Positions 1-64,000 of a stretch of DNA of 64,000 nucleotides are shown here, one piece after another. Under the pieces are notes generated by a model that was given only the letters and a program-made list of their open reading frames with translations, was not told where the DNA came from and did not search any database. Each line of letters opens with the position of its first letter. Position 1 is the first letter of the stretch. The position numbers and the translations under genes were made by a program. The stretch is from NCBI GenBank assembly GCA_022562795.1, contig JADFOP010000005.1, forward strand, positions 3,660 to 67,659. The letters run 5' to 3'. The DNA comes from Nitrospinota bacterium. GTDB taxonomy: Bacteria > JADFOP01.

Positions 1-775
1 TAATCGCCTGACGGATGGTATCGTCCGTCACATTTCCGACGTTGGCCAGGTAGCCCATGAATCCACCGGCAAATGAATCCCCCGCTCCGGTTGGGTCGAA
101 GACCGTCTCCAAGGGGTAGGCCGGTGCGGCGAAGACAGTATCATTGTTGAACATGAGGGCCCCATACTCTCCCCGTTTGATGATGAGGCCGGATGGCCCC
201 ATGGCGAGAATCGCCTGGGCTGCCTGATAGATATTGGCCTGGCGACCCAGCTCGCGAGCCTCGCTATCATTGACGGCTAGAATATCAACGTGGCGAAGCG
301 TATCGGTGAGCTCATCGGGCTTGCCTTCGATCCAAAAATTCATCGTGTCGCACGCCACCAGCTCGGGCGCTTCCATCTGCTCCAGAACCCGAAGCTGGAG
401 CACCGGATCGATATTTGCCAGAAAAACGTACGGGCACGTCCGGTAGCTCTCAGGAATCTTGGGATCAAAGGTCTCGAAGACGTTAAGGTGGGTGGCCAAT
501 GTGGTCGCATTAAGATCGAACCCATACTCCCCGCTCCAGCGGAAAGTCTCGCCCGCACGGCGCTCCAGGCCCTCTATATTGACCCGGTGATCACGAAAGA
601 GCTCGACGCACTCGTCGGGAAAATCGTCCCCGACCACGGCCACCAGGTTTACGTCGGTGAAGAAGCTGGCGGCAATTGAGAAGTAGGTCGCCGACCCGCC
701 CAGCACCCCCTTAGCCTCCCCAAAGGGGGTCCGAACATCGTCAAATGCCACACTGCCTACGACGAGAAGACTCAC
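1..775 (-). CDS. PfkB/ribokinase-family carbohydrate kinase, 3' end runs off the window
   Basis: Not in the ORF track (no stop in window). Hand translation from GTG at 775 gives MSLLVVGSVAFDDVRTPFGE...LGGSATYFS, and in the same frame the PfkB signature VFDPTGAGDSFAGGF (Asp codon 97-95). Confidence 0.9.
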   Translation of the reverse strand, partial: MSLLVVGSVAFDDVRTPFGEAKGVLGGSATYFSIAASFFTDVNLVAVVGDDFPDECVELFRDHRVNIEGLERRAGETFRWSGEYGFDLNATTLATHLNVFETFDPKIPESYRTCPYVFLANIDPVLQLRVLEQMEAPELVACDTMNFWIEGKPDELTDTLRHVDILAVNDSEARELGRQANIYQAAQAILAMGPSGLIIKRGEYGALMFNNDTVFAAPAYPLETVFDPTGAGDSFAGGFMGYLANVGNVTDDTIRQAI

Positions 776-793
776 GGCACAGCCCTGCCTTTC

Positions 794-1774
794 TCAGATT
801 AGATCCCGTAGGTAGCGGGCGGCATCTTTGGCGTGGTAGGTAAGAATAATGTCGGCCCCCGCCCGCCGGATGCTGGTCAATACCTCCATGACAACCCTGT
901 CTTCCTCCAGCCAACCACGGGCCGCAGCGGCCTTGACCATCGCGTACTCGCCCGAGACGTTGTAAGCGGCCACGGGAACGTTCAGCTCGTCCTTGACCCG
1001 GCGGATGACATCGAGGTAGGGGAGCGCCGGCTTGACCATGACGATGTCGGCCCCCTCCTCGATATCGAGGGCTGCCTCGCGGATGGCCTCGTCGCTGTTG
1101 GGCGGGTCCATCTGGTGGCTTTTGCGGTCGCCGAAGGCCGGGGCCGAGTGGGAGGCGTCACGGAACGGCCCATAGAACGCAGAGGCGTACTTAACGGCAT
1201 ATGACAGGATGGGCGCCCCCTCGAAGCCCTCCTCGTCGAGCCGCGTTCGGATGGCCAAGACCCGACCGTCCATCATGTCCGAGGGGGCGACCATGTCGGC
1301 CCCGGCCCGCACGTGCGAGAGCGCCGTGGCAACCAACGGCTCCAAGGTGGCGTCGTTGTCTATGCGGCCGTCGACGACAATTCCACAGTGGCCGTGGTCG
1401 GTGTAGGCGCAGAGGCAGACATCGGTAATCACAACCAGGTCCTCCACGTGGGCCTTGAGGGCGGCGACAGCCCGCTGGACTACGCCGTCGTCGCGGTAGG
1501 CTTCGCTCCCCTTGGGGTCTTTGTGCTCGGGTACGCCGAATAGGATGACCGCAGGGATGCCGAGCTCCCGGACCTCCTTGGCCTCGAGGACGAGCTGGTC
1601 GGCCGAGAGGTGATAGACCCCCGGCATGGAGGGAATCTCCTCGCGGATCGACTCCCCGGAGACCGTGAAGAGGGGGTAGATGAGGTCGTCCACCGAAAGG
1701 CGGGTCTCTCTGACCATGCGTCTAAAGCGCTCGTCCTCACGGAGCCTGCGAGGCCGACGAATAGGAATGGGCAC
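794..1774 (-). CDS. hemB: Porphobilinogen synthase (ALA dehydratase)
   Basis: RRPRRLR N-terminus, Zn-binding [34 protein letters not shown]. Confidence 0.98.
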
Positions 1775-1776
1775 CG

Positions 1777-2583
1777 TCAGAAACTCCCCTGCGCCGTTGC
1801 GAAATGCGTTATAAGAGCTTCGACCAATCCCTCGACGGTATAGCTATCCGCCACCACCGCAGGGGCCAGCCCCGCTCTGCGGGCCGTCTCAGCGGTGATA
1901 GGCCCGATGCAGGCTACCGACACCTTGTCAAGAAGCGCCTTAGAGCCGTGGTCCGCCATAAGCGCCAGGAAGTTGGTCACCGTCGAGGAGCTTGTAAATG
2001 CCACGGCATCGATCTCGCTTGCAGCCAACCGCCTGGCGAGTTCAGCGGCCGGCGCCGAAGGGGGCGCCTCCGTACGGTATGCCTCCACCACGTCGATGAT
2101 TCCGCCGAGGGCTCGAATCGACTCCGGCAATACCTCCCGCGCAAACCGTGCCCGGGGAAGGAGTATCCGACTGCCAGAGAAGTTCGTAGGGCCGATGGCC
2201 GCTATGATTGCCTCCGCCCTATACTCATTAGGCATGCAGTCAACGGTCAGCCCCAGGTCCTCCAGGGCCTTGGCCGTCTTGGGGCCGATCGCCGCCAGCT
2301 TCAGCCCGGCTAGGGCCTCCGGGCTCTGGGCGCGCTCAGCGAGGCGTTTAGCAACCGCCTCCACACCCCGGGCGCTGGTGAAGATGCACCATTTGTACGA
2401 AGAGATCCGGTCAAGGGCCGTATCGAGCGGCCCCATGTTCTTCGGCGGATGGATGACGATGGTCGTAAAGCAGACTGCCTCGGCCCCTTGGGCCTCCAAG
2501 AGGGAGACGAATGGAGCCGCCTGCTTCTTGGGTCGGGTCACAACGATTCGCCGCCCGGCGAGGGGCATGGTCGCTCTCGGCAT
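1777..2583 (-). CDS. hemD: Uroporphyrinogen-III synthase (stand-alone)
   Basis: [36 protein letters not shown] motifs; lies between hemC and hemB. Confidence 0.93.
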
Positions 2584-2595
2584 TCGTAGATTCCT

Positions 2596-3549
2596 CTAGG
2601 CCCCCCCCGGCAGGGGGTGGTCCTCCCGGTAGACCTCTTCGAGAATTGGGCCGGCCCCTTGAGCGAGGAGATCCTCGGCCAGAACCTGGCCTATGGCTAG
2701 GGCCTCCTCCAAGGGGCCGGCCCGCTCCCCGTAGAAGATCGGCTCCCCCCTGGGGTGGCCCACCATGCCACGGAGGACGAGACGCCCCCCATCCACCTGG
2801 CCGAAGCAACCAATGGGGACCTGGCAGCCGCCTTCAAGCCTCTTGAGAAAGGCCCGTTCCGCCAGGACCGTCCGGTGGACGAGGTCGTTGTCGAGGGCCG
2901 CCACGATCTCGTTGACCCACCCGTCGTCGCCTCGGGCCTCAATGCCCAACACCCCCTGGCCGACGGCAGGCAGCATCAGCTCGGGAGAAAGGATCTCGGA
3001 TATCCGATCGGCCACCCCGAGCCTATTCATCCCCGCCGCTGCTAGGATGATGGCATCCAGGCCCTCTTCCTCCAGCTTGCGCAGCCGGGTATCAACGTTG
3101 CCCCTCAGGGCTCTCAGGTCGAAATCGACCCGGAGGCGCCTAAGCTGGACCTGGCGCCTCAGGCTGGAGGTACCGATGACGGCCCCCGTCGGGAGCGACA
3201 GCAAGGGGGCTCCGTTGCGGGATACCACTGCGTCACGAGGGTCCTCCCGATCTGTCATGGCGACGATGGCGAGGCCCTCAGGAAGATCCGTGGGGACGTC
3301 TTTCATGCTGTGAACGGCGATGTCAATCCGGCCCGCCATGAGGGCTTCTTCGATCTCTTTGACGAAGAGCCCTTTGCCGCCGACCTTGGCGAGGGCCACA
3401 TCGAGAATTTTGTCCCCCGTGGTCGTAATCTTCTCGATCCGGCAGGCCAGCCCCGTGTGGGCGGCCTCGAGGCGATCCCTTACCCACCCCGCCTGCCACA
3501 GGGCAAGTTTACTGCCCCGCGTCCCTATAACAAGTTCACGTTCGGGCAC
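2596..3549 (-). CDS. hemC: Hydroxymethylbilane synthase (porphobilinogen deaminase)
   Basis: IGTRGSKLALWQA, GGKGLFVKEIE, VHSMKDVP, GTSSLRR, LEGGCQVPIG. Confidence 0.98.
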   Translation of the reverse strand: MPERELVIGTRGSKLALWQAGWVRDRLEAAHTGLACRIEKITTTGDKILDVALAKVGGKGLFVKEIEEALMAGRIDIAVHSMKDVPTDLPEGLAIVAMTDREDPRDAVVSRNGAPLLSLPTGAVIGTSSLRRQVQLRRLRVDFDLRALRGNVDTRLRKLEEEGLDAIILAAAGMNRLGVADRISEILSPELMLPAVGQGVLGIEARGDDGWVNEIVAALDNDLVHRTVLAERAFLKRLEGGCQVPIGCFGQVDGGRLVLRGMVGHPRGEPIFYGERAGPLEEALAIGQVLAEDLLAQGAGPILEEVYREDHPLPGGA

Positions 3550-3557
3550 GGGCCGCC

Positions 3558-4820
3558 TCAGCCGAGCCTGAAGAGGCGCCGGGCGATTTCCAGAACTTTG
3601 CCTCCCTCTTCACCATCAGAATGCTTCTTCAGGGCTACAATGGGGTCGTGCATAATCTTCTTGACTATGGCGTCCGCCATAGCTTCCACGCTTTGGCGCT
3701 CCATGTCGCCCATGCTTCCGAGCCTGGCCAGGGTCTTAGCCACCTCTTCCTCGCGGATGCGGTCGGCCTTCTCGAGCAATTCAACGATCGTAGGCACTGC
3801 ATCGAGGGATGCGAACCAATGCATGAAGGTACGAACCTCCCGCCTTAGAATCTCCTCGGCCTTGACGGCCTCACGCTGGCGCTCCTTGACGTTGGACTCC
3901 ACCACCGTCTCAAGGTCGTCAATATCATAGCGATAGACGTTAGCCAACTCATCGACCGCCGGATCGATGTCTCTGGGAACTGCAATGTCGATAAAGAACA
4001 TTGGGCGGTTTCGTCGGACCCTGAGAGCCTTCTGGACGCTCTTCTTTGTTATGATGGGCTGAGGTGAGCCGGTGGAGCTGATGACGATGTCGACCTCGGG
4101 GAGGCGCTCCTCCAGGCTCTCGAAGGCGACTGCCTCGCCAAGGAACCCCCGGGCGGTCTCCACCGCTCGCTCGTAGGTCCGGTTGGTCACCAAGACCCGC
4201 CCCACCCCGTGGCTCGTCAGGTGCCGGGCAGCCAGCTCGCTCATCTTCCCCGCCCCTATGATCATGACGGCTCGATCACTTAAGTCCGCGAAAATCTTCT
4301 TGGCCAACTCCACGGCGGCGAAGCTCACAGAGACGGCGTGCGCCGCCACCGCCGTCTCGGTCCGCACCCGCTTGGCCACGTTGAAGGCCCTTTCAAAGAG
4401 GTTGTTCAGGACGGGGCCGGTGGCTTTATGTCTCTTCGCCTCGAAATAGGCCTCCTTGACTTGCCCAGTAATCTGGGGCTCGCCGACAATCATGGAATCA
4501 AGGCTAGAGCCCACCCGAAAACAATGTCGGACGGCCTCTTCACCCAGGTAGAAGTAGGAGTGGTTCTCGATATCCGCCGCCTCGAGGAGATGGAAGCGGC
4601 TGATGAGGTCCCGAATGAGCTCTGGCCTGGCGTACCGGTCAGAGGCCCGTCCGTATATCTCTACCCGGTTGCAGGTCGAGAGGACGACCGCCTCATCCAG
4701 GTGGCACTCCTCGCCGAGGCATTCCAGAATGTTTTTAAGCTCCCCCGGCGGGAACGCCAGCTTCTCCCGAAACTCAACCGGGGCCGTCTTGTGGCTTACG
4801 CCGTATAGGAGAATGCGCAT
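3558..4820 (-). CDS. hemA: Glutamyl-tRNA reductase
   Basis: SHKTAPVEFRE, catalytic STCNRVEIY, SLDSMIVGEPQITGQVK, IIGAGKM, DIAVPRDIDP. Confidence 0.98.
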   Translation of the reverse strand: MRILLYGVSHKTAPVEFREKLAFPPGELKNILECLGEECHLDEAVVLSTCNRVEIYGRASDRYARPELIRDLISRFHLLEAADIENHSYFYLGEEAVRHCFRVGSSLDSMIVGEPQITGQVKEAYFEAKRHKATGPVLNNLFERAFNVAKRVRTETAVAAHAVSVSFAAVELAKKIFADLSDRAVMIIGAGKMSELAARHLTSHGVGRVLVTNRTYERAVETARGFLGEAVAFESLEERLPEVDIVISSTGSPQPIITKKSVQKALRVRRNRPMFFIDIAVPRDIDPAVDELANVYRYDIDDLETVVESNVKERQREAVKAEEILRREVRTFMHWFASLDAVPTIVELLEKADRIREEEVAKTLARLGSMGDMERQSVEAMADAIVKKIMHDPIVALKKHSDGEEGGKVLEIARRLFRLG

Positions 4821-4850
4821 TGGCTTAACGCCTAAGCCCGACCGTAGTTC

Positions 4851-5666
4851 CTATTGAAAGGTGTGATAGCCTTTCAACAACAGGCCGACACCCACGAAGG
4901 TGAACATTACGGTGCAAAATCCCACGATGTTGAGAAGCGCCGCCCTGCGGCCGCGCCACCCCGCCGTAAGCCGCCCGTAGAGCAGCACGGCGTATATGAA
5001 CCAGGTGATGAGGGCCCAGGTCTCCTTGGGATCCCATCGCCAGTAGGTGCCGAAGGCGTACTGGGCCCAGATGGAGCCGGTTATAATGCCCAGCGTCAGT
5101 ACGGGAAATCCGAACGAGAGGGCCCGGTAGCCGAGCTCGTCTAGCGCTTCGAGGCTCGGGAGCCTATAGTAAAAGGCTCCGGGCCTCTTCCTTTTGAGCT
5201 GGTGCTCCTGGAGGAGATACATGATGCCGGCCCCGAAGGTGACGGCGAAGGCCGCGTAGCCGAGAACGGCAAGGGTCACGTGAATCCCAAGCCACGAGCT
5301 TTTTAGCACCGGCAGCAGGGGCCTTACCTCGCTAGGCAGGACGGCCGCGTACCCCAGCGTGATGAAGGCAAGAGGCATGACGAATGCCCCTAAAATCTCA
5401 ATCCGGTATTTGTACTTGGAGATGAGGAAGGCCAGCGTGATGGTCCAGGAAAAGAAGGTCATCGACTCGTGGAGGTTGCTGAGCGGGAGGTGGCCCACCG
5501 CCTGCGCCCTTAAGATAATCGCGGAGGTGTGAGCGAGGAATCCCACCAGGACGAGCGCGGAGCCCGCCGTCCCGACCCTCTTGTTCTTGTAGTAGAAAAA
5601 GACGAGGAAGACCACCGCGGCCAGAAAATAAGAAACTATCGTAATATTAAAGAAGAAAGTGGTCAC
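4851..5666 (-). CDS. ccsA: Cytochrome c biogenesis protein CcsA/ResC family (system II)
   Basis: Multi-TM protein with PLSNLHES, WLGIHV and the WWD-domain TGSIWAQYAFGTYWRWDPKETW. Confidence 0.92.
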   Translation of the reverse strand: MTTFFFNITIVSYFLAAVVFLVFFYYKNKRVGTAGSALVLVGFLAHTSAIILRAQAVGHLPLSNLHESMTFFSWTITLAFLISKYKYRIEILGAFVMPLAFITLGYAAVLPSEVRPLLPVLKSSWLGIHVTLAVLGYAAFAVTFGAGIMYLLQEHQLKRKRPGAFYYRLPSLEALDELGYRALSFGFPVLTLGIITGSIWAQYAFGTYWRWDPKETWALITWFIYAVLLYGRLTAGWRGRRAALLNIVGFCTVMFTFVGVGLLLKGYHTFQ

Positions 5667-5710
5667 GGCGCATCCCAGGGCTGAGAAGACACAAATAGAC
5701 TCAACCAGTT

Positions 5711-5740
5711 ATGATAGCCTTGCTCTCAGGGATATGTCAA
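5711..5740 (-). promoter_or_regulatory. Candidate sigma70 promoter for ccsA-hemACDB
   Basis: TTGACA-N18-TATCAT on the minus strand upstream of ccsA. Confidence 0.5.
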
Positions 5741-5757
5741 CGGGGCGATGCGGGTTG

Positions 5758-6258
5758 CTAGGCGGGCGTCTCCTGACCAGGTACGGCTTCTTCCTCCCTG
5801 CGGCGGCTCTCCTTCAACAGGTCCTGAAGCTCTTCCATGAACTCGTTTATATCCTTGAACTGCCGATAGACTGATGCAAAGCGCACGTAGGCCACCTCGT
5901 CGGCGGATTGGAGCTCTGCCATCACGGCGTCACCGATGATGTTGCTCGAGACCTCTCTCTCCCCCTTCTCCTGGAGAAGCTTCTCAATGCGAGAGATCAT
6001 CTGGTCTCGCTCCTCAATGCTAATGGGCCTTTTTTCGAGAGCCTTATCAATGCCAGCACGCAGCTTCTCCTTGTCGTAGGGCTCACGGCGGCCATCCTTC
6101 TTAGAAATGGCAGGCATCGTTTCCTCGGTCCTCTCGTACGTGGTGAAACGCCGGCCACAGGCAAAGCATTCCCGTCGGCGACGTATGACATTCCTTTCCC
6201 TTGAGACTCGGGAGTCGATGACCTTGTTTTCAAGGTGCGCGCAGGACGGACATCTCAT
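5758..6258 (-). CDS. nrdR: Transcriptional repressor NrdR
   Basis: MRCPSC...KVIDSR...[16 protein letters not shown] zinc ribbon, ATP cone, [10 protein letters not shown]. Confidence 0.97.
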
Positions 6259-6300
6259 GGAAGTCTCTCTCGCCCAATCCGCAACCGGGAGGCTTCAGCG

Positions 6301-7563
6301 TCACGAGACCCGCCGCAAAGTCTCCTGGTAGACGGGAAACTGATCTGTGAGGCCTCGCACATCGTCTTTCACGGAAGCCTTGACATCGTCTCGGTCGATG
6401 TCGTTGAGCACTCTTGAGATGAGGTCCCCTATTACCTCCATCTCAGGCTCTCCCATGCCACGGGTTGTAACAGCCGGGGTCCCGATGCGGATTCCGCTGG
6501 TCACGAAGGGGCTTCGCGTCTCGAAGGGGATGACGTTCTTATTGACCGTGATGCCGGCCCGATCGAGAGCCTCCTCGGCATCCTTTCCGGTAATGTCAGT
6601 CTCCCTAAGGTCAAGGAGCATCATGTGCTTGTCCGTCCCACCCGAAACGAGGCGATAGCCGTTACGCTGGAGAGAGGCGGCCAGGGCCTGGGCGTTCTTC
6701 ACAATTTGAGCCGCATATAGGCGGAACTCATCTGTGAGCGCCTCTTTGAAGGCCACCGCCTTGGCAGCGATGATGTGCATTAGAGGGCCCCCCTGCATGC
6801 CCGGAAAGACCATCTTGTTAATGATCTTGCCGTACTCTTCCGTGCACATAATCATGCCGCCCCTGGGCCCCCGGAGGGTCTTATGGGTGGTTGAGGTGAC
6901 GATTTCAGAGTGAGGCACTGGGCTCGGGTGAACCCCGGCGCAAATGAGACCTGCCGGGTGGGCTATGTCGGCCATGACGATAGCCCCCACCTCATCAGCC
7001 ACTTTCCGGAAGCCGGCGTAGTCGAAGTTGCGCGGATAAGCCGAGGCCCCTACGATGATGAGCTTTGGGTTGTGCCGTTTGGCGAGGTCCATGACTTCGT
7101 CCATGTCCACCACTTCGGTGTCTTTATTCACCCCGTAGAAGACCATCTTGTAGTACAAACCGGAGAAGTTGACTGGGCTTCCATGTGTGAGGTGTCCGCC
7201 GTGGGAGAGGTCCATCCCCATGATTGTATCGCCGTGCTCCAAAAGAGCCGAGTAGACAGCCATGTTTGCTTGACTGCCGGAATGGGGCTGGACGTTGGCC
7301 ACATCGACCCCGAAGAGTTGCTTGGCCCTCTCAATGGCCAGCTCCTCGGCGATGTCGACGAACTCGCACCCGCCGTAATAACGCCGACCAGGATACCCTT
7401 CAGCATACTTGTTGGTCATGACACAGCTCATGGCCTCCATTACGGCCTCGCTGACAAAATTCTCCGACGCAATGAGTTCGAGATTTACCTGGAGCCGCTC
7501 GGTCTCTAATCGAATCGCCTCAGCAATTTCGGGGTCAACGTCCACGAGCCTCTTAGAATTCAC
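6301..7563 (-). CDS. glyA: Serine hydroxymethyltransferase
   Basis: [28 protein letters not shown]-lysine [13 protein letters not shown]. Confidence 0.99.
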
Positions 7564-7578
7564 GGTATTCTCTCCCTC

Positions 7579-8046
7579 CTAGGCGGAGCGCTGAGTCTCC
7601 CCTTCCATGATCTTCGCCACCCGCCGGGCGTGGCGATCCCCACTAAATGGTGTCGTCAAAAATATAGTGGCAATCTCCTCGGCAAGGCCCTTGCCAATGA
7701 TGCGGCCCCCGAGAGCGAGAACGTTGGCGTCGTTGTGCTCCCTTGCCATTCGGGCGGTGAAGCCGCAATGGCACAAGGCGGCCCGGATGCCTGGCACCTT
7801 ATTCGATGCAATGCTCATGCCGAGTCCAGTTCCGCACATAAGAAAACCGACCTGGAATCCCCCTCCAGCCACCGCCTCAGCCACCTTCTTGGCAAAATCG
7901 GGGTAGTCGACCGACTCCTCGTTGTAGGTGCCGCAGTCTTCAACGGAGTGGCCCTGCCAGGCCAAGAAACTTTTTAGGTGTTCTTTAAGCTCGAAGCCAG
8001 CGTGATCACTTCCGATTGCGATGGTGGTTGGCGTCATAGGATGCAC
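7579..8046 (-). CDS. rpiB: Ribose-5-phosphate isomerase B
   Basis: IGSDHAG, VDYPD, CGTGLGMSIASNK, AREHNDANVL. Confidence 0.96.
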   Translation of the reverse strand: MHPMTPTTIAIGSDHAGFELKEHLKSFLAWQGHSVEDCGTYNEESVDYPDFAKKVAEAVAGGGFQVGFLMCGTGLGMSIASNKVPGIRAALCHCGFTARMAREHNDANVLALGGRIIGKGLAEEIATIFLTTPFSGDRHARRVAKIMEGETQRSA

Positions 8047-8172
8047 AACTTAACCTTCTACCCTTCAACGGTTTACGGCACAAGAGGTGATATTCTATCG
8101 AAGGTCAAATTCCTCAAGATGTGGTAGTATATATTGCTCTAACAACAATATCTAGTAGCCCATCGGTGAGCA

Positions 8173-8201
8173 AGTTTACTCAATTAGGTACTCTTTGTCA
8201 A
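8173..8201 (-). promoter_or_regulatory. Candidate sigma70 promoter for rpiB-glyA-nrdR
   Basis: TTGACA-N17-TAAACT on the minus strand in an AT-rich intergenic region. Confidence 0.55.
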
Positions 8202-8430
8202 GGAAAAATCCCTACACTACAATAACCAGTAGAATGAGACATAATAGATATATTTTAGACAAGTTACATGTATATTCTTAAAGTTGTTTCTTAGGCTCAG
8301 CCGATGCAGTTCTCGGGGGGAGATTCGTGCAGGCCCCCGGTATTCTTGACTTCCTCGCAAGCTTACCATAATATGGCGCCCAATCAATCTGCGGACCAAC
8401 TGCCGGAGGTTACTCCGTCCACCCTTTATA

Positions 8431-9804
8431 ATGCTATCAGCCCATACCCATAGATCTTATTTCCTCGCGGGATCCTTAATTCTTCTTGTCCTTATTGCTC
8501 TGCCGACCCCTTTGGGGGCGCAGGTCTCCAGAAAAGCGAAACCCCTGGTAGCTCTGGCGCCGATCGTAGACCTAAACCCCAAACCAGCCACCTCCTGGCT
8601 TCCTCCATCCATCCTGTGGGGCTTAACTTACACCTTCCGAAAACTCTCCTCCATCGAACTCCTCGATCAGGCGGATATAGAGAAGCTCTTACAGGCAGAG
8701 AAGCTCAAGCCGGGCCAGGAGGTAGACGACCAGCGGGCCGTAGCCATCGGTCGAAAGTTGAACGCCGACCTCGTGGTAGTTGTCGCCTACGAGCTTATCG
8801 AGGACGAGAAAGTATCGCTTAGCGTTCGGCTAATTGAACCTAAATCGGACAAAGTCAATAAACCCATGACGGTCGAGGCCCCGATTGACCCACTCCTCTA
8901 CTCCCTCGCTACTATCGCCTTACGAACCGCATCCAACATGAAATACGAAGTCACCAGTGAGGAACGCCGTTCGGTGAATAACCCTCTCACCTTTTCATTT
9001 CGAAGCTTTTACGATTACCGACGCGCCCTTTCTGCATATGATCCGGAGGCGGGTACCGGCAACCTATCGGAAGCGATGGCTCTGTTGACCAACGCCGTCA
9101 TGCGTGACCCGCGCTTTCCTGAAGCCCGCTTTTTGCTAGGTCTCCTGGCTGCTCGTCAAGGCCGTTCGGAACAAGCCGCCACCCACCTCCAGCAGCTGGT
9201 TCAGGATAACCCGGCTCATCCCAACTCCCAGCACAACCTCGGGCTGGCAAGGCTCAACCGGGGCGACTACAGCGCGGCCCGTGGCGAATTGTTGAAGGCC
9301 TACCAGACCCATCCACGCCGGGCAAACATCCTCAACGACCTTTCCCTGGCTGCCTACTACCTCAAAGATTACGAGGCAGCGCGGAGCTACTTGACCAATG
9401 CGAGCGAGCTCGCCCCAACTAGCTCGGTCATCTGGAATAACATGGGTATTATGGCCTACGCTCAGGGGGCGTTCACCGAAGGCAAGCAAGCGTACGCCAA
9501 GGCCGTCCAGCACAACCCCAAGTCCGTGACCTCCCACTACAATCTAGGGCTGACCTACCTCCAGCTTGCCGAGATGGAAAAGGCCCAAGAGGCGTTTCAA
9601 AAAACTTTGGAGCTCGACCCCCGCCACGCCAAAACATATTACTCAATGGCCCTAATAGCCGAGGGCGACGGGACGGGCAAAGCCGCGGCCTACTGGAAAA
9701 AGTACCTGGAACTTGCCAAAGCGGACCCGGCCGAGCAGCCATTTGTCGCCTTTGCACAGGGGGAGCTGGAAAAACAGCCCGCCTCGAAAACACCTCAACC
9801 TTAA
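8431..9804 (+). CDS. Exported tetratricopeptide-repeat protein with an N-terminal alpha/beta (CsgG/FlgO/TolB-N-like) domain
   Basis: Hydrophobic signal-like N-terminus; C-terminal half has repeated TPR consensus (e.g. HYNLGLTYLQLAEMEKAQEAFQKTLELDP). The N-terminal domain call is by resemblance only. Confidence 0.75.
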   Translation: MLSAHTHRSYFLAGSLILLVLIALPTPLGAQVSRKAKPLVALAPIVDLNPKPATSWLPPSILWGLTYTFRKLSSIELLDQADIEKLLQAEKLKPGQEVDDQRAVAIGRKLNADLVVVVAYELIEDEKVSLSVRLIEPKSDKVNKPMTVEAPIDPLLYSLATIALRTASNMKYEVTSEERRSVNNPLTFSFRSFYDYRRALSAYDPEAGTGNLSEAMALLTNAVMRDPRFPEARFLLGLLAARQGRSEQAATHLQQLVQDNPAHPNSQHNLGLARLNRGDYSAARGELLKAYQTHPRRANILNDLSLAAYYLKDYEAARSYLTNASELAPTSSVIWNNMGIMAYAQGAFTEGKQAYAKAVQHNPKSVTSHYNLGLTYLQLAEMEKAQEAFQKTLELDPRHAKTYYSMALIAEGDGTGKAAAYWKKYLELAKADPAEQPFVAFAQGELEKQPASKTPQP

Positions 9805-9852
9805 AGAGCCCTTCGCCCTTTCCGAAAAACACGCTCTCAATCGAGGTACGCT

Positions 9853-11130
9853 TTAGGAACTCTGGAGATTCATCTCGGCGCCCAGGCTCGCCATAAGCTC
9901 TACGAAGGTGGGAAAGGTAACGTCTATCGCCTCTGCCGTGGTGACAGTTGTCGGCCCGTCCGCCCTGAGGCCCGCCACGGCGAGGGCCATAACGATGCGA
10001 TGATCGCTCCAACCTTCGACCACCGCGCCCCTAAGGGCGCTCTCGTGGACGATTAGACCGTCGGGCAGCTCCTCCACCCGGCCGCCGAGCTTTGTAAGCT
10101 CCGCCGCCATTACCGTGATCCGGTCGGTCTCTTTGATGCGGGCCTGGGGGACATTGCGGAGCGTCGTTTGGCCCCGTGCGAAGCAGCCAACCACGGCGAG
10201 CGCCGGCAGGGCATCGGGGGTGTCGTTGAGGTCAAACTCCTGCCCGACGAGCTCTCCCGGCCCAACGGTAATGCTCGTCCCATCAATGTCAATGCGTGCC
10301 CCCATCGCCTGGAGCATCTCGACCACCGCCTTATCACCCTGTGTATCGGCCATGTCGAGTCCCTGGAGGGTAATGGTCCCTGCCCCGATGGCCCCGGCCG
10401 CAAGAAAAAAGGTGGCCGAAGAGAAATCACCAGGGACGGATACTTCATCGGCCCGGTAGCTCTGGCCTCCCTTGACAAAGAAGCGCTCAAAGCCCTCTCG
10501 TTCACACACGATTCCCTGGCGGTCGAGCCACCACAGCGTCATCCCAACGTAGGGCTTTTCATGGAGGTCGAGCACGGTTATCTCCGTGGACTCCGGGGCC
10601 AGGGGGGTGGAGATTAGAAGGCTCGTCACGTACTGGGATGTGATGCCGCTGACTGTGACCGCCCCGCCCTGGATGGGGCCGGTGACCACCACCGGGAGAG
10701 TCCCATCGCCCTTCTTTGAGAAGGCCTTCGCCCCAAGGGTATTCAGCGCCTCTAGGAGGGGCCCCATGGGGCGGCGGCGGGCTTGATCATCGCCGGTAAA
10801 TTCGCTCGTGCCAGGACAGAGGCCAGCCACCCCAAGGCCGATACGGCAGGCGGTGCCTGAGTTGCCCACATCGACGACATCGTCGGGCGCCCGAAGGTCT
10901 CCTCCCGTGCCCTCAACAATCCACCGCCCAGGGTCCGACGTGTCGATCGAGGCGCCAAAGGCCCGGGCCACGGCCACGGAGCTACGACCGTCGGCAGAGT
11001 CGAGGGGGTTTAAGATGGTCGAGGCGCCATCGGCCAAAGCCGCGATAATCACCGCCCGGATTGTGTGGGATTTGCTCGATGGGATGGTAACGGCTCCCGC
11101 GAGGGAGGAGGGAAGGACAACCAGGTTCAC
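9853..11130 (-). CDS. aroA: 3-phosphoshikimate 1-carboxyvinyltransferase
   Basis: PSSKSHTIRA, GNSGTACR, SQYVTSLL, PGDFSSA, KETDRI, SDHRIVMA. Start moved from the track's 11247 to GTG at 11130, just after the aroC stop. Confidence 0.96.
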   Translation of the reverse strand: MNLVVLPSSLAGAVTIPSSKSHTIRAVIIAALADGASTILNPLDSADGRSSVAVARAFGASIDTSDPGRWIVEGTGGDLRAPDDVVDVGNSGTACRIGLGVAGLCPGTSEFTGDDQARRRPMGPLLEALNTLGAKAFSKKGDGTLPVVVTGPIQGGAVTVSGITSQYVTSLLISTPLAPESTEITVLDLHEKPYVGMTLWWLDRQGIVCEREGFERFFVKGGQSYRADEVSVPGDFSSATFFLAAGAIGAGTITLQGLDMADTQGDKAVVEMLQAMGARIDIDGTSITVGPGELVGQEFDLNDTPDALPALAVVGCFARGQTTLRNVPQARIKETDRITVMAAELTKLGGRVEELPDGLIVHESALRGAVVEGWSDHRIVMALAVAGLRADGPTTVTTAEAIDVTFPTFVELMASLGAEMNLQSS

Positions 11131-11140
11131 GGTGGGGTCC

Positions 11141-12223
11141 CTATGGCTCGTCGGTCTGAAGGCGAGCCAAACGCTGGCGGAGGAAATGGTCGGCCAACAC
11201 GATAGCCACCATGGCCTCGGCCACCGGCACCACGCGCGGGCAGACACATGGGTCGTGCCGCCCCTTGACCGAAAGCGTCGTCTCCTCTCCCTCCACCGTC
11301 AGGGTCCGCTGCTCGCGGGCGATTGAGCTTGGGGGTTTGACCGCGATACGGCAGAGAATCGGCATGCCCGTCGAGATCCCGCCAAGCACCCCTCCAGACA
11401 GGTTTGTGGCCGTCCTCACACCCTCCGGCGTCTGGATGAAGGGGTCGTTGGACTCACTCCCCCGCATTCTGGCGCTGGCAAATCCACTGCCGATTTCGAC
11501 CCCTTTTATGGTGGGAATGCTCATCAGGGCTTTAGCCAGGTCGGCATCGATCTTGTCGAAGACGGGCTCCCCAAGGCCGGGAGGAGCGCCTGTGGCCTCC
11601 ACCGCCACCACGCCCCCAATACTATCGCCATCGGCGCGGACCTCCTCGATGAGCTCCAACATTCGCTCGGCCGCCTCGGGGTCGGCACACCGGATGGGGT
11701 TGGTCTCGATGACTGCCTCGTCGAAGGTCTCGGCCACTACATCGCCCACCTGGACCGTGTGGGAGACGACCCGGACCCCTGCCTCCGCCAGAATTTTCTT
11801 AGCGATAACGCCGGCTGTCACCCGTGCGAGGGTCTCGCGGCCCGAGGACCTGCCTCCGCCGCGGTGGTCACGGTGGCCGTACTTGGCCTGATAGGTGAAA
11901 TCGGCGTGGCCGGGCCGAAAGAGATCCCTCAGCTCATCGTAGGCCTTCGGGTCGTGGTCTTTGTTGTAGACAACAAAGGCGATGGGGGTGCCCGTCGTTC
12001 GGCCCTCATAGACCCCCGAGAGAATCTGCACCTGGTCGGCCTCTTGGCGGGAGGTGGTCGCAACGCTCTGGCCGGGTCGGCGACGGGCCATATCGCGCTC
12101 AAAATCCTCCTCCCCAAGAGAGAGCCCTGCAGGGCATCCGTCGACAACGACCCCCAGGCCTACTCCGTGGGACTCACCAAAGGTCGTGACCCGGAAGGTT
12201 TCTCCTATTGTATTGCCCGCCAT
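11141..12223 (-). CDS. aroC: Chorismate synthase
   Basis: [28 protein letters not shown]. Confidence 0.98.
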
Positions 12224-12232
12224 AACCTGCCC

Positions 12233-12442
12233 TCACCTCTTACCGGCCACAAGCCGCCGTCCCACCAAATAAAGCGCCAAGGCCCCTTGCCAGGCCTCCA
12301 GGGTCACACCCGTATCCCGCTGAAATTTTGTCGTATCCAGGACCGAGTATGCCGGTCGTCTGGCCGATTGTTCCAGGGCCTCCGTTTTAATAGCCTCCAA
12401 CGGCGCCTCTCCCCTGCCTCCACTGAGAATGAGCCCTTTCAA
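12233..12442 (-). pseudogene. In-frame fusion remnant of glucose-1-phosphate thymidylyltransferase (5') and dTDP-4-dehydrorhamnose reductase (3')
   Basis: MKGLILSGGRG matches the RmlA/RfbA N-terminus; RRPAYSVLDTTKFQRDTGVTLEAWQGALALYL matches the RmlD C-terminus; whole ORF only 69 aa. Confidence 0.75.
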
Positions 12443-12657
12443 AAACGATCACCCCTTTTAGGGTCTCTCCGACCCCTCTCTACGTAGCTCGCACACCGCT
12501 CTCTAGTAGCACTTAAGCGCTGTAATATCAAGGCTAAAATCCCTCCCCAGGCTGGCGCGCAGGCCGGTATCGCTCTACTCTCTTCCAGGCCGACCGTTCG
12601 AAAATCTACCATTGGAGTTGTCACCCGAAGGAAAGTCTGTTGCACGGTCTTACGCAA

Positions 12658-13965
12658 TTAGCGGTCCAGCAGGGCTAAAGATGTCTCTTCGAAGAGGGCG
12701 ATGGCCTCACCCGCCAGGTAGAGGCTTCCGGCGATAAGGCATAGGCCCTCATTGGGCAACTCAGCGAGGGAAGCCTTGAGGGCCGTATGCAGGTCTGGCG
12801 CCACCATGAGGTCTCGGGCCTGCCCGACGGTCCTGGTGGCGACGTCGTGGGGGTCTGCCGAGCGCTCGGGAAAGCTCGAGACCGGCACGAGAACCACCCG
12901 CGAGGCCAGAGGAAATAGGGCCTTCGCCATGCGCAGATAATCCTTGTCTTCGAGAACCCCAAAAACGAGGGTAAGGGGACGGTTGGACCAGAGCGATCGG
13001 ATCTCTTCGGCCAGAGCCAGTGCAGCCATCTCATTGTGTGCTCCATCCACGACCACCAACGGCTCCCGGTTGAGCACCTGGAGGCGTCCCTCCAAGCGAA
13101 CCTTCGAAAGACCATCCCGGACAGCCTCTTCCGACCAAGCAAGCCGCCCCTCCTTGCACAGGAGCCGGTAGGCCCGCACCGCGCAAGCGGCGTTGTCGGC
13201 CTGATAGGCGCCGAGAAGGGGTAAGTGAAGGTCTTCCAGCTTGAGGCCAGCATCCATGTACGTAAAGAGCTGACCCTCATCCATTGTAGCCCCACGCTGA
13301 ACCCGAAACGCACTTCCCAGGACTGAAAGCGGCGCCCGATGTTCGTGGCAGACGGTCTCAACAACCCGGAGGGCTGATCGCGGCTGACGGCCGCAGACCA
13401 CGCTACGGCCGGGCCGAACGATAGCCGCCTTTTCCTTCGCCACCGCCTCCAGGGTGGAGCCTAAAAGATCGGTGTGATCAAGGCCGATTGGGGTAAGCAC
13501 ACAAAGCTGTGGCTCCACCGAATTGACCGCATCCCACCGGCCGCCGAGCCCAACTTCGAGGACGACCCAGTCGGGATCAGCGCCCCTGAAATAGTCTAGC
13601 GCTATGGCCGTTACAAACTCGAAGTAGGTCGCCTCGCCTGCTTTCTCGAAGACCTCCCTCACCCGCTCAAAATGGCGCGCAAAATCCACCTGCGTGATGG
13701 GCTTTCCGTTAATCGCGATCCGTTCACTCAGGCGGCGCAGATGGGGGGAGGTGTAAGTTGCTACAATCGACCCGGATGCGCCCAAAATGCTGGAGAGACA
13801 CGCCGCAACTGACCCTTTTCCGTTGGTCCCGGCTATGGTCACCGCCTGGAGACGTTCCTCCGGATGGTCAAGGGCCTCCAACAGGCGGCGAATACGGTCC
13901 AGGCCCGGACGAACAACGGCAGGATTGAGCTGCTGCAGGAAGGCCTCAATGGCCGAAGCGACCAT
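12658..13965 (-). CDS. folC: Folylpolyglutamate synthase/dihydrofolate synthase
   Basis: IAGTNGKGS, YTSPHL, LEVGLGGRWDAVN, DGAHN. Confidence 0.96.
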   Translation of the reverse strand: MVASAIEAFLQQLNPAVVRPGLDRIRRLLEALDHPEERLQAVTIAGTNGKGSVAACLSSILGASGSIVATYTSPHLRRLSERIAINGKPITQVDFARHFERVREVFEKAGEATYFEFVTAIALDYFRGADPDWVVLEVGLGGRWDAVNSVEPQLCVLTPIGLDHTDLLGSTLEAVAKEKAAIVRPGRSVVCGRQPRSALRVVETVCHEHRAPLSVLGSAFRVQRGATMDEGQLFTYMDAGLKLEDLHLPLLGAYQADNAACAVRAYRLLCKEGRLAWSEEAVRDGLSKVRLEGRLQVLNREPLVVVDGAHNEMAALALAEEIRSLWSNRPLTLVFGVLEDKDYLRMAKALFPLASRVVLVPVSSFPERSADPHDVATRTVGQARDLMVAPDLHTALKASLAELPNEGLCLIAGSLYLAGEAIALFEETSLALLDR

Positions 13966-13971
13966 AGCGTC

Positions 13972-14835
13972 TTAAGAGTCTTTTTCTAAAGGTTTTGCCA
14001 GGAAAAACTTGAGAGATTGGATTAAAGTTTCCTTGAGCTCCCGCCTATCCACTATTTTATCCACCATTCCGTGCTCCAAGAGGAACTCCGACCGCTGGAA
14101 CCCCTCGGGCAGCTTCTGAAGAATGGTCTGCTCGATGACCCGTGGGCCTGCGAATCCGATAAGTGCCCTCGGTTCAGCAAATATGAGGTCCCCCAGCATT
14201 GCGTAGCTAGCCGAGACTCCTCCAGTCGTGGGGTCGGCGCACACCGATATAAAAGGTGTGCCCTGCTCGCTGAGTCGGGCAAGGGCGGCCGATATCTTGG
14301 CCATCTGCATAAGGGAGAGAACGCCCTCCTGCATTCGAGCGCCACCTGAGATGGAGACGATAACGAGGGGCATTTGGTGTTCGATGGCCCTCTCGATAGC
14401 CCGCGTGATTTTTTCCCCAACAGCGCTCGCCATGCTCCCTCCGAGGAAGGCGAACTCCATGATGCAAAGCTGTATGGAGATGCCGCCGAGCTTCGCCTCT
14501 CCACATATAACAGCCTCATTGAGACCGGTCTTCTTCACATTCTCCTTAATGCGGTCTTTGTAGAGTTTGGAGTCCTTAAATCCTAATGGGTCGAGGGAGG
14601 TTATCCCTTGGTCGAACTCCACGAAGGTGTCCGGATCGGCCAACTGCTCCAGGCGCTGATGGGCGCTAATCCGGAAATGGAAATCGCATTTGGGGCAGAC
14701 GTTAAGGTTTTTTTCGAGCTCTTGCTTATAGACGATCTCCTTGCAAGCGTCGCACTTCACCCAAAGCCCCTCGGGCATCTTGACCTTCTTCTCTCGAATT
14801 AGGACCTTAGGCTTAATTTTTTTAAACCACTCCAT
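13972..14835 (-). CDS. accD: Acetyl-CoA carboxylase carboxyltransferase beta subunit
   Basis: Zn finger WVKCDAC...VCPKC, SGGARMQEG, PTTGGVSAS, IGFAGPRVIEQT. Confidence 0.98.
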   Translation of the reverse strand: MEWFKKIKPKVLIREKKVKMPEGLWVKCDACKEIVYKQELEKNLNVCPKCDFHFRISAHQRLEQLADPDTFVEFDQGITSLDPLGFKDSKLYKDRIKENVKKTGLNEAVICGEAKLGGISIQLCIMEFAFLGGSMASAVGEKITRAIERAIEHQMPLVIVSISGGARMQEGVLSLMQMAKISAALARLSEQGTPFISVCADPTTGGVSASYAMLGDLIFAEPRALIGFAGPRVIEQTILQKLPEGFQRSEFLLEHGMVDKIVDRRELKETLIQSLKFFLAKPLEKDS

Positions 14836-14900
14836 AGAATTTCTTCCTGGTGGTCTCGGGGACGCCCAGGCGGATAATACGGGAACCTCCCCTCACACTC

Positions 14901-16463
14901 TTACGGTGTTCCTCTCGGATCTTCCACCTCCCCGGTGGGCTTGCGCTGCCAGTAGATTACCTTGTTCACAGCGTTGAGATAGGCCTTGGCGCTCGCCTTG
15001 ATAATATCTGTCGAGTGGCCGATTCCCGTCGTCGCCTCCCCGTCGTAGAAGGATACCTTGACGACCACTTCGCCCTGCGCATCCTTGCCGCTCGTTACGG
15101 CCCTGATGGAATAAGAGAGCAACCGTCCGGGTATCTCTGTAATGCGATCGATAGCTTGGTACGTCGCATCGACCGGCCCTTCACCGATAGCGGCATCTAG
15201 GAAAACATCCTCGCCCCGGGAGAGCCGAATCGTGGAAGTCGGCACCGTATCGGTCCCGCTGCTGGAATGGAGGTAGACGAGCTTAAAGGTCTCCGGCACC
15301 GGCAATGTATGGTCACGCATAAGCGCCATCAGGTCTTCGTCAAAGACCTCCTTTTTCTTGTCAGCCAGGCGTTTGAAGGCTACGAAGGCGTCGTTCAGCG
15401 CCCCGTCGTCCAATTGAAAGCCCAGCTCCTCCAAGCGCTTGCGAAGGGCGTGGCGCCCCGAATGCTTCCCAAGCACCAGATCGCTCTTTAATTTCCCGAT
15501 CGATTGGGGTGTCATAATCTCGTAGGTGGTGGCATCCATAATGACCCCGTGCTGGTGGATGCCCGCCTCGTGGGCGAAGGCGTTCTTGCCCACAATCGCC
15601 TTGTTGGGCTGGACGGGAATCCCCGTGATCGAAGTGAGCATCTGGCTCGTGCGGTATATTTCGTCGAATTTGATGTTGGTGTAGTGGTGGAGGAAGTCCC
15701 GCCGAACCTGTAAGGCCATGACGAACTCCTCCAAGGAGGCGTTGCCCGCCCGCTCGCCGATTCCGTTGATGGTGCACTCGACCTGTCGGGCTCCGTTTTG
15801 AATCGCCGACAGAGAGTTGGCTACGGCCAGGCCCAGATCATCGTGGCAGTGGACGGAAAGGACGGCTTGTTCAATATTAGACACACGCTCGCGGATCGTG
15901 GCAATACGGGCCCCAAATTCATCCGGCGTAGCATAGCCCACGGTGTCGGGTATGTTAACCGTCGTGGCTCCAGCGTCGATGACCGCGGTGAGCACTTCAC
16001 AGAGGAAATCCATGTCCGTCCGCGCAGCATCCTCCGGGCTGAACTCCACATCGTCGGTATACTGACGGGCGTGGCGAACCCCGGCCACGGCCGCCTCAAC
16101 AACCTCCTTAGGGGTCATCTTCAGCTTATGTTCCATGTGAATCGGGCTAGTGGCAATGAACGTGTGGATGCGCCCCTGGCGGGCATGCTGGAGAGCTTCC
16201 CAGGCACGATCGATGTCCTTCAAGACCACCCGCGAGAGTCCAGCAATAGTAACCCCGGGGGCATCGACAGTCTGGGCGACGGCCTTGACCGCCTCGAAAT
16301 CTCCTTCCGAGGCGATGGGAAATCCCGCTTCGATGACATCCACCTGGAGCCGTGCAAGCCGGTCGGCCATCTGGACCTTTTCGTCAAGGTTCATACTGAA
16401 GCCGGGCGACTGCTCGCCGTCGCGCAACGTGGTGTCGAAAATTTTAATGCGTTCACCCTTCAT
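14901..16463 (-). CDS. leuA: 2-isopropylmalate synthase
   Basis: [42 protein letters not shown]-terminal regulatory domain. Start moved to ATG 16463 (MKGERIKIF) after a purine-rich SD-like stretch. Confidence 0.97.
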
Positions 16464-16518
16464 AGTCCTTGTCCTCTCTCGTCCCCCGGCCTGAGAGCCG
16501 ACCGGGAAAAGGTTGATG

Positions 16519-16547
16519 ATTCTACCAAACCCACTTCGACAACGCAA
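16519..16547 (-). promoter_or_regulatory. Candidate sigma70 promoter downstream of the T-box terminator
   Basis: TTGCGT-N17-TAGAAT with an extended -10 TG, between the T-box terminator and leuA. Confidence 0.45.
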
Positions 16548-16614
16548 CCCTAAGGACAGCTTCGGGCGACCGCTTCTCTGGGATGCTCCAGATTGCGCCC
16601 ATTTGCCCTCCTCT

Positions 16615-16875
16615 CAATAAGAAAAGCCCTCGTCCCGAGGGACGAGAGCAAAGCTCCCGTGGTACCACCCTCTTTTAGCACCCGCGCCTAGCAAGGCGGA
16701 AGCGCCCTTCTTTTAGCCCTTGACGCAGGCATCACGGCGCGAGCTAGACCCTGGCTTAGGACTTCACCCGCGCGGCTCGAGAGGCGAGTTCAGCATGTCC
16801 GAGGACCGGCTCCCAGCAACCACCGGCTCTCTGAGCCTCGGAGTTCCGCCTACTATTCCTCCGTCAACGCCTTTC
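16615..16875 (-). promoter_or_regulatory. Leucine T-box riboswitch upstream of leuA
   Basis: Minus strand: stem I with AGAGAGCCGGTGGTTGCTGGGAGCCGGT, specifier GAA-CTC (Leu codon CUC at 16788-16786), T-box GAGGGTGGTACCACGGGAG pairing with CTCTCGTCCCTC, then a terminator hairpin and U tract. Confidence 0.92.
16619..16649 (-). terminator. T-box intrinsic terminator
   Basis: GCTCTCGTCC-CTCG-GGACGAGGGC followed by TTTTCTT on the minus strand. Confidence 0.85.
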
Positions 16876-16901
16876 CTATTTAGGAATTTAATAGGCCGCA
16901 A

Positions 16902-17630
16902 CTACTCTGTCAAGTCCGTTACGGCTTCACGCCGCTCGCGAACCTGGAGGAACGTCCACTCCATAGGCCCCGAGACGGCGTAGGCTAAAAATGCCCCGAA
17001 AAGAGCAACCTCTGGGATAAGAACGAATATATACAATGCAAGGACGGCGGCGAGAAAGACCTCAAAGGGCTTCCGCCGCCAAAGAGTCATCTTCTTAAAA
17101 CTTCGATACCGAATAGCGCTGACCATGAAACCAGCTAGAATGTAGAGCCCCAAGGCAACAATGATCGGTTTGATAGCCGCCGCCTTCGGCACCTCAAGGA
17201 CAAAGATGACGTAGGAGGCAACAAGCCCGGCCGCCGCCGGAATAGGGAGCCCGGTGAAGCGGTTCGTGGTCGTCTCGGCGACCTGGACGTTGAAGCGTGC
17301 CAGCCTTATAGCTCCACACAGAACGAAGAGGAAGACCGCCAGCCAACCAACACGGCCAAAGGGCTTGAGGCTCCAAGTATAGAGGAGCAACGCCGGGGCC
17401 ACGCCGAACGAAATGAGGTCGGCCAGGGAGTCGTACTCCAGCCCGAAGTCGGTGCTCGTTTTCGTGATGCGTGCCACCCGCCCATCGAGCGTATCGAAGA
17501 GAATGGCCACGAGAATAGCTACAGCGGCCCGGTAGGGCATGCCGTTGTAGGCGGCTATTATCGCGTAAAAGCCGCAAAAACAATTGCCTGTCGTAAACAG
17601 GCTCGGAATTATTTTAATGCCTCGTTTCAC
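16902..17630 (-). CDS. pssA: CDP-diacylglycerol--serine O-phosphatidyltransferase
   Basis: CDP-alcohol motif DTLDGRVAR...GLEYDSLADLISFGVAP, RLARFN, FTGLPIPAAA. Confidence 0.95.
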   Translation of the reverse strand: MKRGIKIIPSLFTTGNCFCGFYAIIAAYNGMPYRAAVAILVAILFDTLDGRVARITKTSTDFGLEYDSLADLISFGVAPALLLYTWSLKPFGRVGWLAVFLFVLCGAIRLARFNVQVAETTTNRFTGLPIPAAAGLVASYVIFVLEVPKAAAIKPIIVALGLYILAGFMVSAIRYRSFKKMTLWRRKPFEVFLAAVLALYIFVLIPEVALFGAFLAYAVSGPMEWTFLQVRERREAVTDLTE

Positions 17631-18307
17631 GTCGCTCTCGCTGCCTCCTCAGGCGCCAGGCGAGCTATTATGGTGCTTCCGCCCTTGACCTTTGCCCCTT
17701 CTTGGACCAACAACGTCGCCGAAGCCGGCAGATCCACCTCCACGCGGGACCCGAAACGTATCAACCCGATCCGTTGGCCTCGCTCCAGTGAGTCGCCTGG
17801 GCCGACCCAGCAGACGATCCGCCTTGCCAAGAGGCCCGCTATTTGCCTAACGACAATCGGCGTCCCACCAGCGTTGAAAAGAATCGAATTGCGTTCGTTG
17901 GACTGAGAGGCCTCTCCTCGAAATGCAGGGAGAAATTTCCCCGGCGTATACTCCGTACGCTGAACATCGCCCCCGCACGGCGCGCGGTTTATATGGACGT
18001 CAAATAGCGAAAGAAAAATTTTTACCGTTTGAACCTCGCCTCCCAGCTCCGGACACCCATCGCTTTTGCCGACAGCGACCACCCGCCCGTCCGCCGGTGA
18101 GACTACACACCCAACCGCCTGGGGGATCGGCCGCTCCGGGTCTCTGAAAAAAAACCCTACGAAGCCTGCCGCGCCGAGCCCTATCCAGCCAATGATGCTC
18201 CAGCCGAATGCAAGGGCGATAACCCCTACAACGAGAGGGGGCGTCAGGAAAATCCACCCATCACGGGCCAGGTAGAGCCACGACGTCCGCCTGCTCGGCT
18301 GCTCCAT
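17627..18307 (-). CDS. psd: Phosphatidylserine decarboxylase proenzyme (short type)
   Basis: FFRDPER, SPADG, DVHINRAP, NERN, autocleavage RFGSRV; start placed at ATG 18307. Confidence 0.95.
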   Translation of the reverse strand: MEQPSRRTSWLYLARDGWIFLTPPLVVGVIALAFGWSIIGWIGLGAAGFVGFFFRDPERPIPQAVGCVVSPADGRVVAVGKSDGCPELGGEVQTVKIFLSLFDVHINRAPCGGDVQRTEYTPGKFLPAFRGEASQSNERNSILFNAGGTPIVVRQIAGLLARRIVCWVGPGDSLERGQRIGLIRFGSRVEVDLPASATLLVQEGAKVKGGSTIIARLAPEEAARAT

Positions 18308-18393
18308 AATAAGGCGGCTCCCAGGGAAAGGCAACCAAAAATTCGCAAGAGCCCGCCAGCGTATGGCCTATGACTCCCGCCCAGGGCCTGGCT

Positions 18394-19434
<1,041 letters not shown>

Positions 19435-19452
19435 TCACGTCGCCTGGACGGC

Positions 19453-19512
19453 CTAGCGCTCTTTGAGCGTCACCGAGCCACGAGCTATGGCTGCTTTGCC
19501 CGTCCTATCGAC
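19453..19512 (-). pseudogene. ilvN: 3' remnant of the acetolactate synthase small subunit
   Basis: Minus strand reads VDRTGKAAIARGSVTLKER* just upstream of ilvC; RTGxxAxxRG is the IlvN/IlvH C-terminal motif. No ACT domain upstream. Confidence 0.65.
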
Positions 19513-19538
19513 TACGTGTTTGAAGTTGGGTTTGATTG

Positions 19539-19593
19539 GGCTAAGGGCAGACTCATGCTCATGTGTCTTCCAATTCATTGTCTGCCCTTAGCC
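19539..19593. repeat. Perfect 14-bp inverted repeat at the junction between the ThDP-enzyme gene and the ilvN remnant
   Basis: GGCTAAGGGCAGAC (19539-19552) / GTCTGCCCTTAGCC (19580-19593). Confidence 0.85.
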
Positions 19594-19601
19594 GACAGAT
19601 C

Positions 19602-21371
19602 CTACAGATAGAAATCGGTTGTCAAGTTCAACAGTCGGGCGTTAAGACCGACCACCTGCTCAGTATCGACAGGGATTTCAATCAGAATGGACTGGCCCTT
19701 CGTCTCGTAGCAGGCGTCCATGATTTCTTTCAGGTTGCTTAGGTCGGGCTTGACGTTGTAGCCATCCCAGCCATGGGCCTTCGCCGCCTGAACGAAATCG
19801 ATGTTTGGCAATTTCGAATGGTATCGGGGCTTCTCCACCGTCGGGATGATGAGCTCAAGCCCCTTATCAACAATCCCGTAAGTTCCGTTGTTGATGATGA
19901 ACAGGCGAAGGTCCATCCACGCCGCGTCAGCCAAGCAGCCGCCGAAGAGCCGCCAGCACCCGTCCCCGGAGAAGATAAAGGTGTGGAGCGACGGGTCGGC
20001 CATCTTCGCCCCTACGCCCATCCCGAAGGCCCCGCCCATGGCCGAGCCGTGATGACCGGACCAGAACGGAATATTCGGGTGAGGTCGCTGGGTCACATAC
20101 TGCCGGTCCTTATAGGAGATGCAGACGTCGTCGAACCCGATGCTGTTGGGCTGCCAGTACTGGGGGAGCTCCTCGTAGAAGGCCATGAAGTCAACACAGT
20201 CCTTGCGGACGTCTCGCCAGACCTCCCGGTCGTTTAAATTATCATAGGTCGGGGTGTCCGGCCGGTCCTTATCGACGCCCATCGCCTTAAGCTGCGAGAT
20301 GACCTCATGAAGCGTCAGGCCAATGTCGCCCCGGACCTGCCGGTAATCGCCCGTAACCCGGTGGGACAAATCGCCGTTCATATGGCCGTAGCCCGACACA
20401 TGCTCGCCGAAGTGCCACGTGCACTTGGCCTTGATCTTCTCGAGGTTGATAGAGTACTCCCCGGCGCAGAAGCCGAGGGTGATGCAGATGTCCGCCTCGG
20501 GGTCCATATTCTTCCAGAGCTCCATGCCTTTTTCATTCCCGCCCATCATGATGTAGCCGTAGCCGTAGGGGTTGTCAGGATCGACGGCATTGGCGCCGTT
20601 CATGGACCAAATGGTCGGAGCCTTTAGAAGCGTAGAGAGCTCGGTGCTTAGCTCTTGGATGTTCGGGTAGTAGGCGGCCTCCTCCCCGACGTAAATTACG
20701 ACCCGGCGCCCCTTGACCTGCTCCGGGAACTCGGCCAGGAAACGCTCCACATCGGCCTTATTATAGGTCCGGGCCTTATCCCGTTTTGGAACATGGAGCT
20801 GAATGTCTCTGGAGAGGACGTCGGGATGGAACGCGATCGCAACGGGCTTCTTCTGGTGTAGGAGCTCCTGGACTTTCGTGAGGTCTTCCTCGAGCCGGTT
20901 ATGGTTGTCGATGACAATACAGGCTTCCCCGATCTCGGCCTTTAGTTGCGGGACGATGTGCATCCCATGTTCCGACACGTCCTGCAAGGGTGAATCCCCA
21001 ATAGATGTCGTCGAGTTCAAGGCGAGGAGATACAAAGAGGGGATGTCGTGAACTTTCGCCTCGGTGATACCACTCGCGCCCAGTTTCGTGGCCGCTCCGG
21101 TGGTCGTGAAGCAGCAGCCAACATTGCCAGAGGCCATATAGTAGCCAATTGGCACGAAACCTGACGCATACTCCCCCATCGTTAACATCCGAGGAACGCC
21201 ATCCGTTATTTGCGACATTTCCGTAAGCGGCTCTAAATACTTGGTGGTGTGGATAATTCCACCCCCATTGACGCCGGCGTAATGGACGATCCCCCACTCC
21301 CGCAGAGTCTCGATCAAGGCATAGTTGCCGACGTGTGTCTCCAGGCCTGGAGTACCCGCTTTTATAGTCAT
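19602..21371 (-). CDS. Divergent thiamine-diphosphate-dependent enzyme (acetolactate synthase/decarboxylase superfamily)
   Basis: Three-domain ThDP architecture: conserved Glu in TMGEYASG, TTGAAT, and Mg/ThDP motif FSGDGCW...IINNGTYG. The usual AHAS RHEQ and RFDDR motifs are not present. Confidence 0.85.
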   Translation of the reverse strand: MTIKAGTPGLETHVGNYALIETLREWGIVHYAGVNGGGIIHTTKYLEPLTEMSQITDGVPRMLTMGEYASGFVPIGYYMASGNVGCCFTTTGAATKLGASGITEAKVHDIPSLYLLALNSTTSIGDSPLQDVSEHGMHIVPQLKAEIGEACIVIDNHNRLEEDLTKVQELLHQKKPVAIAFHPDVLSRDIQLHVPKRDKARTYNKADVERFLAEFPEQVKGRRVVIYVGEEAAYYPNIQELSTELSTLLKAPTIWSMNGANAVDPDNPYGYGYIMMGGNEKGMELWKNMDPEADICITLGFCAGEYSINLEKIKAKCTWHFGEHVSGYGHMNGDLSHRVTGDYRQVRGDIGLTLHEVISQLKAMGVDKDRPDTPTYDNLNDREVWRDVRKDCVDFMAFYEELPQYWQPNSIGFDDVCISYKDRQYVTQRPHPNIPFWSGHHGSAMGGAFGMGVGAKMADPSLHTFIFSGDGCWRLFGGCLADAAWMDLRLFIINNGTYGIVDKGLELIIPTVEKPRYHSKLPNIDFVQAAKAHGWDGYNVKPDLSNLKEIMDACYETKGQSILIEIPVDTEQVVGLNARLLNLTTDFYL

Positions 21372-21612
21372 TGATCCTCCTCCTTTTGAAAATTGACTGC
21401 CCTATGCACCGTCACCTTCTCGAAAAATGGCACATATTTGTTTCCAAAGGTTGAATGATAACTGAAGGTTGGAAATAAACTAACCCTTCCCTCACCCCTT
21501 TGTCAATAAAAAACTTGAGGTTTCCAACGTTTGATTTTGGGGGCGCCTCGGCGGCGGGAGCTCGGGGATGCCTGTCATCGGCTCGGGCGCCCTGCTTTTT
21601 GTGTGATGTAGC

Positions 21613-21693
21613 CCGCCTGAGGTCCGCCTGAGGCGAATGGGTGTCCGCCTAAAAAGGTGTCGGGGTTCCGCCTTAGATCACCCTGAGGCGGAA
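21613..21693. repeat. Short palindromic CCGCCTGAGG repeat cluster
   Basis: CCGCCTGAGGTCCGCCTGAGGCG (21613-21635) and TTCCGCC...GGCGGAA (21666-21693); a related copy lies at 47183-47208. Confidence 0.6.
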
Positions 21694-21801
21694 GGCGAAT
21701 TGACCGGGGTGGGGTTTTCATTCCCTCTCCTGTTGTATATCCTAAGAGGCGCTATTCTACGACCACATGGAACGCTTCATTGGGCAACATGAGGAGGGGA
21801 A

Positions 21802-23481
21802 ATGGTCCAAAAACTGAACAAATACAGCTCTCGAATCACCGAGCCAAAATCCCAGGGCGCCTCCCAGGCGATGCTGTATGGCACCGGCTTGACGGAAGAG
21901 GACATGCAGAAGGCCCAGGTTGGGATTTGCAGCGTCTGGTACGAAGGCAATACCTGCAACATGCACTTGCGTGAGCTTGCGGCCAAGGTGAAAGAGGGCG
22001 TGGTTGAGGCAGGCTTCGTCGGGATGCGATTCAATACGATTGGGGTAAGCGACGGCATCTCGATGGGAACCGAAGGCATGAGCTTCTCTCTACAGTCCCG
22101 CGATCTCATCGCCGACTCCATCGAGACCGTCATGAGCGCCCAATGGTACGACGCCAATATCACCGTGGCGGGTTGCGATAAGAACATGCCCGGTTGCGTG
22201 ATTGCCATGGGGCGCTTGAACCGTCCCTCTCTCATGGTCTACGGCGGTACCATCAGGGCGGGCCACTGGAACGATAAGGTGCTCGATATCGTCTCTGCCT
22301 TCCAGAGCTACGGCGAATACCTGGCGGGCACGCTGGACGAAGAGAGCCGTAAGCAGATCGTGAAATTAAGCTGCCCGGGCCCCGGCGCCTGCGGCGGCAT
22401 GTATACGGCCAATACCATGGCCTCCGCTATCGAAGCCCTCGGCATGTCTCTGCCCTACAGCGCTTCGGCCCCGGCCGAGGCCCCTGAGAAGCTGGAGGAA
22501 TGTTTCAAGGTGGGTGCGGCGATCCGTAACCTGATGGAAAAGGACATTAAGCCGCGCGATATCATGACCCGCGAAGCGTTCGAAAACGCAATCGCGGTGA
22601 CTATGGCGCTCGGAGGCTCCACCAACGCTGTCCTCCATCTTATCGCGATGGCGAGGGCCGTGGAGGTTCCCTTAACCATAGATGACTTCCAAACGGTCAG
22701 CGACCGCGTTCCATTTCTGACGGACATAAAGCCCAGCGGCAGATACGTGATGGAAGACCTCCACAATGTCGGCGGAACGCCTGCCGTGATGAAGGCCCTC
22801 CTGGAGAAGGGGTTGCTCCACGGCGACTGCTTAACCGTGACTGGGAGGACGATCGGCGAAAACCTGAAAGACCTTCCAGGGTTCAGCGAAGGGCAGGATG
22901 TGGTTCGGCCCCTGGAGGACCCGATCAAAAAGACCGGTCACATCCAAATCCTCAGAGGCAACCTGGCCCCGGAAGGCGCGGTGGCCAAGATAACCGGCAA
23001 AGAGGGCAATATGTTCTCAGGCCCAGCCAAAGTCTACGACTCTGAAGAGGAAATGCTCGCCGCCCTGGAGAGAAACGAAATAGTCAAGGGCGACGTGCTG
23101 GTCATTCGCTTTGAAGGACCCAAGGGTGGGCCCGGAATGCCGGAGATGTTGACGCCTACCTCCGCTATCGTGGGGGCCGGGCTGGGTAAGGATGTGGCCC
23201 TGATAACAGACGGAAGATTCTCCGGTGGTTCTCACGGCTTCCTTGTGGGACACGTTACCCCGGAAGCACAGGATGGGGGACCGATCGCCCTTCTTAAAGA
23301 CGGAGACCTAATCACCATTGATGCAAAGAAAAACCGTATTGACGTCGAAGTCGACAAGAAGGAGCTTTCCGCGCGAAAGGCCCAGTGGAAGGCTCCGCCC
23401 TACAAGGCCACGCGCGGCACTCTCTACAGGTATATTAAGGACGTCAAGTCAGCTTCGGAGGGCTGTGTTACCGACGAGTAG
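21802..23481 (+). CDS. ilvD: Dihydroxy-acid dehydratase (ILV3/cyanobacterial-like type), inverted relative to its neighbours
   Basis: [54 protein letters not shown]. Confidence 0.97.
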
Positions 23482-23599
23482 AAGGCCAAGATCCCCCTGC
23501 TTAGCGCGCAGGGTTCTCCAGGGCCATTGGGCTACGTAACTCGCGGAATATGAATGGATTAGGTGTTACGGGGGAATGCTACCTGACGATTCTGGGCTA

Positions 23600-23824
23600 T
23601 CAATCCTCTTGTTGATATTCGCGGAGGATAATAGCCATTCGATCCTTTTTGCGGAGCTTCTCTTTTTGAAGGATTTTGCGCTCGACTTCTTGATCGGAGG
23701 TGAGGAAACGAAGCTTGTTGAACTCCTCAAGCTCCATTTCTAAGGCCTGGTGCTCTTGGAAAAGTTCGCCAAATTCCGCGTTTTTCCGAATAACACGCTC
23801 AACCAACTCCTGCTTATCGGTCAT
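23600..23824 (-). CDS. DUF465/YdcH-family coiled-coil protein
   Basis: 74 aa helical protein, EFGELFQEHQALE...LQKEKLRKKDRM; good SD; position next to tsaB. Confidence 0.75.
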   Translation of the reverse strand: MTDKQELVERVIRKNAEFGELFQEHQALEMELEEFNKLRFLTSDQEVERKILQKEKLRKKDRMAIILREYQQED

Positions 23825-23896
23825 AACCTCTACTCCTCCTCCAAAACATTGGAAAGTAGGATGACGCCCGTGACGTCCTCCCTCATGGTCACCACG

Positions 23897-24580
23897 TTAC
23901 GCCTCAGCCAGCTCCGCCTCCGAGGGCCTACCGTATATGGGCCTCAGCGCAGCCGGGTCAGCTCCGGCGCCTTGCGCCAATAGATCGGCCCCCAATCGAG
24001 CAACCCGCAGAGCGTTGGAGAAGGCAAGGTCGGTCGGTCCAAATCGGGCCCTGGCGCCCAAAGAGGCCTCCAGCTCGGCTCGATAAGCCGCCGCACCCTC
24101 ACCGACGAGCAGCAGGCTCTGATCCCCGACCTTGGAGGCCAAGCCTTCCGGTGAACGGGCGACCGGAGGCCATAGCTCCACCGGCACATCACCATCCCAC
24201 CGATAGCCTGCCACATAGACCTCTTTCTTTCGGGCGTCAACCATCGGGCAGAGGATCCCATCCACACCCGGCAATGCGTGAACGTACGCCTCAAGGGTCG
24301 GCACGCCCACGACCGGGAGACCGCGACCCTCCGCCAGCCCCTGGGCCGTCGCGATCCCAACCCGAAGCCCGGTAAAGGAGCCCGGTCCCACCGCGCACGC
24401 GAGAGCATCTAATCCCCCCAAATCCAGGCCGGCTTGAGCTAAGACAGCATCGATAGCCGAAAGAATGTGAGCGGCATTTGAGCGACCTCTGGCTATCGCC
24501 ATTGAGGCCAACCCAACACCTCGTTGGGAGACGGCTACGCTTACGACCGGAGTGGAGGAATCGAAGGCTAGTATTAACAT
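23897..24580 (-). CDS. tsaB: tRNA threonylcarbamoyladenosine biosynthesis protein TsaB
   Basis: ILAFDSST, GPGSFTGLRVG, DARKKEVY, PIYGRPSEAE; start ATG 24580. Confidence 0.95.
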   Translation of the reverse strand: MLILAFDSSTPVVSVAVSQRGVGLASMAIARGRSNAAHILSAIDAVLAQAGLDLGGLDALACAVGPGSFTGLRVGIATAQGLAEGRGLPVVGVPTLEAYVHALPGVDGILCPMVDARKKEVYVAGYRWDGDVPVELWPPVARSPEGLASKVGDQSLLLVGEGAAAYRAELEASLGARARFGPTDLAFSNALRVARLGADLLAQGAGADPAALRPIYGRPSEAELAEA

Positions 24581-24872
24581 AGCCTCTACGTGGGCTCGAC
24601 GTGATAAATAAGGCGGGGTCAACGAGCCCCGCGGATTGGACTGAAACCAGGCTCCGCCACCTTAAAGGCACTAATTCCACGGGGGCTTCCCAGTTCCTTC
24701 TTTGCCACCGCCGACGGCAACGCTCCCCGCCCAGGCCGGCCATGCCCGTATGGCGTGGGGGTTACCCGGTGGGGCGGCCAGGCAGACACGGGGGCCACGC
24801 CGGGGAGAGCTCAGCCCTCTTCCCGGCCCGGTAAATTCGCAGCTTAGGTGCGACGGGACTGCGCCCTAGCAC

Positions 24873-25238
24873 CTAAATCCCAAAGGGATTCACGAAAAGG
24901 ATAATGAGCACCACCACGAGCGTGTAAATGACCAGCGACTCAATGAGGGCGAAGCCGATAATCATAGCCACCTGAATCCTGCCCGTGGCTCCCGGGTTGC
25001 GCGCGATACCCTCCAGGGCGCTGCCCAAACCGCGCCCCATGCCTAACGAGCCCCCGAAGGCTGCAAGGCCAATCCCGATGGCGCAACTGAAAGCAGCTAC
25101 CTTGAAATAGTCAATCTTCGCTGTGGCGGAAGCCGCCACGGCCTGCTCGGCCGCCGGCTCGGCCGCTAACACCAAGGGCGCAGCAAAGGCTGCCAGCAAG
25201 GCCACAGCGAATAGTGCAAGAACCACTTTCGTCCGCAT
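24873..25238 (-). CDS. atpE: F0 ATP synthase subunit c with an N-terminal signal-like extension
   Basis: GIARNP loop and ALIESLVIY carboxylate; real start ATG 25238 after AAAGGAGGAGAG. Met at the Na+-site Gln position suggests H+ coupling (inference). Confidence 0.96.
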   Translation of the reverse strand: MRTKVVLALFAVALLAAFAAPLVLAAEPAAEQAVAASATAKIDYFKVAAFSCAIGIGLAAFGGSLGMGRGLGSALEGIARNPGATGRIQVAMIIGFALIESLVIYTLVVVLIILFVNPFGI

Positions 25239-25350
25239 AGACACTCTCCTCCTTTCATAGAACGGTTTCCACATGGAGTTTGGTCTCCCTCGGCAGCCAG
25301 GAGCGGCAAATCCCCCACTCTGGCCTGTCCGTGTTGGACCAGCTAGCCCG

Positions 25351-26031
25351 TCAGTGCTCCTCCTCCAATGCAAGGGCGATGTAAATAACCGAGAGGAGCA
25401 CGAAGACAAAAGCCTGGATGAAGCTTATAAAAATCCCTAGAAACAACATGGGCAAGGGCGCCCAGAAGATGAAGATGCTCAATCCTCCTAGGATTCCCAA
25501 GACGATAACTACGATATCGTGACCCATGATGTTGCCGAAGAGCCGAATTGAGAGGCTCATAATCCGGGCAAAGTGCCCTATGAGCTCGATGGGCATGATT
25601 AAAGGCGCCAGCCAGATTATGGGGCCCATGAAATGCTTCAAGTAGGCTACAAACCCGTGTTTTTTTATCCCAACGTAGTGATAGATGCAAAAGACCGTTA
25701 TGGCCATAGCCAAGTTCGTGTTCAAGTTGCTCGTCGGGGAGGTAAAGCCAGGTATCATCCCAATCAGATTGCTCGTGAGAATGAAGATGGCCAGGGTGCC
25801 GATTAAGAAAATATACTGCGGGCCTTCGGGCCCAATCACATCCTGCATGAAGTCCGATATCCCCTCCAGCACCAGCTCAAAGAAGTTCTGGAGAGTCGAG
25901 GGGATGAGAGTTAAGGCTCGGGTAGTGGCAAAGGAGACCGCAGCCAAGACAATCATGAGCACCCACGTGTAGGTTACATGGGGATAGGCCTCCAGGCCAG
26001 GAATTTGAATATAAAGAATTGGATGCTCCAT
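25351..26031 (-). CDS. atpB: F0 ATP synthase subunit a
   Basis: PTSNLNTN, PIELIG, LSIRLFGN, FIQAFVF; start ATG 26031. Confidence 0.96.
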   Translation of the reverse strand: MEHPILYIQIPGLEAYPHVTYTWVLMIVLAAVSFATTRALTLIPSTLQNFFELVLEGISDFMQDVIGPEGPQYIFLIGTLAIFILTSNLIGMIPGFTSPTSNLNTNLAMAITVFCIYHYVGIKKHGFVAYLKHFMGPIIWLAPLIMPIELIGHFARIMSLSIRLFGNIMGHDIVVIVLGILGGLSIFIFWAPLPMLFLGIFISFIQAFVFVLLSVIYIALALEEEH

Positions 26032-26035
26032 GCAG

Positions 26036-26434
26036 CTATCCCGCCAAGTCAACCGGCCTTGATGACCGGAGGCTATGGAGAAGGCCCGCGACGACCACAG
26101 CCAGGGTCACGACGCTTAAACCCACAAGCAAGCCGACGAGATCGACCCGAGGGCTTTTAATCAGCAACCAAAGGACCACAGCGAGAGCAAGGTAGCGGAC
26201 GGCAACACTCAAATGGGTGAGCGTTTTCATCAATCGCCTATCAGCCGTTAAAACCACTCGAAACGTGAAAAACTGTAGCCACCTGAAGTTAAGGGTCGCC
26301 AACAACCCACCCACTGCAACGCTTGCACCAGCGGCTACTCCCCCAACAACCCAACCGGCAAGCGAGAAACAAGCGGTGAGCCCCAGAGCCCACTTCTCAA
26401 TCCATCCTACAAGTAGCAGGGGTTCCTTACCCAT
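26036..26434 (-). CDS. atpI: ATP synthase subunit I (AtpI-like)
   Basis: Four-TM small protein upstream of atpB with NFRWL and VRYLAL motifs. Confidence 0.8.
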   Translation of the reverse strand: MGKEPLLLVGWIEKWALGLTACFSLAGWVVGGVAAGASVAVGGLLATLNFRWLQFFTFRVVLTADRRLMKTLTHLSVAVRYLALAVVLWLLIKSPRVDLVGLLVGLSVVTLAVVVAGLLHSLRSSRPVDLAG

Positions 26435-26691
26435 TATTCACCTTTGTTGATGTACTTTCTGGTTATACGAAATAAGTTGAGAAAACCCGCCACTATGCCG
26501 AAAATGGTAAAGACGATGACCCCCCACGGGGCGGTTCCAAACCAGCCATCCACCAGGTAATGTCCCACAAAAACCCCAAGGACGATGGACAGGGCGATGC
26601 TGAGCCCCAGGGTGAGGAGTTCGCCTAACTTGGTTATGTCCCGGAACTTGCCTCGTAGCCCCTCTCGCTCCCCCTCATGCTCTTTAGTCAC
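26434..26691 (-). CDS. atpZ: AtpZ/AtpI-family protein
   Basis: Two TM helices, GHYLVDGWFGTAPWG...GIVAGFLNLFR; first gene of the F0 cluster. Confidence 0.8.
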   Translation of the reverse strand: MTKEHEGEREGLRGKFRDITKLGELLTLGLSIALSIVLGVFVGHYLVDGWFGTAPWGVIVFTIFGIVAGFLNLFRITRKYINKGE

Positions 26692-26864
26692 GCTCTATCC
26701 CAACATCTAAACGGGGCAAAACATCTGGGAATTGGAAAACCGAGGGATTGAGGGACGTCTACTCGAGGCCCTGTTCCATACTTTCACAAACCAGACTCCT
26801 CTCTAGCATACCATAAAAATCACTGTCAAGTCTTTTTGCTCCGCTTCGCATAACAGGGGCTATC

Positions 26865-27197
26865 CTAGGGGTTATCAGCCGTGGTACAGCTCTCCTCCAC
26901 CCACTCGAGATAAGGGCGGAAGCCGCTCTCTATCGGTATGGCGAGGACTTCAGGAACCTCGTAGCTGTGGAGCTCTTCGACACATGCCATCAGGGCGGCA
27001 ATCTGCGCCACGTGGGTCTTGGCAATGAGCAGGAGCTCCTGCTCGTCGCATACCTTCCCTTCCCACCGATAGATAGAGCGCACCGGCTGGATGATGTTGA
27101 CACAGGCGGCCAAGCGTTGCTCCACCAAGGCCTTGGCGATTCGGACCGCCTCCTCCTCGGCCCCCGCGGTGATGAACACGATGCGATACGGCGTCAT
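26865..27197 (-). CDS. cutA: Divalent-cation tolerance protein CutA
   Basis: LVEQRLAACVNI, SIYRWEG, HSYEVPEVLA. Confidence 0.95.
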   Translation of the reverse strand: MTPYRIVFITAGAEEEAVRIAKALVEQRLAACVNIIQPVRSIYRWEGKVCDEQELLLIAKTHVAQIAALMACVEELHSYEVPEVLAIPIESGFRPYLEWVEESCTTADNP

Positions 27198-27407
27198 ACA
27201 TCCTCCCTACGACTAAATGCACTAAACACAATGGAGCAAACTATACCTGTCGCCACCCGGGCGGGCAGGCTCATCATCAAAAGTTCGCCCGCTTGATGCT
27301 CTCCCAGAATGTATTAGGCACCCACAAGGTAAAGAGTCTATGGTAATGTAACTTGCTCAATCGTTTGCACAGGTTTCTGAAAGTCGCGCGGCCCAAGGGC
27401 ACACCGA

Positions 27408-28325
27408 CTAGCCTTGGCTGATGATCTGATCCAGCTCCTGCGTCAGCTTGTTGATCGCAAACTCCGCCCAAAGCGGGCGGTGATCGCTGATCTCCTTTTT
27501 AGCGCCTCTCGACCCATTCTCTTTGAACAAAACCTCACCGAAGGGAACGGTGTTAAATTTCCCGGTGAAGGTGAACGAATCTCGAGGCACCCACGCTATC
27601 TTGTCGTACGTTTTTGTTCCATCGAAGTTTGTACCCAGTGAATCCATACCCTTGGGCATCTCAAAGCCTTTCGCAACCAAGGCGTCGAAGTACTCTGATT
27701 TGGGATCAGGAATGTTGAAGTCCCCCACGATAAAAAAATCCCTGTCGAATACCTTTTCTCTCTCTTTTGTCGACCGCCCATGGATGAATTCAACCAACGC
27801 CTCGATTTCGACCTTCCGGAATTTTTTACCTTTGCCCTTACCAAAGTAAATGTGGTTACTTACGATCACGAAATCGAAACGACCAGACTTGAACGAAACG
27901 CAATAGGGCATGCGATGAAGTTGAAAAGCGGTATGATCTTCTTTCGATACGACGAATCCAACTTCGCACGCCAGTCCGGTTGGTATCACTGTCCGCTTGT
28001 CGTAGAGAAAGGCAAACCGCTCATTGTTTCCCGTCGGGTCGGTCACTAGGGTTTTGTAGTTCCCTGGGAGCTTCTGCAGCAACCGGCTCAAACCAAGCAG
28101 GTTGGTCTTGACCTCTTGAAGGGCGATAATATCGAAGCGTTCGCAAATGTCAGCGATATACTGAATGGCCCGGGCGCTGTGGCGGCTTCCGAAATGCTGA
28201 ATATTCCACGTAGCGATCATGATGTTCTCGTCCACGCGGCGGCTGGGGATTGCGTACGTCCCTGTGTCCATAAGATTCATCAAGGTTTGACGCTCGCTGG
28301 CAATATGCACATTTTGATTGGCCAT
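27408..28325 (-). CDS. Endonuclease/exonuclease/phosphatase (DNase I-like) family protein
   Basis: IATWNI, IALQEV, ERFAFLYD, NHIYFG, GDFNI, SDHRPLWAEF; visibly more AT-rich than flanking genes. Confidence 0.9.
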   Translation of the reverse strand: MANQNVHIASERQTLMNLMDTGTYAIPSRRVDENIMIATWNIQHFGSRHSARAIQYIADICERFDIIALQEVKTNLLGLSRLLQKLPGNYKTLVTDPTGNNERFAFLYDKRTVIPTGLACEVGFVVSKEDHTAFQLHRMPYCVSFKSGRFDFVIVSNHIYFGKGKGKKFRKVEIEALVEFIHGRSTKEREKVFDRDFFIVGDFNIPDPKSEYFDALVAKGFEMPKGMDSLGTNFDGTKTYDKIAWVPRDSFTFTGKFNTVPFGEVLFKENGSRGAKKEISDHRPLWAEFAINKLTQELDQIISQG

Positions 28326-28541
28326 GAGTTGTCCCTCCTCAAGTCGGGGAGCCCATTAAAGCTTGACTAGGAAATGGTTTTCACCATCCTAACCGACGGT
28401 GTCGCGGGGGTCGCTCGAAGGCCTCAATGGCGTGCACTATGAAGGGTTTCGCGACACACCACGCCTTCCTCTATGGACGACCAAGGCAGACACCTGCCCT
28501 AGAACACGAGGAACGGCTCTAGCGGCGCACCCAATGAGGAC

Positions 28542-29261
28542 TCAGGCGAATTCCAGGTAGCGGATGCCATCGGGGTCGATCGCCTTTAGGGCTTGGCGCT
28601 CCTCAGCGGACGGTGGGGCTGTTGTTGCCATGGGCTCAGGCCTCGCTAACTCGAAACCGGTGGCTTCCTGGAGAGCCTCAAAGGTGACACCGGGGTGGAG
28701 GCTTTTCGGCCGCAGATCTCCTTCGTGGCGCTTGAGGACGGCCATCGGCGTGATCACCCACTCTACATTGCCACAGGCGGTAACAAAATCCAGGCTCTCG
28801 ACAAATGACTGGGTGTCGTGACGGGTTCGCCAAAGGATGGTCCTGCCTGCAGTCGGCGCCAACAGAGCGCTGCCCGCTCCCCCTGGGAGCCGAACCTTGG
28901 GATTATCAAAGGGCCCGATGACGCTCAGGTTGAAGTTTCCATGCCGGTCGATCTGGGCGCCTGAAAGAAATACGGTATCGAGTCTCCTACGGGCTGAAAG
29001 GTCAAAGAGGTCCGTTAGGGTGACGAGACAGGCAGCCCCCTCTAAGAGGGCCGGGTCTACGGTGGATTTGGGAAGCCGGGTCGGCCTGGGGTTCACGGCG
29101 CCGCCGATATTTAGATAGACGATGTCAGAGGCGTGAGTGGCCCTAGCCAGGAGGATCGCCACCAAGGGCAGGTTCGAAGCGACCCCGTGGAAAACCGTCT
29201 CTCCGTTAGAGAGAAGGCGAGCCATGGCACAGGTCATGACATCGGCCGGGTGGTCGCTCAC
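28542..29261 (-). CDS. Family I CoA-transferase beta subunit (GctB/CatJ-like), canonical Glu apparently absent
   Basis: AQIDRHGNFNLS, VRLPGGAGS, FVESLDFVT, SLHPGV match the family; YLNIGG replaces IYESG. Confidence 0.85.
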   Translation of the reverse strand: MSDHPADVMTCAMARLLSNGETVFHGVASNLPLVAILLARATHASDIVYLNIGGAVNPRPTRLPKSTVDPALLEGAACLVTLTDLFDLSARRRLDTVFLSGAQIDRHGNFNLSVIGPFDNPKVRLPGGAGSALLAPTAGRTILWRTRHDTQSFVESLDFVTACGNVEWVITPMAVLKRHEGDLRPKSLHPGVTFEALQEATGFELARPEPMATTAPPSAEERQALKAIDPDGIRYLEFA

Positions 29262-30091
29262 GATGGTCCCCCTTCGGCCAGCGCAGGCGGCTTCATAACG
29301 TGCTCCTCAAGGAAATCCCGGTACGTTGCCTCGCTCTTGGATGCCTTCACGTAAGCCGTTAAGTACGCCTCATCGACCGGATAGAGGCTCCCTAACGAGC
29401 ATGGCCACGCTCCCCTGGGCGCGTGGACTACGGCGTCCACCAGGTAGCCCGGGATAGAAGCATGGGCTCCCTCGGCTATTAGGGTCTCCGACGGCGCCAC
29501 TTCCTCGGCCGTCACAATCACTCGGTCGGCGGCGTTCGCCATGAGCAGGTCCTCAAAAAGAGAACCCCTGATTAAGGCGTTTCCTTCTCGATCGGCCAGT
29601 TCAGTGTGGATAATCGCCCAGTCAGGGGCAAGACGAGGGATAGCGACCAGCTCTTCGCCCGAATACGGGTCGTAGACGGTCTTCCACCCACGGGCCGGTA
29701 CGACATCGGAGCCGAACATGCCCGCCACGGGCAAAAAGGGCACTCCCTGAATGGATGCCCGAAGGCCCGTTATCACCGTATAGCAGGCATGCTCTTCCAC
29801 CACCAGGCGGCCTTCCTCTGCGGCCCGCCTGTAGTTGGGGGCCAAACCATATAGCGCTTCGAATCCCACATATCCAACGGCGGCGCGGTTAATGGAGCCC
29901 GCACCGGCCAGAATATCGATGTCGTAGGCCCCAGCAGTTTTCACCGCCCGCAGTTCCTGCTTGCCCTGGCGCACGAGCTCGTGGACCGCCGCTGAGGGGC
30001 CGCGATGGAATGTATTGCCGCCCAAGGCGACTGTGGCCCCATCGGGGATTTGCGCCACGGCCTCCTCCAGACTCATCACTTTATCCTTCAT
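29258..30091 (-). CDS. Family I CoA-transferase alpha subunit (GctA/CatI-like)
   Basis: KVMSLEEAV, GVPFLP, ADREGN, VDAVVHAPRGAWP; overlaps the beta subunit (ATGA). Confidence 0.88.
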   Translation of the reverse strand: MKDKVMSLEEAVAQIPDGATVALGGNTFHRGPSAAVHELVRQGKQELRAVKTAGAYDIDILAGAGSINRAAVGYVGFEALYGLAPNYRRAAEEGRLVVEEHACYTVITGLRASIQGVPFLPVAGMFGSDVVPARGWKTVYDPYSGEELVAIPRLAPDWAIIHTELADREGNALIRGSLFEDLLMANAADRVIVTAEEVAPSETLIAEGAHASIPGYLVDAVVHAPRGAWPCSLGSLYPVDEAYLTAYVKASKSEATYRDFLEEHVMKPPALAEGGPS

Positions 30092-30098
30092 TTTTCCC

Positions 30099-31079
30099 TC
30101 ACGCCTTCAGCCGAGCCAGAATCTCATCGGCGGCTGTATAGGGGTCTATCTTTCGACTGGCGATAGACGCCACCAGCTGATCCAAGGCGCCGTCGGAGAG
30201 TATCTCATCCAGGACGTATCGGGACAGAGTCTCTTCGAGAACCGCCAAGAAGTCCGTGCGGCACTTGGCCAGATGAAACCTCTCCAGCTCACCCGTGGCG
30301 ACGAAGTGTTCGTAATGTTGATCGAGGGTCTCCAACAGCTCATCGATCCCCTCGCCAGTAGTGGCCACGGTGCGGATAACAGGCGGCCTCCATTCTTCCT
30401 CGGCAAACTCCTTGAGGGCAAGGACGGATTGAACCTGTTTGAGCGCCATATCGGCTCCTTCACGGTCGGCCTTGTTGATGACGAAGCAATCGCCTATTTC
30501 CATCACACCTGCTTTCATCGCCTGGACATCATCGCCCGCCCCGGGGATGAGCATCACTATCGTCGTGTGGGCGTACTTAGCAACCTCCACCTCGTCCTGG
30601 CCTACACCGACCGTCTCAACTATAACGATCTCCTTTCCCATGGCCTCCATTACGGTTATGCTGTCCGATGTGGCCCTGGCAAGGCCCCCGAGACGTCCCC
30701 TTGTAGCCATCGACCTGATGAACACCCCTGTGTCGGTTCCGTGACGTTGCATCCTGATCCTGTCGCCTAGGATTGCGCCCCCGGTGAAAGGGCTCGTCGG
30801 GTCGACGGCGATAACACCGACCGACTGGCCCCTTGCGCGAAGAAGCTCCACAAGCTGGTCAACCAGGGTGGACTTGCCAACACCGGGAGCACCGGTGACC
30901 CCAACGATTTGGATCTTTCCTGTATGAGGGAACAAGCGACGGATGGGGTGGCGGATTTTAAGGGGCTCATTCTCGGCCATGCTTATCAAGCGCGCGGCCG
31001 CCCGAACATCACCCTCGAGAACCCGATCGGCCAGGGCGTCGGAATTATGAGGTTGATTTGGAGCCAATGGTCTCTTCAA
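30099..31079 (-). CDS. meaB: Methylmalonyl-CoA mutase-associated GTPase MeaB/ArgK
   Basis: [47 protein letters not shown]. Confidence 0.96.
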
Positions 31080-31452
31080 GGAACTCGATGACCTCCCGGG
31101 TCGTTGTGCCAGGAGTGAAGATTGCCTTCACCCCGGCGTCCAGCAATCCCTGGATGTCCTCCTGAGGTATAATCCCTCCTCCGAAGACGATAACATCCTC
31201 CATGGACCGCTCCTTGAGAATCTCGCAGACGCGGCGGAATAGGTGGCCGTGAGCGCCGGAAAGAACGCTCAAACCTACAGCGTCAATGTCTTCTTGCTCG
31301 GCAGCTGCGACGATTTGCTCGGGGGTCTGATGGAGACCGGTGTAGATAACCTCCATGCCCGCCTCCTTGAGGGCTCGGGCGATAACCTTCGCCCCACGGT
31401 CATGACCGTCGAGACCGGGTTTCGCAATAAGGACTCGAATCCTACGCTTCAT
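31045..31452 (-). CDS. Cobalamin-binding (C-terminal) subunit of a split acyl-CoA mutase
   Basis: [14 protein letters not shown] (DxHxxG), SVLSGAH, FGGGIIP, FTPGT; start ATG 31452. Confidence 0.95.
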
Positions 31453-32452
31453 TCGCAACCGTCGCCTCCCACTCAAGCTGGTCGAGGGGCTCTAAATCAC
31501 AGGCCGCGGGGAGGTCCTCAACCCTCTTGGCATAGATTACGGCTCTCCCAATGGCTCTGGCCAGGGCATCCTGAGCCAGAAGACCAGCGGTGTTAACATC
31601 CGCTGGCTCCCCCCCCATCGAGAAGGCAAAGACCACGTCGCCGTCGAAGTTGGTGTGGGCTGGTGAGATTACGCGGGCCAGACCGGTCTGGGCCATCCGA
31701 GCGACGTGGATGCACTCCTCGCGGCTCATCGCGCCGCCGACTACAACCGCCCCGATCGTGGTATTCTCCCCACCAAAGGTGAAGCGCGAAGCGCCCTGCC
31801 GCATGCATTTGGCCGTGTCCACCAGGCGGGTTCCGTTTTCATCCCGAGCCCCCGCCAGCAGACGCCCCGACACAGGGTCTCGAACATCGCCAAAGGCATT
31901 TACGGCGGCGGCGGCACCGACGATGATGCCCCCAGGCTCCCGGCAGCTCGCAGTCCCAAAACCCCCCTTCATCCCTCTGGAAATGCCAAAGAGCTTGCCC
32001 ACCGTCGCGCCCACCCCCACCCCGACGTTGCCTTGGGGGCTAGCCTCCTGGATGGCGGCCTCCGTTGCTGCGTAGCCCATAGCAACATCAGGACGGACAT
32101 CGGGCTTTCCCAACGAGAGGTCGAAGATGATGGCTGTCGGTACGATAGGGACGGTGGTTACTCGAACGGGGAATCCAATCCCCTGGCGCTCAAGGCAAGA
32201 CATAACGCCCCCGGCGGCGTCCAGTCCATAGGAGCTGCCACCGGCCATACATACCGCGTGGACCTGCTGGACCAAGTGGGTCGGCTCCAGAGGCCCTAGG
32301 GCTCGCGTTCCGGAGGCTCTACCCCGGATGTCAACGCCACCGGTGGCCCCAGTGGGAAAGAGAATCACCGTGCAGCCCGTACAGGCTACGGGATCCTCCG
32401 CGTGGCCAATGGCCACCCCGGGGACGTCGGCCAGACAATCCCTAGCGGCCAC
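31442..32452 (-). CDS. P1/S58-family peptidase (DmpA-like Ntn hydrolase)
   Basis: [44 protein letters not shown]. Confidence 0.88.
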
Positions 32453-32574
32453 CGTCCCATCCTTGTGGGTAAGCCATGCCGCCCGTCCAACTCCTATTAG
32501 GACATCGAATAAACCAATTCACTATAACACGCCGTCTTGGAGACCGTCTAGCACTTTAGCCTCCCGTAGGTTTA

Positions 32575-32610
32575 AAGCAAAACCCCATCACCTAAAGGAT
32601 GGGGTTTGGC
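32575..32610 (-). terminator. Intrinsic terminator after the DUF151 gene
   Basis: 10-bp inverted repeat AAACCCCATC (32580-32589) / GATGGGGTTT (32598-32607) with a T tract on the minus strand. Confidence 0.7.
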
Positions 32611-32641
32611 AGCTATAGGCAAGAAGGAGGAAGAACTGTGA

Positions 32642-33130
32642 CTACATCTCATACTTCCCGAAGTCTTCCGGCCGGATGTTCTCAAGCCACTCCTTCCACT
32701 GCTCATCGTCCTCCTTAAGCTTCATGTCGGTGAGATCGATGGAGCGCGCTTCATCGAGAACCTTCTTGGCAACGAAAATAGGAGCATCAACCCTAAGGGC
32801 CAAGGCGATCGCATCCGAGGGTCTTGAATCAACCGATATCTCGTTGCCATTTAGGAATAAAAAAATCTCTGCGTAGAAAGTGTTGTCCTTGAGGTCGCTG
32901 ACGACAATCCGGCTTACATTGGCATCGATCCCCTCGAGGATATTCTTGATTAGATCGTGGGTCATTGGGCGAGGAGTAGGGACGCTTTCCATCTCCAGGC
33001 CAATGGCATTGGCCTCGAAAATGCCAACCCAAATGGGCAAGGCCCTCTCCTCCTCTAAGTCTTTCAGAATGACGATGGGCATGTTCGTCAACGGGTCCAT
33101 CGTCAACCCCCTGACTTTCATCTCCAACAT
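32642..33130 (-). CDS. Bifunctional nuclease domain (DUF151) protein
   Basis: [36 protein letters not shown]. Confidence 0.93.
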
Positions 33131-33169
33131 GAGTCCTTCCTCCTTTACGAATGAATATAATTGAAACCG

Positions 33170-34486
33170 TTAGTTTAGGGGCAACTCCCCCTCTAGCGAA
33201 TGGAGCTTCGCCCGAGTGATTGTTATCTCTGCCAAATCGCCAACGGCTAGACCGGTCCCGACGGGAAAATGCACGAGCTTGTTGGAGGGGGTACGACCGG
33301 TGAGCTTTGTCGCATCCCTTTTACTCTCGCCTTCCACCAGGACCTCGACGGTGCGCCCTACCAGGGTCTCGTTGCGACGCTTGCTTATGGAGGCCTGGAG
33401 CTCTAGGGCGCGCTGAAATCTCTCTTGGGTAACCTCCTTAGGGACCTGGTTAGCCATTTCCGCAGCCTTGGTCCCAGGCCGGGGGGAATACTTGAACAGA
33501 AATATGCTATCAAATTCAACATCTTCCAAGAGTTCAAGGGTGGCCTGGAAGTCCTCTTCCGTCTCACCAGGAAAAGCGACGATGACATCGCTCGTCAGGC
33601 TCAAATCGGGCATCGCCTTTCTAAGAGCTGCCACCGTGGCCCGGTAGTGCTCAGCGGTGTAGCCCCGGGCCATCGCCTCCAGGATGCGATCGCTACCGGC
33701 CTGAACGGGCAGGTGGAGATGCTCGCACACCTTCGGCAATATCGCCATCTGCTCGATAAGATGGGCCGAAACGTCCTTCGGGTGGGAAGTAATGAAACGT
33801 ATTCGGGCGATCCCGTCAACCTCGTTGACGGCGCCGAGGAGATCGGGAAAGTCGATGTCGGCCTTGTAGGAATTGACCGTCTGGCCGAGCAGAGTGACCT
33901 CCTTATAGCCCTCAGCGGCCAAATTACGCACCTGCCGTATAATCTCTGCGCTAGGCAGGCTATTCTCCGGCCCCCGAGTCATGGGCACAACGCAGAAGGT
34001 GCACCGATGATCGCACCCTGACATGACGGTCACCCAGGCCTGGAGGTCGCTGGTGCGCTTGACGGGGAGATCGTAATCGGCGTCCTCGGGGAGTGTGGGG
34101 GTCACGTCAGCCACGGAAACCCCGTTGAGGCGATGTTCCGCCAATAAAGCTGGCAGGCGCTGGATGTTTCGAGTGCCAAAGACAATGTCCACGTAGGGGG
34201 CTCGATCCACTATGGCTGAGCCCTGCACCTGTGCCACACATCCGGACACGGCTATCAACAGCTCCGGATTGGCGCTCTTAAGCTCCTTCAGCCGACCGAG
34301 CTGGCTATACAATTTCTGCTCCGCCTTGTCCCGAATACTGCAGGTGTTTACCAGGATGAAGTCGGCCTCTGCCAACTTCTCGGTGGCCTCGTATCCTTCG
34401 TCATCCAAAATGCCCTCGATGACCTCGGAGTCGTATTTGTTCATCTGACACCCGAAGGTGATGATGGCTGCCTTTTTTCTTTTCAT
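33170..34486 (-). CDS. miaB: tRNA-2-methylthio-N6-dimethylallyladenosine synthase
   Basis: TFGCQMNKYDSE, NTCSIRDKAE, radical-SAM GCDHRCTFC, C-terminal TRAM domain. Confidence 0.96.
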   Translation of the reverse strand: MKRKKAAIITFGCQMNKYDSEVIEGILDDEGYEATEKLAEADFILVNTCSIRDKAEQKLYSQLGRLKELKSANPELLIAVSGCVAQVQGSAIVDRAPYVDIVFGTRNIQRLPALLAEHRLNGVSVADVTPTLPEDADYDLPVKRTSDLQAWVTVMSGCDHRCTFCVVPMTRGPENSLPSAEIIRQVRNLAAEGYKEVTLLGQTVNSYKADIDFPDLLGAVNEVDGIARIRFITSHPKDVSAHLIEQMAILPKVCEHLHLPVQAGSDRILEAMARGYTAEHYRATVAALRKAMPDLSLTSDVIVAFPGETEEDFQATLELLEDVEFDSIFLFKYSPRPGTKAAEMANQVPKEVTQERFQRALELQASISKRRNETLVGRTVEVLVEGESKRDATKLTGRTPSNKLVHFPVGTGLAVGDLAEITITRAKLHSLEGELPLN

Positions 34487-34517
34487 ATTAGACCTTTCTC
34501 GGGTATCGGCTTCTCAA

Positions 34518-34546
34518 AATATAGCAACGGGCCGGGGGCTTGTCAA
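34518..34546 (-). promoter_or_regulatory. Candidate sigma70 promoter for miaB
   Basis: TTGACA-N17-TATATT on the minus strand. Confidence 0.6.
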
Positions 34547-34600
34547 TTTAAGCCAATTTTGATTACCTAAATAAATGCATCTACCCGCTCTCGCTGAAGG

Positions 34601-35539
34601 CTAGATAGCGTGGAAGGACTCGATGCGGCGAATAACGCGACTGCGCAAGGCTAGGACGAGGGACTGGGTGTATGCGGCCCCGGGCACGAAACGGACGCCT
34701 TTAAGGAGGTCCCCATCAGTTACGCCCGTCGCTGCAAAGACTAGGTCCTGGCCACGCGCCAGGTCGTCGATGTATAAAATCTGGTCGGGATCGTCCAGCC
34801 CCATGGCCAAAGCAGCCTCTCGCTCGGCAGGGTTTCGAAATTTCAAGCGACCCTGAAAGTCTCCTCCAACGCACTTGAGGGCCACCGCCGAAAGCACTCC
34901 CTGGGGAGCGCCACCAATGCCTACGAGACAATCGACGCCGGAGCCCTCCATTGCTGTGGCTATGGCGGAGCTTACGTCGCCGTCGCCAATGAGCCTAAGC
35001 CTGGCGCCAAGGCTCCTGATGGACTCGACGTCCCCTCTGTTGCGGGGACGGTCTAGAACGACCACCGTTAGCTCTTCAATATACTTCCCAAGAGTCCCAG
35101 CTACAGTCTTCATATTCTCTTCCAGGGGGCGTGATAAGTCTATAGCCCCTCGCGCCTTGGGCCCGACGGCCAACTTCTCCATGTAGACTTCGGGCACGGG
35201 CAAGAAGCTTCCGGGCTCGTCCACCGCCACAATGCTTATTGCGTTCGGGCCACCTGTGGCGCAGATGTTGGTGCCCTCTAGAGCATCCAGTGTTATATCA
35301 AGATTGATCTCACCCTGCCCTACCCTAATGCCCGATGGGAGGAGCGCCCCCGAGGCAGGCGTACCCTCCCCAAGGACCACCGTTCCGGCGATTGGGAGCT
35401 CCTTGAGGCCTATGGCCATAGCCTCAACGGCGGCTGTATCGGCAGCGGCTTCGTCACCAGCCCCCATAAGCCTGGCGGACGCCATGGCTGAAGCCTCTGT
35501 AACCCTAACGATATCGAGGGCCAATCTCCGTTCCAACAT
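34601..35539 (-). CDS. glpX: Class II fructose-1,6-bisphosphatase
   Basis: VRVTEA, DALEGT, YMEKLAVG, LDRPR, IGDGDV, ATGVTDG; start ATG 35539. Confidence 0.93.
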   Translation of the reverse strand: MLERRLALDIVRVTEASAMASARLMGAGDEAAADTAAVEAMAIGLKELPIAGTVVLGEGTPASGALLPSGIRVGQGEINLDITLDALEGTNICATGGPNAISIVAVDEPGSFLPVPEVYMEKLAVGPKARGAIDLSRPLEENMKTVAGTLGKYIEELTVVVLDRPRNRGDVESIRSLGARLRLIGDGDVSSAIATAMEGSGVDCLVGIGGAPQGVLSAVALKCVGGDFQGRLKFRNPAEREAALAMGLDDPDQILYIDDLARGQDLVFAATGVTDGDLLKGVRFVPGAAYTQSLVLALRSRVIRRIESFHAI

Positions 35540-35621
35540 TAGAAGTCCTCTAAAGACTATCGGGTACGGCCAAATGGTATCATAGGCCCCCGGGGGGCGC
35601 AATTAAACGGCATGCCGTGCG

Positions 35622-35650
35622 TTGACTTAGATGGAACGTTTACCTATCAT
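35622..35650 (+). promoter_or_regulatory. Candidate sigma70 promoter upstream of corA-ktrB-ktrA
   Basis: TTGACT-N17-TATCAT about 300 nt upstream of the corA start. Confidence 0.5.
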
Positions 35651-35964
35651 CTATTCATAAATATTTATTGAACCACCGTGTCGCGTCCTGCGCCGAGGCG
35701 AGAAACCTCATAGACCCTTCATTCAACCGGTATAGTAGTTTACAAAACCCCGGGTCGTTTCTTACCCGAAGGGTTCGGGGACGACTGGTGATGTGCTCTA
35801 GATTTTAGGTTGACAGCAGTTTCATTAGGATGTACCAGTGTACTCGTTCTCCAGGAGCCTTTGAGAATGGCGAGGCTTGACCCGCCAGCGGGAACCATTA
35901 AGACTGAACGCGTGGCCCTGTAAGCCGGGCATGGCGCTTAGAGGCGACTTTGGATGATGGCACA

Positions 35965-36939
35965 ATGATTGACGCCTTTCTACTGCTTAAAGACGGCACC
36001 CTCAAACGCAGCCAGGATGTGGAAGAGGTCTTCCGCTTGGTTGAGGAGGCGGGTGATGGTTGGAATCTCTGGCTTGACTTGGAGGCTCCACACGAGGAGG
36101 AGTTTGGCCTCCTTACGGCCCTATTCAACTTCCACCCCTTGGCCCTGGATGCTTGTTTCAACCAAACCCATCATTCCAAGATGGACGACTACGACGATCA
36201 TCTCTACATCATTTTCAATACTCCTCTATGGGGTGAGGAGGGTGTTAGAATTAAGACCTCCCGGCTCGACTGTTTCCTGGGACCACACTTCCTCGTTACT
36301 CACCACCTGGAGCCCTTTCCATCCATCCAGGAGGCCAAGGTGCGATGCCTTAAAAGAGAAGATGCTCTCAGCCGAGGCGCCGATTACTTGCTCTACATAA
36401 TCTTGGCCGTCCTAGTGGATAATTACTCCCCGGTGCTGGAAAGAATCGGTGATGCTGTTGAGGCCGCCGAGGCAGAGGTGCTCGCCAAGCCCAAGCCCTC
36501 GACTCTAAAGCGCCTCTTCTCGCTCAGGAAGGAAGTGGCCCGTTTGTGGCAGCTCGTTTTACGACAAAAAGAGATTCTCTTGCGGCTGAGCGATGAGGAG
36601 CATTCATCAATTCGCCGAGAACAGGCCGTCTACTATCGGGACGCTCACGGCCACCTTGCCCGTATGTCGGACCTAATGGAATCGCACCGTGACACCATCG
36701 CCGGAGCGGTAGAGGCCTTTACCTCGCTTACGAGTAACCGCAAGAACGCGGTGGTCAGAATCCTAACCGTTCTGGTCATCCTGATGTTTTCCCTTGCGCT
36801 CATCGCCGGCATCTACGGTATTAACCCCCGGTTCATGCCCGAGCTTCCGTCGCCATACGGCCAATACGCCGTGTTAGGATTCGTGGCCTTCATAGCCATA
36901 ATCATGCTTGTTTTCTTCCGATGGAAGAACCGGCTCTGA
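35965..36939 (+). CDS. corA: CorA/ZntB-family divalent cation transporter with a GIN signature
   Basis: WLDLE, FHPLALD, two C-terminal TM helices, GIYGIN..MPEL in place of GIYGMNF..MPEL. Confidence 0.88.
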   Translation: MIDAFLLLKDGTLKRSQDVEEVFRLVEEAGDGWNLWLDLEAPHEEEFGLLTALFNFHPLALDACFNQTHHSKMDDYDDHLYIIFNTPLWGEEGVRIKTSRLDCFLGPHFLVTHHLEPFPSIQEAKVRCLKREDALSRGADYLLYIILAVLVDNYSPVLERIGDAVEAAEAEVLAKPKPSTLKRLFSLRKEVARLWQLVLRQKEILLRLSDEEHSSIRREQAVYYRDAHGHLARMSDLMESHRDTIAGAVEAFTSLTSNRKNAVVRILTVLVILMFSLALIAGIYGINPRFMPELPSPYGQYAVLGFVAFIAIIMLVFFRWKNRL

Positions 36940-36966
36940 CCGCTGTCTCCGCCGTAAAGGCCCAAA

Positions 36967-38712
36967 ATGCTCGCCTATCTAAACTCCCATCTTACAACCC
37001 GGTGGATCTTCCGGGCGCCCTTCTACCTCTTGGGCCTTGGTGCAACCGCCATCCTTGTGCTCCAGTACGGTTTTGGGTGGTCGCTAGGCAGCAATGGAGC
37101 AATGGTGGCCGTCCAGCGGGGCTTTCTTTATGGCTTCGTCGGCTTCTACCTTATGGTGGCCGCATTCATAACTCCCAAAACTCTTCTGCTGCGAAGCGGC
37201 TTGGTGGAGACGTTGCTCAGCGCCTTGGTGATATGGACCGAGGTTGAGCCGTCAACGATTATCCCATCGTCGGCAGTCCTGCTGGCCGTGGAAGTTTACG
37301 CCGCATTTGCACTCTTATACGCCCTAAGCACTTTACTCCTAAACCCGGAACTCGTGGTCAGTCGTTGGGGAAACCTTCGGCTCAGCAGGCCCCAACTCGT
37401 CGTCTTCAGCTTCCTTGCCGTAATCGGCCTGGGCACCCTCGGACTCAGCCTCCCCAAGGCGACGGTCTCCCCGGACGGCATAGGGCTCATCGACACCATT
37501 TTTACGGCCACCAGCGCTGTCTGCGTCACGGGCCTGACCGTCATCAACGTCGCACAAGACCTCTCGACTCTTGGCCAAGGCTTCCTGCTTGCCCTCATCC
37601 AGCTAGGGGGTCTGGGGCTGATGACATTCACCGCCTTTTTCTCCCTGATCCTGGGCCGGGATCTAAGCCTCAGGGGTGAGCTCGTCTTGAGAGACACTCT
37701 AGATGTTCGGACCGTAGGCCGTATCACAAGCCTCGTTCTCGGGATCCTCACTATTACCATTATCGCCGAGGGTATCGGGACCATACTCCTCTTCGTCTCC
37801 TGGCCCACCGATCTCCCATCGACGGCACACGGAATTTTCTGGAGCCTATTCCACTCTGTCAGTGCTTTTAGCAACGCCGGCTTCAGCCTTCTTCCCACGA
37901 ACGACTTTTCCATCTACCGTGGAGCGTTCGTCGTCAACTACACCTTGATGGCCCTTATCGTGGTTGGAGGAGTAGGCTTCTTCGTCATCCAAAATCTTTT
38001 GCGGGTAAGCCCGTGGGGCGGTGGAACCGATCAGAAACGGCCCCGCCTCACGCTCCACACTAAGCTAGTTTTAACCATAACGGCTGTCTTAATATTAATC
38101 GGTGCGACGTTGTTCTTCACCTTAGAGCGAAATGCCTCCATGGCCGGATACACTATCGGCGAGCAGATAACGGCCTCCCTATTCCAGGCCGTTACCTCAA
38201 GGACGGCAGGCTTCAGCACTGTCCCTATCGGTCAGCTGACCTATTCAGCGGCTTTCCTCCTCATGATTCTTATGTTTATCGGAGCCTCTCCGGGCTCGAC
38301 TGGCGGTGGGGTAAAGACCTCGACCATAGGGATTCTACTTGGGACCATCCGGAGCATCCTCAAAGGTCGGACCGAAACCGAGATATTCAATAGGACCATC
38401 CCTCAAGATCAGGTCAACCGAGCTTTGGCCATCATTTTTATCGCTTTCGGCGTTATCTCTGCATCAGTCTTTGCCCTTATGATAGTGGAAGGCCGACCTT
38501 TCATAGATGTCCTCTTTGAGACCATCAGCGCCTTCGGAACCGTGGGCCTTACGCGGGGGATGACGTCGGAGCTCTCTTCTGCAGGCAAGGTAATACTCAT
38601 TTTCACCATGCTGGCGGGGCGTATAGGCCCTTTGACTCTGGCACTGGCCATCGCCGAGCGGGGAGTCAGGGGTGAGTATGAATATCCCCAGGAATATGTC
38701 ATGCTAGGGTAA
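36967..38712 (+). CDS. ktrB: TrkH/KtrB-family potassium uptake membrane subunit with an N-terminal TM extension
   Basis: Four pore loops SAVCVTGL, SAFSNAGF, SRTAGF, SAFGTVGL; MFIGASPGSTGGGVK; GRIGPLT. Confidence 0.92.
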   Translation: MLAYLNSHLTTRWIFRAPFYLLGLGATAILVLQYGFGWSLGSNGAMVAVQRGFLYGFVGFYLMVAAFITPKTLLLRSGLVETLLSALVIWTEVEPSTIIPSSAVLLAVEVYAAFALLYALSTLLLNPELVVSRWGNLRLSRPQLVVFSFLAVIGLGTLGLSLPKATVSPDGIGLIDTIFTATSAVCVTGLTVINVAQDLSTLGQGFLLALIQLGGLGLMTFTAFFSLILGRDLSLRGELVLRDTLDVRTVGRITSLVLGILTITIIAEGIGTILLFVSWPTDLPSTAHGIFWSLFHSVSAFSNAGFSLLPTNDFSIYRGAFVVNYTLMALIVVGGVGFFVIQNLLRVSPWGGGTDQKRPRLTLHTKLVLTITAVLILIGATLFFTLERNASMAGYTIGEQITASLFQAVTSRTAGFSTVPIGQLTYSAAFLLMILMFIGASPGSTGGGVKTSTIGILLGTIRSILKGRTETEIFNRTIPQDQVNRALAIIFIAFGVISASVFALMIVEGRPFIDVLFETISAFGTVGLTRGMTSELSSAGKVILIFTMLAGRIGPLTLALAIAERGVRGEYEYPQEYVMLG

Positions 38713-38726
38713 GGAAGGAGAGAGTT

Positions 38727-39419
38727 ATGGCTCGGTTCGCTGTAATAGGCCTGGGGCGATTTGGGATGAGCTTGGCTACCCACCTAACCGAGGCTGGGGC
38801 TGAGGTCGTGGCCATCGACGCAGACCGGCGGGTCATCGAGAATATTAAAGACGAGGTGACGGTGGCCGTGGCCCTAGACGCCACCGACGAACACGCCCTG
38901 CGGGCGCAAAACCTGGAGAAGGTTGATGCAGCCATCGTCTGCATAGGGGAGAGCTTTGAGGCAAATCAGCTGGCTACGTTGCTGCTTAAAAATATTGGTG
39001 TAAAAAGAATCATCGCCAAAGCCAACACCACTACGCAGCGCCACATCCTCCAGCTCATCGGCGCTGACCAAGTCATCTCCCCTGAGGAAGAGATGGGAGC
39101 AAAGCTCGCCAAACGTTTGCTTGTCCCATTCGCCCTGGAAATGATTCCCCTCGCAGAGGGCTTTAGCATGATTGAAATAAACGCGCCTGCCGCCTTCGTC
39201 GGTAAGGCGCTCAAAGACCTAAAGCTCCGTCAACGCTTCGGCATTAATGTCGTTGCCATCAAAAAACACCATCCGCCGGAGAGCGAGGGCGCCACCCTCG
39301 TCATCGCCTCGATCGACAACCTGCCAAGCCCCGAAAGTATCATCAATGAATACGACATTCTAATCATCATCGGACACGAGGATGGACTGCGCCAGCTCGG
39401 GAAGCACTCAGGGAGCTGA
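38727..39419 (+). CDS. ktrA: TrkA/KtrA-family RCK regulatory subunit
   Basis: VIGLGRFG Rossmann motif, ISPEEEMG, C-terminal RCK-C domain. Confidence 0.93.
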   Translation: MARFAVIGLGRFGMSLATHLTEAGAEVVAIDADRRVIENIKDEVTVAVALDATDEHALRAQNLEKVDAAIVCIGESFEANQLATLLLKNIGVKRIIAKANTTTQRHILQLIGADQVISPEEEMGAKLAKRLLVPFALEMIPLAEGFSMIEINAPAAFVGKALKDLKLRQRFGINVVAIKKHHPPESEGATLVIASIDNLPSPESIINEYDILIIIGHEDGLRQLGKHSGS

Positions 39420-39469
39420 TGGGGTATAAAGGCAGGATTGATCGTGACGGTGTGAGGCGCTGAAGGAGG

Positions 39470-40173
39470 CTATGAATCTTCCAGGGCGCCACCTTTGGCT
39501 GCGGGAAGTCGCTGGTCGGCTGAGGATTCCTCGGCGAATCGGGGCTTATCAATCCCCTCACTCCGCCCGCGCGGGTAATCCCTAGACAGCCGCCTGTAGA
39601 GAAGGAAGCCCAAAACAGCTAACACTAATACTACAGCTGTGATGATCCTTACCCCTTGAATGGTGCGCCGTAAGTTGTCGAGCTTTTCGCTCAGAAAATA
39701 CCTAACAGGGTGACGAGGGGAACGCTGACGGCGGCCCCGCACAAATCCGTCAAAATGAACTTCTGCGCGTTCATCCGGATGCTGCCGGCAACGAGGTAAA
39801 CGGCCATCCGAAAACCAGCAAAGAAGCGAGCGAAGAAGATTGTTTTGCCGCCATAGCGGTCAAAATGGTCGTGGATTCTCGAAAGGCGATGGCTCGTCAA
39901 CCAGCGACTAAGCCTAGGGTGTCCCAGAACGTTAGAGCCCCACTTGCGCCCTAGGTAAAATACCAAGTAGTCACCGACTACGGCGCCTGTGATGGAGATG
40001 GCGATTGTCAGATATAGGTCAGTGTAGCCCGCCCAGGATAAAAATCCACCGATAAGCAGCAGAAGGTCTTCAGGTATTGGAGCCCCAAGTCCCCCGGCGA
40101 ACAAGCCAAAGAATATGAAAATATAGATAAACGGCGCCGTATAACCGGTCATGAAATCAACGAGCGTCCACAC
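39470..40173 (-). pseudogene. dedA: DedA-family membrane protein interrupted by a 1-bp deletion near 39700
   Basis: GAPIPEDLLL and FFARFFAGFR motifs in 39691-40173. The C-terminal helix (YFLSEKLDN...LGFLLYRR) continues in another frame to 39470; total span 704 nt, one base short of a multiple of 3. Confidence 0.8.
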
Positions 40174-40623
40174 GTTCCATTATCCCCGTTGGCGGTCGGC
40201 TGCATAGGTCACAAAAAAATGTTACCCAATTTTGCCACATGAAGTCAAATGTAAACCTCTAAAAGGGTGAGGTCTATCTTTTTTAATTGCACCTGCCCAA
40301 CTATCCAGTATAATTGCACTTGTGTCGATTCTGTTACCCTGGTGACGACGGAGATTTTATCAACCTGTTAATGCGGGGAATTCCGGAAAGGGCTTTGGCG
40401 AATTCCCGGACGTGATCGAGGAAACCCATCACGTTCCCCGCCCCCACCCCATGAGCCTATCTCCTTTGCACAACATAGCCCGTCGTGGGGTCTTCATCAT
40501 AATGCGCATTACGGAACTGGCGACCGACGAAGGTGAGAGCCGCACTCCTGCCATGAAGACATATCCCCACAAAGCCAGGCTATGTAGAATGTGGCAATAA
40601 TTTAGAACTGTTGAGGCAAAGGT

Positions 40624-41307
40624 ATGTACCGAAAAACCGTATGGTGGATAATGGCGGTTTGGTTGCTGACGGGATTCACTCAGGCTGCGGAGCCCGTGGG
40701 GACGGACGACCTCTCCCCAAGGAGCTTGGTGCAGTCTGCCTATCGAGCGTCAAAATCGCTTAACGCCTATACCTGCAAGCTTACGAACATCACCCGACAC
40801 CGCGGAGCCGACGGGCGTTACAACGCCGAGAAGATAAACGTGCTCGCGTACGCTTTCCGGAAACCAGGGCAGATACGAATGAGGTGGATAGAGCCACGAC
40901 TCAAGCGCGGCCAGGTCGCCGTCTACAATCATAAAATCCTCCATGTCTCTCGTTGGTGGTGGCCCTTCGCCTTGAAGGTTGACCCGGACAGCCCAACGGG
41001 CATGGATGATTTTCACCACCCCATTTATCGATCCGATTTAGCATCCTTGATGGGCATCGTCGTCCAAGATATGGTCAAAGTAACGGAGGAGGCCTATGAA
41101 GGCCAAGTGGCCGTCGGAAAACGGCGGGGTCACCGGGTGGTGTTGTATACGGCGAAGAAGCGGGTTGTGCTTACGATAGACACAGAGCATCTGTTGCCCC
41201 TGGCAATTGAGCAATACGACCGCGAGTCGGGGCTTCTTTTCGATGGCGGGTATTTCGAAGACCTGGAGCTGAGCCCCCCGCTAGAAGACTCGCTTTTCGA
41301 CTTATAA
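40624..41307 (+). CDS. Exported LolA-like/DUF1571-like protein
   Basis: Signal peptide, [31 protein letters not shown]; family call by resemblance. Confidence 0.6.
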
Positions 41308-41331
41308 GGAGGGAGTGGTCCTCTCTCCGCG

Positions 41332-41360
41332 TTGACATCACGGTCGATTCCCGGTACATT
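41332..41360 (+). promoter_or_regulatory. Candidate sigma70 promoter for ftsH
   Basis: TTGACA-N17-TACATT. Confidence 0.6.
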
Positions 41361-41384
41361 GAATTCAGAAAACCCGTTCTAGAT

Positions 41385-43325
41385 ATGGGGCATATGGCCG
41401 TGGCCACCAAAAGGCGACCGGCGCCTACTAAACGCAAACGTCGCGACGAGCCCTTCGATCTAATGGAGTGGCTCAAAAGCAAAACTAGTGTGGGAGGCAA
41501 GCCAGGCGACAAGCGCGCCAGGCGGAAAAAAACGCAATTCTCCCTATGGTATTTTGTCGCAGCCTTCCTCATCCTTTCGTTCATCAACACGCAACTCTTA
41601 CGAGAGGAAATCACCCACCTTCCGTATAGCGAGTTTAAAACGCTGCTAGCTTCGGGCCGGGTCGTCACGGCGGAGATAGAACGAGAGCATATTAAGGGGA
41701 CCATTAAGGAAGGCGACAAGACGAAAAAATTTCGAACCGTTCGGGTTGAGGATCCCAAGCTTGTAGAGCTCCTCGGAGCCCATGATGTCGAATATACCGG
41801 TCAAGCGGAAAACACCGTTCTTGCGAACCTTCTCTCCTGGGTTATCCCGCCGCTCATAATCCTCGCCATATGGATCGTCATCCTGAGGCGGATGGGGCCC
41901 GGCGGGGCGGGTGTGATGTCATTCGGCCGAAGCCGGGCGAAAATCTACGCCGAGGACGAGACGAAGGCGTCTTTCGACGATGTGGCCGGAGTGGATGAGG
42001 CCCAAGAAGAGCTTGAGGAGATTATCGAGTTCCTTAAACACCCGGAGAAATTCCGCCATCTCGGGGCTACCATCCCCAAGGGAGTTCTGCTGGTCGGCCC
42101 TCCAGGGACCGGCAAGACACTGCTCGCCAGGGCAGTGGCCGGCGAAGCAAAGGTCCCATTCTTCTCCATTTCCGGAAGCGAGTTCGTGGAGATGTTCGTC
42201 GGTGTAGGCGCCGCCCGGGTCCGGGACCTCTTCTCCCAAGCGGCCGAGCGAGCCCCGTGCATAATCTTCATCGACGAGCTCGACGCCATTGGTAAGGCCC
42301 GAGGAGCCAATCCCCTTGGAGGCCATGACGAGCGCGAGCAAACGCTCAACCAACTCCTTGTGGAGATGGACGGCTTCGATCCGCGAATGGGCGTCATCAT
42401 CATGTCGGCCACCAACCGGCCTGAAATTCTCGATCCAGCCCTCTTGCGCCCCGGTCGCTTCGACCGCCAAGTGGTTGTAGACAGACCCGATTTGCTGGGG
42501 CGGGAGGCGATCCTCGGTGTCCATGTGAAGAAGATTAAGCTCTCACCCGACGTTGATCTCAACGTCGTGGCCCGGCGTACCCCCGGCTTCGTCGGAGCAG
42601 ACCTTGCGAACATCGTCAACGAAGCAGCCCTCCTGGCCGCCAGGCGCGAAAAGCAGCTTGTCGAGATGGAGGAGATGGACGAGGCCATCGACCGGGCGAT
42701 TCTCGGCCTCGAAAAGAAAAGCAGGGTCATCAGCCCCCGCGTAAAGGAGATAGTTGCGTATCACGAGTCGGGCCACGCGCTGGTGGCAGAGTCGGTCGAG
42801 CACGCCGATCCGGTGCACAAAATTTCCATCGTGCCGAGAGGTGTGTCGGCGCTCGGCTACACGGTCCACACCACATCGGAAGATAACGTCATGGGCTTCG
42901 CCACGAAGGCGGAGCTTCTCGATCAGATGGCCGCCCTCCTCGGAGGGAGGGTGGCCGAAGAGATCGTATTCGCCGATGTATCCACCGGAGCCCAAAACGA
43001 CCTCCACCGCGTCACGAACATAGCTCGAGACATGGTGAAGGAGTACGGGATGAGCGATCGGCTCGGGCCCATCTCTTACGAGAAGGAGCGGCGACCGCTC
43101 TTCATCGGCGCCCCCGGCCTGTCGGGGGGGCGGGAATACAGCGAGGAGACTGCCCAGGCGATCGACGAAGAGGTCAAGAAAATCATCGAAGGCACCTACG
43201 AGCGCGTCCGCACAATCCTCCAGGACCAGCGCAACATGCTCGACAGACTTGCCAAGCTGCTCCTGGAGAAAGAAGTGGTGGAAGGCGACGAGTTGAGAGA
43301 CCTCATAAAAGCCGAGGAAATTTAA
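41385..43325 (+). CDS. ftsH: ATP-dependent zinc metalloprotease FtsH
   Basis: Two TM helices, Walker [21 protein letters not shown] region, HESGH zinc motif. Confidence 0.98.
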
Positions 43326-43530
43326 CCCGAATGCGGAAAATCGCGGAAAATCGGCCCTGCGTCCGCAACTCGCGCCTTTGCGTTAGGCCTGATAAAATTC
43401 GCCTGGTAGTGAAATTTATCAAACCCCGCATCCCCAAACCAGGCGCAGGCCGGGCCGGGAGTCATGCCACAATGACCTCTATCACCATTTTCGACAGCCT
43501 CGCTAAGACCCCCTCCACGAGGAATCCACG

Positions 43531-44538
43531 ATGACCGCCGCTCCGGGGTCGAAACGCAAGAAACCGAGTCGGAAGAAGGGCATCATAGGTGCCCTGGACC
43601 TCGGAGGGACGAACATCAAGACCGCCCTGGTTGACCGTAGCGGCGCCATCGTAGCCAGAGACCATCGGCCCACCGAGGCCCACGGCGGCTCTCGCCACGT
43701 GATAGGCCGGATGGCTGAAGCCATCGGCGACCTCTGCTCTTCGACGGGCATCTCTGTCACTACTCTTGTCGGCGTGGGGGTCGGGTTCGCAGGCCCCCTC
43801 AACCCAGAGGAGGGAGTGATCTACCACGCCCCCAACCTCCCCGGCTGGTCGCGGGTGCCTCTCAGGGCCCGGTTGGAAAAATCCCTCGGCCTGCCCGTAG
43901 TCATAGAGAATGACGCCAACGCATGGACCCTGGGAGAGCACCGCTTTGGGGCTGGCCGTGGCTTAAGTCACATGGTTTGCTTGACCCTGGGCACCGGCCT
44001 CGGCGCGGGAATCATCTCCGATGGACGGCTTCTCCACGGCACCCGGGGTTTGGCCGCCGAGCTGGGCCATATGACCATCAACGCCCGAGGCATGCGATGC
44101 AGCTGCGGCAACCGCGGGTGTTTAGAGCTCTACGCATCGGCGCCCGCCGTCGTTAGGGCCGTCCGTCGCCACCTGCGGGGAGCGGTTTCCTCGAAGGTTC
44201 TGGCACTGGCGGCCGGCGACCCCGGAGGCCTCACGGCCAGAGTCGTCTCCCAGGCCGCGCGCCAAGGCGACCGGCCGGCCCAAGCAGCCCTTGAAGATGT
44301 GGGCCGCGCCCTCGGAGTAGGGATCGCCAACATCGCAAACATCCTCAACCCCGAGATGGTCGTCATAGGCGGAGCCGTGGCGGGAGCAGGACGCTACATC
44401 CTCGAACCGGCGCGAAAGGAAGCCAAGCGACGGGCATTTCGCGGCGCCACCGAGCGGCTGAAGATCGTCCGGGCGAAGCTCGGCGAGGATGCAGGCATGC
44501 TCGGCGCTGCGGCGCCCTTTATAGGGAGCCGGCCATGA
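43531..44538 (+). CDS. ROK-family sugar kinase (glucokinase-like)
   Basis: DLGGTNI, ENDANA, LGTGLGAG, ELGH, CSCGNRGCLE. Confidence 0.93.
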   Translation: MTAAPGSKRKKPSRKKGIIGALDLGGTNIKTALVDRSGAIVARDHRPTEAHGGSRHVIGRMAEAIGDLCSSTGISVTTLVGVGVGFAGPLNPEEGVIYHAPNLPGWSRVPLRARLEKSLGLPVVIENDANAWTLGEHRFGAGRGLSHMVCLTLGTGLGAGIISDGRLLHGTRGLAAELGHMTINARGMRCSCGNRGCLELYASAPAVVRAVRRHLRGAVSSKVLALAAGDPGGLTARVVSQAARQGDRPAQAALEDVGRALGVGIANIANILNPEMVVIGGAVAGAGRYILEPARKEAKRRAFRGATERLKIVRAKLGEDAGMLGAAAPFIGSRP

Positions 44539-45425
44539 GGCCCCAGGTAAGACGAAGCCCGTCGGCGCTCTGGCTACTCTGCGCCCTCGCGGCGGCCCTG
44601 ACGCTCGCCGCGACCAGTCTGGCAGGGACCGAAGATAAGCAGACGGCGACCCCCGCCACAGCCGACCATTCCGCCACCGGCGCCTACTCCCTGCCCTTCG
44701 CGCCCGGAGAGGAGCTTACCTACAGGCTGTCTTGGTTTGGGATCCCCGCCGGCACGGCTGTTACGACGGTCAGCGAAGCAAGCCCACACAATGGCCACTC
44801 CGTATGGCGGATCACTTCCCTGACATCCTCGTCGAAGTTCATGGACATGTTCTACAAGGTCCGCGACCGGGTCGTCAGCCTCTTTGACCCCGAACTCCGA
44901 GCGCCCCGTTTTTACAGAATCGACCAACGGGAGGGCCGTTATCGGGCACGGCGAATCATCACCTTCGACCAGGAAGCGGGCCAGGCCACCTACATCAAGA
45001 ACGACAACCCTCCTCAGGTGAAAACCATCCCCACGGGCGTTCAGGACGCCCTAAGCGTCCTCTACTACTTCCGGGCGCTTAAGACCGAGCCGGGCACAAC
45101 TGTCACGATCCCTACCCTTCCGGGAAAAAAGCTCCACCATGTGAAGGTCGACGTCCTGCGACGGGAAACCATCACAGTGCCGCACCTGGGCCGCGTGGCC
45201 ACAATCGTCGTCCAGCCACACATGGATTTTATCGGCATTTTTCGCAAGGCGGGCAATATCTTAATCTGGATGACCGATGATGAGCGAAAAATCCCCGTTA
45301 GAATGAAGACGACGATCGTCTACGGCCAGGTGTCGGCAGTTCTCGTGGAGGCGCGCGGGTGCCGAAAAGCCGCCCAAAAAGAGGGCGAGAAGGAGTTGCC
45401 ACCAGGCGAGGTCTGTAAGACGTAG
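44535..45425 (+). CDS. DUF3108-family exported protein
   Basis: Signal peptide, GEELTYRLSW, YKVRD, QDALSVLYYFR, IWMTDDERKIPVR. Confidence 0.85.
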   Translation: MRPQVRRSPSALWLLCALAAALTLAATSLAGTEDKQTATPATADHSATGAYSLPFAPGEELTYRLSWFGIPAGTAVTTVSEASPHNGHSVWRITSLTSSSKFMDMFYKVRDRVVSLFDPELRAPRFYRIDQREGRYRARRIITFDQEAGQATYIKNDNPPQVKTIPTGVQDALSVLYYFRALKTEPGTTVTIPTLPGKKLHHVKVDVLRRETITVPHLGRVATIVVQPHMDFIGIFRKAGNILIWMTDDERKIPVRMKTTIVYGQVSAVLVEARGCRKAAQKEGEKELPPGEVCKT

Positions 45426-45445
45426 GCGGGGGCATTGCGCAGGGC

Positions 45446-45724
45446 TTAGAAGCCCCGGCGCTTCATCATCTCTTCTTCGTAGTGCTTGTTATATAGGATG
45501 TCCCACTCGGGGCTTCCCTCACGCAATTTCCGCGAGTAAGAAGCCAGGGTCCGTCGGGCCTCTTCATCAACAATCTCATCGATGGTGAGCTCATCCGTAA
45601 TGATGCGAACCATCTGGAGCCGCACATCATTCGGCTCGCGGAGGAAATCCGCATGCTCGTCCTCCTCGAGGGATTCAAGCAGTAGCTTCGAGAGATGGTT
45701 GATTTTCCATCGGGACAAACGCAT
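45446..45724 (-). CDS. DUF507-family protein
   Basis: MRLSR...EWDILYNKHYEEE; tandem partner of the next gene. Confidence 0.8.
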   Translation of the reverse strand: MRLSRWKINHLSKLLLESLEEDEHADFLREPNDVRLQMVRIITDELTIDEIVDEEARRTLASYSRKLREGSPEWDILYNKHYEEEMMKRRGF

Positions 45725-45762
45725 GGACTATTGCTCCTGAAAGCCCGAGGCAGGGGCGCCCC

Positions 45763-46044
45763 TTAGAGGACGAGACCCCTCTCCTGGGACAACTTGCGCT
45801 TAATCATGACAAACATCTTGTGGTAATCGATATTGCGCCTGTCAATATCTTCCTGGTGCTGATCTAGGATTTCGCGCACCTCCTCGTTGAGCCGGTCCTC
45901 AACCAACAAATCATCAATTATCACATTCACGAAGAGGGCTTCGAGGTCGCGCATATTCCCGTCGTAAGTGATATACCGCCGGTCGACTAGCTTCTTCGCC
46001 ATTACCTGGGCGATATATTGCACCATCTCTTTCTTGAGGCGCAT
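45763..46044 (-). CDS. DUF507-family protein
   Basis: MRLKKE...EDRLNEEVREIL...FVMIKRKLSQERGLVL. Confidence 0.85.
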   Translation of the reverse strand: MRLKKEMVQYIAQVMAKKLVDRRYITYDGNMRDLEALFVNVIIDDLLVEDRLNEEVREILDQHQEDIDRRNIDYHKMFVMIKRKLSQERGLVL

Positions 46045-46227
46045 GGCTTCCTCCGGGAGCTACGCTCCATTATCTAACATACCCGAAGCTGCGGCGGATG
46101 ACAAGAGGATAAAAACCCCTTACAGGAGCGTATTAAGGGCTCTCAGGCGGGTACGGAGGGTCCTCATGATCCATAGAACTGAAAGAGATTCGCCGAATCG
46201 AGGCGGGGTGTCCCGAGCGGTTAGCGG

Positions 46228-47067
46228 CTAAGAGGCGGCCTTCGCCCCGGCTGCTTTGCGGAGGGCCTCGACGATGTCTAGGCTGAGCTTGACCTTCCCG
46301 ATGAGCACTTCAGCCTTTCCAGGACCGTGGCAGTCGGAGCCCCCGCTTGCCAGCAGGCCGTGTTTCTTCGCCAGGGAGGCGTAATAGCGGCTCTGTTCGG
46401 GCGAATGCGCCCCATGCCAAGCCTCGATCCCCCGCAGGCCTGAGCTTACCAGGCTGGGAATGAGCTCATCGACCTGCGACGTGCCCGGGTGGGCCAGGAC
46501 CGGCACGCCACCGGCCTGTAGCACCATCTCGATGGCGCCTTTAGGCGTGTGGGAGCCGATCGGGACGTAGCACGGCCCGGAATCGGAGAGGTAGAGCCTG
46601 AAGGCCTCCTCGAGGGAGGCAACAGCTCCCCGCTCGACGATGAAACGGGCGAGGTGGAGACGGCCCACGATACCACGGTGGGCGTAGGTAAGCAGCTCAT
46701 CCATATCGACCACGATTCCAAAGTCCGCGAGCTTCGCCACCATCTTCCGCATCCGCTCCACGCGCATATCAACGACGCGCTCCTGCTCGGCCAGGAAGGC
46801 GGCATTGTCAATATCGACGAAGTAACCCAGTATGTGAATCGGCCGCCTCCCCTCCGAGGCGCTCACCTCGATGGCCGGGATGACCTCGATCCCATATGCA
46901 GCGGCGGCGGCCTGGGTCTCCGCCACGCCGTCGGTGATATCGTGGTCGGTGATGGCGATGACGGCCAGGTCCCCTTCGGCGGCCACCCGCTCCACGACCT
47001 GGGCCGGCGACCAGAAGCCGTCGGAGTAGTTGGTGTGGATGTGGAGGTCGGCGAAGCCTTGAGCCAT
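46228..47067 (-). CDS. PHP-domain phosphoesterase (TrpH/YciV-like)
   Basis: DLHIHTNYSDG, AITDHD, HILGYF, GRLHLA, LAHP, GGSDCHG; start ATG 47067. Confidence 0.93.
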   Translation of the reverse strand: MAQGFADLHIHTNYSDGFWSPAQVVERVAAEGDLAVIAITDHDITDGVAETQAAAAAYGIEVIPAIEVSASEGRRPIHILGYFVDIDNAAFLAEQERVVDMRVERMRKMVAKLADFGIVVDMDELLTYAHRGIVGRLHLARFIVERGAVASLEEAFRLYLSDSGPCYVPIGSHTPKGAIEMVLQAGGVPVLAHPGTSQVDELIPSLVSSGLRGIEAWHGAHSPEQSRYYASLAKKHGLLASGGSDCHGPGKAEVLIGKVKLSLDIVEALRKAAGAKAAS

Positions 47068-47182
47068 CGAAGCTCTCCCCGCTAAAACCCAAAAAGCCAA
47101 CAGGCCCACAAAGCCCTCAATATACGCTCCATTGGCGGTAGGGGCAAGGGCCAGGGTGGACAGCCCTTGTAGATGTCCGGCT

Positions 47183-47208
47183 TCCGCCTCAGGCGAACCT
47201 CAGGCGGA
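47183..47208. repeat. Palindromic CCGCCTCAGG repeat
   Basis: TCCGCCTCAGGCGAACCTCAGGCGGA; its reverse complement matches 21613-21635 at all but one position. Confidence 0.6.
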
Positions 47209-47366
47209 CAGCACCCCGACACCACCTGCTGAGGCGTGGACCTTATGTAGGGACAGGGCTTGTCCCTGTCCGTGGGCTGGGAGGGCAAATTGTGTGTACG
47301 GACGGGATGGGGTTCATCCTTTTCGTGGGGGGGTCATTCCTGTTCGCGGACAGCCTTACCGGCCCC

Positions 47367-47693
47367 TCACCCCTCCTCCTCCCAGGCGGCGAGGCCCCCT
47401 TCGAGGACCGAGACTTTGGAAAACCCCTTTTCTCGGATATTGGCCGCCGAACCGGCGGCCGAGCCTTCGCCCGGTCACGTTCAGTAAAAGACGACGCCCT
47501 GCTCGGGGCCCAACACCGAATAGCGTTGGTCGAGCTCCGCCTTAGGGATCGAGATGGCCCCCGGCAGGCGGTGCTCATTGAAGGACTCAACCTTCCGGAC
47601 GTCCACGACGACCAGGTCGGCTGCATCTTGCATGAGCGCCCTAAGCTCCTGGGCGGTAATCCGCGGAACCTGTCCTGCTGTCTCTCCCGTCAC
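47367..47693 (-). CDS. Rhodanese-like probable selenoprotein with a UxU active site (108 aa)
   Basis: Strong SD AAAGGAGGTG and GTG start. VVDVR...LPGA..IP, then VVFY-TGA-ACG-TGA-PGEGSAA...GFSKVSVLEGGLAAWEEEG*. The domain is complete only if both TGAs (47483-47481, 47477-47475) are read through. Confidence 0.85.
47442..47460 (-). promoter_or_regulatory. Candidate bacterial SECIS hairpin
   Basis: GGCCGCC-GGTTC-GGCGGCC; the G-starting loop lies 27 nt and 21 nt downstream of the two UGA codons. Confidence 0.6.
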
Positions 47694-47766
47694 TCGGAAT
47701 CACCTCCTTTCGAAACCGTCACTTTCTTAGGATAAAGACCTACAGAGATATTTCAGGCAGACCCAT

Positions 47767-48855
47767 CTACAGGCCCTGGAAAGCAATAATAACCACGCCT
47801 GTCACCAGGACGTTGATCAGGCCCAAAGGAAGCATGTACTTCCAGCCGAGCCGCATCAGCTGATCGTAGCGGAAGCGGGGGAGCGTCCAGCGGATGGTCA
47901 TAAGCAGCCAGCAGAAGAAGACCACCTTGAAGACGAAGGAGCCCACCTGGAGCAGGACGACGAGCAGGTGGGGCAGGCCGAAAAAGAAGCCGCCGGGGAT
48001 GTGAAAGCCGTCGGCCAAGAGGAATGGGACCTGCCAGCCTCCGAAGAAGAGGCTCGTCACTATGCCCGCCACCATCGTAGTCTCGATGAAATCGGCGAAC
48101 ATGAACATGCCCCACTTCATTCCGCTGTACTCGGTGAAGTAGCCGATGATCTCGCTTTCGCTCTCTGGCAGGTCGAAGGGGATGCGTTTGCTCTCGGCCA
48201 CGGAGGCGGTCAGAAAGAGGAGGAAGGCGACGGGCTGGACCACGACCCCCCACTTCGGGATGAAGCCGAACAGGAGCTCGCCCTGGGCGCGGTTGATCTC
48301 GCTAAGCTGGAGGGTATTGAAGACCATTAGTATCCCGATTATGGCAAGCCCGAGCGTAATCTCGTAGGAGATAAGCTGGGCCGAGGCCCGAAGGCCCCCC
48401 ATCAGGGAAAATTTATTGTTTGAAGACCAGCCGGCGAGCACAACCCCGTAGATGCCCATCCCGCCGACGGCGAAGAAATAGAGGATGCCCACGTTGAAAT
48501 CGACGACCTGGAGCGGGATTGCGCGGCTCCCAATGTGGAGGACGTCGCCGAAGGGGATGATGGCGAAGGCCACGAGCGGCGGGAAGAAGGCGATGAAGGG
48601 GGCCAGGGTGTGAAGAAATCGGTTGCCCCCAGGCGGTACGAAGTCCTCCTTGGTCATCATCTTGAGCCCGTCGGCGATGGGGTGGAAGAGGCCGATGAGG
48701 CGGAATCCGAAGATATCGGCCCTGTTGGCCCCGATGCGGTCTTGAATGACGGCGCTCTGCTTGCGCTCCACCCACGTCAACAGCCCCGCCACGTTCATGA
48801 CGAAGCCGATGACAAGCAATACCTTCACCAAGTCAATGGCGGCGTCGATTATCAT
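47767..48855 (-). CDS. nuoH: NADH-quinone oxidoreductase subunit H
   Basis: ERKQSAVIQDRIG, DGLKMMTKED, SAQLISYE, PFDLPESESE, LPRFRYDQLM. Confidence 0.97.
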   Translation of the reverse strand: MIIDAAIDLVKVLLVIGFVMNVAGLLTWVERKQSAVIQDRIGANRADIFGFRLIGLFHPIADGLKMMTKEDFVPPGGNRFLHTLAPFIAFFPPLVAFAIIPFGDVLHIGSRAIPLQVVDFNVGILYFFAVGGMGIYGVVLAGWSSNNKFSLMGGLRASAQLISYEITLGLAIIGILMVFNTLQLSEINRAQGELLFGFIPKWGVVVQPVAFLLFLTASVAESKRIPFDLPESESEIIGYFTEYSGMKWGMFMFADFIETTMVAGIVTSLFFGGWQVPFLLADGFHIPGGFFFGLPHLLVVLLQVGSFVFKVVFFCWLLMTIRWTLPRFRYDQLMRLGWKYMLPLGLINVLVTGVVIIAFQGL

Positions 48856-50483
48856 TCTGCAGCATCCGCCACGGCCACGCCCGTGAGCTCGCCGCTATGC
48901 CCAAGGGTGTCGTAGGAGAGCCCGGCGTAGGGGCCGACGGCCTGGGCGATGGCGTCAAAGACCTCCCGGACGTTTTTATACGGGCACTCGACGCCAATGG
49001 CCTGGGCCAGGCCCGCCCAGATATCCCACTCAGGAAGGGCCTCGCCGAGGGGCTCCATGGCTTTCATAAATCGCTGCACGCGACCTTCGAAATTGGTGAA
49101 GGTCCCTTCCCTCTCCACGTAGACCGCCGCCGGAAGAACCACGCTTGCCAGCCGCTGCGTGCTCGTAGGGAGCCATCCGACGAAGATGAGGGTCTCCAGG
49201 CCCTCGAGGGCCTCGGCCTGGTCGCCCTCGGGGAAGAGATGGCTAAGGTCGTGGTGGCAGACGACGAGCGCCTTTATCGAGCCCTTGCGGCAGCCGGCCA
49301 AAATGCCCTTGAGACCTCGCCTGCCTTTGCCCGGCGTGAGGCCCAGGTCGGCGCAGCCGCGGGTATTGGGGTTCTTGTCGGCCTTGATGAGAATATCGTC
49401 CTCGTAGCCCTCCTCGGCCGGAGACACCCGATAGTCGATGTTTGGCACGCCCAGGCCCTCGCGGAAGAGGCTTTCCAAGACGAAGAGGTCTTCGTTAGCG
49501 CTCTGGGCCGAAGGGATGACGGCGATCGATTCGGGCCCGTGGGCCTCAATTGTCCCCCGGAGGGCCTCGGCAGCCTCCCGGATGGCCTCCGTCCAGGATA
49601 CCTGGCGGAAACCCGCGCCGTCGCGGACCAGAGGAAAGAGCAAGCGGTCGGGGTCGTCCACGAACGGGTAGGCGCCGTGGCGGCCGAAGTCGCACATCCA
49701 GTGACCGTTGACCTCGGCGTTGTAGCGCGGCAAGAGCCGATAGACCCGCTTGTGCTCGAAACGAAAGCGGCGCATGGTATGGTGGACATCGATGTTGCAG
49801 CCGCGGGAGCACCCGGGACATACGCTCTCGGTCTGCTCCAGATACCAGACCCGGACCTGGAAGCGGAAGTCCTTGTCGGTGAAGGCGCCTACGGGGCAGA
49901 TGTCCACGAGGTTGCCCGTGTAGTGGTTCTTCAGGGGCTGGCCCATGAAAGTGGTGATGGTCTTGCGGGAGCCCCGGTCGATGAAGCCCATCTCCTGGTC
50001 ACCGACGACCTCGTCACCGAAGCGCACGCAGCGGGTGCAGAGGATACAGCGTTCTTGGTCGAGAACGAGCGTTCCGATATCAATGACCTTTCCCTTGACC
50101 CATTTCTTATCTTGCATCCGGCTGGAGTACAGACCGTGCTCCATATAGTAGTCCTGGAGCCCGCACTCGCCGGCCTTATCGCAGATGGGGCAATCGAGAG
50201 GGTGGTTGATGAGGAGATACTCCAGGACGTCGGCCCTGGCCTTCTCAACCTCCTCCGACGCCGTACGGACAACCATCCCGTCGGTGACGGGTGCCGCGCA
50301 CGCAATGACGAGCTTGGGGCTCTTTTCCACCTCGACGAGGCACATGCGGCAAGTGCCGTCAATGGAAAGGCCGGGATGATAGCAGTAGTGGGGGATGGAT
50401 ATGCCCGCCTCCTCGGCGGCATCTATGATGCTCTTCCCCTCGTCGACGTCAATGGTTATGCCGTCAATTTCAACTTTGGGCAT
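48852..50483 (-). CDS. nuoG: NADH-quinone oxidoreductase subunit G (short form)
   Basis: CYHPGL..GTCRMCLVE, NHPLDCPICDKAGECGLQ, CILCTRC, DICPVGA, CPGCSRGC...MCD clusters; EREGTFTNFEGRVQ. Confidence 0.9.
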   Translation of the reverse strand: MPKVEIDGITIDVDEGKSIIDAAEEAGISIPHYCYHPGLSIDGTCRMCLVEVEKSPKLVIACAAPVTDGMVVRTASEEVEKARADVLEYLLINHPLDCPICDKAGECGLQDYYMEHGLYSSRMQDKKWVKGKVIDIGTLVLDQERCILCTRCVRFGDEVVGDQEMGFIDRGSRKTITTFMGQPLKNHYTGNLVDICPVGAFTDKDFRFQVRVWYLEQTESVCPGCSRGCNIDVHHTMRRFRFEHKRVYRLLPRYNAEVNGHWMCDFGRHGAYPFVDDPDRLLFPLVRDGAGFRQVSWTEAIREAAEALRGTIEAHGPESIAVIPSAQSANEDLFVLESLFREGLGVPNIDYRVSPAEEGYEDDILIKADKNPNTRGCADLGLTPGKGRRGLKGILAGCRKGSIKALVVCHHDLSHLFPEGDQAEALEGLETLIFVGWLPTSTQRLASVVLPAAVYVEREGTFTNFEGRVQRFMKAMEPLGEALPEWDIWAGLAQAIGVECPYKNVREVFDAIAQAVGPYAGLSYDTLGHSGELTGVAVADAAE

Positions 50484-50509
50484 CGCGTTGTTCCTCAGAG
50501 GACCGACCG

Positions 50510-51910
50510 CTAGCGGTCCAGCTCCCCCCCGATCATGTTGATGGAGCCGAAGGTCGGGACGAGGTCCGCCAGCATGTCACCGATTAACATCTTGTCCAAT
50601 GCGGTCATCAGGGCGAAACACGGCCCTCGGCACCGAACCCGGTACGGTCGTCCTGAGCCGTCGCTCACAATGTAGAAGCCGAGCTCCCCGTTGGCCCCCT
50701 CAACGGCCTGGTAGGCCTCGCCCTTGGGGGGCTTGACGCCGTGGCCGAACATAACCAGCATGAAGTGGTTCATGAGGGACTCGATGTTTTCGTAGACCTC
50801 CTCCTTGGGCGGTAGAAATGCCCTGCGGTCGTCGGCGGCCACAACGTCGTGGTATATCCTCTCGCTCCCTTCAAGGGTGGGATCGAGGTCGACCTTGACA
50901 TCGTAAAGGTCCTTGAAAGACTCCTTTTGCTTGGCCAACTCGAGCATATACTCCGTATCTATGGGTTCCCCCGTAAGGTCGGCGAAAATGGGGCCGGGTG
51001 GCATTTGTTCTAAGCATTGCTCGATGATGCGGCAGCTCTGCTCTATCTCCTCCATTCTGAGGAGGTATCGGTCGAAGTTGTCTCCGTTCGTCCCCAGCGG
51101 GACGATGAAGTCCATCCGGTCGTAGACGAGGTAGGGGTTGGCTTTGCGCACATCGTAGTTGACACCGGTAGAGCGAAGAAACGGGCCGGTAAAGGCGTGG
51201 GCGATGGCAACCTCATCAGAGATGACCCCAACATCGCGCATCCTATCGATGAAGATTCGGTTCCTGGTGAGCAGGCCGTGGCACTCATCGACAATTTTGC
51301 GGACCCTCTCTAAGGCCTCCCGGCAGCGGCCCTCAAAGCCTTCGGGCAGGTCGGCCTTCACCCCGCCCACCCGTCCGTAGCTGACGGTCAGGCGGGCCCC
51401 TGTGACCTCTTCGACCAGGTCGTAGAGAAACTCCCGCGCCTCGATGAGGTAGAGGAATACCGTAAAGGCCCCGAGTTCCATCGCCGATGCGCCAATACAG
51501 GTCACGTGATCGGTGATTCTCGATATCTCGGACATCAGGGTGCGGATGTACTGGCACCGCTCGGGGGTGGTGATCCCATACAGTTTCTCAACTGTCATGG
51601 CATAGCCGACGTTGTTGATTATGGGCGATACGTAGTTGAGCCGATCGGTGTACGGGATGGCTTGATTGTAGCCCCCTATCTCGCAGCTTTTCTCGAAGGC
51701 CCTGTGGAGGTAGCCGATTTCCACATCGGCGTCCAAGATCGTCTCGCCCTCCAGGTGGACGAGGATGCGAACGATCCCGTGCATGGCTGGATGAGCCGGC
51801 CCCATGTTCAAGAACATTTCCTGGAACCGAAGTCCGCCCTCATCGCCCTCCTCATCGACATGGGACGGGATGCCCTCTAGCTCTTCTGTTGTCTTGGGCT
51901 CTTCAGCCAT
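50510..51910 (-). CDS. nuoD: NADH-quinone oxidoreductase subunit D
   Basis: NMGPAHPAMHG, GYLHRAFEK, YTDRLNY, EGANGELG, GELDR C-terminus. Confidence 0.97.
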   Translation of the reverse strand: MAEEPKTTEELEGIPSHVDEEGDEGGLRFQEMFLNMGPAHPAMHGIVRILVHLEGETILDADVEIGYLHRAFEKSCEIGGYNQAIPYTDRLNYVSPIINNVGYAMTVEKLYGITTPERCQYIRTLMSEISRITDHVTCIGASAMELGAFTVFLYLIEAREFLYDLVEEVTGARLTVSYGRVGGVKADLPEGFEGRCREALERVRKIVDECHGLLTRNRIFIDRMRDVGVISDEVAIAHAFTGPFLRSTGVNYDVRKANPYLVYDRMDFIVPLGTNGDNFDRYLLRMEEIEQSCRIIEQCLEQMPPGPIFADLTGEPIDTEYMLELAKQKESFKDLYDVKVDLDPTLEGSERIYHDVVAADDRRAFLPPKEEVYENIESLMNHFMLVMFGHGVKPPKGEAYQAVEGANGELGFYIVSDGSGRPYRVRCRGPCFALMTALDKMLIGDMLADLVPTFGSINMIGGELDR

Positions 51911-51934
51911 CCTGCTCAATCCTCACCCGGCGCC

Positions 51935-52435
51935 TCAGTTCTTCGGCCCCACGAGGGGCTGGCGACGGGAGATAGCGTAGTCCTTCCTCAACGGGTAGCC
52001 CTCGAATTCCTCATACATGAGGATGCGGCGCAGGTCGGGGTGACCCTCAAAAACGACCCCAAACATATCCCACGCCTCCCGCTCCAGCCAGTCGGCGACC
52101 GGCCAAAGCTCCACGACGCTGGCGATTGTGGGGTCGTCCTCCGCCACCGGGCACTTAATTCGGACCCGGTGGTTGTGCTCGAGCGAGTAGAGATGGTAGA
52201 CGACCTCGAAGCGGGCCATGCCCTCCCGCCCGGGGTATTGGAGGTAGTCCACGCACGTTAGGTCCATTAGGAAGTTGTAGGCGAGCTTCGGCTCTTCCTT
52301 ACAGAACCGCAGGAGGTCTCGGTTGGCCTCTGGCTCAACTACAACGGTGTCGTCGCCGTGAGGGGTGTGGGCCTCAAGGATGACGGAACTAAATTGCTTT
52401 TGAAGTAATTGCAGCGTGATGCTGGGCTTGCTCAT
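51935..52435 (-). CDS. nuoC: NADH-quinone oxidoreductase subunit C
   Basis: DLTCVDY, RFEVVYHLYS, EREAWDMFG, GYPLRKDY. Confidence 0.96.
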   Translation of the reverse strand: MSKPSITLQLLQKQFSSVILEAHTPHGDDTVVVEPEANRDLLRFCKEEPKLAYNFLMDLTCVDYLQYPGREGMARFEVVYHLYSLEHNHRVRIKCPVAEDDPTIASVVELWPVADWLEREAWDMFGVVFEGHPDLRRILMYEEFEGYPLRKDYAISRRQPLVGPKN

Positions 52436-52443
52436 GGGCCTCG

Positions 52444-52938
52444 CTACGCCCTGACCTGCCCCGGCAAGAATTCCTGCTTCTCGCCCTGAATCTTATCCTG
52501 GAGCATCATTAGGCCGTGGAGAACCGTCTCTGGCCGCGGCGGGCAACCCGGGATGTAGAGGTCAACGGGGATGATCGTGTCGATGCCCTGCACGGTGGCG
52601 TAGTTGTCGTAGAATCCGCCGGAAACGGTGCACACTCCGAAGGCGACAACCCACTTGGGCTCACACATCTGCTCGTAGATTTTTACCAGGACAGGAGCGA
52701 TCTTGTGGCTGATGGTGCCAACTACGAAAAGCACATCCGCCTGGCGTGGGCTGAACCGCGGCAAGCCGGCCCCGAACCTGTCGATGTCGTAGTGGGAGCA
52801 TGCGGTCGACATATATTCCATCCCACAGCAGGCCGTCACAAAGGGGTACTGAAAGATGGAATACTTGCGAGCCCAGCCGAGCACCTTATCAAGTCGAGAC
52901 AGGAGAACGCCGCCCTCTAAAGCTTTTTCTAATCCCAT
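52444..52938 (-). CDS. nuoB: NADH-quinone oxidoreductase subunit B
   Basis: TACCGME, SPRQAD, FGVCT, YIPGCPPRPE; start moved to ATG 52938, overlapping the nuoA stop. Confidence 0.96.
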   Translation of the reverse strand: MGLEKALEGGVLLSRLDKVLGWARKYSIFQYPFVTACCGMEYMSTACSHYDIDRFGAGLPRFSPRQADVLFVVGTISHKIAPVLVKIYEQMCEPKWVVAFGVCTVSGGFYDNYATVQGIDTIIPVDLYIPGCPPRPETVLHGLMMLQDKIQGEKQEFLPGQVRA

Positions 52939-53282
52939 TCCAACGCTCCTCGTTTCCACACGTAGACCAGGGCCGCCCCCAGGATGAAGATGAAGAATGT
53001 CATCTCCACAAGGCCGAACACCCCAAGGTCGCGAAAGATTACCGCCCATGGGTACATGAACACCACCTCTACATCGAAGATGATGAAGAGCATGGCAACC
53101 AAGTAAAACTTGACGCTGAAACGCGGGCGTTGGGGACCTATGGGAGAGGAGCCGCACTCGAAGGGCTCCTCCTTAACGCGGGTGAGGCGCTTGGGCCCCA
53201 TGAACTCGCCCATGGCGAGCATCGCGCCGGCAAGACCCCCAGCGAGAAGAATCATAAGGAACAAAGGAAAGGCTTCAGCCAC
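52929..53282 (-). CDS. nuoA: NADH-quinone oxidoreductase subunit A
   Basis: PFECG, FYLVAMLFIIFDVE, GALEWD; start GTG 53282. Confidence 0.96.
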   Translation of the reverse strand: MAEAFPLFLMILLAGGLAGAMLAMGEFMGPKRLTRVKEEPFECGSSPIGPQRPRFSVKFYLVAMLFIIFDVEVVFMYPWAVIFRDLGVFGLVEMTFFIFILGAALVYVWKRGALEWD

Positions 53283-53582
53283 GTCACTCTCCACTGAGGA
53301 TGATAGCTTGCAGGGCGAACCTCGGACCCAACAGAGCGAGCCCAAACAACCCTCTTGTACCCGATTCCCAATCCAATGGCAAGACCTAACCAGCGTCTAC
53401 ATGTCACTCACGAACCTGGAGCAACGTCAGGGAAAAGGCTTCCCATTGATAAATATTTCACGTGCAAAATACTGATTATGCGCTCCAAGGATACCCCTTG
53501 ATAACCCTTCCTAAGTATGGGAAACCATAGGTCTTTTTTCAAGCCCTACCAAGTCGAGTGGCGATCGACCTCACGCCGAGAC

Positions 53583-54560
53583 CTAACTATCGGCTGGCTC
53601 GTGGTCGTCCACCAACCCTTCGGTCGCGGCCGGCAGCTCCGCCAGCAACGCCCGGGCCTGCTCGGCGTCTCTACGGATTTGGTCGGTAAGGACTTCGACA
53701 CTAGGAAACCGCAACTCATCTCGCAAGCGGACGAAGAAGGCTACCTCAAGAACCTCGTCGTATAGGGTGGCGGTGAAGTCAAAGAGGTGAACCTCTAAGC
53801 GCAATGGACGGTCCGGGAGGGTTGGGCTGGTGCCGATGTTGGCCACGCCGTCATGCCACTTCCCATGCCACCGGGCCCGGACTGCGTACACCCCGTAGGC
53901 GGGGACGAGCACCTCCTCAGACAGTTGAACGTTCGCTGTGGGGAAGCCCATGACCCGGCCTTCCTGATAGCCCCCAACCACCTTTCCCGTCAGGCTGTAC
54001 GGTCGTCCTAGGAGTTCGGCTGCCCGGCGTGGGTCTCCTGTCCGGAGCGCCTCCCTGATGGTCGAGGAGCTAACAGGCTCCCCGCCCCACTTCACGGGCC
54101 CCACCACGGTGACTGGAATACCGAGCTTCTCTGCTTCGGATTCGAGAAAAGCGATGGTGCCGGTTCGATCCTTACCGAACGCGAAGTCGTGCCCTACGAA
54201 GAGCTCCCTTGCGCCGACCCGCCGATGGAGCATCTCGGTGATAAAATCCTCGGGGGGAGTCAGCGAGAAGCTCAGAGTAAAAGGAATAATCAGGGCCACG
54301 TCGAGGCCCATCTGCCCCATAATCTCAAGTTTCTTGGGGAAGGCCGTCAGCAGGTCGGGCGAGACATCGGGCATTAGGACCTGTCGGGGAGAGGGGCGGA
54401 AGGTCACGGCCAAAGAAGTGCCCTCGACCTCGCGGGCCCGATCCACGACTCGGCGAAATATGAATTGATGGCCGCGGTGGACGCCGTCGAAGATTCCGAT
54501 GGTGACGACCGGATAGGGCAAGGCGGCGGGCAGCTGGTCCAGGGCTTCGTAAATTTCCAT
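53583..54560 (-). CDS. ribF: Bifunctional riboflavin kinase/FAD synthetase
   Basis: IGIFDGVHRGH, VSSSTIR, GFPTAN, LEVHLFDF, LRDELRF. Confidence 0.96.
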   Translation of the reverse strand: MEIYEALDQLPAALPYPVVTIGIFDGVHRGHQFIFRRVVDRAREVEGTSLAVTFRPSPRQVLMPDVSPDLLTAFPKKLEIMGQMGLDVALIIPFTLSFSLTPPEDFITEMLHRRVGARELFVGHDFAFGKDRTGTIAFLESEAEKLGIPVTVVGPVKWGGEPVSSSTIREALRTGDPRRAAELLGRPYSLTGKVVGGYQEGRVMGFPTANVQLSEEVLVPAYGVYAVRARWHGKWHDGVANIGTSPTLPDRPLRLEVHLFDFTATLYDEVLEVAFFVRLRDELRFPSVEVLTDQIRRDAEQARALLAELPAATEGLVDDHEPADS

Positions 54561-54577
54561 GGTAGCACCCGCGCGGA

Positions 54578-55150
54578 CTACTCTATGTACAGCTCCGGGT
54601 TCAGCACCCCGATGAAGGGGAGGTTCCGGAAGAGGTTTCGGTAATCGAGCCCGTAGCCGACGACGAACTTGTCAGGGATTTCGTAGCCTATGTAATCCGG
54701 CTTCAAATCTATGATGCGCCGGACCGGCTTGTCGAGAAAGGTACAAATTTTAATACTCTTAGGCTCGCGGAGCTCGAGGTTGCGGTAGAGGTAGTTCAGC
54801 GAAAGGCCCGTATCAATAAGACACTCGATGAGCAAGATGTGCTCACCCTCGATGGGGATGTCCAAATCCTTGGTTATACGCACCACCCCCGCGGGCGAGT
54901 GGGGCCCGTATTTGCTCTCGCCCATGAACTCCAGTTGAAGCGGAACGGTGATTCGGCGGATGAGGTCGGCGGCAAAAACCGTCGATCCCTTGAGCACCGA
55001 GACGGCCACAAGCGCCTCGCCAGCATAATCCCGGGAGACCTCCTCTCCCATACGCGCCACGGTCTGGGCAATCTCCTTCTCTCCAATCAGAACTTCGTTG
55101 ATGCGGTCGGCATAGGCCTCTGGGACTTCCGCGGGTGGAGGAAGGGTCAT
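54578..55150 (-). CDS. hpt: Hypoxanthine phosphoribosyltransferase-family protein
   Basis: VLKGS..FAADL, VRITKDLD, IECLIDTG, FVVGYGLDY...RNLP; start ATG 55150. Confidence 0.88.
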   Translation of the reverse strand: MTLPPPAEVPEAYADRINEVLIGEKEIAQTVARMGEEVSRDYAGEALVAVSVLKGSTVFAADLIRRITVPLQLEFMGESKYGPHSPAGVVRITKDLDIPIEGEHILLIECLIDTGLSLNYLYRNLELREPKSIKICTFLDKPVRRIIDLKPDYIGYEIPDKFVVGYGLDYRNLFRNLPFIGVLNPELYIE

Positions 55151-55190
55151 AATATGATCCTGGGACAATGGGCGGCAGAACGCGTCCCCA

Positions 55191-55218
55191 ATTATAATTG
55201 TCCCCCTTTTCTTGTCAA
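55191..55218 (-). promoter_or_regulatory. Candidate sigma70 promoter for hpt-ribF
   Basis: Perfect TTGACA and TATAAT hexamers with a 16-nt spacer. Confidence 0.65.
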
Positions 55219-55360
55219 TTGGAATCCCCCGCGGGAATCCAGGGTAGACGGCCCAGGGGCATTTCGCCCTTGGCCGGCAACTTTCCTCTAGACAACCCCC
55301 TGTAGCCCAAGTAGAATTGCTCCCGTCGGCATGACCTCTATTGATACAGAGGGTTACCCA

Positions 55361-56974
55361 ATGAAGCGACCGGCCGAGATGCCTCACCGTATGCCCCTGC
55401 TGGTGGGGGTGATGGGGATTCTACTGGCTGCTGGGCCGGGAGTTCGGACAGCCATGGCGCAGGCCAAGCAGGCCGCTCCATTCCAACCTTCGGCCGCCGG
55501 CCCCTCCAAGGAGCTTCCTCTTTCGATGAAGCGGGCCGTCTTGCTCGCCTTAAAAAACAACCTGCAAATCGCCATCCAGCGCTTCAACCCATCCATTCAG
55601 GCCACCGCCGTGGACGAGGCGCGGGCGGCCTTCGACCCTGTGGCTTCCACCTCCCTAAGCTTCAGCGACACCGTTACCCCATCCAGCGCCCGCACCATCA
55701 CTTTCGGCGGACCCACCCGGACCGAGGACGAGAATGTCGATTTCGAGGCCGAAATTAAACAGAAACTCGCCCTGGGCACTGATGTTGCCCTTGTCGTCTC
55801 CAACCTCCGGACGGCCAATACCTTCAACCGCTTTGAGTCCGAGTACGAGACAGACGTCACCCTGACCGTACGCCAGCCCATCCTCAAAAACTTCGGCCCC
55901 ACCGTCAACCGCAAAGAGATTATCATCGCTCAAAAAGACCTGTCTAAAAGCGAAATACAGTTCGAGGAGGATGTGAGCAGAATTGTCGCCGAGGTTCAGA
56001 GAACTTACTGGGACCTTGTCTTCGCAATTGAGGATCTCAAGGTCAAGAAGCGCTCCTTGCGGCTGGCACAGGACCTACTTGAGCGAAACAAGATTCAGGT
56101 GGAAGTTGGCACCATGGCCCCCATCGAGATTGTTCAGGCCGAGGCGGCCGTAGCCAAGAGGGACGAGGACGTAATAGTCGCACAAGACGCCGTCCAAGAC
56201 GCCGAGGACAAGCTCAAGAAGTTTCTTAATTTCTTTAATGACCCCGAAAAGCGCAACGCCTCTATTATCCCCATCGACCGCCCAACCTTCTCCCCCGAGC
56301 CGGTGGACCTGGAGAAGGCCATCGCCGACGCCATGGCCCATCGGCCCGATTACGCCAAGGCAAAGCTTGATATCGAAAAGGCCGAGCTCAATCTCCGCGC
56401 TGCGAGGAATCAGCTATTGCCCCAGCTCGATATCGTCGGCGAGGGCGGCTACAAAGCCAACAAGGGCAACCTGGGCAGCTCCGTGGATGACATATTCGAC
56501 GCCAGGAACCGCCACTGGTCGTTGGGAGTGGAGCTCTCCGTCCCGATGGGCAACCGGCAGGCCAAGGCGGACTACAGCCGGCGCACGCTCGAGCTCGGGC
56601 AGGCCCGATTGCGGTTAAAAAACCTCGAGCAGGCCATCCTCGTGCAAGTCCCCGACGTGGTCCGCCAGATCGAGCCCGATCGAGTCGGGGTACGCGAGGC
56701 GGTCCGCCAGATCGAAACCGACATCAAGCGGGTTCGGGCCACCCGGGCCGCCCGGGTGCTGGCCGAGCGGAAGCTCGACGCAGAGGAGAAAAAGCTGGCA
56801 GTTGGGATCTCGACCAACTTTCAGGTCCTGGAGTTTCAGGAAGACTTGGCGGTGGCCGAGAGCAACGAGACCAAAGCCATCATCGACTACAATAAGTCGC
56901 TCATCAATCTGGAGAGGGCGAAGGGCACAACCCTCGCGACCAATAATATCTCGTTGCAACGCCCCCCGAAGTAG
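55361..56974 (+). CDS. TolC-family outer membrane efflux protein
   Basis: Signal peptide, AVLLALKNN, AAFDP, VQRTYWDL, LLPQLD, WSLGVELSVP, DYNKSLINLERAKG. No adjacent pump genes. Confidence 0.9.
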   Translation: MKRPAEMPHRMPLLVGVMGILLAAGPGVRTAMAQAKQAAPFQPSAAGPSKELPLSMKRAVLLALKNNLQIAIQRFNPSIQATAVDEARAAFDPVASTSLSFSDTVTPSSARTITFGGPTRTEDENVDFEAEIKQKLALGTDVALVVSNLRTANTFNRFESEYETDVTLTVRQPILKNFGPTVNRKEIIIAQKDLSKSEIQFEEDVSRIVAEVQRTYWDLVFAIEDLKVKKRSLRLAQDLLERNKIQVEVGTMAPIEIVQAEAAVAKRDEDVIVAQDAVQDAEDKLKKFLNFFNDPEKRNASIIPIDRPTFSPEPVDLEKAIADAMAHRPDYAKAKLDIEKAELNLRAARNQLLPQLDIVGEGGYKANKGNLGSSVDDIFDARNRHWSLGVELSVPMGNRQAKADYSRRTLELGQARLRLKNLEQAILVQVPDVVRQIEPDRVGVREAVRQIETDIKRVRATRAARVLAERKLDAEEKKLAVGISTNFQVLEFQEDLAVAESNETKAIIDYNKSLINLERAKGTTLATNNISLQRPPK

Positions 56975-56983
56975 CGCTCCCCC

Positions 56984-57418
56984 ATGGAAACGCACCGCAT
57001 CCTCGCCCTGGACGTGGGACACAAACGCATCGGCGTGGCCTTGAGCGACCCTTTAAACATCATAGCCCAAGGGCTCACAACCTTGTTACGTAACGCCCCT
57101 GAAGAAGACCTGGAGGCCATACGCCAACTGGTCGAACAACACGAGGTCAAAGCAATAGTCGTCGGCCTTCCCGTCCGCCTCGACGGCTCCGTGGGGCCCG
57201 AGGCCTCCAAAATGCAAGGGTTTATCGACGGGCTGGCAGCGGTTGTCGAATGCCCCGTCCATCCGTGGGACGAGCGGTTCACCACCGTCCAAGCCGAGCG
57301 GGCCCTGTTGGAAGGCGGGGTCCGACGATCAAAGCGCAAGGGCCTTAGAGACCAGGTGGCCGCCACCCTACTGCTCCAGAACTACCTGGACGCCCACAAA
57401 GAAACCCCTTCGGAGTAA
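56984..57418 (+). CDS. ruvX: Holliday junction resolvase-like/pre-16S maturation nuclease RuvX (YqgF)
   Basis: LALDVGHKRIGVALSD, VVGLP, WDERFTT, DQVAATLLLQNYL. Confidence 0.96.
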   Translation: METHRILALDVGHKRIGVALSDPLNIIAQGLTTLLRNAPEEDLEAIRQLVEQHEVKAIVVGLPVRLDGSVGPEASKMQGFIDGLAAVVECPVHPWDERFTTVQAERALLEGGVRRSKRKGLRDQVAATLLLQNYLDAHKETPSE

Positions 57419-57424
57419 ACCGGT

Positions 57425-58462
57425 ATGGCCGACCGCCTCCGCGACCTCCTTAACCATCGTCGCCAGCGGGTGGCGATAGCAATCTCACTGGTAGTCGGGC
57501 TAGCCGCGGTCGGCGGATTCCTAAGCCTGCGCCACGCGATCTCAAGCCCCGCCAAACTACCGCCCGAAGACCGAACGCTCGTCATCCCAAACGGGGCCAG
57601 CCTGCCTACCATCGCCCGGCGCCTCGCCGACGCCGGGCTGGTTCGAAGCCCCTGGCGCTTTCGGCTCGCCGCACGCCTGTCGGGGGCCGCCACAAAGCTC
57701 CAAGCCGGCGAATACCGGCTCTCGACAGGGATGAGCCCCCGAGAGCTTACGCGCCTCCTCGTCGAGGGGCGCACCGTGGAGGTCAGCGTCACCATACCCG
57801 AGGGCCTGACCGTCCGGGAGGTGGCCAAGGCTATCGAGGCAGCTGGGCTGGCCGAAGTCACTGCGGTGGAGCGCCTGGCCACCGATCGGTCGTTCGTCTC
57901 CTCCCTGGGCATCGAGGCCCCAAGCCTCGAAGGCTATCTACATCCGGAAACCTACCGATTTCGCAAAGGCGCGGGAGCCCGCCCCGTCATCGCCGCCATG
58001 GTCGCGGCCACCATGTCCATCTTCGACGATGAAGCTGTTGCGCTGGCCTCTACCATGGGCCTCACCCCGCATGAAGTCCTTACCCTCGCCTCCATCGTGG
58101 AGAAAGAAACAGGAATGGCCGAGGAGCGGCCCCGCATCGCCGCCGTCTTCCTGAACCGTCTGGGGCGCTCTATTCTACTCCAGGCCGACCCGACCGTTAT
58201 CTACGCCCTGGGCGATGGCTTCGACGGCAACCTCACGCGCGACCACCTCAACCTGGACTCACCCTACAACACCTATCGTTACTCGGGCCTGCCGCCTACA
58301 CCAATCGCAAACCCGGGTCGTGCCTCCATCGAAGCCGTCCTCCGGCCGGCCGACGTCGAGGATCTCTACTTTGTCGCCAAGCCAAACGGGAGCCACCATT
58401 TCTCCGCCACCCTGCGGGAACACGAACGGGCCGTCCGCCGTTACCAGAGGGGGAGACGCTGA
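57425..58462 (+). CDS. mltG: Endolytic transglycosylase MltG
   Basis: N-terminal TM, LQAGEY, IPEG, LEGYLHPETY, LASIVEKE, LQADPTVIY, SPYNTY. Confidence 0.96.
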   Translation: MADRLRDLLNHRRQRVAIAISLVVGLAAVGGFLSLRHAISSPAKLPPEDRTLVIPNGASLPTIARRLADAGLVRSPWRFRLAARLSGAATKLQAGEYRLSTGMSPRELTRLLVEGRTVEVSVTIPEGLTVREVAKAIEAAGLAEVTAVERLATDRSFVSSLGIEAPSLEGYLHPETYRFRKGAGARPVIAAMVAATMSIFDDEAVALASTMGLTPHEVLTLASIVEKETGMAEERPRIAAVFLNRLGRSILLQADPTVIYALGDGFDGNLTRDHLNLDSPYNTYRYSGLPPTPIANPGRASIEAVLRPADVEDLYFVAKPNGSHHFSATLREHERAVRRYQRGRR

Positions 58463-58561
58463 GGCCCCCTCCACTCGCAGCAAGGTTTGTCATAAGGAGG
58501 CCCGCGTGGTACCATCATTAGGGAGCGGGCAATACCCCTGGAGCCCTATGGAGCAACACAG

Positions 58562-59260
58562 ATGTTCTATCGTTTCCGCCGTATTTTCGTCACCGGGCTG
58601 CTGGCCTCCCTCCCCCTAGTAGTTACCTTCTTTCTGCTCTCCTGGCTGTTCACCAAGCTCGACGGCCTCTCGCCCTTGCTGACCCGCGGCCTCATCGCCC
58701 TGGGTCTCCCCCTGACGCCCGGGTTCCGGATTCCCGGCCTCGGTCTAATCTTCACAATTGCCCTCGTTTTCATCGTCGGGGCCGTCATCACAACCTTTGT
58801 GGGTCGCCGCATCGTAGAGATGGGCGAACGGATCGTGGAAAAAATCCCCCTTGTGCGGACGATCTACGGCGGGGCCAAACAGGTGGTCGATGCAGTGGCC
58901 TCGCAGCGGGGCGCGGCCTTCAACAAAGTCGTGATGCTGGAATATCCCCGGAAGGGTATCTACTCCATTGGATTCACCACATGCGATAGCGAGGGCGAAA
59001 TACAGGAATCCGACGAACGCCACCTGGTCAATGTCTTCATCCCCACTACGCCCAACCCCACCAGCGGCCTGCTGATCGTCATTCCCGAAGAAGACGCCGT
59101 CGTTCTATCCATGACCGTGGAGGAAGGTGTCAAATTCGTCATGTCAGGCGGACTCCTATCGCCTGAGGACTACAAGTCCGCCAAGGCTAAGGCTACCCCA
59201 CCCTTAGTACAAAACGCTCCAACATCCAAGCAGCCTTCCACGCCTTCCGAAGGAGCCTAA
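58562..59260 (+). CDS. DUF502-family membrane protein
   Basis: IPLVRTIY, LEYPRKG, VFIPTTPNPTSG, VKFVMSGG. Confidence 0.92.
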   Translation: MFYRFRRIFVTGLLASLPLVVTFFLLSWLFTKLDGLSPLLTRGLIALGLPLTPGFRIPGLGLIFTIALVFIVGAVITTFVGRRIVEMGERIVEKIPLVRTIYGGAKQVVDAVASQRGAAFNKVVMLEYPRKGIYSIGFTTCDSEGEIQESDERHLVNVFIPTTPNPTSGLLIVIPEEDAVVLSMTVEEGVKFVMSGGLLSPEDYKSAKAKATPPLVQNAPTSKQPSTPSEGA

Positions 59261-59411
59261 CACCCTTTTTCCTCAAACCCATAGACCTATTAGGCCCGCA
59301 CACCCCTACCTCTATAATCCTTGACACTAGAAGGTTTGTGTGATAGGCAAAAGATCAGACGTGGGAGCGACTTCGGCGCACCTAGCAACGGGGTTTTACC
59401 AGGAGGCCGGT

Positions 59412-60479
59412 ATGGGGAAGAAAATTTTATTGGCTGACGACAGCGTTACCTTCCAGAAAATTATTGAGCTTACCTTCGAAGGCGAGGGGTTCGACCTGGA
59501 GGTGGTGGGTAATGGTCGGGAGGCCCTCGAGCGGGCCGAAGCCTCGCCTCCAGATATTATCCTCGCCGACTTCACCATGCCAGGCCTCTCGGGGATTGAA
59601 CTCTGTCGGAAGATTCGCGAGCACCCAGTCCTGAGCCCCGTTCCCGTCGTCCTCCTGACCAACATCCTCGATGAGTTTGACCGGTCCGAGGGCGATGCGG
59701 CAGGTGTCACCGCTTATGTAGAAAAACCCTTCGAGTCACAGTCCCTTATAGACCGCGTCCACGAGATTCTCAGCGGGGTCGACCCAGCCTCGATAGAGGC
59801 GCCAATCTCTCCGGCACACCCCCCCGCCGATGAGGTCTATCACATCTCCGAGGAGCCTGAGGAGGAGGTCGTGCCAGCTTCGATCAAGACCGAACGGGAT
59901 GAGCTGCTCGAAGAGTTTTACCAGGCCACCGCTCAGTCCGCACCCAGCGTGGATGCCGAGGAGACCCTGACTCTCGTGGAGGTCGCAGAGAAGGAGACCG
60001 AGGCGCCGTCTCCCACAGCCGAGGAGTCTCAGGCTCCCCCTGTGCAGCCGGACATTTTGGCTCCCGAGGAGAAGCTGGATGAACCCCAGGTTGCCGAGGA
60101 GGAGGTGGATCAGCCCCTCGTTGCCGAGCAGAAGGTGGATCAGCCCCTCGTTGCCGAGGAGGAGCCATCGCCCGAGGCGTTCCTCTCCTGGATGGACTCC
60201 TACAGGGCCCCGACCGGCCTCGCCGAAAAAGACCGGCCAGCAGCAGAGCCTTCCACCGACCCACTGTCGGATGAAGTTACTGCCGCTGCCGGCGCCACCT
60301 TCGAGGAGGCCGCAGGTGATGCAGCTCAAGCCTACATAGACCAGATTATCCATCAGGTGGTCGAAGAGCTTACGCCCACCATCACCCAGGAAGTTGTGGA
60401 GCGCCTCGAGGCGACCGTCCCGCCTATCGCCGAGCGCATAATCAGGGAAGAGATCGAGAAATTGAAGCGGGACGCATGA
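59412..60479 (+). CDS. RomR-like response regulator, copy 1 (receiver + acidic linker + C-terminal helix)
   Basis: KILLADDS, IILAD phospho-Asp, LLT, EKPF; Glu/Pro-rich linker; C-terminus VPPIAERIIREEIEKL resembles RomR-C. Start ATG 59412 after AGGAGG. Confidence 0.85.
   Translation: MGKKILLADDSVTFQKIIELTFEGEGFDLEVVGNGREALERAEASPPDIILADFTMPGLSGIELCRKIREHPVLSPVPVVLLTNILDEFDRSEGDAAGVTAYVEKPFESQSLIDRVHEILSGVDPASIEAPISPAHPPADEVYHISEEPEEEVVPASIKTERDELLEEFYQATAQSAPSVDAEETLTLVEVAEKETEAPSPTAEESQAPPVQPDILAPEEKLDEPQVAEEEVDQPLVAEQKVDQPLVAEEEPSPEAFLSWMDSYRAPTGLAEKDRPAAEPSTDPLSDEVTAAAGATFEEAAGDAAQAYIDQIIHQVVEELTPTITQEVVERLEATVPPIAERIIREEIEKLKRDA
60090..60164 (+). repeat. 30-nt in-frame tandem repeat (VAEEEVDQPL) in the linker of regulator copy 1
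   Basis: GTTGCCGAGGAGGAGGTGGATCAGCCCCTC, GTTGCCGAGCAGAAGGTGGATCAGCCCCTC, then a partial third copy. Confidence 0.85.
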
Positions 60480-60529
60480 GACATCACACCTCAATGTGAC
60501 CAGAGTAACGCCCCAGCGCGGAGCACCCC

Positions 60530-60720
60530 GTGGGCACCCCAACCCTGCCTAAAGCATACGACTCGTCCTCTACGGAAGCCAATTGGTAAGACTCCTGGCT
60601 TGAACACGGGGTGTTTCACGCTGACGTCAACGCCGGGTTTCCACCGTTCCCCATCGTCATCCCCCCACCCAACATAACCGGCTCCCTTCACATGGACCGC
60701 ACCCTCAACAAAACGCTCCA
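60530..60720 (+). pseudogene. valS: Duplicated, inactivated 5' fragment of valS
   Basis: Reads MGTPTLPKAYDSSSTEANW*DSWLEHGVFHAD...[14 protein letters not shown]; TAC>TAA at 60587-60589 and a degraded HIGH motif. Confidence 0.9.
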
Positions 60721-60909
60721 ACATCCAAGCAATCTTCCACGCCTTCCGAGGGAGCCTAACACCCTTCTCCCTCAATCTGATAGACCTGAAGGGCCGCCCC
60801 TCCCCGGCCTCTAAAGTCCTTGACACCATAGGGTTCGTGTGATAGCAAAAGACCATACGTGGAAGTGGATTCGGCGCACCTGGCAACGGGGTTTCACCAG
60901 GAGGCCGGT

Positions 60910-61947
60910 ATGGGGAAGAAAATTTTGTTGGCTGACGACAGCGTCACCATACAAAAGATTATCGAGCTTACCTTCGAAGGCGAAGGGTTCGACCTGGAGG
61001 TGGTGGGCGACGGTCAGGAGGCCCTCGAGCGTGCCGAAGCGTCACCTCCCGATATTATTCTCGCCGACTTCACCATGCCAGGCTTATCGGGGATGGATCT
61101 CTGTCGGAGGATTCGCGAGCACCCGGTCCTCAGCCCCGTTCCCGTCGTGCTCCTGACCAACAGCTTCGATGAGTTCGACCGGTCCGAGGGCGATGCCGCC
61201 GGTGTCACCGCTTATGTAGAAAAACCCTTCGAGTCACAGTCCCTCATTGACCGCGTCCACGAGATTCTCAGCGGGGTCGACCCAACCTCGATAGAGGCGC
61301 CAATCTCTCCGGAACACCCCCCCGCCGATGAGGTCGACCTCATCTCGGAGGAGCCACCGGAGGAGGTCGTCCCAGCTTCGATCAAGACCAAACGGGATGA
61401 GTTGCTCGAAGAGTTTCACCAGGCCACCGCTCAGTCCGCACCCAGCGTGGACGCCGAGGAGACCCCGATTCTCGAGAAGGTCGTAGAGAAGGAGACCGAG
61501 GCGCCGTCTCCCACAGCGGAGGAGCCTCAGTCTCCCCCTGCTCCCCCGGACATTTTGGCTCCCGAGGAGAAGCTGGATGAACCCCAGGCTGTCGAGGATG
61601 AGGCGGATCTGCCCCTCGTTGCCGAGGAGGAGCCACCGCCCCAGGAGTTCACCTCCACATTTGACCCCATCGGAGCCGCGACCAGCCATGTAGAAGAAGC
61701 CCGGGAGCCAGCCGAGCCTTCCCCTGCCCCACTTTCGGATGATGCCACGGCCGCCGCCGGTGCCACCATCGAGGATGCCGTAGGTGATGCCGTCCGCTCT
61801 TACATCGACCAGCTTATCCATCAGGCGGTCGAAGAGCTTACTCCTACCATCACCCAGGAAGTGGTGGAGCGCCTCGAGGCGACCTTTCCCTCTATCGCCG
61901 AACGCATAATCAGGGAAGAGGTCGAGAAATTGAAGCGGGGCGAATGA
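60910..61947 (+). CDS. RomR-like response regulator, copy 2
   Basis: Paralog of 59412-60479 with the same receiver residues; C-terminus FPSIAERIIREEVEKL; start ATG 60910 after AGGAGG. Confidence 0.85.
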   Translation: MGKKILLADDSVTIQKIIELTFEGEGFDLEVVGDGQEALERAEASPPDIILADFTMPGLSGMDLCRRIREHPVLSPVPVVLLTNSFDEFDRSEGDAAGVTAYVEKPFESQSLIDRVHEILSGVDPTSIEAPISPEHPPADEVDLISEEPPEEVVPASIKTKRDELLEEFHQATAQSAPSVDAEETPILEKVVEKETEAPSPTAEEPQSPPAPPDILAPEEKLDEPQAVEDEADLPLVAEEEPPPQEFTSTFDPIGAATSHVEEAREPAEPSPAPLSDDATAAAGATIEDAVGDAVRSYIDQLIHQAVEELTPTITQEVVERLEATFPSIAERIIREEVEKLKRGE

Positions 61948-61997
61948 GACACCACTCATCCAGGCGGCCAGAGTAACGCCCCGGCGCGGAGCACCAC

Positions 61998-64000
61998 GTG
62001 AGCGTCCCAACCCTGCCTAAAGTCTACGACCCTGCCTCGACGGAAGCCAAATGGTACAACTTCTGGCTTGAACAGGGCTTGTTTCACGCTGACGTCAACT
62101 CTGACGCTCCTCCCTTCTCTATCGTCATCCCCCCACCCAACATAACCGGCTCTCTCCACATGGGCCACGCCCTCAACAACACGCTCCAAGACATCCTGAC
62201 GCGGTGGAAGCGGATGGAGGGGCACAATGTCCTCTGGATGCCCGGCACCGACCATGCAGGAATAGCCACCCAAAACGTAATCGAGCAGCAGCTCGCCGAC
62301 GAAGGGACTGACCGCCACGCCCTCGGCCGGGATGCCTTCGTCGAAAGAGTCTGGGCCTGGCGGGAGGAATCGGGCGGCACGATCGTCGAGCAACTCAAGA
62401 GGCTCGGGGCCTCGTGCGATTGGGAGCGGGAGCGGTTCACGATGGACGAGGCTCTCTCGAGGGCGGTGCGGGAGGTCTTCGTCCGCCTCTGGGAAGATGG
62501 ACTCATATATCGCGACTACTACATCATCAACTGGTGCCCTCGCTGTCTAACGGCCCTAAGCGACCTGGAGGTGGACTACCACGAGATCGCGGGCCGCCTC
62601 TACTACATCCGGTACCCCTTGGCCGACGGCTCCGGCCACCTTATTATCGCCACGACCCGGCCCGAGACCATGCTTGGCGACACGGCCGTGGCCGTCCACC
62701 CCGAGGACGACCGCTACCGTCATCTCGTTGGCCAGACCGCCATCCTCCCGTTGGCGGCCCGCCGCCTTCCACTGATAGCCGACGAGCACGTCGACCCGGC
62801 TTTCGGCACCGGCACCCTCAAGGTGACGCCGGCCCACGACCCGTACGATTTCGAAATCGGGCTCCGCCACGGGCTAGACCAAGTGATCGCAATAGACGAA
62901 AGAGCCTGCATGGACGTGCCTGAGCTCCCGTATCACGGCCAAGATAGATTTACAGCACGTGATAATATTGTCAAGGACCTTAGGGCCCAAGAGCTCCTGG
63001 AGAAAATCGAAGACCATCCTCACTCCGTTGGCCACTGCTATCGCTGCCAAACCATCGTCGAGCCGACCCTATCGCTCCAGTGGTTCGTTAAGACGAAACC
63101 GCTGGCAGAGCCCGCCATCGCGGCCGTCAAGGAGGGGCGCATCCGAATCGTCCCAAAGGGATGGGAGAAGACCTACTTTGAGTGGATGTACAACATCAAG
63201 GACTGGTGCATCTCACGCCAAATCTGGTGGGGCCACCGCATCCCTGCGTGGCTCTGCGCCTCTTGCGGCCTATACACCGTGAGCCGCGAGGATACTATCG
63301 AGGCTTGCGTCCATTGCGGGGCTTCGGAAATCACTCAGGAAACCGACGTCCTCGATACCTGGTTCTCCTCCGCTCTGTGGCCATTCTCCACCATGGGGTG
63401 GCCCGACCAGACAGAGGAGCTCGCCCTGTTCTACCCCACCAGCGTCCTCGTCACCGGTTTCGATATCCTCTTTTTCTGGGTGGCGCGGATGATCATGATG
63501 GGGCTCAAGTTCATGGGCGATGTCCCCTTTCGAGACGTTTACATCCACGCCCTGGTTCGGGACGAGCGCGGCGAGAAGATGAGCAAGTCGAAGGGAAACG
63601 TCATCGACCCGCTCATAATGATGGAGAACTACGGCACCGACGCCATCCGCTTCACCCTGGCGGCCCTCGCCGCCCACGGCCGGGACGTAAAGCTCTCCGA
63701 ACAGGTCATCACCGGATACCGGAACTTCGCCAACAAGCTTTGGAACGCCACACGGTTCGTCCTAATGCGCCTGGAAGACTACGACCCGACCGCGCCCGTG
63801 GAGGAGGCCACGGAGTTGGCCGACCGATGGATTCTAAGCCGCCTGAGCCGCCTAGAATTCACCGTCCGAGAGGCCCTCGAGTCCTACAAGCTCAACGAGG
63901 CCTGCCAAGCAATCTACCAGTTTGTCTGGCACGAGTTCTGCGACTGGTACGTTGAGCTCGTCAAGCCCCGCCTGGCCACCCCCGGCTCAAGCCGGGACAC
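61998..64000 (+). CDS. valS: Valine--tRNA ligase, runs off the window
   Basis: Not in the ORF track (no stop). GTG start, [14 protein letters not shown] (HIGH), [22 protein letters not shown], in-frame KMSKS at 63576-63590. Confidence 0.98.

What the first reader, a model, noticed from the sequence alone, without database searches (positions are those of the whole stretch)
47367..47693. Probable double-selenocysteine (UxU) rhodanese directly downstream of nuoH
Seen: the ORF track stops at ...VVFY*, but the minus strand continues TAC TGA ACG TGA CCG GGC GAA GGC TCG, then AANIREKGFSKVSVLEGGLAAWEEEG* (true stop probably 47369-47367). A 7-bp hairpin with a G-starting loop (47460-47442) sits 27 and 21 nt after the two UGAs, and the gene has a strong SD. 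Established: Cys homologues have Y-C-x-C-P-x-E in the active loop and end in L-x-GG-x-x-x-W; bacterial SECIS hairpins lie just 3' of the Sec UGA. Inference: both TGAs encode Sec, possibly served by one SECIS. Two independent nonsense mutations landing exactly on both Cys positions is unlikely. It follows nuoH by about 70 nt, so it may be co-transcribed with complex I and act in S/Se transfer or redox chemistry linked to Fe-S clusters (speculative). Standard pipelines would call it a truncated 70-aa protein. Rhodanese selenoproteins are known in general; I cannot say whether this UxU family in this context is described.
Basis: partly seen in the sequence, partly recalled or inferred. Interest (0 to 1): 0.85.

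Follow-up and report, generated by a model that had tools for sequence, protein, structure and literature searches.

The report
Double-selenocysteine rhodanese gene, miscalled truncated
A small rhodanese gene after nuoH in a Nitrospinota genome almost certainly reads two in-frame TGA codons as selenocysteine using one conserved RNA hairpin; databases truncate it to 70 aa, but this U-x-U type was first noted in 2007.

Summary
On the minus strand, 47693-47367 encodes a 108-codon rhodanese with in-frame TGAs at codons 71 and 73 (VVFY-U-T-U-PGEGS), followed by an 8-bp hairpin at 47460-47442. Ten distinct related sequences from separate assemblies (about 45-99% protein identity) keep both TGAs, the same downstream frame, the same C-terminal rhodanese motifs and the hairpin. 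The closest full-length homologues have FYCTCPNE, so both TGAs fall on conserved cysteines. The hairpin is shared with C-x-U relatives at a fixed distance from the second TGA. It covaries at wobble positions (C:G 14, U:A 7, none broken) and meets the published bacterial SECIS model for both TGAs. TGA is otherwise a normal stop in this window. The gene is therefore very probably a real double-Sec selenoprotein. Three cautions apply. A U-x-U rhodanese was already reported in 2007, and the C-x-U sister family is curated as NCBIfam NF041203, which this protein does not reach (73 vs 115 bits). The nuoH adjacency holds only in close relatives, so a complex I link is unsupported. No sel genes or tRNA-Sec lie in the window, so the Sec machinery is untested. 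Function is unknown, and a redox or sulfur/selenium-transfer role is inferred.

The parts
47367..47693 (-). Full read-through coding sequence of the U-x-U rhodanese (108 codons plus stop; GTG start 47693-47691, true stop TGA 47369-47367)
   Evidence: Pfam PF00581 over residues 13-106, E = 7.5e-17; same length and frame in L001-L006, L026, L028; dN/dS 0.23-0.63 downstream of the TGAs
47703..47708 (-). Shine-Dalgarno AGGAGG, 9 nt before the GTG start
   Evidence: Read directly
47481..47483 (-). First in-frame TGA (codon 71, Sec-1). It aligns with the first Cys of the C-x-C loop, the canonical post-strand catalytic position
   Evidence: homologues FYCTCPNE; invariant TGA in all U-x-U loci; strand L60-Y63 then C64 in the model of homologue P0045
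47475..47477 (-). Second in-frame TGA (codon 73, Sec-2). It aligns with the second Cys of C-x-C and with the Sec of C-x-U relatives, and is the predicted N-cap of the following helix
   Evidence: (TGA invariant in 21/21 aligned sequences)
47442..47460 (-). Bacterial SECIS-type hairpin GGCCGCCG-GUU-CGGCGGCC. The conserved core is 6 bp (47459-47454 paired with 47448-47443) and the second loop position is an invariant G (47452)
   Evidence: searches (fold; 85.7% paired vs 22-52% when slid; wobble pair C:G 14 / U:A 7 / 0 broken; 0 of 500 shuffles; RNAalifold finds the same core; absent from distant C-x-C genes), criteria from PMC13188914
47459..47474 (-). Spacer CCGGGCGAAGGCUCGG between UGA2 and the SECIS. 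Synonymous sites are invariant across the clade and it can form a small GAAG-loop hairpin. Role unknown
   Evidence: notebook entry 4
47767..48855 (-). nuoH, upstream neighbour on the same strand with a 73-nt gap. This is context only, not a conserved partner
   Evidence: PF00146; no promoter-like or terminator-like site in the gap; adjacency lost in L026, L028, L032, L033

Best explanation
This is an intact gene for a small, probably cytoplasmic, single-domain rhodanese-fold selenoprotein with two selenocysteines two residues apart (Y-U-T-U-P-G-E). Shown: both UGAs replace the two cysteines of a conserved C-x-C-P-x-E loop; the frame after them is conserved and selected as protein; and a conserved, covarying stem-loop with a G-U loop lies 21-22 nt after UGA2 and 27-28 nt after UGA1. 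Inferred: SelB with Sec-tRNA(Sec) binds this single hairpin and recodes first UGA1 and then, 6 nt later, UGA2. C-x-U relatives have the same hairpin in the same register relative to UGA2, so the element most likely evolved for UGA2, and UGA1 arose later by a Cys-to-Sec change (C-x-C, then C-x-U, then U-x-U). Inferred from a confident model of a C-x-C homologue: Sec-1 sits right after the central beta-strand, where rhodaneses carry their persulfide-forming Cys, and Sec-2 caps the N-terminus of the next helix. The two selenols would then form a compact redox pair (diselenide or selenenyl intermediates) for sulfur/selenium transfer or reduction, rather than a canonical thiosulfate-binding cradle. 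The substrate is unknown.
For: Sequence and read-through. Pfam Rhodanese E = 7.5e-17. All close homologues are called as 67-72 aa proteins ending at FY. Eleven distinct sequences including the window keep TGA-NNN-TGA, the open frame and the stop position. Cys homologues have FYCTCPNEASAA, and Y70, C71, C73 and G100 are invariant across 50 aligned sequences. Downstream dN is 0.15-0.35, at or below upstream dN, and dN/dS is below 1. Hairpin covariation and register controls. Third-position invariance is 9/20 around the UGAs and hairpin vs 11/66 and 2/19 elsewhere. Distant C-x-C genes lack the stem. bSECIS criteria (3-9 nt loop, 4-16 bp stem, G in the first two loop positions, 16-37 nt from UGA) are met for both UGAs (PMC13188914). 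TGA ends 18 of 54 long ORFs tallied in the window, so there is no code reassignment. MAGs labelled Nitrospinota (GTDB UBA8248) are among the most selenoprotein-rich bacteria, with 48-54 genes (PMC13326102). Precedent for U-x-U in this protein type (PMC1976440). Model of C-x-C homologue P0045: pLDDT 94.3, strand 60-63, C64-T65-C66, helix from P67. Rhodanese fold, TM 0.77-0.79 to Alr3790, BH2092 and GlpE.
Against: No selA, selB, selD or tRNA-Sec in the 64-kb window or in any fetched locus, so Sec decoding in this organism is inferred, not shown. There is no protein-level evidence. In E. coli the SECIS upper stem sits 11 nt from the UGA (PMC8659212), and one hairpin serving two UGAs 6 nt apart has not been demonstrated experimentally to my knowledge. 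L001-L003 carry a C-U mismatch in the lower stem. The structural inference rests on a 41%-identical Cys homologue, because the window protein itself could not be submitted. No conserved gene neighbourhood points to a function.
Confidence: 0.85

Rival explanations
1. Only the second UGA is decoded as Sec through the SECIS, as in the C-x-U family. The first UGA mostly terminates, or is read through by another route, so the gene yields mainly a 70-aa fragment and little full-length protein, perhaps as selenium-dependent attenuation.
For: The hairpin register is set relative to UGA2 and is shared with C-x-U relatives. UGA1 lies 6 nt further away than the family's usual spacing. E. coli SECIS spacing is described as fixed at 11 nt (PMC8659212).
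Against: UGA1 is invariant in every U-x-U locus from about 45 to 99% identity and is never TGY, although one base change would give Cys. The downstream protein sequence is as conserved as the upstream part, which requires frequent passage of UGA1. UGA1 is still within the 16-37 nt range of the bSECIS model. A 70-aa rhodanese fragment lacks the active site and half the fold.
Confidence: 0.08
2. The gene is a decaying pseudogene of a C-x-C rhodanese, or a genuine 70-aa protein, and the downstream frame is not translated.
For: All databases call a 70-aa product. No Sec machinery was seen in the window.
Against: Two nonsense codons fall exactly on both Cys positions and are conserved in 11 distinct sequences. 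There are no frameshifts or further stops across 35 codons in any of them. dN/dS is below 1 downstream. The G90, L97, G99, G100 and W104 motifs are kept. Wobble positions in the hairpin covary.
Confidence: 0.02
3. UGA is not a stop in this organism (a code with UGA = Trp or Gly), or the TGAs are assembly or sequencing errors.
For: Some database relatives show W at the second position (P0023, P0043, P0063).
Against: TGA terminates 18 of 54 long ORFs tallied in the window, including this gene's own conserved stop. The same TGAs appear in assemblies from four sources. The W residues are more simply explained by gene callers using table 4. Cys, not Trp or Gly, is the conserved residue in homologues.
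Confidence: 0.02

Closest known systems
U-x-U form of 'rhodanese-related sulfurtransferase' from the Olavius algarvensis delta-symbiont metagenome (Zhang & Gladyshev 2007, PMC1976440)
   Same: A rhodanese-type selenoprotein in which a second Sec has evolved two residues from the first, giving U-x-U. It is predicted computationally and its function is unknown.
   Different: That report is from Deltaproteobacteria symbionts, whereas this one is a Nitrospinota clade. The 2007 text does not discuss how one SECIS serves both codons. The exported U-S-U gene in L032, which scores at the NF041203 threshold, may be closer to that form than the window gene is.
NCBIfam NF041203 'rhodanese_LYCAU', rhodanese-related (seleno)protein (review 'form 3', motif C-x-U, 1 Sec)
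   Same: It is the best-scoring curated family for the window protein. It has the same loop architecture Y-C/U-x-U-P-x-E and Sec at the second position. C-x-U relatives carry the same hairpin in the same register.
   Different: The window protein scores 73.1 bits against a cutoff of 115, so it is not a member. It has Sec rather than Cys at the first position, giving 2 Sec. It has no signal peptide, whereas the model's N-terminal region and several near-members are exported.
C-x-C rhodanese-like proteins (FYCTCPNEASAA type; e.g. P0024-P0062, P0045)
   Same: These are the closest full-length homologues (about 40-45% identity). They have the same Y-C-x-C-P-x-E loop, the same length from loop to C-terminal GG-x-x-W, and the same predicted fold.
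   Different: They have Cys at both positions and no SECIS hairpin. Many have N-terminal membrane or signal segments. They are also uncharacterised.
E. coli fdhF-type bacterial SECIS and the bSECISearch consensus
   Same: A stem-loop inside the coding region just 3' of the UGA, with a small apical loop carrying G then U, and a 6-8 bp GC-rich upper stem. All four consensus criteria are met.
   Different: The loop G lies 26 nt (UGA2) and 32 nt (UGA1) from the U of the UGA, compared with G23 in E. coli. There is no bulged U. One element apparently serves two UGA codons.
TsoB (NF045694), rhodanese/DsbD-fusion selenoprotein with U-x-x-x-x-U
   Same: It is another rhodanese-domain protein listed with two Sec residues.
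   Different: It is a 572-position fusion model, and the window protein scores only 16 bits against a cutoff of 805. The Sec spacing and architecture differ.

Membership tests
Rhodanese-like domain (Pfam PF00581) | Match to the family HMM above the gathering score | tested here: met
   62.1 bits vs 22.2, residues 13-106 against model positions 1-101 of 102, with Cys substituted at both TGAs
Rhodanese-like domain (Pfam PF00581) | Alpha/beta rhodanese fold | tested here: met
   Tested on the 41%-identical C-x-C homologue P0045, not on the window protein: pLDDT 94.3; Foldseek TM 0.77-0.79 to Alr3790, BH2092 and GlpE
Rhodanese-like domain (Pfam PF00581) | Catalytic Cys directly after the central strand, heading a six-residue C-X5 cradle loop | tested here: inconclusive
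   Sec-1 occupies the post-strand position. However, the model shows only three non-regular residues (C-T-C) before the helix starts at Pro, and the loop has Glu rather than Arg/Lys. So the position is kept but the canonical cradle is not.
Bacterial selenoprotein gene (Cys/Sec-pair plus SECIS criteria used in the field) | In-frame UGA aligned with a conserved Cys in homologues | tested here: met
   Both UGAs align with C71 and C73, which are invariant in 50 aligned sequences
Bacterial selenoprotein gene (Cys/Sec-pair plus SECIS criteria used in the field) | Homology continues past the UGA, and UGA-containing homologues exist in other organisms | tested here: met
   Ten further distinct U-x-U sequences and 12 C-x-U sequences; downstream dN/dS 0.23-0.63
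Bacterial selenoprotein gene (Cys/Sec-pair plus SECIS criteria used in the field) | selA, selB, selC and selD present in the same genome | not testable with these tools
The only lineage-level support is BSepDB listing Nitrospinota-labelled MAGs with 48-54 selenoprotein genes.
Bacterial selenoprotein gene (Cys/Sec-pair plus SECIS criteria used in the field) | Selenium incorporated in the protein | not testable with these tools
   Needs 75Se labelling or mass spectrometry
bSECIS consensus (Zhang & Gladyshev model as given in PMC13188914) | Apical loop of 3-9 nt on an upper stem of 4-16 bp | tested here: met
   Loop of 3-5 nt; stem of 8 bp in the window with a 6-bp conserved core
bSECIS consensus (Zhang & Gladyshev model as given in PMC13188914) | G in the first two loop positions, usually followed by G or U | tested here: met
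   Column 38 is an invariant G in 21 of 21 sequences, followed by U in 18 and G in 3. The window loop is G-GUU-C with the outer G and C paired.
bSECIS consensus (Zhang & Gladyshev model as given in PMC13188914) | [quoted passage not shown] | tested here: met
   21-22 nt for UGA2 and 27-28 nt for UGA1, counted
bSECIS consensus (Zhang & Gladyshev model as given in PMC13188914) | Base pairing maintained by compensatory change | tested here: met
   Five of 8 pairs show double changes. Pair 33-45 is C:G 14, U:A 7, 0 broken. The observed score is reached by 0 of 500 shuffles. Pairing falls to 22-52% when the register is slid. Caveat: the sequences are related, so the number of independent events is smaller than the number of cells.
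NCBIfam NF041203 rhodanese_LYCAU (C-x-U) | Score at or above the curated cutoff of 115 bits | tested here: not met
   73.1 bits for the window and 70-74 bits for clade members. L032 reaches 114.2.
NCBIfam NF041203 rhodanese_LYCAU (C-x-U) | Motif Y-C-x-U with Cys at the first position and a single Sec | tested here: not met
   The window has Y-U-T-U: Sec at both positions
TsoB NF045694 (U-x-x-x-x-U rhodanese/DsbD fusion) | Score at or above the cutoff of 805 bits, and the fusion architecture | tested here: not met
   16.4 bits; the window protein is a 108-aa single domain
U-x-U rhodanese-related sulfurtransferase (Zhang & Gladyshev 2007) | Rhodanese domain with two Sec in a U-x-U motif | tested here: met
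U-x-U rhodanese-related sulfurtransferase (Zhang & Gladyshev 2007) | Sequence-level orthology to the published Olavius symbiont genes | not testable with these tools
   The figure and sequences are not held, and no supplementary text is available

The most novel reading that the evidence does not exclude
A single bacterial SECIS hairpin at a fixed position naturally recodes two UGA codons only 6 nt apart. SelB-dependent decoding in this lineage would then tolerate two different UGA-to-SECIS spacings within one mRNA, and would reload within two elongation cycles. The product would carry a vicinal diselenide-capable U-x-U centre at a remodelled rhodanese active site. The invariant spacer and mini-hairpin between UGA2 and the SECIS may be part of what makes the double event work. 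This would give a compact natural template for studying, and borrowing, tandem Sec insertion in bacteria.
Probability: 0.55. Interest if true: 0.5.

Novelty: new member of a known kind. Interest (0 to 1): 0.38.

Why it matters
There are three practical points. First, annotation: every public record of this clade (for example MCH7646838.1, MCH7921522.1, MDV2496150.1) is a 70-aa fragment. The U-x-U form is also missing from the current review tables and from NCBIfam, so a model for it would correct many metagenome annotations. Second, mechanism: bacterial proteins with two Sec residues are rare, and here the two UGAs share one small, well-defined hairpin. That makes it a clean natural system for asking how strict SECIS spacing really is, and how fast SelB can be re-recruited. 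Third, chemistry: the C-x-C, C-x-U and U-x-U series within one fold is a natural experiment on what a second selenium adds to a redox or sulfur-transfer site. None of this overturns current understanding, and the suggested tie to complex I does not hold up.

Tried and rejected
(1) The genome contigs and metagenome-contig scans built their DNA patterns across the substituted Cys codons (VFYCTCPG). (2) The exhaustive representative search with the 70-aa N-terminal profile was swamped by multi-domain rhodaneses. Only P0122, P0127, P0223, P0244 and P0268 were informative. (4) I searched for Sec machinery with ARAGORN on the window and 22 loci and with Pfam on 40 window ORFs. Nothing was found. The window holds heme, shikimate, branched-chain amino acid, F0 ATP synthase and nuo genes. 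(5) A scan for other TGA-interrupted genes in the window gave only ordinary gene ends followed by GC-rich open frames. (6) A conserved gene neighbourhood as a clue to function was rejected, because the neighbours differ in every lineage. (7) Rfam at gathering thresholds returned no hit at the locus. (8) A literature search for C-x-C rhodanese biochemistry found nothing specific. (9) The small hairpin right after UGA2 was considered as a second SECIS for UGA1 and rejected. It starts 6 nt after UGA1, well inside the 16-nt minimum, and would lie within the ribosome.

Full report
OBSERVATION. On the minus strand, an ORF starts at GTG 47693-47691, preceded by AGGAGG (47708-47703) 9 nt upstream. It reads ...GPEQGVVFY, then TGA (47483-47481), ACG, TGA (47477-47475), and continues in frame as PGEGSAAGSAANIREKGFSKVSVLEGGLAAWEEEG to TGA 47369-47367. 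The mechanical ORF list ends the gene at 70 aa. With Cys at both stops, the 108-aa product matches Pfam Rhodanese end to end (residues 13-106, E = 7.5e-17). The hairpin GGCCGCCG-GUU-CGGCGGCC lies at 47460-47442. nuoH ends 73 nt upstream.

IS IT REAL? All close database homologues are called as 67-72 aa proteins ending in ...VFY. They come from MAGs labelled Nitrospinota, Nitrospinae or 'bacterium'. I fetched the DNA behind eight of these clusters, from ENA, NCBI, JGI and Logan assemblies. Together with the exported form L032, this gave ten further distinct U-x-U sequences at about 45-99% protein identity. Every one has TGA-NNN-TGA at the same codons, an open frame for the next 34-36 codons, a stop at or within a codon or two of the same place (L032 is longer), and the rhodanese C-terminal motifs G-F/Y ... 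L-x-G-G-x-x-x-W. Downstream of the TGAs, dN (0.15-0.35) is no higher than upstream (0.27-0.53), and dN/dS is 0.23-0.63, so this part is translated. TGA ends 18 of the 54 long ORFs tallied in the window, including this gene itself, so UGA is an ordinary stop here. Pseudogene, assembly error and code reassignment are thereby excluded.

THE TWO POSITIONS. The nearest full-length relatives (about 40-45% identity) read FYCTCPNEASAA. In a 50-sequence alignment, Y70, C71, C73 and G100 are the only invariant columns. A third state exists. Many relatives are C-x-U (FYCA-TGA, FYCD-TGA, FYCT-TGA), which is the curated family NCBIfam NF041203 'rhodanese_LYCAU', listed as 'form 3' in the 2026 review.

THE SECIS. 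Nine U-x-U and twelve C-x-U sequences align without gaps from codon 71. A stem at columns 30-37 paired with 41-48 is 85.7% paired, against 22-52% when the 3' arm is slid by 1-3 nt, and none of 500 shuffles reaches the observed covariation score. The pair formed by two codon wobble positions (columns 33 and 45) is C:G in 14 sequences and U:A in 7, and is never broken. The apical pair switches between G:C, A:U and C:G while changing the encoded amino acids. RNAalifold independently returns the same 6-bp core. The second loop position is G in all 21 sequences, followed by U in 18 and G in 3. Third-codon positions are invariant at 9 of 20 codons around the UGAs and hairpin, against 11 of 66 and 2 of 19 elsewhere, and dS is depressed in the tail for most pairs. 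Distant C-x-C genes have no stem in this register, while one C-x-C gene nested within a C-x-U subfamily keeps a 5-bp relic. The published bSECIS model requires a 3-9 nt loop, a 4-16 bp stem, a G in the first two loop positions followed by G or U, and 16-37 nt from UGA to loop (PMC13188914). The element passes all of these for UGA2 (21-22 nt) and for UGA1 (27-28 nt). Compared with E. coli, where the stem-loop lies 11 nt from the UGA with G23/U24 in the loop (PMC8659212), the loop G here is at +26 from UGA2 and +32 from UGA1.

HOW IT PROBABLY WORKS. Shown: one conserved SECIS-type hairpin and two conserved UGAs, with the hairpin register fixed relative to UGA2 across both C-x-U and U-x-U genes. 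Inferred: the element evolved for UGA2, and the first Cys later became Sec (C-x-C, then C-x-U, then U-x-U). This matches the wording of Zhang & Gladyshev 2007, 'a second Sec evolved'. Also inferred: the same hairpin recruits SelB twice in quick succession. The hairpin starts 20 nt after UGA1 and 14 nt after UGA2, so it should still be folded outside the mRNA channel when either codon is in the A site. An AlphaFold model of the C-x-C homologue P0045 (pLDDT 94.3) places the first Cys directly after the central strand, which is the canonical rhodanese catalytic position. The second Cys is the N-cap of a long helix that begins at the conserved Pro. Only three residues are non-regular, compared with the usual six-residue cradle, and the loop carries a conserved Glu instead of basic residues. 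Foldseek confirms a single-domain rhodanese fold (TM 0.77-0.79 to Alr3790, BH2092 and GlpE), and no hit exceeds 28% sequence identity. I therefore favour a compact two-selenol redox or transfer centre (diselenide or selenenyl-sulfide chemistry) over a classical thiosulfate sulfurtransferase. This is inference only.

CONTEXT. The nuoA-B-C-D-G-H, rhodanese, PHP order is kept only in relatives of 86% identity or more (L001-L004). More distant U-x-U genes have other neighbours: DUF192 and a response regulator (L026), a radical SAM gene and a BNR-repeat gene (L028), an HMA metal-binding protein (L032), and a MarR-family gene next to the C-x-U gene of L033. C-x-C homologues have yet other neighbours. 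There is no promoter-like or terminator-like site in the 73-nt gap, so co-transcription with nuoH is possible, but a functional tie to complex I has no comparative support. The window protein has no signal peptide, whereas several relatives are exported or are lipoproteins.

WHAT COULD NOT BE SHOWN. The window contains no selA, selB, selD or tRNA-Sec, and no second convincing selenoprotein gene. The fetched loci contain none either. The only support for Sec use in this lineage is external: BSepDB lists MAGs labelled Nitrospinota or Nitrospinae (GTDB UBA8248) with 48-54 selenoprotein genes (PMC13326102). Whether the window's organism belongs to that group is unknown.

COMPARISON AND NOVELTY. 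Rhodanese selenoproteins are well documented, with five 'forms' in the 2026 review. The C-x-U form is curated as NF041203. The window protein has that model as its best hit but scores 73 against a cutoff of 115, so it belongs to a sister clade rather than to the family. The exported U-S-U gene in L032 scores 114.2, so U-x-U occurs in at least two subfamilies. A U-x-U rhodanese-related sulfurtransferase was explicitly reported from Olavius symbionts in 2007 (PMC1976440), although the current review tables list the family with one Sec. The finding is therefore a new, consistently mis-annotated member, and clade, of a known kind. What this analysis adds is the comparative evidence that one hairpin in a fixed register underlies both Sec codons, together with an unexplained invariant spacer (CCGGGCGAAGGCUCGG, 47474-47459) between UGA2 and the SECIS.

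VERDICT. The interpretation as a double-Sec rhodanese is supported, with confidence about 0.85 that both UGAs are decoded as Sec. The complex I link is not supported. The kind is already known, so interest is moderate (0.38).

Noticed in passing
window 47459-47474 (minus strand): The 16 nt between UGA2 and the SECIS stem (CCGGGCGAAGGCUCGG) are invariant at synonymous sites across the clade, and in the C-T-U relative L033 from the second codon after the UGA onward, even though dS is about 0.8 elsewhere. They can fold into a 4-6 bp hairpin with a GAAG loop that abuts the SECIS. L030 and L031 have a different sequence that also folds. This is too close to the UGAs to be a SECIS, and its role is unknown.
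   Followed up: partly
window 16635-16876 (minus strand): T-box leader (Rfam RF00230, 95.8 bits, full length) just upstream of a leuA-type 2-isopropylmalate/homocitrate synthase gene (14901-16547), in a Nitrospinota-like genome.
   Followed up: no
window about 47767-53560 (minus strand): The nuo cluster here is only nuoA-B-C-D-G-H, with a short 543-aa NuoG-like subunit. There is no nuoE or nuoF, and nothing corresponding to nuoI-N follows nuoH. The same arrangement is seen in L001-L003.
   Followed up: no
L032 260-1047: An exported (signal-peptide) U-S-U rhodanese sits directly downstream of a 75-aa HMA heavy-metal-associated protein. It scores 114.2 bits against the 115 cutoff of NF041203, so U-x-U also occurs at the edge of the curated C-x-U family. 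The neighbour hints at a metal or metalloid role.
   Followed up: partly
L016 590-1249 and L019 1236-2492: In these C-A-U rhodanese genes the frame continues past the rhodanese domain into a long C-terminal extension (418 aa in total in L019). Its repeated ILVPLDGS-type motifs resemble tandem universal-stress-protein domains. This was not checked against Pfam.
   Followed up: no
database proteins P0023, P0043, P0063: These full-length relatives show Trp (YCTW, YCAW) exactly where the family has the second Cys or Sec. The most likely cause is a TGA translated with genetic code table 4 by a metagenome gene caller. If so, they are hidden C-x-U selenoproteins.
   Followed up: no
window 47110-47366 vs L001 10328-11130 and L002 10328-11016: The intergenic stretch between the rhodanese stop and the PHP-domain gene is about 257 nt in the window but about 800 nt in L001 and about 690 nt in L002. 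The region therefore holds a variable insert of unknown nature. A sigma-70-like promoter match lies at window 47147-47119.
   Followed up: no
L014 3166-3230: A C-N-C (all-Cys) gene nested within a C-x-U subfamily keeps a 5-bp remnant of the SECIS stem in the same register, consistent with a recent Sec-to-Cys reversion.
   Followed up: partly
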